A program made the translations under genes and the position numbers. Below the pieces are notes generated by a model. That model was given only the letters and a program-made list of their open reading frames with translations, ran no database searches and had not been told where the DNA came from. A DNA stretch of 59,747 bases, the filler included, from Sphacelaria rigidula (Eukaryota): assembly GCA_964200075.2 (NCBI GenBank). It is 8 parts of 8 records of this genome, joined end to end, with 100 filler letters (N's around TTAATTAATTAA, not from the genome) between each part and the next. Parts side by side here need not be neighbours in the genome. Positions count along the whole stretch, not along the records: positions 29,926 to 37,306 come from CAXNAA020015179.1; 7 more parts are not named here. The stretch is one strand, 5' to 3'. Shown here in pieces: positions 1 through 59,747 of this stretch. How positions within the stretch are numbered: the stretch's first letter is position 1; the number at the start of each line of letters is the position of its first letter.

Positions 1-279
1 CGCGCCGCGGTACATTTAGCTAATCAAGGCTGTAGTAGCAGCAGGTACACGCGGCTAATCGGGTACAATCCATTTCCAACATCAACGCTTCAACACTAAA
101 ACAATCCAACTCCTGCATTATACAGCATGTATTGGACTAGAATCTTTCTATACCCGCCGATCGTTTCTGGGGACCCAGCTGCGGATCCAAAAGAACGAGT
201 TTAATTCAGGCACGCAGTCGTTTACCATCACAGGTCCGTTAAAGTGCGACAATCAATCAATCAATCAATAATATTCCAA

Positions 280-727
280 AACAGCCGATCATTGAAATTA
301 AGGACGGACCTTTTTATCGAGGATGAGAACCCGGAGGATTAAAATCTTCACATCCGCACCAAATCTTCGAAATATGGTTTCTTTTCTTCACCTACTGGTA
401 GCTACTGACAATTTCTATACTACACGCCCTAGAAAATTGGATTTCGATAACCGAAATGTTGGGGTTCTAGATGAAAAAACGATCTCGAAGAATATCGTCG
501 ATCCGATCGGATCACCTGAATTTCCCGAATTTGTTTTTCATCCAGGACCACAACATTTCGGTTATCGAAATCCAAATATGTAGGGCGTGTAGCAGTTGTC
601 ATTAGCTACCAGTAAGTGAAAAAATGAAACAATACTTCGAAAATTTGGTGTGGAAACGAAGACTTTGATCCTCCTGGTTCTCATTCTCAATGACAAGCTC
701 CATCCTCAATCTCGATGACTGGCTATT
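280..727. mobile_element. Fold-back (almost fully palindromic) MITE, family A, copy 1
   Basis: The two halves are reverse complements about the centre GATCCGATCGGATC (500-513). Termini are RACAGCCGATC...GATGACTGGCTATT. Near-identical copies lie at 13585-14027 and 53727-54166. Confidence 0.85.
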
Positions 728-1254
728 TGAATCTCCCAACAACGATTCGAGCTAGGATACATGCATCAGATGGTGTTGGCATCTTGTGTCAAGCCTACAC
801 GTTCTTTCTCCCGGTCCGGTCCGGGGAAATTCCATCGGCGCAGATGTGGTGTCCCGAAGTTTAAGTATATCTCGCCTTTACGTGCTTTACATTTACAGGC
901 GGGGCCGCCTAAGAAGCTCAGTTTCCTTCAGACCGTTCTAACTTCCGATGTATCGCGAGTTGTGCCTACTATGACACAACGTAGTAATCGACAAATCAGC
1001 GCGCGTCTTGAAATCCATGCAGCACTGCGATCCGACAAGGTCTCATCAGACGAAATATCAAACTGTAGTCAAGTACGAAAGTGTAGAGAGTTGAGGGTTG
1101 TGACGGATGTATAGGCAACCGATTAGACTGCCGTACAGTCAGCGCTGTACGGTAGTGTAATCGGTTGCCTGTAAGTCGTCACAGGGTACTTTGTGCAGCG
1201 GAATCAGCCAAAATAAAACGGCTGAGAGTGGATTTTCGGTTACAGTCAGCGCTG

Positions 1255-1325
1255 ACTGGTCAGTAGTCTAGTTGGTTGTCTCTTAAACCGTCACAAAAGT
1301 TAGTCGTGGGGCCTCAATCTCCGTC
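1255..1325 (+). mobile_element. tRNA-derived SINE-like head (family S1), degenerate
   Basis: A-box-like TAGTCTAGTTGG, then CTTAAACCGTCACAAAAGTTAG, shared with the copy at 1831-1915. Confidence 0.55.
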
Positions 1326-1830
1326 ACTTTCACTCCAAGGAGGGCGACTCCCCTCGCCAGCACTCTTTCTTGCCTTCATATGGGGTAACATTAACGGTTC
1401 CCCCCTCCCTCCCCTAAATCTCCGAGTTTTTCGGGAAAAAAAGAAAAAGAAAAAGGTGAGAGTAGACCCTTTAACCAGGTCAGGCTTACGACGAATTTCA
1501 TCGGAATCTAGCCTCGTCTTTTCGGTAAAAGTCGAAAAAATCAGAGAAAAAACGCCCCGTTACCCTCAGGCACAACAGTACTACAATTTACCAAATGCGC
1601 GTGGTTGATGAAACACGCCAAAGAACTGTTTTCTATTGACGGCCATCAAGACCTCTAGTGTTGTCACTCTCATCGTACCCTTGAGTTACTCGTCTCCCCC
1701 ACTCATTTCCAGAGTGTGTGCACTGGGGTCCTTCCTTAGCAGTACACCCAAACATAGCCACCAGGCTATACCCCCACCCTTTTTCTTTGGGTCAATTTGT
1801 TTTCAGAGGTTTTCTCTCCTCCTTTTTCTT

Positions 1831-1915
1831 GAAAAAAAAGTGCGCCCGACGGGAATCGAACCAGCAACTAACTTTTGTGACGGTTTAGGAGATAAAAAAC
1901 TAGACTACCAGCTGG
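1831..1915 (-). mobile_element. tRNA-derived SINE-like element (family S1)
   Basis: On the minus strand: A-box-like TAGTCTAG, B-box GGTTCGATTCCC, then oligo-T. It sits head-to-head with a plus-strand partial copy at 1913-1950. Confidence 0.6.
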
Positions 1916-1966
1916 TCAGTAGTCTAGTTGATTGTTTCGTAAACCGTCACATGCCGCACAAGCTGT

Positions 1967-2590
1967 AGCACAATTCCCGAGCTCAATACTCAACCGTTTT
2001 CGATTAAATTTTGACAAAATATACAGGACGTATGTGCAAATACCCCTTCGTTCCTTTTTTTGCTTTTTTTCTTTCTCCATGAGTTGTTGGCGACGGAATA
2101 TTTCAAAGCAGTGTTTTTGGAACAAAATTGCCAATAACTCACGCAGAAAAACGAAAAAAATATCGGAGGAAAGGTTCGGTCTTCGCACATATGTCCTGTA
2201 CATCGTGTCAGAATTTCATCGAAATAGCTTGAAATTGAACGGCATAATTGCGTTCGGATTATTCGTGACTCTATATACTATAGTAACCGGTTGTCGAGGG
2301 AATTACGCATATAATCTTCGCTCGATTCTGGATCGTTTTCGAGGAAATTTTGACACGATATATATGACGTATATGCAAATATCAAACCTTTCATCCCCTG
2401 CTTTTTCCCCCTCCGTAAGTTATTGGCGACGGAATATTTCATAACATTTGTTTTCGAAACAAAATTTCCAATAACTCACGATGAAAAGAAGAAAAACAGG
2501 ACATGGAAGCTTTAGTATTCGCACATACGTCCTGTACATCGTGTCAAAATTTCATCGAAAACGATCCCAAATTGAGCGAAAATTTTGCGT
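1967..2590. mobile_element. Two tandem ~285-bp MITE-like units (1967-2253, 2305-2590) with ~70-bp terminal inverted repeats
   Basis: Each unit starts ...CGTTTTCGA..AAATTTTGAC..ATATA...GACGTAT.TGCAAATA and ends with the reverse complement CGCACATA.GTCCTGTACATCGTGTCA.AATTTCATCGAAA. The internal sequence is also shared. Confidence 0.75.
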
Positions 2591-2794
2591 TTCAACATTC
2601 CTGGTGGCTTCTTGGGCGGCCCAGCTCGTATTAAGTGCCAATTTGAGGTTATACTTGGGAGTCATCCTACAATAGGGGGGAGGGTATTTGGTTGCATGAA
2701 AAACGAGGCTCACAAGTGTGTCAAATATCCTTCCACACTTGCGTTGCGCTTGTATTCGGTTCCAAACGGTGTCAGACAGTATGGATGAGCGTTA

Positions 2795-3670
2795 TTAATC
2801 CACAACAAGCTTGTTTGAACAAGCGTTGCTGCTTTCAACGACAATCTGACTCGAAATTTCGAGCAACAAATGGCCCAAAATACCCTCCCCCCTATCGTAG
2901 GATGACTCTTGGTCAGTCGCTAAAAAAGACTTTCCAAGTCCTCTACACATTGTTTCCCTGATCCGCTGAAAGTACAAACATCGATCGTCATTATAAAGAT
3001 GACAACATTCCAGGCCATCACATATACGTACCATAATAGACCGGAACCACCCTGAGCTTCCACTACATCCCATCGGTATGGCCGACCATTCATACAGACT
3101 ACGTGCAGATCGCCGTCAACAGAATTGAGTCCTGATGGATAGACACGTTTGAGTAGCGGCAAGTGATATATATCTAAAGACAAGAATATTTTGGCCCCCC
3201 TCAATGATCCAGAAGTAGCTCCTCAATTATTGGAAGGGACAGCACAGGAATTATCGTACTGTGTCATCAAGCTTTTCAGAGTTACATTTACTACGAATGG
3301 ATCCATCCGCTTTGTCTACGACTACCAGCGGGCAACTCCAGCTAGAATACAATCTCCTTGAAAGGCTTGCTGCCAACATGCAGTTGATTTCTACTTGTAC
3401 CTTTTTTTGGACTCCCGGGGTGCGACAGTACGGGCGCTGTTTTGTGGGCCTGGTTCCTGGTTTCAATCGAATTTTGAACGGGTCCACCGTGCAATATCCT
3501 CAGAGTATCTTGTCGTTGGAAATCGGTGCAAATATTTGCACAAAAACTCACCCAAGTCCTTGATGTCGTCCACTGATCGATATGCGCCTTCCAAACCAAA
3601 CTTGATGTTCCACATATGCGTCGAGAATCTGTGCCATAAATCCTTGTTGGCTTCTTGATGCGCAAGGTTC
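2795..3670 (-). pseudogene. Degenerate Ty3/Gypsy reverse transcriptase fragment
   Basis: Motifs PFKIRLKPGTRPTKQRPY...SSWSCPLVVVDKADGSIR and MGCSGSSGWFRSIMVRICDGLECCHLYNDD (YxDD), broken by stops and frameshifts. Confidence 0.85.
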
Positions 3671-3773
3671 AAGCCCGCCAGAACCGGTGGATGTTATGAA
3701 TCCTGGTCTACCGTGAGTTCTTCCTCGGGGTGTAAATCTGTTGTTTTGAAGATCTCTTAACGTCCTCCAGGGA

Positions 3774-4100
3774 TCATGATACCAAAATCGAACAGTCGCT
3801 CCTCGCATCATAGATACAGCTGCAGCTCTCATAGCTTTCCCGAAAATCGGTGTTCAATGCCCACTGCACGGCAGGTGCCAAGTCTACCCAGGCATTAGCA
3901 TCGCATCTTCCTTGCTGCATTATGATCTTCAAGGTACAAACTATGTCACGCATCATTCGCTCATATTCACGATGTGACAACAGCGAATCGGCCACCACGA
4001 CTCTACGATCCATCAGCGCCATCTCGAGCACTCTCACCATACGATTCGCATGTTGCGATGCCGTAACACTGACGGATCACTCCTGCGGTCTCAGCGCTTT
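3774..4100 (-). pseudogene. Degenerate LTR-retrotransposon integrase core fragment
   Basis: YERMMRDIVCTLK...WVDLAPAVQWALNTDFRE resembles the ER..R.L...W...LP.V..A.N region of Gypsy integrases. Very decayed pol-like sequence probably continues to ~5450. Confidence 0.7.
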
Positions 4101-4227
4101 GCACCATATGTCAATAGATACTCCACCGTTGTCACGGCCGTACAAGACTCCGCGGGCGTATAGATTTGTCTGAAATCAGAACAAGGTCACAGTCCTGCTC
4201 CAGAGGCTTCCTCCCTGTCACGGGCTC

Positions 4228-4293
4228 CAGAGACTTCAAGACTCAAGCAGTTATACAAACAGAGACTTCAAGACTCAAGCAGTTATACAAACA
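4228..4293. repeat. 32-bp tandem duplication
   Basis: CAGAGACTTCAAGACTCAAGCAGTTATACAAA occurs twice in tandem. Confidence 0.9.
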
Positions 4294-5521
4294 GAAGTCT
4301 TCGTTAACCAGAAGTGACCGGCGCACCTCGTGTACAAAGATCATACATCACGGAGTCCACTGATCATACTCTCAGACCCGTTATCCATCAACCAGTCTTT
4401 AAACGCCTGCCATGTATTTTCTCCACTGCAGTCATTTACCTAACTACGGTAACAATGTTGCCCGGCGTCTACAGCACCCCCAAAGCTCGCTTACTACTCA
4501 CAAGTTGTCAACCTAGAGCTCGATAAACTCAGACATCATTGTTGCCGAAGTTCAACATCAATTTGCACATAGAAAGGCAATCCCTACCGCAGTCGGTGAC
4601 AGCCATACAAGCTTGTCCAATTTCCGAACAACTCGCAAGAGATCCAAAACGTCCGTCATGAACACGCAATTACGCTACTTGCATCGCTCCGAGTCACGCA
4701 GCGAGAGCTGACGCCCAATTCTCAAACGCATGCCCCAAGCAAGTCTCCTGACGCCAAACCGGCGAAGAAAATTTAAACGTCAGCGTACTTCAGATTCTAA
4801 AGTCATCGTGACAATTCGTCTCTCGCATTCGATACCGTTCAACATAAAACATACTCTTTCGGACGTTCAACACCTGCGCAACGGAGTGCAACAGCCAAGC
4901 AATATACCTGAAATTAGAATCAAATAGGTAACCAACAACACGTCTAGAACGCAGCTGTCATCTTGCTTCTTCAACTCCGTGAAAACGTATGCATCATACA
5001 CCTCTTCTTCGTGAAAGCTTCGAAGCTTCATTGCGCCACTCAACTCATGAGCATACTAAAACAAAAGCCATGACTTGAACCGATTTTCAAGCCATGTATA
5101 CCAATCCAACAACGGCAAACAGGTCTCGACCTCCGCCATCATTGATCGCCCGTAGTGATATCGTTTTCAAAGTCGTTTTCACCAAGTACACCCCAGGAAG
5201 CACCCAGATATAATATCCCAACTTGGATTCAGGACGGTCATATCCCCTCGGACGACTAACCGCGGTGTAAAATGCAGCTCACCCGCACCGCTTCCTTAGA
5301 CAAACGGACACTCCATCCATATGATCCTTCCAGACGGAAATAAAATATTCCCCCAAAAGACGTTCCATAGCTGAAGATCACCCATCTTCGACCACAAGAA
5401 ACACTCGTGTTTTCCTCGCGCATTTCGTAGTTACCGCTCATTTTAACGCCAACAGCAGCAATCACCATCTCCTACAGTCAGTGCCCACAAACCGCACAAA
5501 GAGAACTCCGCCGCGTGTCTG

Positions 5522-5676
5522 TGTGAACAGGAATATACGAGATTCAACCCACCCAGCATACAGCAGTATATTGAAAACTGCCTCACCCTGACTCTTGGCT
5601 AGATATGTAGAGTAGTCCACCTCCAGTACACGTACGAGCATTTATGGATTGGCTAGATTTGAAGCCACACCTCACA
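5522..5676. mobile_element. Short solo LTR with 5-bp target-site duplication
   Basis: Termini TGTGA...TCACA, flanked on both sides by GTCTG (5517-5521 and 5677-5681). Confidence 0.8.
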
Positions 5677-5793
5677 GTCTGTAGAGCCCGGGAACGCTCG
5701 CGTTGAACATCAGGGGGTGAGAGGAACCGGGGGAGAGAAGGCGCAGGCCACACAAATCCACGGCGACTGCGGTAACAGCAGGCTGTTGGAAGG

Positions 5794-7382
5794 ATGGCAG
5801 CGCGAAGGGAAGAGGGCACCAGCGAGACGGTTGATGAGGTGAAGTTTGCAGTAACCGAATTGATCTTGGGTGGACCCTTGAAAGTGCCCGAATATGGGCG
5901 AGTATTCAGTGAGCAAGCTTCCAGACGCTTTGACCAAAGGTATCGCGAATATGAGAAGGCAGTGGGGAAGAGTAACAAAGGCCGGTCCGTTAAGCGCGCA
6001 CTCTTGACCATGCAAGAGTTGGTGCCAAATTACATCCAGAAATGCGTGTCTGATCCCATTTTTGATGGGTTGCAACTCGACGAAGACGAACTGCAGCAAG
6101 GGATTGCACGCCAAGCCAAATGCTGGGTCGACATGGAAATTGATCCTTCTGAGGCTGCAGCAGGTGTGAAAAACGCCTACAGCAGATTATTCCACTTGTA
6201 TATCATCATGAACCTGCACGTACGTGTACTGGAGGTGACCTACTCTTCTGCGGCAGACTATGTGGATTTGAACATCACATGCTTCACGCATGTGGTTACT
6301 TCCGATAACAAAGGCTGTGTGTTTATGAATATCAACTGTCTTGAAGTCTCCAGGCCCTAGTGAGGGCTATCTTCTGACCTTGTTCTGCGTCCAGGAGGGC
6401 TATCTATGCCGCACACTCTGAACCAACTGCAATGGGTCGAGTAGAACGGCAATGGAGTTCATTACAGGAGTACTCTGCGGAAAACGGCGTTGCGGAGTGC
6501 GTTTTCCTTATATCCGACCGTACGTTTAAGGCTGGTCCAGCACACATCATTACCAGAGCCATGGTCGCCGGCCTGACCTCACCTGAGTTCAAGAACAACG
6601 TTCAAAATATACTCTATGTGAAAAGAAACTGGAAAGAGAACCCGAGAGCAGTTTATGAGGTAGCTCATGACTTAGCGGAAAAATGAAAGACTGTTGAGGA
6701 GGTTGACAAACACCGCCACCAGCAACCGCAACTTAGGCACAAAAGCGGCTCACAAGGCTCGAAAAAGTGACATCGCATGCCGGCGCAGCGGCTGCGGCCG
6801 CTGCAGCGCGCAGTGGTGGCACAGGTAGTGGCGGTAAGAGCTCGAAAAAGCCCCACGAACCTGGTCCATGGTGCCGCCCCAGCCTTCCCCTCCTGCTCCT
6901 GCAGCTCAACCCCAACTGCCGTCGAGACCGGCTCAGGGAGTGGACGTCTTAGACAATGCCGGTATGGCGGGGTCTGCACACCGCTGAGGTTGCAGATTTA
7001 CATGCTGACGGTGTAATAGTTGACCGCAAGCAGCGATGCTGCCGAGCAGACTTGTCAGTTCCAGGTTCCACAGTCGAGAACGTTTGCCCTGTTACTGCCG
7101 TCTTGGATTCGGGGGCTGGCATCACCATCATGTCTGAAAAAGTGGCGGCCCAGTTGCAAGCAGTGTTCCCTGATGTATCAGTTGTCACGAGCATGGCTCG
7201 TGCACACCCGGTGTAACTAGCTGATGCTAATGTGCGAAGCATGCAGTCGAAGACATGCCTAGTGCGCACCGCTCTGTACACCAGCTGGGGGCCGGTGGTG
7301 TTGGATCCGTGTGACTATGCGGTCATGCCAGGTGCCGATGATGTGGTGATCATCGGGAGCGGTACGCTGGAGGCCATGGGTA
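5794..7382 (+). pseudogene. Degenerate Ty3/Gypsy gag-protease region, truncated by the contig end
   Basis: Gag-like frames (5794-6164, 6432-6686), then the aspartic protease motif AVLDSGAGITIMS (ORF 6956-7216). Contains stops and frameshifts. Confidence 0.75.
6165..6415. mobile_element. LTR-like insertion interrupting gag
   Basis: TGTG...CACA ends. Shares CGTACGTGTACTGGAGGTG with the 5522-5676 solo LTR in inverted orientation. No TSD visible. Confidence 0.5.
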
Positions 7383-7482
7383 NNNNNNNNNNNNNNNNNN
7401 NNNNNNNNNNNNNNNNNNNNNNNNNNTTAATTAATTAANNNNNNNNNNNNNNNNNNNNNNNNNNNNNNNNNNNNNNNNNNNN
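7383..7482. other. Artificial contig linker (N44-TTAATTAATTAA-N44)
   Basis: Identical 100-bp spacer whose core gives stop codons on both strands; recurs every ~7481 bp. Confidence 0.98.
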
Positions 7483-7556
7483 GTCTGGCATTGTAGGGAT
7501 GCGAGGTCAATGGTCTGATGACTATGGCAGGCATGGTCATGAGTACACCCCCCCCC
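7483..7556. repeat. Short interspersed repeat family G (poly-G/C-ended), partial copy
   Basis: GTAGGGATGCGAGGTCAATGGTCTGATGACTATGGCAGGCATG.TCATGAGTACACCCCCC; many copies in the window. Confidence 0.85.
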
Positions 7557-8262
7557 AGTACCCAACTTAGTGTCAGTTGGTTTATCCGGCGGTACAAGTA
7601 GATGACCCGTTTATCAGGAGGTTGTTTTTGACAGTCGAACACAGTTTTTAGGCTCTAGTGCAATGAGAGGGTAGATTTTCAAAGCACAACCCCGCACATT
7701 TCTTCACAACTGCGATCGGAACAGGCTCGGTCGACCTGAAATACCAAAAAGTCAGAATCTGGGCCGAAACGTGTCGGGACCCCCTATGACCGGTCAGCCC
7801 GTCAGTCACCAAGTATTGAGTACAGATGATTTTTTTTCCTCGGAATGGAATGGGCAAATACAAGTATCTCCAGGTTCCCAATGTGATGAGTGTTGGAAAG
7901 CGAAAGTCTAAGAAAATCGTCAATTACGAAGAAATCCCTAAATGAATGTTCAGACTAGGTTCAGACGGTCAGTAAAGCAGGAAAAGAAACGGAAAGGAAA
8001 GTAAAAGAAAGGAGAGGTGAAGGAAAATAATAACATACGAGTAGGAGAAAAAAAAAATAATGTTCACAATGAAAAAACTTGAAGCAAGAAAATGGCCGCG
8101 CGCTGAACACACACACGCATACATGAAAGAAAACGAAAGGTCATGAGAGTAGGTTGCCGTTCAGCTATTTCGGAACCGCGCTATTTGGGCATGAAAGATT
8201 ATAGGATAATTTTCTTACAAGAAGTGCCGCTGCCAAACACAAAGCACCGCCGCTTTTTTCCT

Positions 8263-8296
<34 letters not shown>

Positions 8297-8418
8297 AGCG
8301 GGGGGGCCAAAGCCCGTGCTTTTTTTTTTTTGGTTTTTCTTGCCCCCCTTTTTGTTTAAATAANNNNNNNNNNGAGCTGCGCACCGGGGCGCGCACGAGC
8401 CTGGCGTGCGTGGGTGGT

Positions 8419-8464
<46 letters not shown>

Positions 8465-8949
8465 GGTATCGCGGCGACCAATGCACGTGCTTCTTTTTGT
8501 TTGGTTCTCCTTGTCCCACTTCTTGTCTAAATAAGACACGGCATAAGACACGGCCTCACAGCTTGCACTCTCGTAGGGTGACGCGTTAATTCCATTTTCT
8601 GCGCTGTTTCCACCATACTTCCGTTCCCACTGTACACACCCGGAACACAGCGCACAATGCGCTCCCTACCCTTGTACATGTAGATATCTGGGCCCATTAC
8701 ACCGTCACTACTGGTGGTGAACATGCCAACCTCCGTAAGGATCATTTCTCGACATTACTGTAGTACGAGCTGGGCCAGCTCAAAAGCGGCTAAAAGTTGC
8801 TCACACCACAGTTTTCCCAGTTTCCTGAATGAATCCGATGTAAGCATATCACTGTGAAGTGTAGACCAACCTGGTAACACACGGCACCGCCGCCGAATGA
8901 AAAAAAAATGTACTGCATACGACCGTAATGTATAACCTTAACGACGGAC

Positions 8950-9010
8950 GGAAAAAAAAAAGAGAATATCTCGGGATTCGAACTCATGACCTCCATAATT
9001 GGACTCCCCA
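8950..9010 (-). mobile_element. tRNA-like SINE 3' fragment
   Basis: Minus strand GAGTTCGAATCCCG (B-box) followed by oligo-T. Confidence 0.4.
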
Positions 9011-9845
9011 ATCACTTGACTTGTAGGGGTGCAGCAGCGTCACGGAAAATGTTGAACGCATGGCCCAATTCGACGACTCTTGAGCTGAAATTTCACGTAT
9101 CCAGCTGCAGATTCTCATTTTCCCCCCGAACTTATGATATTATCTTGTCCTTGCTGAAATTTCGAATATCCATAACTTCTCTTTTCTTTCCTTTTTTCTT
9201 TGCTGATCACGTGATCTTCTGCATTTCAATCATCAAAAGCTACTGTCAGAATTTCAGCGTCCAAATCCTAATAGCGCGCCGTGCGTCGCCTGAGCGAGAT
9301 TCACATCTACTCTTGGCTGGCCCAGCTTGTATCGCGGCATAACTATACCGTCGAAGAAATAGCTCTATCACAATGTGACCGTTCAGTTTTTTATTCCTCC
9401 CTCCCCCTGAAGAGCTTCAGCCTGGTCCGGTGAGAACCCGGCGTGCTCCGTCCCCGCTTTGTAGGGGCGGGCCTCCGATAGGGTTGGCGTCGGTTGGTGC
9501 CGTAAAGCACGCCACTCACTGCGCAAGCTAGGCAACCAGGTTACCGATGTTTTTGCGCGCTCAACTTTTTTTGCGGTAACCATGATGGTAGTCGAGCTAG
9601 ATCATGTGGTGCGGGGTGGGAGAATCTCAACTCCGCACAATAGGGGTGATCGTGCCATGTAGTTTTAAAATGGTGAGACGCCCACGAGGCAGTGTATGAG
9701 CCGTGGCTGTCTCTGGTAGTGACGGTACCAGAAAGCGAAGCAAGTCATTGCAGGCTGTCATCCAAATGCAAGACAAATAGTAGGCTCCTGGCCAAAACAA
9801 TTTCGCAGAATGCAGCTCACCCTTCATGCGACTCGCCGAACATAC

Positions 9846-9970
9846 CACGGCGCTTCGCGCTTGGTTACTGAGTGCGAGCCTAGTCCGGCGAAAACCCGGN
9901 NNNNNNNNNCGAGGTCAATGGTCTCATGACTGTGGCATGCATGAACATGAGTACACCCCCCCGCCCTCCC
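9846..9970. repeat. Repeat family G, near full-length copy
   Basis: CACGGCGCTTCGCGCTTGG...CCGGCGAAAACCCGG...GAGGTCAATGGTC...GAGTACACCCCCC; matches 14268-14405. Confidence 0.8.
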
Positions 9971-11251
9971 CCTGAAGAGCGCCTGGGTGATGGTGTGTAC
10001 TCATGCGATGAATATTCGGCACAGTTTTCACGTTTGATAAATGTGATAGTCAGACGTGGTTGTTCGTCTGAGGTTACACAAGAGAGTGAAGCGCGGCAAC
10101 GGGAGAGTGATCCACAATATTCGCCCGAATACTGAAGTCTAAATTGAGTTCCATTCATCACTTTCGAGACAACGGCCGGAAACCCCCGACTGTGGACTAC
10201 ATATAGGGTAGTCAAATTACTTGGGGCTTTTTGTAGCTGCATACAAATTACTTGAGTTTTGTGTGGGTCCACTAAGCGCTTGGATCATGTATTGCTGTAC
10301 CGGTGTTGACCTCTTGACTTCAAAGTACGAATACTTGAGTACTTGGGTTAAGTGTACCTGCATGTAACTCACCTGAGTTCTGTGTGGGTTCATCAATTTA
10401 GTTGCTTTTATCTAGTGTGGACGGTAAAAATCACTTGCCTACCGTATGGTCGGTGTGTAGGCAAGACGATTACCAAATCCGCTTGACTTTGGACTACGGG
10501 AGACCAAAGTATCACTTGGGTATGATGTAGCTTTATAAAAAATACTTCAAGTTGAAAATGGAGAATTTCTGGGCACAAAAAAGTTGAAATTTCTTCCCCT
10601 CCCCCCCGGAGGAGGCTTGTGGGGGCGTGTAGGTGCCAAACACCCCGATGTATGTTTCCCCTCTGATGACTTGATAAATCTGCGCCAGAGAATGATACGT
10701 ATCTAGGGGTGATTGAAGGACTAACTCCTGCCCTGCAAGCATCGCTTATCGATGCTACAACTTCGGTTACACGTGCGCGTGTCCGCGCTTGTTTCCCTCC
10801 TCTCAGGTCAACAACGATGCCGCCTACGCTAACCCACAGACGAACACAACGACTCGCCACTTCTTCCCAGCTGGCGACGGCCTTCCTCATGAGGTTTGTT
10901 CGCAATAAGATAATAATTTCACACTGGAATTGAAGACAATGAAAACCATGGAGGCAAGGGCACAGCAAGCAGCTGGCTGTACCCTATATATACACACATA
11001 TATATATATATATATTGCTGTGCAAGAAGCATTGCTGCTGTGTCCTGCTCCAGACACTCTACTGGGACGGTGCTTGAGGCACTGTTGTGTACGTCACAAT
11101 CAAGCGACGCCGCGATAGCCTCTCCCAGAAAAACCACTGTTCTGTGGAGGGAAAATGTACACGTAAGCCGAAATGAAATTGGCGGAGCACACCGAGCAGC
11201 TGGAAACTCCCACGCTCGAGATCGTTTTCGCCAACTTTGCCCATAAACACG

Positions 11252-11660
11252 GGATTTTACAAATTGGGGATGTATTTATTTTATTGAGGATGAATCTCGG
11301 GAAGCTTCAAACACATCGAAATATTTTCGAAAAAGAAATACAGTAGAAATCCACTCTCCCCCCGTGATATTATGTGCTCTCACTCATCCCACAAGCAGTC
11401 CATCTCAAATTGGTAAAATCCGGGCTTTTCATACCGAACAAATGTCGTCCTTCGGCCATTCCGGTACAAAAACTGTTCTTGTTTATCTATATCCACTACA
11501 AAAACGGGATATTTCAAATTGCGTTTTTTTTCAGGGATGAACGAGGCCGCACACCACGGCCGGAGAGTGCACTTGCTTTTTTTTTTAGCATATTTCGATG
11601 CGTATGAAGCTTCCCAAGGTTCATCTTCAATAAAAAATCCATCCCCGATTTGTAACATCC
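11252..11660. mobile_element. MITE-like element with ~70-bp terminal inverted repeats
   Basis: Left end GGATTTTACAAATTGGGGATG...GGGAAGCTTCA.AC.CATCGAAATAT; the reverse complement is at the right end. No clear TSD. Confidence 0.7.
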
Positions 11661-11793
11661 ATGTTCACATGAGGCTCTTCATGCACTCTGAAACCAACTG
11701 TTCTCGTGCTCTGTATGGCCGTTTTCTTCGTAACCCCTTTCGAGACTAGTTTCGGAGGGGGGCGGGGAGCGAGGCGTACTCATTTGTTGATTG

Positions 11794-12051
11794 CAGTGAT
11801 GCTACGGTAGGGGTGCAGAAATATTTCCTGAGGTTCGAATTGTTAGGAGCCCTTTATCTCATGCAAAACACGACTGATGAAATATGTGAAAGTACGCCAG
11901 GATTATTTTTCTAATTTGCTGGAGATATCCCGAATAAATTTGCAAACGGGGATGTCCTGATCCATATTTTCGTGCATCTATAGAATCGTTAGGAGCCCCT
12001 GAACTAGACATAATTTCCCGAAAAAAGTGCACCCCTACCGTAGCATTGCTC
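11794..12051. mobile_element. MITE family B (GAGCAATGCTACGGTAGGGGTGCA TIR), copy 1, TSD ATTG
   Basis: Has TIRs and a 4-bp TSD (ATTG, 11790-11793 and 12052-12055). Inserted in a family-G repeat, in the opposite orientation to copies 2 and 3. Confidence 0.85.
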
Positions 12052-12618
12052 ATTGCCTTGGTCGTCTGACCATTGACCACGCATTCCTTTCGAGACGGGG
12101 AACCGTTCCTACTCCTAAAAGAGACACCTCCAACATTTCAGTGCTCATTACCATTTTTCCATACGTTACACAAAAACAATTCACATATATGTATGTACGA
12201 AGTATATATCTTATCCGCGTCCTGTTTCGCCGTCTGGGGCAATCATCTATCTCCTAGCATATAGCCATCGCTTTTTCCCGTACTATTTAATTCATCAAAC
12301 GATTCCCCGCCACCTGCGTTCACGTCCCGCATTTCCCCGTCTAGCACGTCCCGTTCCTCCTTTTAAGTTCACCTTCTGCCACTATATATGACTTCTGCTC
12401 TCTATTTCTTTGCCACAGAGGGCAATTCTGTGCATCTACTTCCTCTTCCTCTTGACTACTGGTATATCTTCTTCATCTTTATGGCACGTTCAGTTCCCCA
12501 CCCGACTGCTGGTGTCGGGGGGGGGGCGCCTACCGTGGCATCAGTCCTGCATTCCGCGCCTTTTGCTCTAGTTCCCTTCATCGAGTGCTGCCGCATTCGT
12601 GTAAATATGTGCACGTGA

Positions 12619-12880
12619 GAGCAATGCTACGGTAGGGGTGCACTTTTTGCGCAAAGTCTTGTCTGGTTCAGGGGCTCCTAACAATTCTAGATGCACTAGA
12701 ACATGGGTCAGGGCATCCCCGTTTGTTTGAAAATTTGTTCGGGATATGTCTCGCACATTGGAATAGTAATCCTGACGCACTCTCACATATTTCATCAGTC
12801 GTGTTTTGGGTGAGACAAAGGACTCCTAACAACTCTAACCTCGGAAACTATATCTGTGCACTCCTACCGTTGCATTCCTC
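12619..12880. mobile_element. MITE family B, copy 2, TSD GTGA
   Basis: GAG...CTC termini; GTGA at 12615-12618 and 12881-12884. Confidence 0.9.
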
Positions 12881-12957
12881 GTGAATCGATGCCGTTACTG
12901 CGACTCAACTCGCACAAGCGGATCGGTTAACTGCGCCAAGATTAATCCCTGAGTCGA

Positions 12958-13218
12958 GAGCAATGCTACGGTAGGGGTGCACTTTTTGCGCGAAATCTTG
13001 TCTGGTTCAGGGGCTCCTAAGTATTCTAGACGCACAAGAACATGGGTCAGGGCACCCCCGTTTACAAATTCATTTGGGACATCCCTACAATAGTGTGTTG
13101 GAATAGTAATCATGGCGTACCCTCACATACTTCATAAGTCGTGTTTTGGGTGAGATAAAAGGCTCCTAACAGTTCAAACCTCAAAATATATTTGTGCACC
13201 CCTACCGTAGCATCCCTC
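12958..13218. mobile_element. MITE family B, copy 3, TSD TCGA
   Basis: GAG...CTC termini; TCGA at 12954-12957 and 13219-13222. Confidence 0.9.
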
Positions 13219-13584
13219 TCGAGCAAAAAACGTATCGATCACGCTGAAAATACACTCAATATCTATATATATATATAGATATGTACGAAGTATGCACACA
13301 TTCATGTGTGTGAACTTGTCAGCATGATCTCCTTAGAAGCACCAATATAGATCTGGTCAAGACGTGACGCGAAATTCCCGCGGTTCTGTGCTTCCCGCCC
13401 TACCGGTCGCAATGCCTGCATCGTGCCGCCGTGTCGTCCACTACGCATGCATTGCAAAACAAAAAAGGGAATGCAAGCTACCTACTTCTCGCCTGTTCGA
13501 AAAAAGAAGAGGAGGGGCAAGCGAGGAGCCCGGAAAAACAAGAAGAAGGTGAGCCAACATGCACGATTACCATTTTTTGTAAAA

Positions 13585-14027
13585 AACAGCCGATCATCAG
13601 AATTGAGGATGAAGCTTTTCATTGAGGATGAGAACCCGGAGGATGAAAATCTTCGTATCCACACCAAATCTTCGAAATAGGGTTCCATTCCTTCACCTAC
13701 TGGTAGCTACCGACAGGTACTACACGCCATGCAAATTTGGATTTCGATAACCGAAATTTTGGGTCCTAGGTAAAAAAAACATGTTGGAGAATTTCGGCCA
13801 TCCGATCGGATCACCTAAATTCCCCAAATTTTTTTCTTCATCTAGGACCCCGACATTTCGGTTTGTAAAATTCACATTTGTAGGGCGTGTAGCAGTTGTC
13901 AAAGGCTATCAATAGGTGAAAGAATGAAACCCTATTTCGAAGATTTGGTGTGGATACGAAGATTTTAATCCTCTGGGTTCTCATCCTTACTAAAAGGCTC
14001 CATCCTCAAATTCGATGATCGGCTGTC
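13585..14027. mobile_element. Fold-back MITE family A, copy 2
   Basis: Palindromic about ATCCGATCGGAT; flanked by AAAA on both sides. Confidence 0.9.
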
Positions 14028-14065
14028 AAAAACTGAGAAAACCACGCCCTTCCTCACCGATGACC

Positions 14066-14405
14066 CCGGTCCGGCGAAAACCCGGCGTGCTCCGCCCCGG
14101 TTTGGTAGGGATGCAAGGTCATTGGTCATGTGACTATGGCATGCAAGATCATGCCCCCCCCACCTCTCACTCGAAACCGCCGTCCAATAACGAGATCGTT
14201 AGTACGCTTCGGGTCGAACAATCTTGGTAGGATGGATCTTACTCTTCATACGACTCACCGAACACATCACGGTGCTTCGCGCTTGGTGATTGATTGTGAG
14301 CCTGATCCGGCGAAAACACGGGGTGCTCTGCCCCGGCTTAATAGGGATGCGAGGTCAATTGTCTCACGACAACGGCATGCAAGGTCATGAGTACCCCCCC
14401 CCCCT
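14066..14405. repeat. Two copies of repeat family G (14066-14161, 14268-14405)
   Basis: Same consensus as 7483-7556 and 9846-9970. Confidence 0.8.
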
Positions 14406-14788
14406 TCCCCAGCAAAGGGATGTGTGGTCAATGGGCAAATTACTGAGGGAAGCAACGCATGAGCACGCGCCTCCCCCCCAACCTGCAGTAGTACATGTCG
14501 AGGACCAAATTCCACGAGGTATTTTCCCTTTTTTTTTGTGAAAAAATACATAGGAAATATGTATCTGTAGAGCTGTCTATTAGGGGCACGCCCTCCGACA
14601 CATGACGAAGGTGCTAAAGTGAGCATAATTGAAATGAAATCCATACGAATTGACCCATAGGTAGATATATCATTAGAAAAATATAACCCACAAAAAGCAA
14701 ATGGCCGCTATATAAGTCACTGATCCTACCCAAGTAGGTGGGAGAGTAGCAACCCTCACTACGGGTCGAACTCCCGCTCGTGGGAGAC

Positions 14789-14863
14789 GGAGGGGGTGTA
14801 CTCATGATCATGCCTGCCATAGTCATCAGACCATTGACCTCGCATCCCTACAAAGCCGGGACG
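14789..14863. repeat. Repeat family G, opposite orientation, at the contig end
   Basis: GGGGGTGTACTCATGATCATGCCTGCCATAGTCATCAGACCATTGACCTCGCATCCCTAC. Confidence 0.85.
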
Positions 14864-14963
14864 NNNNNNNNNNNNNNNNNNNNNNNNNNNNNNNNNNNNN
14901 NNNNNNNTTAATTAATTAANNNNNNNNNNNNNNNNNNNNNNNNNNNNNNNNNNNNNNNNNNNN
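14864..14963. other. Artificial contig linker
   Basis: N44-TTAATTAATTAA-N44. Confidence 0.98.
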
Positions 14964-15300
14964 GCTACGGCCTTGAACAAGAATTCGGCTATGTCACCCT
15001 CTTCGTCTCTTCATTGCGGTCAGTATGACACCATATATGCGACTATTGGGTGCGTATTGCGGAAGGCATTTGCTGATGACACAATGTTGGGTGATCACCG
15101 TGAACTAGCCTGTAACACTTGCCGCATCTCAACGCCATTCAAGTTGGAGTGTGACTGAATAAACACGATAGCTTTTTGTAGGGTGTTTGACGAGTGCGGC
15201 AGTACATATATGATCGCCTACTTGATAGCGATACCCCTATTTTATTTTTGTTGCCCTGCCGTTGGTTATCCTGTTGTCCCGCACTGGTGCAATGGCCAGA

Positions 15301-15303
<3 letters not shown>

Positions 15304-15351
<48 letters not shown>
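15304..15351. repeat. (CT)n microsatellite
   Basis: Perfect dinucleotide run. Confidence 0.95.
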
Positions 15352-15353
<2 letters not shown>

Positions 15354-16119
15354 ACCTCTACCTCGTGTTCCTGCTATTAGCCCTCTTGTGTAGATTTTAA
15401 GACGTATGTTCCACATGACCAACAGAGCAAAACATGGATAATCTGTTCGCGGTAGGACAGGTTCTACAACATTTCCAGACATTGTATTCGGTGTAAAACA
15501 ATATCTAGAGGCGATGCCAGATGTTGCATTCGGTTTATAATAAACAAAACAATTGCCACGAGGTTGTCAGATGTCAGGTAACGTACAGTACCTCGTTTCG
15601 AACAACTTACCAAAACGCTGTCGAGTATCTTCTTACTCAAAAAAGTTGTTGAAGCGTTGTCAGATATTGAATTCGGTTCAGATCAACTGTCCCAAACGCT
15701 GTCAGATCATCGGTTCGTGTACAACAAGGCTTGTTCCAGAACAAATTCCTGATACACGCTTGTGTTTTGCTTTGTTCTGTTGTGTAGGACGTGGCGTGGT
15801 CTTCTCATCTATCTACGTGTGCTTCAGATTTTTTCAGCGAGTGTGTCACCCGTCTATGTTGTAAACATGCATAGATTGATCTGCTTCATACCGGATCACC
15901 TGCTGCGCGACGATCAATCAATCAAATCGATGGATATCGCTCATTCTCAAGTCAAATATGCTTGTCCTAATCCTGCACTCCAGCTTGCTGTCCTCTACGC
16001 CACGACGCTACAGTACAGTGATCCAGTACAGTGACAGCTACGTCAAAATATCTCATGTGGCCACCACCAACTCCACCTTTTCCCATGGCTGTGGTGCCTG
16101 CATGTCGTGTTACGTTCAG

Positions 16120-16527
16120 GAGTGTATGTCGCCTACTGGGGTACTGCCCCCAGACAGACCCCCTGCTGGACCTTATGACGGTGCATGAAACTCTGCTCCT
16201 CTACGGTGGGCTCAAAGGTGTCGGTTCGCAGGAAAGTGTCGGTTCGAATCCGTTACATGATGGCAATCGCGGCGGCCGGTACGACCGCAATGGCAACAAC
16301 CGTCGGCAGGACGAGGCTCTACTGCCACTCAAGCCACTCACGGCACTCAAGAAAGCCGCTACTGACGCTATGTCCGCGGTCAGTCTGGGCGCAACCGGGA
16401 GCCAACTGGCCGGAACTCTGAGTGGAGGCAACAAGCGCAAGCTGTCGCTTGCGGTGGCTCTAATCGGCGAGCCCCCTGTGCTGTTGCTGGATGAGCCTAG
16501 TTCGGGGATGGATCCTGGAGCTAGGAG
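16120..16527 (+). CDS. ABCA: ABC transporter subfamily A, NBD2 exon (gene 5'-partial; first visible exon)
   Basis: GYCPQTDPL..LMTVHETL, signature LSGGNKRKLSLAVAL, Walker B/D-loop LLLDEPSSGMDP. Splice sites ttcag| and |gtacgg. Confidence 0.93.
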
Positions 16528-16975
16528 GTACGGCACATGCGAGTACGGTGGCTGCTGCAGCAGCGAGAGATTGAAGACGTTTCAGAACAGTTTTCTCATG
16601 TTCCCTTAAATGACGTTTTCCGGTCTATAATGCTTTGGGTCCCGTGGGTCATTGGCCGCATCTTGTTCCCGGGAGCTACGTGACTCACGCATCTTGTGAG
16701 CGGGGGAGGGGAGGGGGATGCGTGACTCACGAGCGGGTGTGTTGGTTTTGCGCGAATACTGTTCGCCAAGAAGGATGATCCATATCGGTAAATGACACGT
16801 TCAGCCCATCGTCACGCCTGAGCCTGTTCAGTTCCCCCCTGCGTTTGTAGACACTTGAGACACAATGTATGTGAACTGGGACATTGTATTCCCCGGCCGT
16901 TTTTTTGTGCGCATTTAATAGTCAGGATGCATACTTACCCCCCATCTCGGTTCCGTCCCGTTTGCCCGTGATCAG

Positions 16976-17156
16976 ATCGATGTGGGAGGTGATCGCATCT
17001 TTGTCGACGTCTCGAAGCGTAATCCTCACCACGCATTCCATGGAGGAATGCGAGGCGGTGTGCTCTAAGCTGGGCATCATGGTGGGGGGGAGGCTGCGCT
17101 GTCTCGGGACATCGCAACACCTCAAAGCCCGCTTCGGCGGTGGATACTCTATTGAG
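16976..17156 (+). CDS. ABCA: ABCA transporter exon (H-loop)
   Basis: RSMWEVI...[47 protein letters not shown]; phase matches the previous exon (AG+A). Confidence 0.93.
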
Positions 17157-17761
17157 GTGCGGTTTGCGCCACTTGTGCGTCACCGCTGGGACCCGGAACA
17201 TACCCTCGTATTGTGTATGGATCGTGGATCATGACATGACATACCCAACAAACACAAGGAGTAGTTTTCATGCTTCGGAGTATGACAGATGGCGAAAAGT
17301 ACACGGTCATATAAGGGAGGAATGGTTGATGTCGGCGTGTGAAGCACGCACTATGGGCATTGTCTGCTCGTTCGTTGTGGCACTGCATTACCGCGGCTCT
17401 CTGTCACTATCGTGTCTTTTCGGGGGGGCGGGGATAAGGGAAGAGGGGGAGAGGCGAGGATACTAATTTGTTGCTTGGCCGTCGACCGCGCACCCCTTTC
17501 GAGACGGAGCGCCGTTCCTATTCCTGGAGAGACACCTACAACATGTCGCACATGACGTCTCTTCCACACATCATCACACAAAAACGTTCAAGTATCTTGT
17601 CCTCTCATATATGTCATCCCTTTCCTGTTCCGCCGTCTGTGGCGGGGAGGAGCGGGGGTTATTGACAAATCTTGCACGTTTCTACCAAGATAATTGAAAG
17701 TCCAATCAAGCGGCGTTAACTGTCTTCCACTACTTTCATCGGTACGGTGCTTTCTTCCCCC

Positions 17762-17870
17762 GTGATCCGACGAAAACCTGGCGTGCTCCGTCCCGGATGT
17801 GTAGGGATGCGAGGTCAATGGTCATACGACTATAACTGTGGCATGCAAGATCATGAGTACCCCCCACCCC
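17762..17870. repeat. Repeat family G copy in an ABCA intron
   Basis: CCGACGAAAACCTGGCGTGCTCCGTCCCGG..GTAGGGATGCGAGGTCAATGG...GAGTACCCCC. Confidence 0.8.
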
Positions 17871-19980
17871 CTACTTGCATCTTCACCGCTAAGGGTAGTG
17901 ATTGGAACAAGGTATTCCCTATCTTATAGCCACTTGAGGGAACATCGTAGAGCGAGTCTTTGTCGCGGCGAAAAAGGCCTCATCCGACTCCCCTGTGTTG
18001 ATGAACAAATCAACTAATGGGAAATGGGGAAGACGTTATGATGTAGTGTAGCGTTGCGCTCTTGCTGACATGATTGGACACAGGACAGTACACATGCACC
18101 ACGACGAAACGGAAGAGAGCGAGTTGGATGATCATCAGCAGTCGCACAGCTGCAAAGTTGCGGATAATTCGTTCACGCTGTTCGGTACCCTAATCCAGTC
18201 CAAAATGGCTGCATACATCCATTCATTCAGCCATTGATCTCTAGTTTCCTTGATTGTCACCTATTTCTCACCACAATTTACCGATTCTGACCCTTTGTGC
18301 ACCTTTTCTTGGCTAGTGGTTCCGGTGCACCCCTATCGTAGACAAAAAAGTGTACCTTGACTCCACTTGCACTTGTAAAACCTCGCTGACCGCTGTACCC
18401 TAAAGTGGCTAAAAATGAGGTATCACTTTTCCCGTCCATTCTGCCCATGTGGCAAGTAATGCCAATTACAGGCTGATCCCAGAAAACAATTAACTTGCAC
18501 CACACTTCTGCCCTCATCCAGTCTTGGTTTTATGTGTTTTTTTTTCGCGTGTTGGCACGCAGGCTGCAAACAACCACGCTGGAAGTCGCTTTTTTTCCGA
18601 CTTTGGGGGTAGAGATGATTCGATATTTTTCGATTCCCTTGTGCTATTGGTTATTATTCAGTCTAGTGGATGCCGACAACTCGAAGCCGGGACATGGAGT
18701 CAAACAGGAACTTCAGTGTAGCTGTTCGTAGCATGCCCACCACGATAACACGTGTGTGGGAAGCGTAGTTGACGTCAAAACTCCGAACTGGAGGGTGTGG
18801 AAGTAAGATAGAGATTAAATCCGTGGCCAACATTGCCGACGGATCTAATCAACGAATTTGGAGATACGATCTCGATCAAATCCGTGGATTTAATTTTCGA
18901 CGAATATCTGGATAACCGGATATCCGTCGGGATCCATCACATTTTTCCAGACGGCATTCATTTTTTTCGGCGGGTTGTCGGATTTGAGGACCAAGATGCC
19001 TGAAGATGACTGCTGTGGATGTTGTGTGAAACTATTCGGTATTCGGCGCCGTCCATTGCACGCAGTATGCATTTCCTTCGGCCTTGCCGTCCTGTGAATT
19101 AGGCACAATAGCATTGTTACATGGCTCATCGAAGTGACCAATGAAAATACCCAACAATCTGTGTTAGATTCACGGGATGACTCACTGTCTGGCGAATGAC
19201 TATTTCCGTTCAAAAAGTGTCTACCTACCGGCAGCGAAGTGCTGACATTGCTGTACAGTACCCCCATGACATGACGACAAGAGACGAGGGCGACAACGGA
19301 TCGCATAGCATCTCTAAGTCAAAACGGTTTGAATTAAAAGCGTCGCTCCGTAACAAATTGCTACCGCGCGTTTCTATGTCGCACTGGACAGGCAATTCCA
19401 AGGGAAACATGAAACTCGTTTCATAGTGGGGACAAGTCAAATATTCAATCCGCTTTTTCGGCGTTCTAAGTGTCGTCGAGGGCTCAGGTTCCAAGTGTGA
19501 TCACGTACAGAGCAGTCTCTGTGGAACACCAAATACATCACATATTTTAGAGAGCGTCCGTTCCGTATTTGTTGGGGTGTTCGTCATGGTGGATACGGAG
19601 ATTGTTTCGCAAAAAAAATGGCTCCGCAATTCGGACCACGGGGCTGTGTTTGTCTTGTTGCGAGCATCAAGTGTGTGTGTGTGGTAGCTATGCTGTGTGT
19701 ATTTCCTCCGTGTACGTGACGTCGCGAGTACCGGTCCAGGAATCTTATTCTTGCTGCTGGAACCATGGTTGGTACTATGGTGCGTCTGTGTAGCGACTCC
19801 GAAATTCTGCTGAACTCTGCACCTGCTGCAACGTACATGTGTACTTGTTCATTTGTTGGCATGCTCATCCAAACTTGGAAGGTGCACAACAGCTCGCTGA
19901 CACCCCTCCCCCCACTCTCTTCCGGACTTTTCTCTCTCCTCCCCCCTCATCCCCCTTGCCGCGTACGCGCTCTGATGCAG

Positions 19981-20295
19981 GTCCGTTGCCCAAGCTCCTC
20001 CATGGCTCAGGTGGGCGAAATGATCACAAGTCTGTCTCCGCTGGCGAGGCTGGATGAAATGCATCCCACCCTGGTGAAGTTCAGCGTCCCCGCCCAACGC
20101 GAGCAACGGCAGCTAGAGGGAGAGGGAGCGTACGGGCATGACGCGGAAGCAGGTTTGGCAAGCTACGCTGCTGTTCATGGGGTCAGGGGTGAGGGTGACG
20201 GAAGATCGACCAGGCGGAGGGCGGGCGGGGTTACTGGAGGGCTGAGCCTGGCCGCGGCGTTCAATACCATCGAGGAGAGAAAGGAGGAGTTGAAG
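19981..20295 (+). CDS. ABCA: ABCA transporter exon (regulatory domain)
   Basis: VRCP...ARLDEMHPTLVKFSVP...LSLAAAFNTIEERKEELK; tgcag| and |gtacgg; 105 codons, phase 0. Confidence 0.88.
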
Positions 20296-20728
20296 GTACG
20301 GGGGGTGGACGAGGGGGCGGGGGTTGACATCAAGCAAAGTTTGTCGAAGTAAGCCAGGAAAGCCCATGTTGATAGTGAGAGCACAGGGTGCCCCATTTAA
20401 GACACTTGTTTGTTCTTTTTGTATTCGTGTGCTGTGCCAAAGTGCTGAGTCTCGTCACGCAAAGTAGCGTATGCCGCATGCGTTGGGTGCCACATTCGAT
20501 TGTATACTATACTATGCTGTACTGTACTGTACTGTGGTCGAGGTGAAATAATTCCGATGTTCCAGGAGGCAGGTGGCCTCACGCAGGAGTTATCGTCTGA
20601 CCTCGATTCGCCCTTTCATGCGAGAGTCCAGATTCTGTGTGTCTGTGACACCTTCTTCCCGCACTCGAATCCAAGTGGAAAAAAAAAGAAGCGAAGAACA
20701 GTCTCATTTCGTTCCATGATTTCGGCAG

Positions 20729-20983
20729 ATATGGGACTACTCAATCAGCCAAGCCACGCTAGAGACGATCTTCATGAGCTTTGCCAAGGACCAAGAGGAA
20801 GAGGTCGCTAGCGTCCCCGGCGTAGCCTACACCACACCAAACTCTAGCGTGAACGTGAACGAAGGCGGCGGGATAGCCGGTGCGAGAGGCCATGGTGACG
20901 ACCCTTCATCTGCCCACTCCATGGATGTGGAGATGACGTATCTCGGGGGTAGTGGGGATGGCCTTCTGAGGGGCGGGCGCTAA
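20729..20983 (+). CDS. ABCA: ABCA transporter terminal exon
   Basis: IWDYSISQATLETIFMSFAKDQ (ABCA YSISQ.TLE.IF motif), ending at TAA. Confidence 0.92.
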   Translation: MWDYSISQATLETIFMSFAKDQEEEVASVPGVAYTTPNSSVNVNEGGGIAGARGHGDDPSSAHSMDVEMTYLGGSGDGLLRGGR

Positions 20984-22344
20984 GCCGATCCGCTAACATG
21001 CGGTGGAGACGACTGGCACTGTCGAACGAAACAATTGGTTGTCGTGAATATTGCTGGTGGGCACTAGATAGAAAAAGAGTAAAGTGGCGCGCAGTTTTCT
21101 GAATGGTGAGAAATACAACTCGAAAAATCTGATTGGCTGATCTTCCTTGATCGACAGTTGCCGTCATGTCATCCATAGGCACGGGCCTTTGGGGCGAAAG
21201 GACCTTTGAATGTATGTGACGTGTGAGTGTGTGTTTATCAGTCAGAAATGAATTGTCGCTTTGTTTTCTGCCTGAGGCATTTATTTCAATCAGTTTTCAT
21301 TTTGATACTACTGCTATTCGCGTTGTAGTTCGCGTCCAGGACGTGAACGATATTATTGATCTTGTACAGATGTGTATTTTCCGGATGTTTGGACGGTGGT
21401 GTTGCGGTGTTGCCTTGTTTGTTTGACTGTATTTGCTCCTTTGTTCGGTGTCCTTGTGCTTCATCGCTTTTGTATAATAGTCTATCTACCTCCCTCTTGT
21501 CTCTTCCTCTCCCCATCTGTCTCTATTTGTGTTCTGTCTCCTCGGTGTACTGTATGCAAGACGCAGTTTGGTGCCTCTCTTCCGTTGGGCTCATGGGTTT
21601 CACAGACAGTTCATACCCCAAAAAGGGTGGCGGAAGTAGATGAGCCGCCATCTTTCCCCACGGCTTTTTTTTTTTCTTGTCTTTTTCGTGTACTTTTGGG
21701 CAAGACTTTCTCCACCTGAAGCCATGTCGCAGAGGGCGACCATATTTTGATCGTTTTTTCTTCTTTTCTTCGTCTATTCTCTTTGTCTGTTGTACCTTCC
21801 TGTTCTGTTTTTCCGTCAATTTTCTTGAGCGAGTGTTTTGGTTTGGTTTTGTCTCAGGTACGTCTATCATGTGGATAATGACCACGACTGGATCATGACT
21901 CCTGGGGGATCAGTACTGGGTCATGACTCCTTGGTGATCAGTTGACGTGCGACAATCAAGCAATCAGTCAAATCAGCCAATGAGCTTGAGGCGTAGAGTT
22001 GAGAGTTATGTTTGCGGTACATGACATGTCCAGGTGTCAAACTGGCGTTTTGTGGTGAGACACCGCCATATTTCTTAATCGCGTGCGAGTGATCGATGAC
22101 AGCGCGGTGCAACGTAGAGGGGAGGGGGGCGTACTCATTTGTTGCTTGCCTTGGTCGTTTGACCATTGACGTAAAAGGGAAGGGGAGCATTGGTAGACCA
22201 CTATACTGGACTGAAATCAATCGCTACGTATCTGGTGTGTTTGTACCGTTTCCATGTGTTCGCGTGTGGAATGGGGAGGGGGGGTGTATGGCTGATCGTA
22301 GTAGCGAGAGTCTTGGGTGTATAGATGTGAAGGAGCGAAAGAGC

Positions 22345-22444
22345 NNNNNNNNNNNNNNNNNNNNNNNNNNNNNNNNNNNNNNNNNNNNTTAATTAATTAA
22401 NNNNNNNNNNNNNNNNNNNNNNNNNNNNNNNNNNNNNNNNNNNN
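22345..22444. other. Artificial contig linker
   Basis: N44-TTAATTAATTAA-N44. Confidence 0.98.
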
Positions 22445-22921
22445 GGAACAAACTGCACCGAAGTCGCAACATCTGTGAAAGCTAGAGAGTTTGATTTTAT
22501 GGATTGCATCCACACAATTCAAACGGCTCTCGAAACCTGAGGGAAGAGGTCTTCCCTGTCCCCCAGCCAGGCATTGATGAACGAGGAAATGCTTTTTACA
22601 GGCGGATACAACACAATGGGGGCTCGGAGACGTTTCTTCCCATCAATATCCGTGTTTTCCAACCTGCAAAGCGTTCCATGCACATTGTTTTCTAATTCGA
22701 ACGGTAACTTGTCGATTCCTGTTTCGTTCTTCAAGGACTGCGTGAAGCCAATCCCAGAAACGTTTGGTACTGCTGTTCGATAGTATCTTGGGATGTTTAA
22801 CTGGACCCGAAGCGGCCACCTTCCCTCAGGTTTCGAGAGCCGTTTGAATTGTGTGGATGCAATCCATAAAATCAAACTCTCTAGCTTTCACAGATGTTGC
22901 GACTTCGGTGCAGTTTGTTCC
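22445..22921. repeat. Perfect 102-bp inverted duplication (22445-22546 / 22820-22921) at the contig start
   Basis: Arms are exact reverse complements separated by a 273-bp spacer. Confidence 0.9.
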
Positions 22922-25133
22922 CGTGACCACCTCTGAGCAGACGAGAGTACGCGCGGTAGAGCAACGAAAGGTAGCTATAATCCGGTTTGCCTGCCGTACT
23001 GCCGACAGCGTCGCGTGAAAGCCACAAGACCCTTGCTGTCGGCGGTTGATGGCGTGGGTCTCGAATGCAACGACATGCGGTTGATCGTAGAGCACTCTCG
23101 TGTCTCCTCCTAACTTGTAATAATCCATGACGTCCTGACATCGAAATAATTATTACTCATGGGAAGCTACTCGTACTGTACCGAGCTGTCCACGCGACCA
23201 GCATGTGCTGCAGATTGCCTATACGCCACGCGAGCAACAGTTAGGTCACCACCATGGGTATCGTTTTTCACTCCGCATGCCAAAAAGGTCTCTACAAGTG
23301 TTTAACCTCTCATACACCCCCCTCAACTGACGCGTGGCACGCTCTGCTCGGGCACCCGGTTGGGGGAGGTCGGCGAAAACCAACGATGAATAACATCCCT
23401 TGAGTTCAAATTGGACCTATCTGTTATTGCCGCAGCCCCGCTCTCGCTGGCATGTGTGTGACAGAGAACAGTAGTAGCGGTAACGGGAACATTCCCCTAT
23501 TTTTCAACGACGTGTTTTTCAGCGCAGAGAGGCGCGCCTTGTCAAAAAAGAGAGGCAGAGAGAAATCGATTATCGCGTTGGCGACAGGCAAGAAGAGACA
23601 ACGGAATCTTTCCGCACGTCGATGTTCTGGCACATGAAAAAATGGCAAATCGAACATGTGCCGAGACAGAATCTGTTTAATTAAATTAGCGGGCGAAGCC
23701 CACATCACGAGCCAAATCTCCCACACGAAGAGTAGGGTAACCCAAAGTGAGTTGACAGAAGCGCGACTATGGTCAAGTGTTCAAACTCGGCACTGGCCCA
23801 ACATTGAAGACCCGCCCACGATCAGACGGGGGACTAAAACATGGGACACGTCCTGTTTCACTACTGTACAGCAGCAAAAACACTCAAGCCTCTCTCATGT
23901 GCTGAAGCTTCCACTGTCTGCTCTGTTGTAGTGTGTTTACGCATTGCGAAGACGGTTTGGATTGTATGAGCTGCGATAATATTGTCGTTGTATTTGTCTC
24001 TCCAGAAAACAATATCAGTCGGCACGCAATGCTAGCTGCACACTGTTGAAAGCTTCATGGGTTTGTTGACTGTTTCGTCTTCGGTAAGACGAACAACGTG
24101 CTGTCCGTTGCTGCGACACCCCTGCTGGTGCCGTGCGTTGGGCGCCTGTACTGTACCATACTGTTGTCTTGTGTTCGGTGTACTATACTGTATTATCTAT
24201 GATACTGTATTATCTATGATACTGTATAGGTCTGAAACGCGCTACGAGTTAGACCGCACAACACCTGGTTTTAGAGTACTCCCCTGGTGCACGAACACGA
24301 ACACTTGATTTTAGTGTACTCCCCTGGCGATTCTCAAGCGAAATGGAGCGATCTAATTGGTAAGTTATGAAGCGATACGTACCGCTCCAAATTCAGTCTG
24401 CCGTTGAAACATTTGGCGCATGCTGGTATAATAACATTGATAATGCCAGTTTCTCAAGCGATTGGTAATCGCCGAGCAAGGACACACAAAGGACGCGGGC
24501 GAGGAGCTTCCTCTCTGTCGTTGCTTCTCTCTCTGGTGATATCGTCATCGACACGCGTGTACACCGCATTCATTAGGGGCACCTAGCCACAGCTGCTTGA
24601 ATGCGCGGGCATTTGGGGGGGAAGATGGCTTCGCTCAGACGCGAGTGTTTCGCGTCCCCCCTGCAAAAGAGAAATGCCACTTCAACCTCATTTTTTGTTT
24701 GAACCCCATTTTCTAGGATCCACTGTTGTAAAATGTTGCCCACGTTGGGAGCTTGGTGGGCTGGCATCATGGTTTCCCCTGGCTCTCATACTGAAAGACC
24801 TCAGCCAAAACATTGGCTACCCCCATCACTACGATAATTGGCGTCGAAAACGGACTTTGTTTTGCGTGGTTAGTAGATCTTAGTGTTGCCTGGTGTTGTG
24901 TTTATGTCGTGGTCTGGCCACGAGGTGATACGGGCATCGCTCTCGAGGAATGAGTACCATCGGGGGTTGCAATGTGCAATCAGTCGACTAAGAGGACGAT
25001 TGCAGTCGAATGGAGAAACACTCCAGCTAGTGGCACATAGACCCTGGAGTCCGAACCAGCACTGCATCGAAAGGCAAAACATAGATTCACTTTCACGTGA
25101 AGAGAAGTGCTCTTGACTTGCTGGCAAGCGAGA

Positions 25134-25683
25134 TGTCTCCAAGTGGTGGCCAATAGCTTTCGTTTTTAGGCGCCGCTAGGTAGCTAAACGACTCTTCGGC
25201 AGGGTGGTACTACTGTACTGCAAACCTCGACTGGAGCATTACACGAATAACGTATAGATGGAATACGATATATCGCACATGCACATATCACGCACATCGA
25301 GAACGCCTTCTACAAATGCGACTGATATCCGCCATAAAAAACCCTGCCTTGCTTTGTGCACGCTGCTCGATGCAAAGTAGGGAGTATCACAGCTCATTTT
25401 ATACCAGGGAAAATCCGCTCACATATACATGCCATCAGCCTTATATCACGCCAACGACGAGAAAACCGCGAAATTTTGGGGCTAGCGATGACCGCAGGAA
25501 AAACTCGTCAAAAAATCAAAAGATGGGCAAAACCTGGTATTCAGGGGGAAAGCCTCCTACGCTCTTTCGGATCAAAGCGAGTGCTTTCGCATGTGCTATG
25601 TTGTCCCGGGATCCCAGTTACACTAGGAACAGAAACCACTGAGAATCATTGAACTATTTTCAGATGGTAACGGCGCTTAGACA
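25134..25683 (-). mobile_element. Putative 3' LTR of the Gypsy element
   Basis: On the minus strand TGTCT follows the purine-rich GAATCAGGGG (25684-25693). The distal end is inferred only from a matching TGTCT/AGACA terminus at 25134. Confidence 0.55.
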
Positions 25684-25702
25684 CCCCTGATTCACACCAA
25701 TC

Positions 25703-28700
25703 CTAAGTAGTGTACGAGCCTATGAGGAGCAAGTTCAGGGCATCACTGCGCGACAGGGGGGCATGCGGGCGAGACGGCGTACTTGATGTCTTGGCTGGGT
25801 TGTAGATGTGCCAAAGTGCGTGAAACCCATCCAGTTGCAGGGGCGTAAATCTTTCCAGGACTCTGCTCTCCGGAAGCCACTCTGACGTCGCTCCCTCCTG
25901 AGTGAGTTCTTCCTTGGTACTCCCAACCTGCACTTCCTTTCCCTGATTTGCACTCGCGGCGGTTCACTAGGGTAAGGAGGTGGGGTGTGAAGTCAGGCGA
26001 AGACGATATTTTGAAGTCCGGTCCTCATGCAAACTGGGCGAACTCGTCGGCAATGGAGTGTCTCAAGTGCAGCGGCCGTACATGGTTCGGTTTGACGTCA
26101 GACGGGGCTACTGTGCGAGTACGTAGTTTTCGTCCTTGCATCACTACCTCGAGACTATGTCCGACCATCAGTACCTTTTTCACCGCCCAAGGTTCCGTAC
26201 ACCCGTCATGCGGCAGCTTCCTGACCCTGCCATCTCGGTACGTAGAGCTTTCACTCTCCCTCACCGTTACCAGATCCCCTTCCGTGACCGGCACGCCTGC
26301 TGATGGTCTCGAGATGGCTGCATTGTCATTTTCCCGCGACGCTGCTTTAGCCCCTCTGCCTTTTGTCCAGCGCCATCCTTACCTCGCGGAGGTTCTGCTT
26401 GCGCTGTTCGACGAGTGCATCTAGTCCCTTGCTCGGTTCTTCCTCTTGTGAGCGGGGCACGAGCGAGTCTAGCGATGTGCGCGGTTTGCGGCCGAAAAGC
26501 AGCTCGAAAGAGGATATGTTAGAGGGGAGCGATGTATCAGGCAATGTGCGCTTGATCCAGAGAGCAGGTGAGACAGACTCGTCCCACCTCTGGGGCCTAA
26601 GTCTACATAGTTCCGACAGCATATCTGACAGCTATCCTCCAAGTCTTTCAACAGTTGGTTGACCGCATGGATGATCTGACGGCCCGAAAGCGATGTCCGC
26701 CTTCAATTACCTGCACAGCTGCGTAGCGACATCGGCCCCGAACTCTTTGCCCCTGTCGCAGCGGACCATTTGTAGGACACTAAAAGTTAGGCATAACTCT
26801 GTCAGAATTCGTGCGATCTCGTCCGCTTCCTTTGATGGCAGAGGAGATCCGAACGGGAATCGGGATGCGCGGTCAAGTACCAGCAGAATGCACTTGTTGT
26901 GTGAGTGGGACATCACATCAATGATTAGCAAGTCGATTTCCAACTCGGCCCAGGGGTGTAGAGTGCGCCCCGGTCCCATCGCCATTTGACGGCTGCTTGC
27001 CTTCTTGCGCCGTCTACAGTTGCACGACAGCACATACTGCCTGGTGTCACGCGTCATAGTAGGCCAATGCAAGCGATCGCGCATCAGAGCAAGGGTGGCA
27101 CCTAGTCCGACATACCCATAGAACGTATGCACGAGTGCCAACAGGTCAGCTAGCAGCTCCTTGTCGTCGGCTTCTCGGTACCACAGTATACCTTGCTCGT
27201 CTACTTTTCAGTCTGATCGTCTTGCACTCACCGTTTCTGGCGTTTTTCTGCCTGCAAGGTCTGACTGCACCTGTTTGAGAGAGAGATCCCCTTGTTGGTG
27301 GTGCCGGAGATCGCTTTACGTTGGTGAGTATCCGTAGTGCACGGTCGATCGCCGCTGTGTCCGCCAGGTCCGGATCTGCTCATCTCGTTGGCATCTCTCC
27401 CCCGGCTAGGAACACTTCGCCCACTTTTACCAGCTCACCTGTTTTCGGCGGAACGATCGGTGTCGGCACCTGTAGCGGTACTTCAATCGGCGTTGGCTCT
27501 GCGGGTGAATTCGGGGTGACAACTTGGGGAGTGAAGGGCAGGGGTGTTGTATACGCAGCATCGGGGGGTTGCAAGAGTGCTGATGGTCTGCGAGTACGAG
27601 TCGAACGGCGCACAGGTTGATTATCGGTGATGACTGCGCACTCTGAGAAAGGGGGTAACCTCAGGGTGGCGATGTCAGGTGGGTTGTTGGAGTTTTACGG
27701 TGAATGCACACTTTTGTCTGCGCTCACTGACGTACCCGCCTCTTTTGGTTGTAGTTCCGGCAGTCCTTGTTCCGCGAGTTGTGGTCGTTGTGGGCCTACG
27801 AACTCTTTCGGTGAGCCCGACGTCAAATCGTCCGGAAAAGAACCATCAATGTCGGGCTGTGTCTCACTCGCGTGTGGGAGTTGTGACAACGCATCTGGCA
27901 GCACATGCCGGGAGCCTTCTCACCAATGTGTCGATGCCATACTCCATTAGCCGTAGGGCCCACCTGTACAGCTTGGGGCAGAGATCGCGGCTACGGAACA
28001 ACCATATGAGTGCCGAACAGTCAGTGATCAACGTGAACCTTCTCCAGCTAAGTACAGTCTATAGTGCTGGACATCCCACAAGACAGATATGCACTCTCGT
28101 GCTGTGGGTGCTCTGCGCGAGTCGTTGCGAGAGAATCGGTGGCTGGCTGCCGAATGATACGATGCGTGTTTCGCACCTCACCGGCTGCAGCAGCACCGCC
28201 TCAGCACCCACCTCGCCTGTGTCTGTCTGCAGTACAAACAACTTGTTGGGGTTGGGGAAGGCTAGTACCTTCGGCGAGGACAACCTGCTTCGAGGGCTTG
28301 AAACGCCTCTTCCTGCGCGGTATCCCACGGTATGGACAGCTTTCGCGCTCGCTTGGATGCGAAATCTTTGTTGCGGAGCAGGTCGGTTAGTGGGGCGGCT
28401 ACTAGGCTGTATCTCTCAACAAACTGGCGCAATACCCTGTGAGGCCGAGGAAAGTACGTGGCTCCTCGACGGTGGATGTTCCAGGCATTCCGGCGATGGC
28501 GACGAGATTGGATGGCGCGGGATGAAGGCCACTGCTATTTACCAGCATGCCCAGAAACTCTTGCGACGCCGATGCAAAAATGCACTTGGCGAAGTTCACC
28601 GAGAATCCCACGACCAACAAGCGTTGTAACACGATCACGAGTAGAGCTAGATGCTCGTCCCAGGATGTGGTCGCGATAAAGATATCGTCAAGCCAGGTGA

Positions 28701-29720
28701 ACACCCCATCCAACTGTCCTACCGTACCTTTTACCCGACGGGTGAACGCGGCGGGCAGAACTGTTAGCCCAAACCCTGCTCGTGTGAACTCGTATAGGAG
28801 GCCACCTGCCTCTCGGGACGCCGTTTTGAAAAGGTCTTTCTCAGCGATCTCGATTTGGTGAAAACCGGAGGCAAGGTCGAGTTGGATGAAGTAACGCTTA
28901 CCCTTGAGACCATCGAAAATGAATTTCATATCCCCGAGACCCCCGCTGTCCGGCACTAAGAGTTTGCTCAGTTCACGCCAATCAATGCACAAGCGCAAGG
29001 TGCCGTCTTTCCATTTCACGCATAGGCATTGGGCTGCCCACAGGGAGGTCGAGGGTCGGATGATCCCTCGAGCATGAAGCTAGTGTATCTCTTCGCGGAT
29101 CATGTGACGCTGCTCAGGGAAAAATCGGCGTTGCTTAGCTGCGAATGGCGTACATGACTCGTTAGGTGAGGAGAAGTTCTAGCTCACCGTTGATGCAGGC
29201 GGGAACCCGCTTGGGGTCTGTGAGGAACAGTGCAGCTTCGGTAAAGCTCAGCAGCGTGTCTATCAGCTCTCTCTTTTCCGCTCCTCCATGCTGGCACCAT
29301 GTTGGCGTCCTTCACGTTGACCTTGGGGCTTGGTTGGGTCGAGCAACTACTGTCTGGACGTGAGGCGCGGGGTGGGGGGTACACGGGGGGGGGTCTATCG
29401 TAGATGGATGTGGGTCAAACAGTGAGTGAAACCTGGCGGGGTCGCGTACGTTCAGTACTATCATACGCGCGACAGTGCCAGTAGGCTTCACTGCTACCTG
29501 CTCCTTACTTCTATGTACAAGTTTGCAGTATACCGGCGACCCCGGCTGCCACCACGATATTCCCTTCGCAATCCCCGCTTCTGCCCCTTCGTCCAGATCG
29601 AACTTTACCTGGGGGAGTACAAGTACAAACTGCCTATCCTGTGGTTGAGGCCCGATCGCGGTTGTTTCTTTGGTGATTCGACGTGTTTTCATGTTGTGCC
29701 CAAAATAGTGCTGCGTTGAT
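25703..29720 (-). mobile_element. Degenerate Ty3/Gypsy pol (RT-RNase H-integrase, chromo-like tail)
   Basis: RT: LRLCIDWRELS...LDLASGFHQI...FGL...WLDD. RNase H: FVLQTD. Integrase: H..G...CxC zinc-binding region, VRCDRGKEF and WDE.VSPALW..RT...FELLFGRKP. Many stops and frameshifts. Confidence 0.95.
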
Positions 29721-29825
29721 CCCCCCTGTGTACATCACCGGGGGGGGGGGGGGCTCGATTTCTTCCTTGCCTTAGTCGCTCCACTGTTGACCCCGGATCC
29801 CCTGGGAGGACGCGCCGCGGTTCAC

Positions 29826-29925
29826 NNNNNNNNNNNNNNNNNNNNNNNNNNNNNNNNNNNNNNNNNNNNTTAATTAATTAANNNNNNNNNNNNNNNNNNN
29901 NNNNNNNNNNNNNNNNNNNNNNNNN
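29826..29925. other. Artificial contig linker
   Basis: N44-TTAATTAATTAA-N44. Confidence 0.98.
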
Positions 29926-29942
29926 CGTTTCATTGATGAACA

Positions 29943-30430
29943 TTACTTTATAGAATCTTCTGTTTTCTGAGATAGGGAGGAGCAGGTCGCGCAGAACGTA
30001 TGGTGTGCAACCCTGCAGTGCGTGCATCGGTACCTGCGGGAATGGGGACAGAGAATATATGTCGGCGGCGAATGGATCGACAGTCTCGCGAGCAATGCCT
30101 TCGTCGATGGGTGTGTATCTCGGTGCCCGCCCTCCGACTAGATACTCCATGTGCGCTAATTTCACTCTCACCTGACGTGTAGGGTGGGTTTGCACGATTC
30201 GCACACTTTGCCCTCGCGACTACCCGCTGCTGGGCGGTCCCGGCCCTCCTCACCCTCGCCGTCGGCCTCCCCACCGGATGCGTCGTTCACATCTCCCTCG
30301 CCGCCGCCACCCACGAGTTTTAAACGAGTTTCTTGTCGTTTATCGCGTTTCATTTTTTCCTCCACGTTTCGCTGAAAGACTTGAAGGTCCCTCTTTGTGT
30401 CATCTTCGAACGGCGGTGAGGGCAATATCT
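29943..30430 (-). CDS. Spliced ORF with a C-terminal Cys/His finger (exons 30430-30172, 30033-29943); possibly a pseudogene
   Basis: A phase-consistent GT-AG join gives VCESCKPTLHVR-YRCTHCRVAHHTFCATC, after a charged and Gly/Glu-rich segment. Confidence 0.5.
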
Positions 30431-31407
30431 CTGGTATGTCAAGTATGAACTAAGATATAAAATACGGGACGGCCGGCAGCAAGTATCTGCCTTGTCTCTG
30501 GAGTGCAAATGTTTGTGGGCGGTGGTGTTTTACACTCCTCGACCAGTACTACCGGGAAATATACAGCTGACTTCCGCGCCTGAGCAGCGAGGCCGGTCAC
30601 CGGTTACCTCGCGACAGCGAATATATGTCTCAACTTTCTTAGGATAAAGTCAACTACCGACGGGGAGTAACGCACCAGCTCCAAGGGCCGTGGAAGTCTT
30701 CCCTTGTAGACCGCCTCGAATTCCTTTATGGCTTAGCCTTCCTGTTCTTTAGCCGGCAGGCTTTCTCTTGTCTCTGATATCGTCTTGTCTACGGACGATA
30801 TATAGTCCCACACGAACAGCTGGAAATCTTCCAACCCGTACCTACCGTTTATCATTTTTTGCACGCCGCTGTTCGCAGAAACCGGAATCGAAAACATCAA
30901 ACGTCGCACCACATTCTGTGACAGGTCGACTAGTGTGCAGTGATACTAACGTACACGGCGGCGCATTCTCACGTGGTCTCGATATGGACAGAGCGCTTTA
31001 CCTCGGGCGGCGGCCGGGCTACGGATTAACGGCACACGAATTTTTGTTCAGCGGCCAATCTCGAAACCTTGGACCCAAGCGAATCTGAGATGTGGGCTAG
31101 GCTCCTCTCTGTGGGGTGATGCAAAGTGTCCAAGACGTGTGTTGGCGATTTTATCTGTCTGGGGATCAAAAAGTGGCTCAAATGTACTAGAAGTGAACAA
31201 TCCGTGGGCCAAAAATCTGTTTGCGATAACATCCGGCCTGAATACTATGTATTGTACCCGTCATCTCGAGAAACCAAAATGTCATCGACGGTGCCACCGG
31301 ATGATGGAAGATCAAAGTGGGTGTTTTCCGTCGTGCTCAACATTGACTCGTGCTGGCTGGGCTTCGATACTCCGTCGGTACCCTTTGCGTTTGTGTCTAT
31401 TGTATGT

Positions 31408-31461
31408 CGGTCGCCCCGGTGGCTCAGGTGGTAACCTCGAAACCTTCTGACGGTTGAGCAG
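31408..31461 (+). mobile_element. tRNA-derived SINE head (family S2)
   Basis: GGTCGCCCCGGTGGCTCAGGTGGTAACCTCG (A-box TGGCTCAGNTGG); same as 37407-37468 and 38291-38378 on the minus strand. Confidence 0.65.
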
Positions 31462-31812
31462 CTGATCAAAAAAATGAAGACTCCCGAATTGAAAAAAAAA
31501 CACGCGGGAGCGGTCATGATGAAGGGTCCCGGTGGAAATAAGGATCCACCTATATAGGTGGATATACTTTTTGCGCTCAAAACCGGTCAAGGACTTTCCT
31601 GTACTGTTGTCTATGCACATGTCCTACATTCACATGGTCATAAAAAGAGGCGTGTGACATTATGGCGAAAGAATGATTCTGAATCTCGAACATGGCATGG
31701 TCCAACGCAGTCTACATGCGGTTTTATAGGCGACATGGACCCGCGGAACACTTCTGAGGGCAAAATATATTGCTCAACTGGGTTTCTCACCGTGATGCCC
31801 CCGGAAGACCCT

Positions 31813-32538
31813 ATTCGTGAGATTCAGAGGGCAGTTTCAGATTCGGAGTGTATGCTCTAGCGTTCCCAACAAGATACTTTTGTTCTTCGCTTTTTTTGCT
31901 TGAGCACATGTGCACAAGCACCGCAGGTAAGGTGCCGTACCGAGCGTACCCCCGGTATTTACCGGTGTATCACATACCGTGGTATGCGTAGGTATCGTAT
32001 GTATGAGTTTTGAAAATACCGGATTGGGCCGGTACGGTACGTATTGAAATCTCGAAATACCCTGGTATCATAGGTATCGTAGGTAACACAATATTTGTGA
32101 GATTCAGAGCGTAGTTTCAGATTCAGAAGGGATGCTCTAGCGTTCCTAACAGGCAACTTATTTTCCTTATTTTTGCTTGAGCACACGTGCTGTGCATGCA
32201 GCTACCGTACAGTACCCCATTCGAGGATTCCGGCAGTCTGGCTGGTGAGATACCGCACGAAGCATTTTTACGCCTGGGGGTCATTTCGGAACTGAAACTG
32301 TTGCAGGCACTAATCGGTGTTTCCTGACAAAGGGGATCTTTCGTTGCAATGGACTGACTATGTAGTTGCGATCAAGTGATGTGTCAAAATGATCGTGTAG
32401 GTGACAGCTGTCATTGAAGCCACCGCTTCACAAGCTGAGCGCATTACTCCTCGAACTGTGGCGATGTCAAAATCGACGGGAAAGTCGATTGCTTCGGGTC
32501 TCACTCTGAATCTGAAACAACCCTCTGATTCTCACGAA
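31813..32538. repeat. Composite repeat: ~95-bp direct repeat (31813-31912, 32094-32190) with an inverted ~38-bp copy of its start (32500-32538)
   Basis: The GTGAGATTCAGAG..AGTTTCAGATTC motif occurs twice direct and once inverted. Confidence 0.6.
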
Positions 32539-33440
32539 TGTTGTGTTTCGGGTGTTATGTCAGGGGCGACGGGGGACCGCGAGAGACAGGGATCCTGTTC
32601 ACCAAAACAAAACCCTCGCGTTCCTCGACAGATACGCAAAGACGTACGAGCAAAAGATGCCGCGCCAGAATGTTGTATACTTCTACATGAGAAACAAACA
32701 GGTGGGTAAATGTAGGTAGCGCTTGCACAGCCATTGTTTCGGTCGCGCTTTTGGACTGATATGTGTGGGTGGGTGGGTGGGTGGGTGGGTGGGGGGCTCT
32801 CGCGGCATCAATCACGGTAAACGGCGTCTTATTTTAGTTTGGTTTGTTCGTTTTTTACCAACACATTTGAGGAACCAGTCGGTAAATATCGTTTCGATTT
32901 GTGTCTTTGTCGGGCTAGAGGTACGGGCCTGGAACACTCCAATCCCCGACGGTGTTCATAGTCTTCGATTCCAATTCCAATTACTGGACCATTGACTACC
33001 CCTTCGCGCATCTAACACGCGATTTCGGAAATTGAGCGCAGTTTTTATGGAGGAAAAACGCTGTGAACTGCCACAAGCATCGAAATGTTTTCGAAGTAGA
33101 ATTACAAATACACTCTCCGGCCGTAATGTGTGGCGTCGCTCATCATGGGAGAAAACGCCGGTCATTTGTAAAATCCCGTGTGTTTCAGGGGATTCTGTAA
33201 TACAAGAGCAGTGTAAAATACAGGAAGCACCTGAGGATTAACTTGTTCTGTGCAAGTACAGGATGCCGCAAATTGCAGACGGACTATTGTTCAGGAGGAG
33301 CCACGCCACACGGCACAATCGGAGAAGGCAGATTCTTTTGTGTATTACGGAAATGTAGTGATGCTTCCGAAGGTTCCCAAGGTTCAACCACAGTAAAACA
33401 TCCATTCCCAATTTTCAAAATCGCGTGCTGTCTGATTCAG

Positions 33441-33633
33441 TTCAACTGTCGGATCCATCCCCCCTGCGAATAGCGTCGCAGAAAGAGGCAATGCGGTGGA
33501 TGACAGTATAGATATACGCGCCGGAGCCCAGGACGCAGCTCATCGCGCTTGTGTGCTAGTTGTTTGGCTTCATGCGCACGCTGATGTTGCGCTACCAACT
33601 TCATGCGCGCGCTCATTTTCCCAACCATATAGC
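33441..33633 (+). CDS. Possible upstream exon of the transposase-like gene
   Basis: Open frame ...ACVLVVWLHAHADVALPTS...PYS, phase-compatible with the next exon via |gtaact. Boundaries uncertain. Confidence 0.4.
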
Positions 33634-33713
33634 GTAACTATCCGGCGTTGCGGGCTCAATTTCCTGCACACGATCCCTCGAAACACGCGACCACCTCACA
33701 TCCCTGATGACAG

Positions 33714-33962
33714 GAGGTGTACGATGCGTTCGTGGAGAATATGCGTAGTACGGGAGGGGGGGTAGCCGCAAGTCTTCGCTATTTTTACACCACGATGCGC
33801 AAGGACCGACCCCACTACAAGGGCAAGGTCGGCGGCACATTCATGAAGTGTAACGCGTGCATTCTGTACCATGACACCCTTAATGGGAGTTCTGGTGTGA
33901 GGGTCACCGCTGACCCCGGCAAGATGGAGGAGGTCGCTATGGAGCAGAAGGCGCACTTGCAT
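33714..33962 (+). CDS. Transposase-like gene, exon with CxxC...H region
   Basis: EVYDAFVENM...SLRYFYTTMRK...FMKCNAC...KAHLH; gacag| and |gtgagt; 83 codons. Confidence 0.75.
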
Positions 33963-34637
33963 GTGAGTCGTCTTTTCGTCGAAATTGTCTGCAGCTCGTG
34001 ATGTCACCGGAAAACGAGGATACGCAATATGTGAGACTACGCCACGAATAGCATCCAAAGCAGCCGCAGGTGTATCGAATTAGTCAAGGGGAGGATATTT
34101 CCCGACTACTATATTTCCTCAGCTCGTACCTGCAGCGACCCGTCGATATCAATGTTTCGATGCGAGTACGCATCGAAATTCTGTCGAGTAAACCTCAATC
34201 TCCCTATGCGACCTCGGCTCAATGCGTCACGGTATCGCAAATCGCGAGTGCCACTCCACTCAAGTTCCCCAGGTCCATGCGGTCGAGTAGCGTTTCCCAG
34301 TTACACGTTGTCTTGGCGGAAACCCTCTCCGCCCGAGCCGCGTATCAACAGCCGACCGTTTTTCTTATCATTTACCTAGCTTAATTTTAGTTCGTTATTT
34401 CGGATTGGTTTCGTTTCTCGTGTGTATTTTGATCTGAATTTATGAGCTATGTTTATGTTTTTAATATCTGTGGTTACTTCACGCCTCCTGAGCGGGTGTT
34501 TCTGTGCTTCCTTCAATCCCGAGTTCGTCTTCCATGGGACCACGGCTTGAGGCACGTGGTTTGTCCCAATGATAGATACAACGCTCGAGATATTCCTCAT
34601 CAATCTTACGATGCGGACCTCCCCTCGACCGTAACAG

Positions 34638-34801
34638 TTCGTGGCTCTAGACCGTCAGCGCCTGGCTTTTATCAGTCAGGCTGCCATTCGAGTGAACGCT
34701 AATCAGGAGCCGTTGAAGTTCGTGTCTCTACAAGCCGATGCAGCAGCTCAAACGGTGTTCGCTCTACCTATGTCCTCTCCAGTGACGCACGGCACAGACA
34801 A
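34638..34801 (+). CDS. Transposase-like gene, exon with the first predicted catalytic Asp
   Basis: FVALDRQRL...EPLKFVSLQADAAAQTVFALP; taacag| and |gtgagt; phases match both neighbours. Absent from the ORF track. Confidence 0.72.
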
Positions 34802-34992
34802 GTGAGTACAAACGACACATGACCGTGCATTCGACGGTGTCCCCCTTTGGTTAGCGCCTCCAACGCTCGCGTACACCCACGGTCATGACGCCGGTGAATA
34901 CTCGCTCGCGCGTGCGTCGACGTCGATATAAAGTGTATCGTGTCTGATACGACTCCGCGGTTATGCACGATGCGCGATGTGGCGACTGACAG

Positions 34993-35081
34993 GGGGTATG
35001 CCGAACGCCAAAAAGTCATGGCAGTTCTCGTGGAGGGGCAGTTCGTGGAGTTCTTCCTGGCACCTCAGACCGTCGGAGGCG
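34993..35081 (+). CDS. Transposase-like gene exon
   Basis: GYAERQKVMAVLVEGQFVEFFLAPQTVGG; gacag| and |gtgagt. Confidence 0.72.
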
Positions 35082-35384
35082 GTGAGTTCGAGCACGGTGC
35101 TCGTGTCATGCAGTCGTCGAATTATACCGTGAGGCGATCGCCGGCATGATTCGTTCGCATCTCGAGTTTCTTATAGCGCAGTATCGCCGCCCACCCAATT
35201 CGACGTAAGTAACTGTTTGTCTGCCGTAGTCCATTCGTTCGATACTTCTACCACCGAGGCGCGTGGTTCGGTACAGCACACTGGCCCACAGTCCACCACA
35301 GCATTTCTTCCACAAACCTAACGAACATCGAACACTGTCCATCCCGCCATCCCGCCATCACCTTGCCGTGTACTTGTTTCGCAG

Positions 35385-35634
35385 GCAGCAATCTTATATG
35401 CACCTCCATTCACCGGGCACTGACGCGACTGTTCGACACGCACTGCAGCGCCGGCACCCCAGCGTACATCGACGAACTACACGCCCAATTCGACAACTGC
35501 GTGGGCGAAAACAAGAACCACGTCGTCTTAACGTACCTGGGTTCTCTGATTGCTCGAGGCATCATCGGACGGGTTGAGGTCAATTTCATGATGGTTGGAC
35601 ATACCCATATCATGATCAACCAGGTGTTGTCGAG
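35385..35634 (+). CDS. Transposase-like gene, core exon (DUF7869/Sola-like DDD domain)
   Basis: GSNLICTSIHRAL...LHAQFDNCVGENKNHVVLTYLGSLIARGIIGRVEVNFMMVGHTHIMINQVLSR. Confidence 0.85.
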
Positions 35635-37087
35635 GTGTGTACAAAGAAGTGTGCGTCGAAATTGAAGATCGGTATCGAATTGAAGAACATATCGTGATCA
35701 GAACAGTCGATCATGCGTACGGACGTGGAAGACCGAGCAGCCGACATTGATCGACTCGAATCAAAATCTAGAATAGATAATCGATTGTTTACACCCCCCG
35801 GCCTGCTCGTGGCGGGGCTATTTTCTTTTTCTTTTCGACTGTCTTGGAGTGCCCTCTTACGGTTTGGGTTGGGTTCTTATTTGTTATTTGTGTGTTTATT
35901 TCTCGAGAGGCTCAAAAGAAGCAATGAGAGCCCTTTTGCAAGGAACAGCAGGGATGGTATTGGAAAGACGAGCCCACATCTGTGACCACGAGAGGTCGGG
36001 CTAGTACGCGGAAATAATAATAATGACGACAATAATAATAATGATGATAATAATTTACATATTTCGCGTACATTATGGACAAAAGGTATGGAATGGTGAT
36101 GCCGGCTACCCAAAATCCCCGTAATTTCTACGACTGCACTCATTCACCACTACTTCTAATCCCACGACCGGGGAGCAACACCGCACAACCGCACACCACA
36201 CACAACACAACACCTCGCGGCGGACCAGTCTGTGCCTGGACACCGAGTGAAGGTTTACTAGAGTACTGTGCCTGGGGAGGTCTTACGGAGTTGCCAAGTG
36301 GACGAGAGACCCAAATCCCTGCGATGTGTTTGGCGCCAACCCAGACAGTACGCGCGTATGGCACACGCAGGGATGAGTTTTTGCGACACGGCACCGAGAA
36401 CGCGTGCAATCCATATCGTATATGTTTTTCACCGCATAAACTGCGGCTAGACTGTGTTATTGGGGGTGAACGTGGGGGACCTCCGGCAGCGATGCAAATT
36501 TTGAAAAAAAATGCGACTGGATCATCCGGCTGCGATGTATGGCCTCGCTCATCCCAGGGTTAGGCCCCGACCCTAACCGTAACCCTTACCCCAATGAGAT
36601 GGAGGGCTCCTACAAATTCACCCCTAACGTGGGATCACTCAGTAAACCTTTGGAATTTACCGCGGTAATTAACCTTGCTAATTGGGCTGTTAATCGACTG
36701 TAACTCCCAACTTAGGTAAAAATAATCTGGACCGAGACCGTGGTTAGGTTCGTATTCGCAAAACCTCACTCTTCTCTTTTTGAACGAATTCTAAGTCATC
36801 AAATAACAGAATATATGGACGAAATTCCAAACAATATAAAAATTCGAAATAAAATCCCGTAGCACGTCCTGCAAATAATGCTGGTACGCGGGTGGTTTTT
36901 TCCGATGTCAAATTATGTACGGTATCAGTACGAGTCTCGCAGGGGTAAGGAGATATGATTGCACAGTGCATGAGCGTCCACGGATATCTCGATGTCACGA
37001 GTTACTTCGGACATCGAAGGGTCAGTGTGTCGGTGGAAGTATGTTATTGATGACCACTTTTGGTACTTAATTACGATTGTTTACCAG

Positions 37088-37296
37088 GATCGCCGTACAC
37101 TGCAAGGGCTCTTGCCTGTTCACGAGACAACAGAAGGCAGAGTCAGTGCTGCGACACGAGCCTGCCCGTCTACACCACCACTCTCCGCTCCTTGGGCAAC
37201 TTCAAAGGGGCCCTGACAGACGGCGGTCGCGTGTTTCCCATCGTTGGCATAACGTCGCCGCGGTCGTTCGAGATCCGGCCTGCGGGGCCAGCCCAG
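37088..37296 (+). pseudogene. Transposase-like gene, downstream exon with an apparent frameshift; gene truncated by the contig end
   Basis: accag|G-IAVHCKGSCLFTRQQ continues in phase, then shifts frame (~37140-37165) to LRSLGNFKGAL...IVGITSPRSFEI. Confidence 0.6.
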
Positions 37297-37306
37297 GTCA
37301 GCGTTG

Positions 37307-37406
37307 NNNNNNNNNNNNNNNNNNNNNNNNNNNNNNNNNNNNNNNNNNNNTTAATTAATTAANNNNNNNNNNNNNNNNNNNNNNNNNNNNNNNNNNNNNN
37401 NNNNNN
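37307..37406. other. Artificial contig linker
   Basis: N44-TTAATTAATTAA-N44. Confidence 0.98.
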
Positions 37407-37468
37407 AACCCCCCTACTCAACCATCAGAAGGTTACGAGGTTACCAACTGAGCCACTGGGGCGACCGG
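37407..37468 (-). mobile_element. tRNA-derived SINE head (family S2)
   Basis: Minus strand CCGGTCGCCCCAGTGGCTCAGTTGGTAACCTCGTAACCTTCTGATGGTTGAG. Confidence 0.65.
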
Positions 37469-37905
37469 TTCATCACACGTGGGCTTTCGTTTTTTATGTG
37501 TTGTTTTCCACAAAAACGTATGCGTCTCATTCAAAAGGGATTATTTTGAAGCGGAAACCCCGAGGAGTTACTTGATTTTAGTGTGAAAACCGAAAAACAA
37601 GAACCCATAATCCATGCGAATCATATGCGCGCATGGAAGACAAAAGCCTCATCACACGTAAAATATATATGACAATGACGTACGTCCTCACGGCTAGCCT
37701 GCGAAAAAGGTAACTCCTGCAAAGCCTCTTCTGGATAAATGAACAAAAGCAGACGCTCATAAAAGGGGGCGCGGGGTATGGTGGGAACCACCACGTAAAA
37801 GGGGGAAATTCCCACAAGTGTCCGTAGAGAAATCACCATCACTTTACTCGTTTTTCGTCTTTATCGTGTTCATTGATTTGTCGGGGTGTCCTTTTTTTTC
37901 AACAG

Positions 37906-37998
37906 GAGCGAGATGAACTAATCGTAACTATGGCTGCCGTGGAAAAGGAAAGAGATTTCTACTTCGACAAGCTGAGAGACATCGAGCTGCTCCTGCAG
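37906..37998 (+). CDS. EB1: Microtubule end-binding protein EB1 (MAPRE family), EBH-domain exon (gene 5'-partial)
   Basis: ERDELIVTMAAVEKERDFYFDKLRDIELLLQ (EKERDFYFxKLRxIE hallmark); aacag| and |gtgcga. Confidence 0.93.
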
Positions 37999-38007
37999 GT
38001 GCGACAG

Positions 38008-38008
<1 letters not shown>

Positions 38009-38047
<39 letters not shown>
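38009..38047. repeat. (TG)n microsatellite
   Basis: Perfect dinucleotide run in the EB1 intron. Confidence 0.95.
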
Positions 38048-38048
<1 letters not shown>

Positions 38049-38290
38049 GCCATCCCATCTATTCTGGACGCCGGTCTAAGCTTTCGCTGTATGCGTGCGC
38101 ACGAGCCGGGATCACACTGGAGGAAGGCCAACACATGTTTTTTTCCCCCCAAGTTCTCTACCTTCCTTCTGCGGTGCTTGGCTTCATTTTTTTTCGCGAG
38201 AGGAGTCCAGCAGTCCCTTTACCTCGTCGACCGCTAAGTCGAATTTTGTGTACAAACAACATGGTCGCTCTTTACTGTTGGGCATTGTGT

Positions 38291-38378
38291 GAAAAAAAAT
38301 CCCAGAGCGGTCCGAGAATTGAACCCACGACCCAACCGTCACAAGGGTCCGAGGCTCCTGGCTGAGCCACCGTGGCGA
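38291..38378 (-). mobile_element. tRNA-derived SINE (family S2) with B-box and oligo-T
   Basis: Minus strand GGTGGCTCAG...GGGTTCAATTCTC...TTTTTTT. Confidence 0.6.
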
Positions 38379-40327
38379 TGGCTGTCGAAGTAGTGTCATC
38401 GGCTCTCTGCTTTTTTTATTCAGTCATTATCTCTTCTTGTTTACGAGCTCGTGCAAGGACAGATCAGCTGGATCATTGACCCAACCCCTGCCTTCATTGT
38501 ACTCGTGTGTGTATCGCCATCACCCAGCTACAGTAGCGCCATATCGAAATCGACGTTTATTATCAAGAGTCGGAGTCGTCTGCATTTTTCACGTTTTTGT
38601 TTGTACAGACCGCGTTTGTGCTCCAGCTATGTAGTTTTTTCTTTCCCTCTATTGCGAAGGTGACAGCAATGAATGAATCGTGGGTCATTTCTTTCCATCA
38701 ATTTTGGGCAATATACATTAAAAGGTATACCCTCTCATGTTTTTGGAACAAAGACGGATAGCGCATGTTTCGGTGTGGGGCGCGGTGCTGCACTACACGC
38801 GGGCTAAACACCTTGAAAACACGTTCCAGCGCCTTGGACCCACGATATATGTCTGGGCAGCATGACCGACATTTTTTTTACTTCTTCACACGTGGTATTA
38901 TGCTCAACTATGACCCAGAAAAGGAGAGCCTGTGAGAGTGCCCTTTTTGTATATAAACGAGGAGGGTACACCCTAATCTCTGCTGAAAATTCGTCTTTTA
39001 CCTTTTCCGTGTTGAGTTGTGTAGCCTTCAATGATCAAGTGCATACCCTTCTCTACCCTTCTTTGTGAAATGGCGACCGTACCGCCGGCTCCGCAGAAGA
39101 TACGCCGAACAGTTACAACCATACCCATTTTTTTGTGAAAAATTACACTTCCAAAAAGGCCGGAACTCAACGATAAAAAAATCGTAGCACCCTGCTGGTT
39201 GGCCCGCAGACCCGAAAGATTCGACGATGCATACAGGGCGCGAACGCTTGTGTGCCGGAGCTCACAAAGGCCCAACGAACATGTGTGAAAAATATTGCCG
39301 GCACGCACGCCCGAACGGCATCATATGGTGTCATCGTGTGGAACATCAGACCATGGCGGCGTCTGCAATCTGAAAAAAGTCGTGCCCTGAAGGGTTCAAG
39401 GGTCGCGCAGGTAATTATTTACTTGAAAGTCACTTGCTTTTAGTGTATGTGACTCGTGCCGCAGGAATCAATCCTTGAGCTTTGTCTTTATCACTGCACC
39501 CCAGGTACGCACGCCCCACACACGTGGAATAGCACACAAGTTGCGTGCATACTTATTTGACCCCCGGTGGAAACATTTATCTACTTCGATCAATTGGGCT
39601 TCAGAAGTCGTACAATTGGCTATTCGAACCAGCGATGATTCATTCAACCCTTGAAGGCCTAGACATGGTCCTTCGTAAATGTTTTAGGCCCCAACTCTCA
39701 AACCTCGATCAAGAACATGGAAGATATGTGCGTTTATTTTCCGAGGGCTTTGAAGGTCCCGCACGCTATTTAGTGTAGGCGTTTCCCCCAAGTATGTGTG
39801 GTGGGTGTGCCTGTTTCTCGGGCAACGACGAGCAGGGTGTGGAAACAGGTACTGTCCCGTTTATCCCGTCATGGTGTCAGCAACAGCGACGCCCATACGA
39901 CATTTCAGGTCAATCGAGTAAGAGCTCGTTAATGTTGATTTTTGTATGAAGCCGTCCCGTAGCAGCCGCCATCGGGCTGTATCGGATATACAGCAGCAAA
40001 GTGCGGGATGTTGTAAGCCCTCGAGTGGTCGATGCGGGAAGGCGGGGTACTCGGCGGTCGTTGCACGGTGGCAGCGGAGGGCATCTTTGCTCTGTGTTCG
40101 GCTGCTGCTCGGCCTGTGTGCTTCAAAGACACTTTTGTGGGGTGAAGTAGTTGAGGCAGGACCAGCCTGTATGTAGTACGGATGGCGATGCTGCTCGCCT
40201 CGCCTCCTCTCTTAGTATTTTTGTTTTGCTGTAGACGTGATATTTTCATATGTAGGAACGTGTCCATTCTTGTTTTCCTCTTCCTGCCTTTCTTACGAAG
40301 TTTCCCGATATGTGATGGCGATGACAG

Positions 40328-40462
40328 AACCACGAAACGGAAACAGGGGAGAGTGAGCTGACGAAAAGCGCCTTCAAAATTCTGTACGCTACGGATGATG
40401 ACCACGATGCCGCTGCTGCTCCTGCAGAGGGAGGGGAACCGCTGGCCGCTGGCGCTGGTCAG
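40328..40462 (+). CDS. EB1: EB1 exon
   Basis: NHETETGESELTKSAFKILYATDDD (ILYAT motif); gacag| and |gtgagg; 45 codons. Confidence 0.9.
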
Positions 40463-41760
40463 GTGAGGAAGGAGTTTTTTTTTTTTCTTCGTTTTCCTGT
40501 GGAGGCAGCTGTACTTCGCTCTTGCTTTTTGTGTTCAGTTTTTCGTGATTTGTTGGGGTTCCACTGTTTCAGCTTTGTAGTCTCGGAGCATGACGTGTGT
40601 TTCTTGCCTGCCATGAGAGTTGCGCAGTTGTGTTGAGGTTGTTCGGTCGTCGAGCATTTGTTGCTTCGAACTTGTCTTTTTTTTGTTTCCCTTTTGTTTT
40701 TCTGTCTTTTCAGCTTTGTGTCGTCGTTGGGGTGTTGCGCAGTTGCTTGCTTGCACTCGTTGCTGATGACTGGCACCAGGTGAAGATGAGCTGTGGTGTC
40801 CTTGTAGTCTGTTGGGATGGTGATGTGTTGTGTGTTGTGTGTTGTGGTGGGAAATGAGTACCACGTCGTACGACTCTTGCGTTGGCTCCTCCGGCCAATG
40901 CCCACCGTGCGGGTGCGGTTGTTGTCTCTGTCCGATCGTGAAGTCAACTCACACGTGCTATTCCTTCGATTGTATGGGGGTGAGATTCAGTACCTGAAGA
41001 AAAAAAGACTGGATGTGGATCACGGCCGGATACGATACCCCAAGTTGACTGGTACGATGAGTCCGGCAAATGAAGGGAAAACTTTGGACTGGAGGGGGCA
41101 TCACGACGGGCATTATTACGAGTCGTGACTCACCCGACCCTAGCCTAGACTCCCAAGTCCGCCGATGTTCGAAGTGTTGCTAGTTTGTTGCGTTGGTCGT
41201 TCGTCTCGAAGTGTGCGTCATCGCTTGGGCTCTTGTTGTCTCTGGACTGCTTCGGTGCCGTTGTCGCTGCTGGAGCATACAGTGCTTGGATGCTCGTGTT
41301 TGCCTTGTCCGAATATTTTCCAAACCCATGTCTCGACCATCACAGTGAAGTTGAAATGTACAAAGTGATCGGTCCTGCAAGAGTCTGACCCAGCCTAGGT
41401 GATGTCTGCGTTGAGGCGGGTTGTACTTCCTCGTGAGCGGGGGATCCGTAGTTGTCCCGCGATCACCACGCCTTGCGGGCGCCTCTTGTGCTTTCGCTAT
41501 ACATGTTCTGATCAATCTGTGATGACCCTCATGTCCTGACACCAGTCGGCGGTGTGCGTTGTGAGGTGGTTAAGTTGTTGAAATACTTTCTTGTTGGAGC
41601 ATCACTGTCTGTGGCAATACTTTTGCTTTTCCTACTCATTGATTTGACGTTGTGACTTGGCGTGTGGGTCTGCGCTTGTTATAGTTTCGTGTTGGACCGT
41701 TGACTGTTCCGAAATTTGATATTCCGCCCCTCAATTTGACGTGATGGCTTGGCGCTCTAG

Positions 41761-41838
41761 GTGGGGGGAGCCGAACCGGAAGATCTTCTAGCTGAAGACG
41801 AACCGGTCGACGCCAATGGAGTCCAGCTCTCCTACTAG
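41761..41838 (+). CDS. EB1: EB1 terminal exon (acidic tail ending in Tyr)
   Basis: ctctag|VGGAEPEDLLAEDEPVDANGVQLSY*; phase 0. Confidence 0.7.
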   Translation: MGGAEPEDLLAEDEPVDANGVQLSY

Positions 41839-44787
41839 GTCATTGTTTTTCGCTACACCAACATACACAACGTACCCCCTGGTTGTAGGTGACGGAGTAC
41901 AGGGCTCCCCACGAAGTCGTGTTCGGTATAGTGCCGGCGTGAGAATATTCCCTGGGTGTCTTAGTATTTTCAACGACGACTTTGTCGGGAAAGGCGGCAA
42001 AAGTTGTGCCATTCTCGACTGTGATGTCTCCAATGTCGTGTAGTGAAAACCACCGCCCGAGATGTGAGCAGAATTGGGAACTTTCGGGAGTAGTAGCAGC
42101 AGTGCGTTTTCGTCTTTCCCCCCCTCAAGAAATCGAGGTTGAGAACATCTCCGCGTGTGATGAACTGCTGGGCGTGTTAGTGCTCCATCTCATGACGATA
42201 TTTGCGTGGCACCCCAAGGCGTGGTGCACCTTGGATTTTTAGTCATGACACGAGCATACGAATTTTCATGTTGTGCCCTCCCTTTCCGCGAGAGGGATCA
42301 TGGATTTGGTGTTTTCCGAGTGATGGGTCTTGACCGTTGTGCAAGGTGAAGACAGAAAGTTGGGTTTGCGGCAAAAGGCGGTTGTTTTGAAGTTGACTGT
42401 AAAGTGGGGCTTCACGGCCGGCCGAGTCATCACAGCACGGCGCCCGCGAATCACTTGCTTCTGGGATCTGATGGCGCCGGCTGGGCTTGACTGAGAGTAT
42501 TAGCTTGTGGTACCACTGTGCCAGGCACCTCTGTACGAGTAGTTGTGGAGATCCGTAAGTAGTGCCACTCGGCACTGGCACTCTGAATCTTCCACTATAT
42601 CAAGACATGAATGGTATGATATTGGCAAGGCAAATTAGTCTATTGCAGGCAGGAGGTGGTGGGTGGGCATCGTTGTTTGATCAAGGCCACCGCCTGTTAT
42701 TTTGTTTTGCTTCCGATGGCGGAGGATCGCGCAGCTCCTTGCGTGTCGTGAGCAGTGCTAGTTCGGGGTAGTGTATGGTCAAGTCTCCTTCTGTACACCA
42801 GCGAATTGTGTTGGTCCGATGGCTTCGTTCTTCTCGTCTTGCTACTGTACCTTCTCTAGTGTTTTTTCTCGCGGTGCAAATGTTGGTTTTTTCCCGGCAC
42901 TACCGCGTTCCTTCTCCTGTCTGTTGCTCGTGGAGACTGTTGGAGAGCAGTGCATCAAGTACATCTTACGCAAGAGAAGAACTCAGTTTGTCCGTCGTGA
43001 TAGTAGGCGATTTTTGGGTAAGAGTATGCGTAGCATTGTTGCCATTCGGCCCTCGCAGTAGGTATTATAGTAGGTACTTTTTTTTGTTCAATTTTTTTCT
43101 TGTTGCCACGGCGGCCACTGGTGGCGGCGTGGAGGCGTCTCTCGTGTGTCGCTCACGGCAACTACCCCCGCATGCGTCGCAAATATCTTGATTTCAACTG
43201 ACGCCAACACATGAACTTTTTTTTTGGCATAATTTGTTTTGGGCATCTTTTTCATCGCAAGCGGTTGCAGTTCGACCGTATCTCGCATGTCGGCGAAAAT
43301 TCCCCAAGGGGGCCCGCTCGGAATGTGTCGGCGATATTGCAAATCAAGTGTCGAAACTTGAGGTCCCAACTCGAAGGGAAGAGCTGTGCGTGGCGATGTT
43401 TGAAGATTTTGCGCCAGGATCGCTGGTTATACGATATTGGATACAATACTGAGAATCGGCAACAACTTTGCAACGGTGATGAATCATGGAATGAGACATG
43501 CGCCGCTTTTCTTCACCCTTCCGACCTTTTTTTTCCCCGTGAGAAACTTTCAACACACGAACCCGGTGGGAAGAAAGTGCGAACACGGTGGCGCGAGTTT
43601 CGTGACACTCACGTGGCGAATGCCCAAGCTGGATGGCGGCGCGTGACAGCTTAAAATTGCCTATTACAACGATATACTGCAGTCAGCTCACCTTGAGGTG
43701 ATGTCGTCCGACGATATGACCGCGAGACACGAGATATTTTTCTGTGCCGACCCAGCTTGTAGCCGTCTGTGGAAAGAGATTCCAATTTATATGGGAAACC
43801 CAGGCTCGATAGTTTTGAACGGAAAAAATCCGACTGAGATTGAAGTTGGGTGGACTTCTTGAAACCACGCTTGATCAGTCTGAACAATCCTGGTCTTGCG
43901 ATCAGTACCTCCAGTTGTGTGTCATTTGAGGCATTAGCTTGCATCTCGTTCTCGTTTTGTTGAAGACTTTTTGGCAGAGGCCATGTTTTGTCAGGACGAC
44001 AAACAAAATACTTTGAGAATTAACTCTGGTGTATGATCGGTCACGCAGTTTCCCCCCTCCCACTAGATGAAGCAAATTCAGGCAAATCCAGCTCTCTTAC
44101 TAAACAAAATAATTTCAGGCGAACCTAATTATTTCCCTAGCGTGTTTTGTACTTCCTAATGGTCATATGAGCTGCTGGAGTACTCCATTTCGTTGTACGG
44201 AAGCAGTGTTGCTCGTAAATTCTTGTGCTGTCTTGTGTACGAACCTCGGCACCCTCAAACGACGGTGAAATGATTCAGACACAACCATCACTTCGTGCTT
44301 TGCAGTCGTTACCCATCTTCTTGGGTATTGGTACTGTACAGTGTAAAACGCTGCTCTGATTGCGTCGTGTTGGGTGATGTAGGGGTGGTTCGTTTGACTG
44401 GGACTAGTATCCTCTTTCCGTTCAGCACTTGCAAAATGGCTGAGCATTGCTGCCGAAGCTTTGTCTCCTGTTTTCCCATTTTCGAACCGGGAACGATACG
44501 GTGAGGCCATCACTAGCAGGCATTTTCGTCGGAAACATTCGTCTTGCCTAATGCTTGAGCAAAATTTCCCCTCTTTTGTCCCTACTGATACATCAAGGGC
44601 TGCAAATTTCGGGCCAGATGCAAATATGTGACGCCCCTGGGCTCTTCTGGAGTGCAAAAGTGGGGAAATCTGTCTCTGGCATGGGCGAGATTTGACGTTT
44701 GACAAGATCCACAAAAATAACAGCCGATCCTAATTTTTGGGGTTGAAACAAAAAATGAGGTTGAAGGCCCATTTCTCTATTGCCGGG

Positions 44788-44887
44788 NNNNNNNNNNNNN
44801 NNNNNNNNNNNNNNNNNNNNNNNNNNNNNNNTTAATTAATTAANNNNNNNNNNNNNNNNNNNNNNNNNNNNNNNNNNNNNNNNNNNN
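44788..44887. other. Artificial contig linker
   Basis: N44-TTAATTAATTAA-N44. Confidence 0.98.
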
Positions 44888-45442
44888 CTGATAGACCGCT
44901 TTTCACTCTCAATCGTATCATCTACTCTCAATCTCACGAAAACACTGTTATACATGAAAATACAGTTCGCTCCTAATAAGAAACGTTCACACTATATCAA
45001 ACGCTAGACTCTCAATGTGGCGAAAAGGTCGTTTAGTGTAGTATATACCTGTCTAGCTGTGCAGCTAGCGAAGGCTAACGAAGCACATGGATAGACAGTC
45101 TCAACTCTAGTAGCCACTTAGGTGCTCGCGTCTGTACTGGGGTTCGCAACCCCAGCTGCTATAGTAGAAGAAACCCGAGGTCAAAGTCCACCAAACGGCA
45201 CGCGCACAAGTGAGGGACATCGAAGGAAAGTCGATACGTACCGCAGTACAACTACCTGTTTACTCTCTTGCCTTGTCATTGGTAATCTAGTCATCCGCAC
45301 TGTGCCGGATGCACAGTCGCTTTTACTCTCCTTGCGATCCTATACCGTAGGACCGGGCCATCACCGGACTGCTGTATATAGTATATGAGAAACATCTGCC
45401 GGCAGTGCAGGATGAGATGGCGCATTGGCTACATTCCGCAGA

Positions 45443-45496
45443 ATTACTCACAGAGGGAACATTACTCACAGAGGGAACATTACTCACAGGGGGAAC
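45443..45496. repeat. 18-bp tandem repeat x3
   Basis: ATTACTCACAG(A/G)GGGAAC. Confidence 0.9.
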
Positions 45497-47761
45497 CCCA
45501 CGCAGTGCTAAAAGTAGTATGTTCTGCAGCGTACATACCTGGCTGTCTGCCAAGGCTTTTCCGCCACGTCCATTGCACTACCCTTGCCATGAGGTGTCCT
45601 CGCTGTAGCCGAGACAAGCGCCGCCGAAGGTCTTTTTCGCTCCTTTTCGAGCATGCGACCATGTCTAACATGAAATATGACATCTCGTCGCGCAGACCGC
45701 TGCCTGTGCGCGGTGCCCAGGGCCAACGTGATTTGTCTGTAAAACGTGGGGTCGCGTTCCTCCTCGGGCGTTGGAAGCGCTAATCTCGGCACAACGATGG
45801 GCCGTCCTACTGCGGCACTACTCATTGCTGTTCTCGTTTCGTCGTATACGATGCTAGAGCGATAGCGCTATCGCTGTTTCTTGTTGGGCGGTGCGATGGT
45901 ACATGCAACGCGTACGGTAAGGACAAGGCGGGCGGAGAGACAAACGCGGGGGAACCGCTGCTTCAAGCCCTGTTGAGCAGGAACATGTACGTTCGTGCGG
46001 TGCAACTACGGTTCAATGTGCGGCGTAATCTCGCCCTTGAACTTTCAAGGCGAAATTGCCTGGTAAGTGTGTATGGTGTATGGTGTTCAACACAATACAG
46101 CTGGTCCTGATGCGTCAATATACACCACTGAAAGGAGACTATAGATACGTGCCAGCATGCCCTGAATGGGGTGTGAAGTGTGGCGAACACATACGATACG
46201 TACGACATGCACAAATATCTTTTGTCTCATGGCAGGAGGCCCGTCACCACTGGGGGTATATTTTACGAGATAGACGCATACGAAACGGTGAAAAAGTCGC
46301 CGTTGCGTTTCCGAAGGCCTCGAGCGTGAACGAGCCGAAATACACGCGTACCCGCTGTGTCATCTTCAGAGCTTTGACGCGGTGTTGCAAGAAACTGTAC
46401 AGCCCAAGGTCGTACCAAGCGGGGTTGCAGCTTTGACTCAACGGCCGGGTGTCCTAGAAGATACTGTTTGGATACAACAGTATCGGCCCGCTGTCAACAA
46501 ACCAGAGAACAAGCTCAGCTTATTTAATATGCCGGTGTAAAAAGCCCACGTTTTTAGTGTTTGAACCCCACTAAGGCAGCCCAACAGCCTGGTAACCTTG
46601 GAATTCTCAAAATCTCAGCCTCGTTGTCTGTGAGCCACTTTCGTGATAGCGGGCTGATGCTGTACTCTCCAGGCCAAGCTCGAACGAAGATATTTTGCAG
46701 ATGTTACCAGCATACCGTTGGCCGCGAAAGAAGTCTGGAACAGGCTTTGAGATGATTTATTTGAATGACCAACCGCAACAATGACACTCAGAGGTGAGCT
46801 CGCATTGCTGCACCGTAATGTGCCGCTAACCGTCATATCACGGGTGGGCGGGGTGCTGGTCGCGTGCATACACTGTACTCGCAAATACAAAAATGCGCTG
46901 CTACCAGCGCCTACCTTTGTCACAACTGGTTCATCTCCCGGGGCGACTGTGGTTTCACATTACAAGCGTAGAAATGCACAAACCCAAGGACCCATTGATT
47001 ATCGTGAAAGCTCCATCTGGGATATCAATGTCCATCTGGGTACATGTGGGAAGATTGCCTGGGGTCTTCACCATGAAGCATGGACATCCGTCCGGGGCGT
47101 CCATCTGGAACGAACGTATGGAGCGAAGACATCCGCCTGGGATCTCCATCTGGATTTGGCCAGTCCCGAAGGGACACTTATCTGGGACATAGACGCTCAC
47201 CTGGAACATCTCATCTGCTGAGACCAGCTCACCAGCTTACCTTGCCGACATTTTTCGTCTGGGTGTTGGTTCCTAGAACTACACAACCGAGCCCGAAACC
47301 CCGACTTCGACCTAACCCTGATCCGAACGATAGAGAGCTTGTGCGCTGGTAGAGCCTATATCTGGTGGCCTAGCATGGGCCGGGAAAACTTCACGCATTG
47401 CTGTGGTAGAGCACACATCCGCGCTAGTGCCCGCTGCTAAAGCGCCACGTGGGAGCAAAATAACGCTTGCGCGTCGGTGGGCACGTGCTCGTCGGTTGAA
47501 ACGAACTGGTTCTGGCTCAAAACATTTTCAAACAAACGAAAAAAACGCGACTAGCAAAATCAGTGTATATAACTCTCAACAGCACACAAAGGCCGGCTGC
47601 CACCCCCGAATTGAATCGCTCAAAATACGAAACAGCCCCATCCCATCAGAGCACCAAAATAGGAGGCGAAGCGATTGACGCTGAAATCCATCAACCCTAA
47701 GAAACGACCACAATCATTTTGGGCTGTGAGCAGCGCCATATTTTCCATTTCGCTGGATCAC

Positions 47762-48025
47762 CTAATCATCTTCACGACTTCGAGGTTTTCTTCGCATGCT
47801 TCCCTTCCCTAGACCCTTTCTCTTCTTGAATGCTACTGGTGCTGCTGACTCCCCCGCCTCCCCATCCCCAGTCGCACCGCCACCTCCATAATCTCGATCT
47901 TCGTGCAGAGCCGCGTCTGGCGCGCGAGGTGCTTCTGGCTCTATGTTGAATCCCCGGTACTTTCCCTTGCCCCACGGATCGTACGATCCCATGGCGTCGT
48001 CTGCATCCATGGCCTGCATTATCAT
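47762..48025 (-). CDS. WBP4/ZOP1-like U1-type zinc-finger protein, terminal exon
   Basis: MIMQAMDADDAMGSYDPWGKGKYRGFNI...VAFKKRK...REDD*; gtcag| acceptor. Confidence 0.85.
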   Translation of the reverse strand: MIMQAMDADDAMGSYDPWGKGKYRGFNIEPEAPRAPDAALHEDRDYGGGGATGDGEAGESAAPVAFKKRKGLGKGSMRRKPRSREDD

Positions 48026-48799
48026 CTGACAGTAGCACAAGTTCGGAGGTTCACAGTTGGGGGCAGGCAGACAGGCGGGAGGGGGGACGTGACCGTTTAC
48101 TTTACCTGCCTATCCACGCGCTCTTCACCATGTGAGGGTGGGAGAGAGTTCCAACGCGCTTCGCGGTTCGTGAGTGTCTCACACTACATGCCATTGGAAA
48201 CCTGGCCCTCGTTGCTACAGGGAAGTAACGTGAAAAAATTCACAAAACGCGACTCCAGTCACATGACAAATTTCACAGGCAACAACCCCAGAGCCGCTGA
48301 CAACCACTACAAAACGGTCCATCGTCCACGCCAGTATCGCCACCATTCTCGAATCTTGTGGGGCGATCTACGATAGTCGCGCGGACCATGAAGGAAATGT
48401 GCACGGCTGCGTGTGTTCTTTCTTGGGTGCGGAGATTGAGGTGATGACGGGCAGGGGTGAGGAAACAGGCGACCTGTACGATGTAAAATCCTCCCAGGGA
48501 TGCGATAATACTCCGGTGACGGGACAACAACCCGGCGTGCCCAGAATACATCCGTTCACGACGAGGGTTCCCCAAGTCATACCGGAAGAGGAACAACATT
48601 CCGAAGCATCGAGTTTCCTCTGGCGAAATTTCTGTTCATTACGAACAGGTTCTCTTGTGACCACGGCTGTATTCTGAGTGCATTAGTCGACGTCAGACAC
48701 GAAGCCAACCAACAAATACGTGTGGACGTGTTTGGACACTGATAAGCACTCGGTACCCCCAGGCTTTCGAAACCCACACACGCTGGCTGGGTACACGAC

Positions 48800-48836
<37 letters not shown>

Positions 48837-48868
48837 GCACGCACGCGCGCACGCACGCACGCACGCAC
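48800..48868. repeat. (CA)n/(CGCA)n compound microsatellite
   Basis: Visible run. Confidence 0.9.
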
Positions 48869-48931
48869 AGCGGAAACGAGATAGAATACAGGGCACTTAG
48901 AGCATCCCTAGAGCACGATTACATAGCTTAC

Positions 48932-49054
48932 CGTCTCCCTCTCGGTCTTTTCTTCTCTCTTTGCCTTTTTTACGGCCTTTTTTTCAGCCTTCTTCTCTTC
49001 TTTCTTGCGCCGTATCTCCGCCTCGGCGGCTTCGTCCACCATTCGGACGCTCAC
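48932..49054 (-). CDS. WBP4/ZOP1-like protein, Lys/Glu-rich exon
   Basis: VSVRMVDEAAEAEIRRKKEEKKAEKK...; gtcag| and |gtaagc; 41 codons. Confidence 0.85.
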
Positions 49055-49567
49055 CTGACCAAGACAAGACTTAGTAAGATGAAAGCTAGTACCAAACGCA
49101 TACGAACACACACATCACAACAATACCATGTGTCCTCGGTACAGCACAAGTCCAAGCATCCCAATATTCACCACTGTCACGGAGTCATGCACTCACAGGA
49201 GCGACATGATACACCCAACTTAAGAGCTGAGGTACCATGTATGGTGCATGCGTCAGCCAGATGATGCGCCTGATTTCGAGCGGCTGATCGGCTTGCGAAC
49301 AACGTCGACCTGTGCTGCCATACCCTGTGGATAATGACCATTAATAATCAGGACAGTGTCCCACTTGTTCATAACGCTCCCAGTCGAGAAGACGCATATG
49401 TGTCAAGAGTGTGTTCTCCCATATACATTGATGGAATATTTGACGTATTGAAAAAAAATGTTGACGCTTGGATCGGTTCAACTTTTGTGTTTCATTCCAC
49501 TACAGCACAAAATCTCCCCCCCCCCCCCCCCCGCCCCCCATCCAGACCAGCATCATTTTTTCCGCAC

Positions 49568-49757
49568 CGTTTGCCATCCTCCCAGGCCGGTATTCTCATC
49601 CTGAGGAGGCGGGGGCGGGGGCGGGGGGAGCACTTCCTCCTCTGGGGGTGGGGGCCACACCCCTCCCTTTCCTGCTGGAAGCCGAAGCTCCCCCGAACTG
49701 GCGCCCTTCACGACTGTCTCCTTCTCCGCTCCGGCCTCGAAGTACGCAATGTCAAAC
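49568..49757 (-). CDS. WBP4/ZOP1-like protein exon
   Basis: RFDIAYFEAG...ELRLP...PPPPPPPQDENTGLGGWQT; phase matches neighbours. Confidence 0.82.
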
Positions 49758-50220
49758 CTGCCTCGCGGGATAAGGGTATAGATTTGGAGCAAAATGAACA
49801 ATAGCAGCAGCAGAAGCACTCCGTGGTCTGTGCTACATCTACAATTAAGAAGTAGGAGTACGTAACGCGCCAAACCTGTTTCACCATGAGCACACCACAG
49901 TCTCGTAAACGCAAGAAAAGAGGTTTTACATACGAGTGCGTCAACATGCTTAATGCGAGTAAACCGTTCGCAACAGCTTCGTGGAGGATGTGGTTCAGAA
50001 CAAATGTAAACACGCACAGGAGATTTCAACACGCTACTCCAAAATGACGTCCAGGGGGGGGAAAGAAAAAGCTTGCAGAAGTTTGAATGAATGAGAGCTC
50101 AGTGTTTGGAATGACCCGCATGTAACCGTGACGCCGGCATATCTCGAGCGAACTGCTTTGACAAACCAAAGTGTGCGGTCTTCTTTGCTTGTGCTGTTTC
50201 AGATTCATGAAATAGAGCAC

Positions 50221-50336
50221 CTGCGAGTCGTGCCGTTTGCAGGCGCACCCTCTCCTACCGACAGAACGACAGCGTCAACCCACTGTCCCTCCGAAGCCGC
50301 GAAGATCTGGCATGCAGAGTTGAGCGACAATTTGTC
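50221..50336 (-). CDS. WBP4/ZOP1-like protein exon (start of Tudor-like domain)
   Basis: DKLSLNSACQIFAASEGQWVDAVVLSV; atcag| and |gtgctc. Confidence 0.78.
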
Positions 50337-50835
50337 CTGATGTGTCTGTTCTTGACCATCAGCGTAGATATCATAGCATGGAGCAGAGATGGTGAAGGCA
50401 GGGAGAAATACAGGCAGACAGGCAGAGCAACGCGTGCACACACAAAAACAGGAGAAACGTCAAAAGTCAGCCAATTAAAGGCATATAGCCCCAGGAAACG
50501 TGAAGGCGCACAACAAGCACACACGGACTCAAGCGAGCGTTGCTCACCACGTATCCATCCAGGGTGCAGTAACTGCGACCCACGCAGACACGCACTCACG
50601 CACGCTCACTACTATCGATACCCGATTAGACACCTGGGCAAAACAATTGCAATGCTTGTCGGAGTGACAGCAACTCAAAGCTCCACATGCCTGACTACCC
50701 CGACTCCCCCCTCTATCTCACCACCTAAATCTCCGTTAAACTGAATCTTACCCGTCCATCCAGAAACCACTGCCCTCTGTCCTGAATCACCCCACCAGCC
50801 CCTACCCCGGTACCCACCCCGCCTTCCCTTTTCAC

Positions 50836-51120
50836 CGAGAACCCCGGCGGCCCCCCTTGCGGCGGCGGGGGCGGCGGCGGCGTTTCGTCGTCTGGGAATC
50901 CGTTAGTGCACGGCGGTCCTCCCGGCGGGGGTGGGGGTGGTGGACGCTCCCCCGAATCGGAGTTGGACGAGGCGGCTGCGGAAGGTGGCCGACCAGGTGG
51001 TGGCGGCGGTGGTGGAACATCGTCGAGCGATCGTGGAGGTGGAGGGGGGGGTGGCGGGGTGGCAGTTGATGAGGAGCCACCGAACAGGTCGTTGTCCTTC
51101 TCCGCTGCTCGGAGTGCTGC
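50836..51120 (-). CDS. WBP4/ZOP1-like protein, polyproline exon
   Basis: AALRAAEKDNDLFGG followed by four P7-8 runs; cttag| and |gtgaaa; 95 codons. Confidence 0.8.
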
Positions 51121-51612
51121 CTAAGTCGGAGCGGAGTTTTGCAATGGAGGTTGCGAGGGAGGGAGGGAGGGAGGGAGGGAGAGGTAGGAAAGAGACGATT
51201 GAACGTGCATGTGCGTGTCCTTGTAATGCAGTTAGGGGGGAATGTAACGTGTACTCATCGACTGTGTGCGCGTGTTGGAGACATGGAACGAGAGGACGAC
51301 CGGCTGCCAGCAAACGTAAATGAATATGCGAAGTGATCTCTCAAAACCCGACGGTAAATATTCTTGGCTAACGACCGGTCGATTGGGTGCGGTGACTGAA
51401 GACGTGCCTGCGCGGTACTCGGTACGCGACATGCCGAAGAAGGCGCTACGCACAGCCATCACAGTTCGGCACCCGTGCTATCATGGGAGCCTGGGGCAGC
51501 AGTATGTGTAGTGACATGGACAGGGGGAAAAGCGTTAGCAATGCTATAGAGTAAGGCGCAGTAGTTCGTGCCGGGAGGCAAAATGGGTGACGTAATGCTG
51601 CGGGGCAGGCAC

Positions 51613-51747
51613 CTTCTCGATGTTGTCCATTTGGCGCTGGAGATCAGTCTCGCTCCGCGCCCCCTTGAGCTTATCCTCCCGCTTCTTGCGGAAAAACTCG
51701 GCGACAATTTCCACATGCTTTTTGCCTTGATCATGGTTACGGATACT
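51613..51747 (-). CDS. WBP4/ZOP1-like protein, second half of the U1-C/matrin zinc finger and coiled coil (gene 5'-partial)
   Basis: SIRNHDQGKKHVEIVAEFFRKKREDK...MDNIEK (HxxGxxH finger end followed by IEKAA). Confidence 0.85.
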
Positions 51748-52267
51748 CTTCGACGAGGGAGAGACAAGAGGGAAACAAAGCAAACACCGGGTTGGCATAT
51801 GAGTCCTACGCTTGAGCCCGAACTTCAAAATAGGCGTGTCGGGTGTGAGAGGGGTACCATAGTAGTCACATGTGCAGCATTTGTAACTTTGTTGCCTCAG
51901 GATGCAGGCGACAAGCCGCGCTGTTGCCCATCTTGGTGTATTCGACAAGGTTTCTCTACTTCCTCTTGCATGTGTACTCTAGGTGGCTTGGCAGTGAAAG
52001 TGTGAGCCATGTGCAGCTCGTGCGTTTGCATGGGTCTCTTTCCCCACCGACTGTGTCCTTGTGACAGGCGGTATCAAGGCACGGTACCAATATCGTCGAC
52101 AAATTGCAATAGCACCCATAACCACCCACAATATGGATAATATGTACAGTCTGTAGCGCACTCTAAAATGTACTTTACTTCCTGCTGCAGTATCGTGCCA
52201 TACCAGAGTAAGGATTACAACGGTCGGACAAATAATGATTCGTCTGGAAATTACTTGGTTTTAGTAT

Positions 52268-52367
52268 NNNNNNNNNNNNNNNNNNNNNNNNNNNNNNNNN
52301 NNNNNNNNNNNTTAATTAATTAANNNNNNNNNNNNNNNNNNNNNNNNNNNNNNNNNNNNNNNNNNNN
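52268..52367. other. Artificial contig linker
   Basis: N44-TTAATTAATTAA-N44. Confidence 0.98.
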
Positions 52368-52660
52368 GGGGGGGGCGTACTCATTTGTTGCTTGCCTTAG
52401 TCGTTTGACCATTGACCACGCATCCCTTTCGAGACGGAGCCCATACCTGAGATATTCTCACCTGCCCGCTCTCCTGTGCATGTATACGTACCTCGTTCCC
52501 TCATCTTCAGCACGCCTTTTCTCCCATAGGGGGGGAGGGGGGGTGGAGAAAAGGGAAGTGACGGGGGGGGGTGCACTCATGATGTTGCATGCTATATTCA
52601 TAAGGTTGTTGGCCTCGCATCCCTACGAAACCGGGACGGAGCACGCCGGGTTTTCGCCAA
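52368..52660. repeat. Two family-G repeats (subfamily 2 at 52368-52440; subfamily 1 at 52563-52660)
   Basis: GGGGGCGTACTCATTTGTTGCTTGCC...GACCATTGACCACGCATCCC and GGGGTGCACTCATGATG...CTCGCATCCCTACGAAACCGGGACGGAGCACGCCGGG. Confidence 0.8.
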
Positions 52661-53726
52661 CCAGGCTGACGGGAGGGGGGAGGGGAAGAAAATGAAACAT
52701 AAACATGATGGATTGTTGCAAAAGCTACTGTCGCCAAGACATGGAGTCCTGTGCGTGTGTTACTTATTTTTGCGAGATGCTACTGCTCCAAAACATATCC
52801 TCGTTGCCTTGCCAGCGTGATAACTACTGATGGACTAGGCATATAAAAACATGGGTTGGTATGGGAGAAAAGGCGTGCTGAAGATGAGGGAACGAGGTAC
52901 GTATACATGCACAGGAGAGCGGGCAGGTGAGAATATCTCAGGTATGGTCCATCTCTCAATCAAGCGCAAAATACGAAACCGATCAGTGAGTCTCGGGCAA
53001 AAAATGGAATGTAAGGCCGAGAAATGCAATCTTTCTACCCGGAAAGCAAATAAACGAATAAATACGGAACGGTAGGGTATATTTACCTCGCACAATGCAA
53101 CGGGTACGACCTGGCTCCGGGTTGTGTGCCATATGTGCTCCACACCCGCCTTTCAAGCGACGGAACCGAAAAACCACAACTCCCTGAAAAAAAACCCAGA
53201 AAAAGCTCCGCCAGTATGAAACCTATGCCGTTGCTGAAGCGGAGTGGCGAATTCGGCCTGGTGTTTTTATTGGCCTGTTTTTATTTTCGTTCTTGTTGCC
53301 GTTCGAGTTCTTCACGAGGGATCGTTTATGTCACCCAAAGTGTTCAGCACGCGTTTTCGTGTATCCGTCTTGGACACGAAATTCCACCAATGGGGGACGG
53401 ATTTCTTATGGGGGATGGACAAGGTCAAACATTGAACCGAGAAATGCAAACACTATTTCCGGGTATCCCTCCGGACCGCTATGTTTTGAAAGCGGATTGG
53501 TAGTTGCACGTTGGATTGATATCTATCCAAACATCGACCATAATCTCATTTTATTTTGTTTTTCATGTACATGCGTGATTTCAGAACCTTCAGTAGTTTA
53601 CCTGGGCCCCACAACGTCTCGAGCAGATCCGCGGTCGAGTTACGATTAAAAAAACTGAATAAAAAAAAAAGCTGTGTTTATCATTCAAACCAATTGTTAC
53701 ACGGATGCAATGGACGTTTTGCATTT

Positions 53727-54166
53727 GACAGCCGATCATCGAAATCGAGGATGGAGCTTTATATTGAGGATGACAACCCGGAGGATTCAAATCTGCGTAT
53801 CCGCACAAAATCTTCGAAATATGGTACCATTTCTTCACCCACTGGTAGCCATTGACAACTGTTACACACTTCACAAATTTGGATTTCGAAAACCGAAATG
53901 TTGGGGTCCGAGGTGAAGAAGCGGTTTTTGGAGAGCTAGGTGATCCGATCGGATCGCAGAAACTCCCTGAAATTGGTTTTTCACCTAGGATATTTCCGCT
54001 ATATCGAAATCCAAATTTGTGTGACATGTAGTACTTGTCAATAGCTACCAGTAGGTGAAGGAATGGAACCATATTTCGAAGGCTTAGTGTGGATACGAAG
54101 ATTTTAATCGTCCGGGCATTTATTCTCAATGAAAAGCTCCATCCTCAATTTCGATTATCGTCTGTT
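53727..54166. mobile_element. Fold-back MITE family A, copy 3, TSD ATTT
   Basis: Palindromic about GATCCGATCGGATC; ATTT at 53723-53726 and 54167-54170. Confidence 0.9.
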
Positions 54167-54929
54167 ATTTGTGCGATCCGCCCGGATCGCAAAAATACGA
54201 ACGACGTCCCCCCACGGACATTTTTCGTTGACTACCTCGACGTCGTCTCAGGCTCTCCATATCGTACAGTCAACACCCACCATGGTGGTTGCGTCCGCGG
54301 CCCAGCATTGGCTCGCGTCGCTGCCCCCACCGCCGCCGCCACTGAACGCCCTCCGAAACCTCTATCCGACAAGTGAAGAAACAATGTTTCCAAGGGCTTG
54401 TTTTTGCACTTCCCGGTCCGACTGTTAACCTCGTCCACCCCCCCCCCAAAAAAAAACATTCCATCCCCAATTATTAGTAAAACCCCGTGTTCTTGAGGCG
54501 TCCGTTCATATATCTGGGGTCGGTCGATCCTGTTACCAAGGCCGGATCACTCGTTGGATAGTTCATAGCGGGTCAGATTATGTGATGATCGAGATAACCA
54601 TGTTATAGTCAACATGGACAGTCGACTAATGTCGACCGACTGCGGGAGTGCTGACCCAGGGTGCGATGAAACAATGCAAGGAAAAGTACATGCCGGAAAG
54701 GAGACGTGATTTTATGGGCATGATCCCGAGAAGAGGAATGAGTGAAACGAAAGACAAGAAGTAAACGAGAGATCCACCACTTTGGGTACGTATACGGTGT
54801 GGCCAAAGCCCGATTTGCAACGAAGAGAATTAGTGGATCCATAAATCAATCCATCAATCATCCGTATAGGTATGAGAGACATGCATTGTTCGACAAAACC
54901 CACGAATCCATACATCCTGCGATCTTCAC

Positions 54930-55792
54930 CTTGGCCCGGTCTGGGCTGGCAAAAAGCTGGGCCCGCAGGTTCTCGAGACCATCCGCCTCCTGCTCCTCGA
55001 ACGCTCGCGGCTTTTCACGCAGTAAGGGGCAAGCAATGATAACCATAAGGGCACGCAGCACAGTATAAAAACAACAGCGAATGACGACACAGGCAAATAG
55101 TGATAGTGGAACCATGAAAACTTCCGGTATCTATCGGATCATAGCTAACGTATCTAAGTATTCGAATGACAACATTGCGGAAGGAGTGAAGAAGAGAAAA
55201 GGGGCAGGCGATGTGATACTCCATCCCTGAGGATCAAGATAGCTTGACACCAAACCTCTGAAACAATACAAAAAGTAGCACGACCATCATGAACACGCGA
55301 TAGGTAACGTTTTCGTGAGATTGAGAGTAGAACGCTGATTGAGAGTGGCTTTGGCCATTCGCTTTAACTTGGCCATTTTTCCATTCGGTGTGCGCTCTTC
55401 TTTCCCTTTATTACCAGCGTGTGCTTGTAGCTACACGCCGATACCCTACTCAGGTATATCAAGGGCCTCAGTGGCAAGCTACTACAGAAAGAATATGGGG
55501 CCTTGTGAACGGACATCTTGGAGTTGAAAAGATTCATTCACTAGTTGCCCGCTTTTTACTCTCAACCGCACCCTCTACTCTCAATATCACAAAAACATTG
55601 TTGATCCTGATGATACTCCACCCATTCATACCATCACAGCTACCGTTGCCAATAAGGGAATGGTTATCCGGAAATCGTAGCATGGGCTCCTTGTTGAACA
55701 AGGAGAGGAGAGATGACAAGCTCAATCGCATAGGTGATTAACGCACTGCATGCAGACTTGAGGGTAGCTCCCACGTCACCCTTGGTATCTAC
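54930..55792 (-). CDS. Candidate three small exons of an unknown protein (55792-55747, 55226-55150, 54989-54930)
   Basis: Phase-consistent GT-AG joins give VDTKGDVGATLKSACRMEYHIACPFSLLHSFRNVVIRILRYEADGLENLRAQLFASPDRAK. No recognised motif. Confidence 0.3.
55306..55600. repeat. MITE-like inverted-repeat element
   Basis: GTTTTCGTGAGATTGAGAGTAGA...TTGAGAGT versus ACTCTCAA...TCTACTCTCAATATCACAAAAAC; the same motif occurs at 44905-44945. Confidence 0.55.
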
Positions 55793-58700
55793 CTGCAACA
55801 CAAACATAGACAAATTCACTGGTGCACAAATCAACACTCTGAGTACCCGTACTGATGATGGTGAAGATGGTGTGTGAATTCTATTCTGCACCATCTTGGT
55901 TGTAGTGACCGTGGCATTCTTGGAGAAATTTCGCACATACATCGTTTTCAGAATATGACGTGCCACAACGCGTAATACTAGAGCACATCATGTTCCTGCA
56001 AAATCGCTCAGCATCTACCCGCCATTCGATGTAAACGGCAATTTCTCCGAGAGTACACCCATCAGAGAGGGATGTGGGCCTTGCGACTAACAAATCTTGA
56101 AACCGACACGCCTTCAGAACCATTCCTGGCAGCAGCGAAATAGGAAAGCGATCGACAACTTTCGAGGTGGTGCTTCCGTAGCGCGGACAATGTGTGCACC
56201 GTTCGTTGGTATTGGTCGTCAGCTTGCCTGAATTTCGTCGATAGTTGAGATGCTCTCCAGTGTCAGAGCGACGGGGGCATTTCCGCTGGAAAGTCTGGAC
56301 AACGAAGGTGCGTGCCGGATAAAATTCCGCAAAGATATCCCGCGGAACAGAAACAACGTTTACGGCAGATATCGGCTGCACATGTAGTAGGCGTTCCGAA
56401 GTACGCGTAGCATGTGCAATAGGTCGTGTTTCGTTCGCATATTGGCGTTGTGTTCCAGTTTGGCGTGTCCGGCACCCGGTCTCTCACAACTTCGAGCTAC
56501 CTAGCAACTAACTGTCATTTTGCCACCCAGTAGCAGCGGTTAATAACAAAGCTATCAGCCAACCACTAGGAGACATCTCGCTTACAAACAAGTCAAGAGC
56601 ACTTCTCTGCACGCTAAAGTGAGTCTTCGTTTTGCATGATGCAGTGCTGTTTGAACCGAATTCCCTGATGAGCCTCCGGTGCAACCCAACTGCTTGCCTG
56701 CAGTATCGATTGCGCTGACCGCTGGTGTTTCACCTGTTAATCGTGTGATTTCACTCATGGTAAATGTAAGATCCAGGATACTATCACGAGACTATCGGAG
56801 GAAAATGTGGTGGATTAACCGATGGGAAACGGTACTGGTGATTTCCAGAAATGGTACTGAGAATGACGGTTCGGATCGATTCTCGGAATGTTTTGGAAAG
56901 TGTTGGTTGTCCTCACTTTTGTTCTCGAATGATCCGGAAACGACGGGGAGTTATATTGTGATATACGGTATGTGTCTGCGGGATGAAACAGGAAATATTT
57001 CCCATAGCTCGAGAAGGATTCTCGACAGAGATGCCCCTGCGCATCTCTCGCCCCACTGTGTTCAGTGTTGTTTGTGTGCGTGTGCCTTCCTACCCATGGG
57101 CGGTCTGATTTGAATGAGACAATAAAAGACAACTATACACATCTACTTCTTTTACTTCATCTGCGACAGCGGACGCTGTGCGAGATTGCCTTCTACGTTA
57201 TTGGTTGAGCAGTGAGTGCTCAAGCCATATAGCTCTAGACTCTACCGAACATCACCACCCCAAGCCTATGTCGCACGAGCGTGGTACACCCATCCTGAGA
57301 CTCGACCACCACATTGTGCCCAACCGAGAGGATGAGCAGTACTGCGTAGTCGCATCGCTGTAGGGCTGCACTGTTCCGCGTTTCGTCTGCAAACTGTGCA
57401 ACGCAACGCTCAGGCTTTCTGTTCGAATTGAGGTCGCAGGGCAACCGATCGAACGGTTGTTTTTTTGTCCGCACCAAATTCCTGCACGCCGGCTGGCTTC
57501 TCGAAGAAATGATCGGCTGAACGAATCGGAGCTGTAACACTCAGCTGTATCGTATGCTCGATACTTCCCGCGCCAACGCGGCACCATGGGGATGTTCCAC
57601 TGTTCACCCTTTTACACAGCCCTGTTCGTGCACGGCTTGGTACCCCACAGACACCTTTGCTAAAATAGAACACTGCAGACAGCATGTATGTGTCCGTAAA
57701 TTGGACATTTTCGGGGAACCGAATGGGTGCAATTCGATAATTAATTATCTCGCCGTGACAGACGAGCCACAGTATCCTCCGTAAATCAAATGAAAGCCAT
57801 AAACGAGAGTTTTCGAATGAGCACAGCTTTGTCGTCAGCAAAGAAGATGGGCACGAGTTACGTTGCAAACCGTACTATGCAAAATGAGGAAGAAATTACA
57901 ACAGAGTGATGATGTAGGTGACAACCGAAAAAAAACGTTTTCTTTTTCACGTTTTTGGAATCCCCGAGAAAAACGGGTTCTAAAACCTTTCGGGCCGAAG
58001 CGTTTGTGCCTGTCATCGCCACGTTTTCAAGTTAAAAAAATAAATACACTTTGAAGTCCCAAACGTACTCTATTTATATATTTCGTGTGATGTCCGTCTC
58101 TGCAAGTAGCTGTAGGCTGGTAGGTGAAGACTAGAAGTGTTTGCCGGGTGTTGCGGGGTCTGAAAACAAATTTGTGAGCAAATAATAGCAAAGAAAAAAA
58201 ATAGGCTACCGCCAGAAACAAAACGGGGGGATAGACCCAGGACACGGCTTCGAACCCCGGCTTGGTGCAACAATTTCTCTTCTTTTGTTTTTCCCTGCCC
58301 CAGCTACCCTTTTGCGCGTGGCCGCGGGCGTTCGCTTCATGCATTTTGTTTTTTTCCTTCGCCTCAGATCGAAATTCATGGAGGGACAACCAAAGTCGGG
58401 TCCTTGAAAAATTCCATTTTGCACGAGATATAACAGGAAAAACAAGTGAACTCTGGAAACGTTTCTGTCCATACACCGTATTACAGGACACATGCTCCCA
58501 TCCTCTGTAAAGAAGTTACAGCGGGCGCGTTGTGTGCAACGTGTTTTGTAGTCTGGAGGTAAGTGCTGTTGATCCACTTTCGACTCTAGAGAGCGGAGTA
58601 TCCCGAGACGGAAACCCGCGTTCATGTGTGCGCAGAGTACACATAGCCAGCAGTTGGGTGTAGAGTCCACCTGGAGGTATGTATATAGGTTGTTGACTAC

Positions 58701-59747
58701 TTGTGAAAAGTCAGGTATTGCGAGACCGTACTCCGCGTTTAATGTTCAGGGTTTAGATGTGTCCTCTACGTCGCACTCCCGTTTGCTCAGGCGTCCCTGC
58801 CTAAACATGTTAGCCAGCGCACGCGGTGTTTGCACTGTATTATGTGCGGTGGCAGCGTGTTTATATTGCGCTGCCTGCAAATTCATACCGACGAACACTG
58901 AGCACATGCACAGGACTGCTCGAGAAATGTTTCGGGTCATTCTTTGCGTGTCCAACTGCCATGGCTGCCGACAACCGAGCATATATGCCGGGGTCAACTT
59001 GGGGGGCGAAAATGTTCTACACCCCGCAACGACGGAAGCCCTAGTATGATTTGATTGATGTGTGGCACTATGAAAAATCATCGGCGTGGGTCAAGTCATT
59101 TTGGATTCCCCTCCGCTACTCGTCACAACATGTCGCCACAACACGTGCAGCTTCCCATCAGCCTACATTTTGACAAATCACATCTACTCGACAAGCGGTA
59201 TCTTCACTTCACTTCATGGGTCAAACTATCGTCACTTCACTTCACGGGGCGAACAAGTGTTTGCCACGGCACTCCGCGGGCATCGTGGCTTCTTCACATC
59301 GGCAAACTTCGGGCAACTAGTGCGATTGCTCGGCAGCAGTAGATATACCGATTGTATAAGATACTATATGCCGGGCTCACGCGTTGACCATCTTGTTTCG
59401 TGCACCCTTCAACTACTGTAGCGTTTCGCTGCGTTTGATTTCTCCTTTCACAGTGATCTCTATATATATATATATATATTCATTATTTAGGTCTTTATTC
59501 GTGTGAGGTTTAGAGATGCTTTTAGTCATTCCATTTGTTTTGCACAACGACCCTTATTTATTTTTTGATTTGGATATCTAGTTTGTCACGCCATGTTGTG
59601 CTTTCCCGTTTCTCATCTCCCCCGCTGCTCTTGCTTGCGGTTCATCATCATTGCTATTTTTTGCTTTTACGCTATGTGACGCTAGCAGGTCTGCTAGTAC
59701 TGCAGCGTCTAAATGCTGTTGAGGGACTCCCCAGCTCTTCTGGCCTC

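Follow-up and report, generated by a model that had tools for sequence, protein, structure and literature searches.

Contig CAXNAA020015179.1 of the brown alga Sphacelaria rigidula carries an intron-rich transposase-like gene, which raises the question of whether the gene belongs to a mobile element and, if so, whether this copy could still move itself and others. The window analysed (59,747 nt) consists of eight unrelated contigs with N spacers between them, and the gene lies on the contig at positions 29926-37306 (G000:C15179). Our analysis indicates that this contig very probably belongs to a family of giant Sola1 DNA transposons (about 23 kb), as a non-autonomous copy with an internal deletion. 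Below, family A denotes the element family of this contig and subfamily B its sister; P0005 and P0156 are Ectocarpus homologues of the transposase, of which P0156 is full-length. Feature coordinates are collected in Table 1.

Structure of the transposase gene

The initial annotation had assembled the gene from five segments (the four complete exons from 33714 to 35634 in Table 1, followed by 37088-37296). These segments, bounded by AG/GT and in phases 0, 2, 1 and 2, give 320 codons without a stop when joined and contain the motifs quoted for them (CxxC...H, SLQAD, QFDNCVGENKN and VNFMMVGHTH). The model also holds against homologues: eight divergent copies align to the window at exon positions only (35381-35640 in 8/8, 34983-35089 and 37075-37304 in 7/8 each, and 34648-34806 in 3/8). 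Splicing was followed in contigs from four presumed RNA runs, all belonging to one study and none recorded as RNA. Of the predicted junctions, 33963-34637 is skipped in one of the four runs, 34802-34992 in two and 35082-35384 in all four, whereas the joint 35634/37088 is absent among the matches listed. The four transposase introns are thus confirmed, three by spliced contigs and all four by a divergent subfamily, and the spliced DUF7869 gene is real.

Both ends of the model required revision. The segment 33441-33633, proposed as a possible exon, is intronic: a spliced contig (1/4 runs) joins 32701 to 33714, and the segment brings no gain in the alignment to P0156. That alignment was lengthened by segment 32585-32701 only (313 versus 291 bits); exon 32564-32701 aligns to P0156 positions 220-250. 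At the other end, 37296 is not a donor, as the exon is 437 nt long in 11 of the 16 copies with the end located and in the window runs off the contig at 37306. Beyond about 37142 the copy in the window is without 4+1 nt found in 14 of 15 aligned copies, and the stop-free tail of the annotated frame is therefore a frameshift product. One further exon, with a C-terminal beta-barrel, lies beyond the 437-nt exon in other copies. The 174-nt values obtained for one exon in the exon-length survey (five rows) are a loose-anchor artefact and were not counted as lesions. The intron segment 35985-36471 may be either a nested insertion or the site of a deletion in the close copies lacking it.

Spliced transposases occur in Ac, P, MuDR and CACTA elements. 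The introns had been regarded as unusual for such an element; in the available text of the Ectocarpus transposable element paper, intron-containing transposon gene models are curated as routine (PMC12477816). A search for literature on introns of Sola transposons returned none among the matches listed.

Table 1. Features of the contig at window positions 29926-37306
Positions	Strand	Feature	Basis or remark
29926-29964	+	End of nested 414-bp MITE, subfamily-B-type terminus	84% to subfamily B terminus; cut by contig start
29965-30033	-	Accessory exon, second half of PHD-like finger (YRCTHC..H..C)	91-93% to 5' region of element; truncated by MITE
30172-30403	-	Accessory exon ending CESC, first half of PHD-like finger	Between two CT..AC introns; broken in this copy
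30676-31035	-	Accessory exon	All 5' of it, ParB-like exon included, deleted in this copy
31036-31238		Unrelated high-depth repeat at internal-deletion junction	No match in sibling copies compared; depth and loose ends
31239-37306	+	Body of family-A element	Common to close copies at 84-94%, introns included
32564-32701	+	True upstream transposase exon (..FLDRYAKTYEQKMPRQNVVYFYMRNKQ)	Donor shown, acceptor inferred; joint 32701>33714 GT..AG, 1/4 runs
33441-33633	+	Intronic segment, previously a possible exon	Skipped by spliced contig
33714-33962	+	Transposase exon, CxxC...H motif	Splice sites, spliced contigs, P0156 alignment
34638-34801	+	Transposase exon, first catalytic Asp (SLQAD)	Spliced contigs, divergent copies, alignment
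34993-35081	+	Transposase exon	Spliced contigs, divergent copies
35385-35634	+	Transposase exon, second Asp (QFDNC) and third catalytic position; DUF7869	Profile match, copy alignment
35985-36471		Intron segment missing from some close copies	Absent in L004, L006, L008, L018
37088-37306	+	Start of 437-nt transposase exon	Frameshifted near 37142-37153; cut by contig end

Fold and catalytic residues

Exon 35385-35634 matches DUF7869 (PF25273) at E 3.3e-17, which clears the curated cut-off, over profile positions 37-112. Pfam gives this domain no function and no mention of it was found in the literature; here it is placed in a transposon with recognisable ends, and the fold resembles that of integrases. 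P0005 and P0156 are 52-55% identical to the transposase over the core; they are Ectocarpus proteins, not equated with the Sola1-1_Ec32 transposase. Relatives of P0005 number 2,008 representatives at E<=0.001, and a 108-sequence alignment contains three conserved Asp motifs, which we take to be catalytic from the fold and from general knowledge of such enzymes.

The RNase H fold anticipated for the protein was recovered in its Ectocarpus homologue. The P0005 model has an integrase/Mos1-type core, superposing on the PFV intasome (Z 12.4, rmsd 2.5, 134 aligned) and on Mos1 (Z 11.2, rmsd 3.8, 168 aligned), but Foldseek with this homologue model gave no match at E<=0.001 (best 1.9e-3). A PDB sequence search with the transposase alignment yielded nothing below E 0.9. 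For the family, the homologue model and the aligned Asp motifs point to a transposase of RNase H fold that has three catalytic Asp, and the assignment to DUF7869/Sola1-type DDD transposases stands on the PF25273 match together with this fold. A single-sequence fold of P0005 was set aside (pLDDT 37.5), and the C-terminal barrel was left unnamed, as its similarity to Spt5 (Z 6.8) and BAH (Z 6.2-6.5) is within the range of common arrangements.

Termini, copies and target site

The contig is an inner stretch of an element of about 23 kb that occurs in many copies, in keeping with the transposon first proposed (85 matches among 100 candidates scored). No terminal repeats were found inside the contig, because it is internal to the element; family A extends about 3 kb past the contig end to its 3' terminus, and 38 of 43 matches stop at this one point. 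The 5' region is the 3' end inverted (75-91% over about 0.7 kb) and both start AACAG, as read from overlapping copies rather than one contig, so that the expected terminal inverted repeats exist as imperfect repeats of ~0.7 kb (AACAG...CTGTT). The termini are sharp and identical and the flanks unrelated; 98 exact 18-mers and 1,264 24-mers within three mismatches were counted, against a control of 0. The length of 23.6 kb is a composite of overlapping copies, since no family-A copy with both ends on one contig was found, and the element contains nested insertions, a MITE and others. The copies form a large radiation in this alga, with two MITE families and no fewer than three subfamilies.

Among the flanks of 115 termini, A occupies position -4 in 59% and T position -1 in 63%. 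The AWWT flank occurs in 17/115 (2.0% background) and ANNT in 41/115 (6.3% background), a preference for A..T targets that is a bias and not a strict site. Symmetry of the family-A flanks is best at 4 bp (distance 0.04 versus 0.20-0.54). A 4-bp duplication was observed directly in a 414-bp MITE with subfamily-B termini (exact in 18/29, within one mismatch in 23/29), but no family-A duplication pair was obtained via empty sites from the 26 candidate termini, among the 115, that have empty-site homologues. The MITE matching subfamily B is this 414-bp one, distinct from the MITEs of the window.

An accessory gene on the opposite strand

The initial annotation missed both the size of the element and a spliced accessory gene on the opposite strand (29965-31035), into which a nested 414-bp MITE has inserted. 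Both CT..AC introns flanking exon 30172-30403, including the minus-strand intron 30034-30171, are skipped in 4/4 of the presumed RNA runs, and on this evidence the accessory gene is transcribed. On five contigs of divergent copies the accessory and transposase genes face opposite ways, head-to-head, and this arrangement is kept in three subfamilies, with accessory exons about 40-60% identical.

The accessory protein possibly combines a ParB-like start, a PHD-like finger (both labels given by eye) and a methyltransferase-like end. For the ParB-like part, a GNH motif was recognised by eye and Atlas scored 0.93 for a set of clusters in which 11% of members carry ParB_N, the best matches (0.95) being unnamed; comparison with phage ParB-like genes gave E=4, and no Pfam, PHROG or PDB match was found. 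The PHD-like finger likewise has no Pfam match. Scans of the accessory exons for a methyltransferase were blank or non-significant, a genome search with PF01555 gave 0 matches at E<=1, and the profile of one exon matched the methyltransferase MePCE at E 0.49. A nine-sequence YhdJ-like profile aligned two exons to the segments anticipated and in the right order, but with an hhalign P of 0.015 and a probability of 3% (best real 2.9 bits versus 1.9 for shuffles). The only full-length relative detected was P0154; with P0154 as query there were none, nor were any found in metagenome or viral contigs.

Comparison with Sola1 elements

In the text available from PMC12477816, Sola1-1_Ec32 of Ectocarpus is 21,549 bp long, with AACCG termini, a 282 bp inverted repeat, a 4-bp duplication and an opposite-strand ParB-methyltransferase gene. 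The Sphacelaria element shares with it the giant size, AAC.G termini, a long imperfect inverted repeat, pseudogenised transposases, an accessory gene on the opposite strand whose product may have a ParB-like domain, and probably the 4-bp duplication; its composite length likewise exceeds 10 kb and includes nested insertions. As far as that description goes, the two differ in termini (AACAG versus AACCG), in repeat length, in the target, which mostly ends in T here and is A-biased there, in the occurrence here of two MITE families and three subfamilies or more, and in the accessory protein, which here has a PHD-like finger, N6_N4_Mtase being undetected, and there a reported methyltransferase domain. 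The DDD-type core, inverted repeats and 4-bp AWWT-type target are shared with the Sola1 group, of which the AWWT bias is called a hallmark; the insect members are 2-3 kb long with a 630-aa ORF, and the portion available mentions no accessory gene (PMC3845634). Bivalve Sola1 elements average 5.4 kb in the excerpt available (PMC10294476). No literature on Sola transposons in Sphacelaria was found.

The element is very probably a further member of the kind known from Sola1-1_Ec32. This assignment comes from termini, probable duplication, size, accessory gene and fold, set against published descriptions of Sola elements. Since the fold is common to all DDE/D enzymes, the likeness to Sola1 is to published descriptions rather than to a named protein, and DUF7869 was not found in the literature, the element could lie outside Sola1, in Sola2, in Sola3 or in some unnamed DDE/D lineage, and only look like it. 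We consider this improbable given the parallels with Sola1-1_Ec32 in termini, probable 4-bp duplication, size and accessory gene, the different make-up of Sola2-1_Ec32 as described in the same partial text (GGCGG termini, 26-bp repeats, 4.6 kb; PMC12477816), and the Sola1-type AWWT bias.

Lesions of the copy in the window

The third catalytic position (GHTHIMI-N-Q in the window) is Asp in 27 of 30 copies and Asn in this one. Two exons are frameshifted, one near 32580, where the frame of exon 32564-32701 is unlike that of nine sibling copies, and the other in the 437-nt exon, and the first exon is deleted. An internal deletion at 31036-31238, estimated at roughly 5.5-8 kb, removed the opening exons of the transposase and accessory genes together with the upstream region common to them. 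Judged by its sequence, this copy is dead and non-autonomous. Most copies of the family carry stops or frameshifts; none of 21 stretches has all exons from 33714 to the 437-nt exon intact, and no autonomous copy was seen among them.

A host or domesticated gene family derived from a transposase and amplified by segmental duplication would account for the host-like introns, the spliced contigs and a pN/pS below 1 (0.16 between subfamilies, excluding L021, whose anchor was not found), of which the last two fit the transposon reading as well, but it is hard to reconcile with sharp, identical termini in unrelated flanks, more than 1,000 terminus matches, the decay of most copies and the three kinds of lesion in this one, and we regard it as very unlikely. 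Equally implausible is an autonomous copy that moves the MITEs of the window, as the initial annotation had suggested: four of its exons are stop-free with canonical sites, and those MITEs share the AACAG terminus and TGAGG motifs and have exact 4-bp duplications in 2/3 cases, but they do not share family A's repeat, a search of the window for the family-A terminal pattern gave 0 matches, the spliced contigs differ from this copy (one record has 19 differences in 250 nt), and the lesions stand against it.

Discussion

Taking the contig as a deleted copy of a giant Sola1 element, the ancestral active element would have had the ~0.7-kb imperfect inverted repeats at its ends and two head-to-head spliced genes with start codons about 0.7 kb apart. 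Its transposase, of eight exons, would comprise a Cys/His-rich N-terminus, an RNase H-fold DDD core and the C-terminal beta-barrel. We hypothesize that this enzyme recognises and binds the TGAGG motifs that recur within the termini, cuts the element out and integrates it at A..T-biased sites through a 4-bp staggered cut, and that it can mobilise broken copies and MITEs in trans. The accessory protein probably binds the element's DNA and chromatin.

A more speculative proposal, which we think rather less likely than its alternatives, is that this ParB-PHD protein has a methyltransferase-like domain without the DPPY-type catalytic motif in all three subfamilies and without the SAM-binding motif in family A, and is a catalytically dead DNA/chromatin reader protecting or targeting the giant element. 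In the accessible part of PMC4738411, ParB-type and PHD-type domains are fused to methyltransferase domains in algae, and the methyltransferase domains borne by DIRS1 are likely inactive; these ParB/N6-methyltransferase and DIRS1 proteins are of other clades and other hosts. If true, the dead reader would be a modified form of the methylating helper that has been suggested in Ectocarpus.

Giant Sola1 elements with two genes are found beyond Ectocarpus as well: a second brown alga has a large radiation of them, with three subfamilies or more, two MITE families and over a thousand terminus matches. The Pfam family DUF7869 is linked to a transposon with recognisable ends and to a fold of integrase type, which helps to strip such genes from algal annotations.

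Results

The transposase gene lies on one of the eight unrelated contigs (each ~7.4 kb, with N spacers between) that make up the window. The closest named proteins are labelled Sphacelaria rigidula (88–89% identity to the queries) and Ectocarpus, labels that point to a brown-algal host, either S. rigidula or something close to it. The five segments joined in the initial annotation have AG/GT ends and give 320 codons without a stop, and its DUF7869/Sola1-type label was correctly assigned, given the DUF7869 match and the integrase-like fold of a homologue described below. The DUF7869 exon was matched by 85 of 100 candidates scored genome-wide, a minimum count in which split copies are included. 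In close copies (family A, that of the window copy) the introns match too, at 84–94% identity, while in eight divergent copies (subfamily B) matches are confined to exon positions, and the four internal exons keep AG/GT at homologous sites where covered, with single-copy exceptions.

Features of the window and their coordinates
Feature	Position	Strand	Observation
MITEs of ~445 bp	280-727; 13585-14027; 53727-54166		AACAGCCGATC start or one-base variant
Inverted-repeat elements, other contigs	11795-13217; 14332-14860; 22445-22921; 24680-24727; 52441-52947		Other termini
Solitary terminus	near 24727		Subfamily-B-like
Reverse transcriptase ORF, separate contig	28405-29079	-	PF00078, E 6.5e-15; probably LTR retrotransposon
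Contig G000:C15179	29926-37306		Carries transposase gene
Accessory gene, part	29965-31035	-	85–93% match to element 5' region; two introns, both skipped in 4/4 presumed-RNA runs
Nested short repeats	31408-31456; ~31915-32090		Very high depth
Motif of 40–90 nt around upstream transposase exon	31800-31850; 32085-32127; 32502-32552		Direct and inverted; common to sibling copies
Frameshift	near 32580		Versus nine siblings
Upstream exon, true end	32701
Intron	32702-33713		Absent from spliced contigs, 1/4 runs
Intron	33963-34637		Absent from spliced contigs, 1/4 runs
Intron	34802-34992		Absent from spliced contigs, 2/4 runs
Intron	35082-35384		Absent from spliced contigs, 4/4 runs
DUF7869 exon	35385-35634		E 3.3e-17
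Loss of 4+1 nt	near 37142-37153		Versus 14/15 siblings
EB1-like exon, next contig	37900-37998	+	C-terminal motif, PF03271, E 2.7e-10; host microtubule end-binding gene

Splicing was assessed in contigs from four runs, presumed to be RNA, of a single study. Among the matches listed, four introns were skipped (run counts in the table); the spliced contigs differ in sequence from the window copy and therefore derive from other copies. No joint into the exon starting at 37088 was found among the 15 of 66 matches listed from these runs. The gene is real, but the initial annotation partly mis-modelled it: 33441-33633, offered as a possible exon, is intronic, and the exon from 37088, which had been ended at 37296, is 437 nt long in 11 of 16 copies and overruns the contig end. 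One further exon lies downstream in other copies, and with the first exon present in three of them (L040, L048 and L129) the gene has eight. Elsewhere, on contig C1316, copies of family A and subfamily B lie in opposite orientation, and a second CxxC-exon copy is found upstream, inverted, at 68–70% (L049:663-853).

The window product was assessed exon by exon; the fold was computed instead on the Ectocarpus homologue P0005 (64% identity to the window DUF7869 exon), from an alignment of 108 sequences; pLDDT averaged 62.6 and lay mostly at 75–98 in the core. Two known enzymes match this core: PFV integrase, with Z 12.4 over 134 residues at rmsd 2.5, and Mos1, with Z 11.2 over 168 residues at rmsd 3.8. 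Foldseek also ranked PFV integrase and Mos1-type enzymes top for this model (best E 1.9e-3), with no match under E 0.001. For the DUF7869 exon, the 168 pairs of copies from different subfamilies gave an uncorrected pN/pS of 0.16; comparisons inside family A gave 0.39 and inside subfamily B 0.21. Such values would be expected if master elements had once been under selection and their copies were now decaying. The copy in the window is defective: its third conserved Asp is Asn (Asp in 27 of 30 copies), it carries two frameshifts and its first transposase exon is missing. None of 21 fetched stretches showed the five core exons all in intact form; three stay open for as far as they extend.

The 3' boundary lies ~3 kb beyond the contig end, where 38 of 43 matches end (...CACAATTTGCTGTT). 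Walking upstream through overlapping copies led to the same end sequence, inverted over ~0.7 kb at 75–91%, and to a composite length of 23.6 kb, copy-specific insertions counted in. The proposal that the gene belongs to a DNA transposon is borne out by this terminal inversion and the many genome copies. The terminal 18-mer occurs exactly 98 times in the genome (control 0), and the 24-mer 1,264 times at ≤3 mismatches (control 0; 100 of these listed). Flanks of 115 family-A termini show A at −4 in 59%, T at −1 in 63%, AWWT at 17 termini (background 2.0%) and the best symmetry at 4 bp; no family-A copy was recovered with both ends. The subfamily B terminus likewise ends in CTGTT.

Most of the one-mismatch termini listed start with AACAAC, not AACAGC, close to contig ends, and may represent a larger, younger subfamily or a non-autonomous derivative. 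Family-A termini also occur within other copies of the same element (L040:7769-7857, L236, L187, L135), self-nesting being common. Loose ends behind 31456 resemble a tRNA T-arm, which suggests a SINE head.

A 414-bp MITE bears subfamily B termini. Of its 29 two-ended copies, taken from the 30 best among 40 scored, 18 are flanked by exact 4-bp duplications; duplications of other lengths account for 0–5 copies each. The ~445-bp window MITEs, two of three with exact 4-bp duplications, have termini of a type found 684 times genome-wide at ≤1 mismatch. In common with families A and B they have AACAG and, at comparable offsets, two motifs of TGAGG type; they are probably Sola1 MITEs of a different subfamily. 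The element had been proposed as a candidate autonomous partner for MITEs on other contigs of the window; the family-A terminal pattern has no match within the window, and no autonomous partner of the ~445-bp family was found.

The initial annotation overlooked a multi-exon accessory gene, of which 29965-31035 is part. It stands head-to-head with the transposase gene, start codons ~0.7 kb apart, and an internal deletion of roughly 5.5–8 kb has removed the first exons of both from the window copy. Genome-wide matches number 52 for one accessory exon and 75 for another. The gene is oriented away from the transposase on five contigs that carry divergent copies. Its first exon looks weakly ParB-like, with no hit in Pfam, PHROG or PDB. 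A C4HC3 PHD-like pattern, recognised by eye, is interrupted by a confirmed intron in subfamily A as well as in B. Two later exons are reminiscent of beta-class N4/N6 methyltransferases (motifs IV and I) and lack both DPPY and FxGxG; comparison with a YhdJ-like profile fell short of significance (P=0.015, probability 3%), and PF01555 had no match in the genome. A distant relative of the N-terminal exons (~30% identity; L076:3-909) suggests further subfamilies.

Discussion

The element very probably represents a giant Sola1 cut-and-paste family. Spliced mRNA would yield a DDD transposase, which would bind the TGAGG-bearing ends and insert by a 4-bp stagger at A..T-biased sites; dead copies, the window copy included, would be mobilised in trans. 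AWWT is described as a Sola1 hallmark (PMC3845634), and Sola classification and typical element sizes are treated in PMC4455052 and PMC10294476. Giant Ectocarpus elements include Sola-1, KDZ and EnSpm types with nested insertions and pseudogenised transposases (PMC12477816). Among them, Sola1-1_Ec32 is 21,549 bp long, with AACCG-CGGTT termini, a 282-bp repeat, a 4-bp duplication and an opposite-strand gene of 1,104 aa combining ParB and methyltransferase (PMC12477816). By its anatomy the element is a putative orthologue of Sola1-1_Ec32. ParB- and PHD-fused methyltransferases are reported from algae, and so are methyltransferase domains borne by transposons (DIRS1) that are likely inactive, though these belong to other clades and hosts (PMC4738411). 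Our literature search found no publication on DUF7869 or on Sola transposons of Sphacelaria. The element is another member of a recently described kind, and its accessory protein is the part of the finding most worth pursuing.
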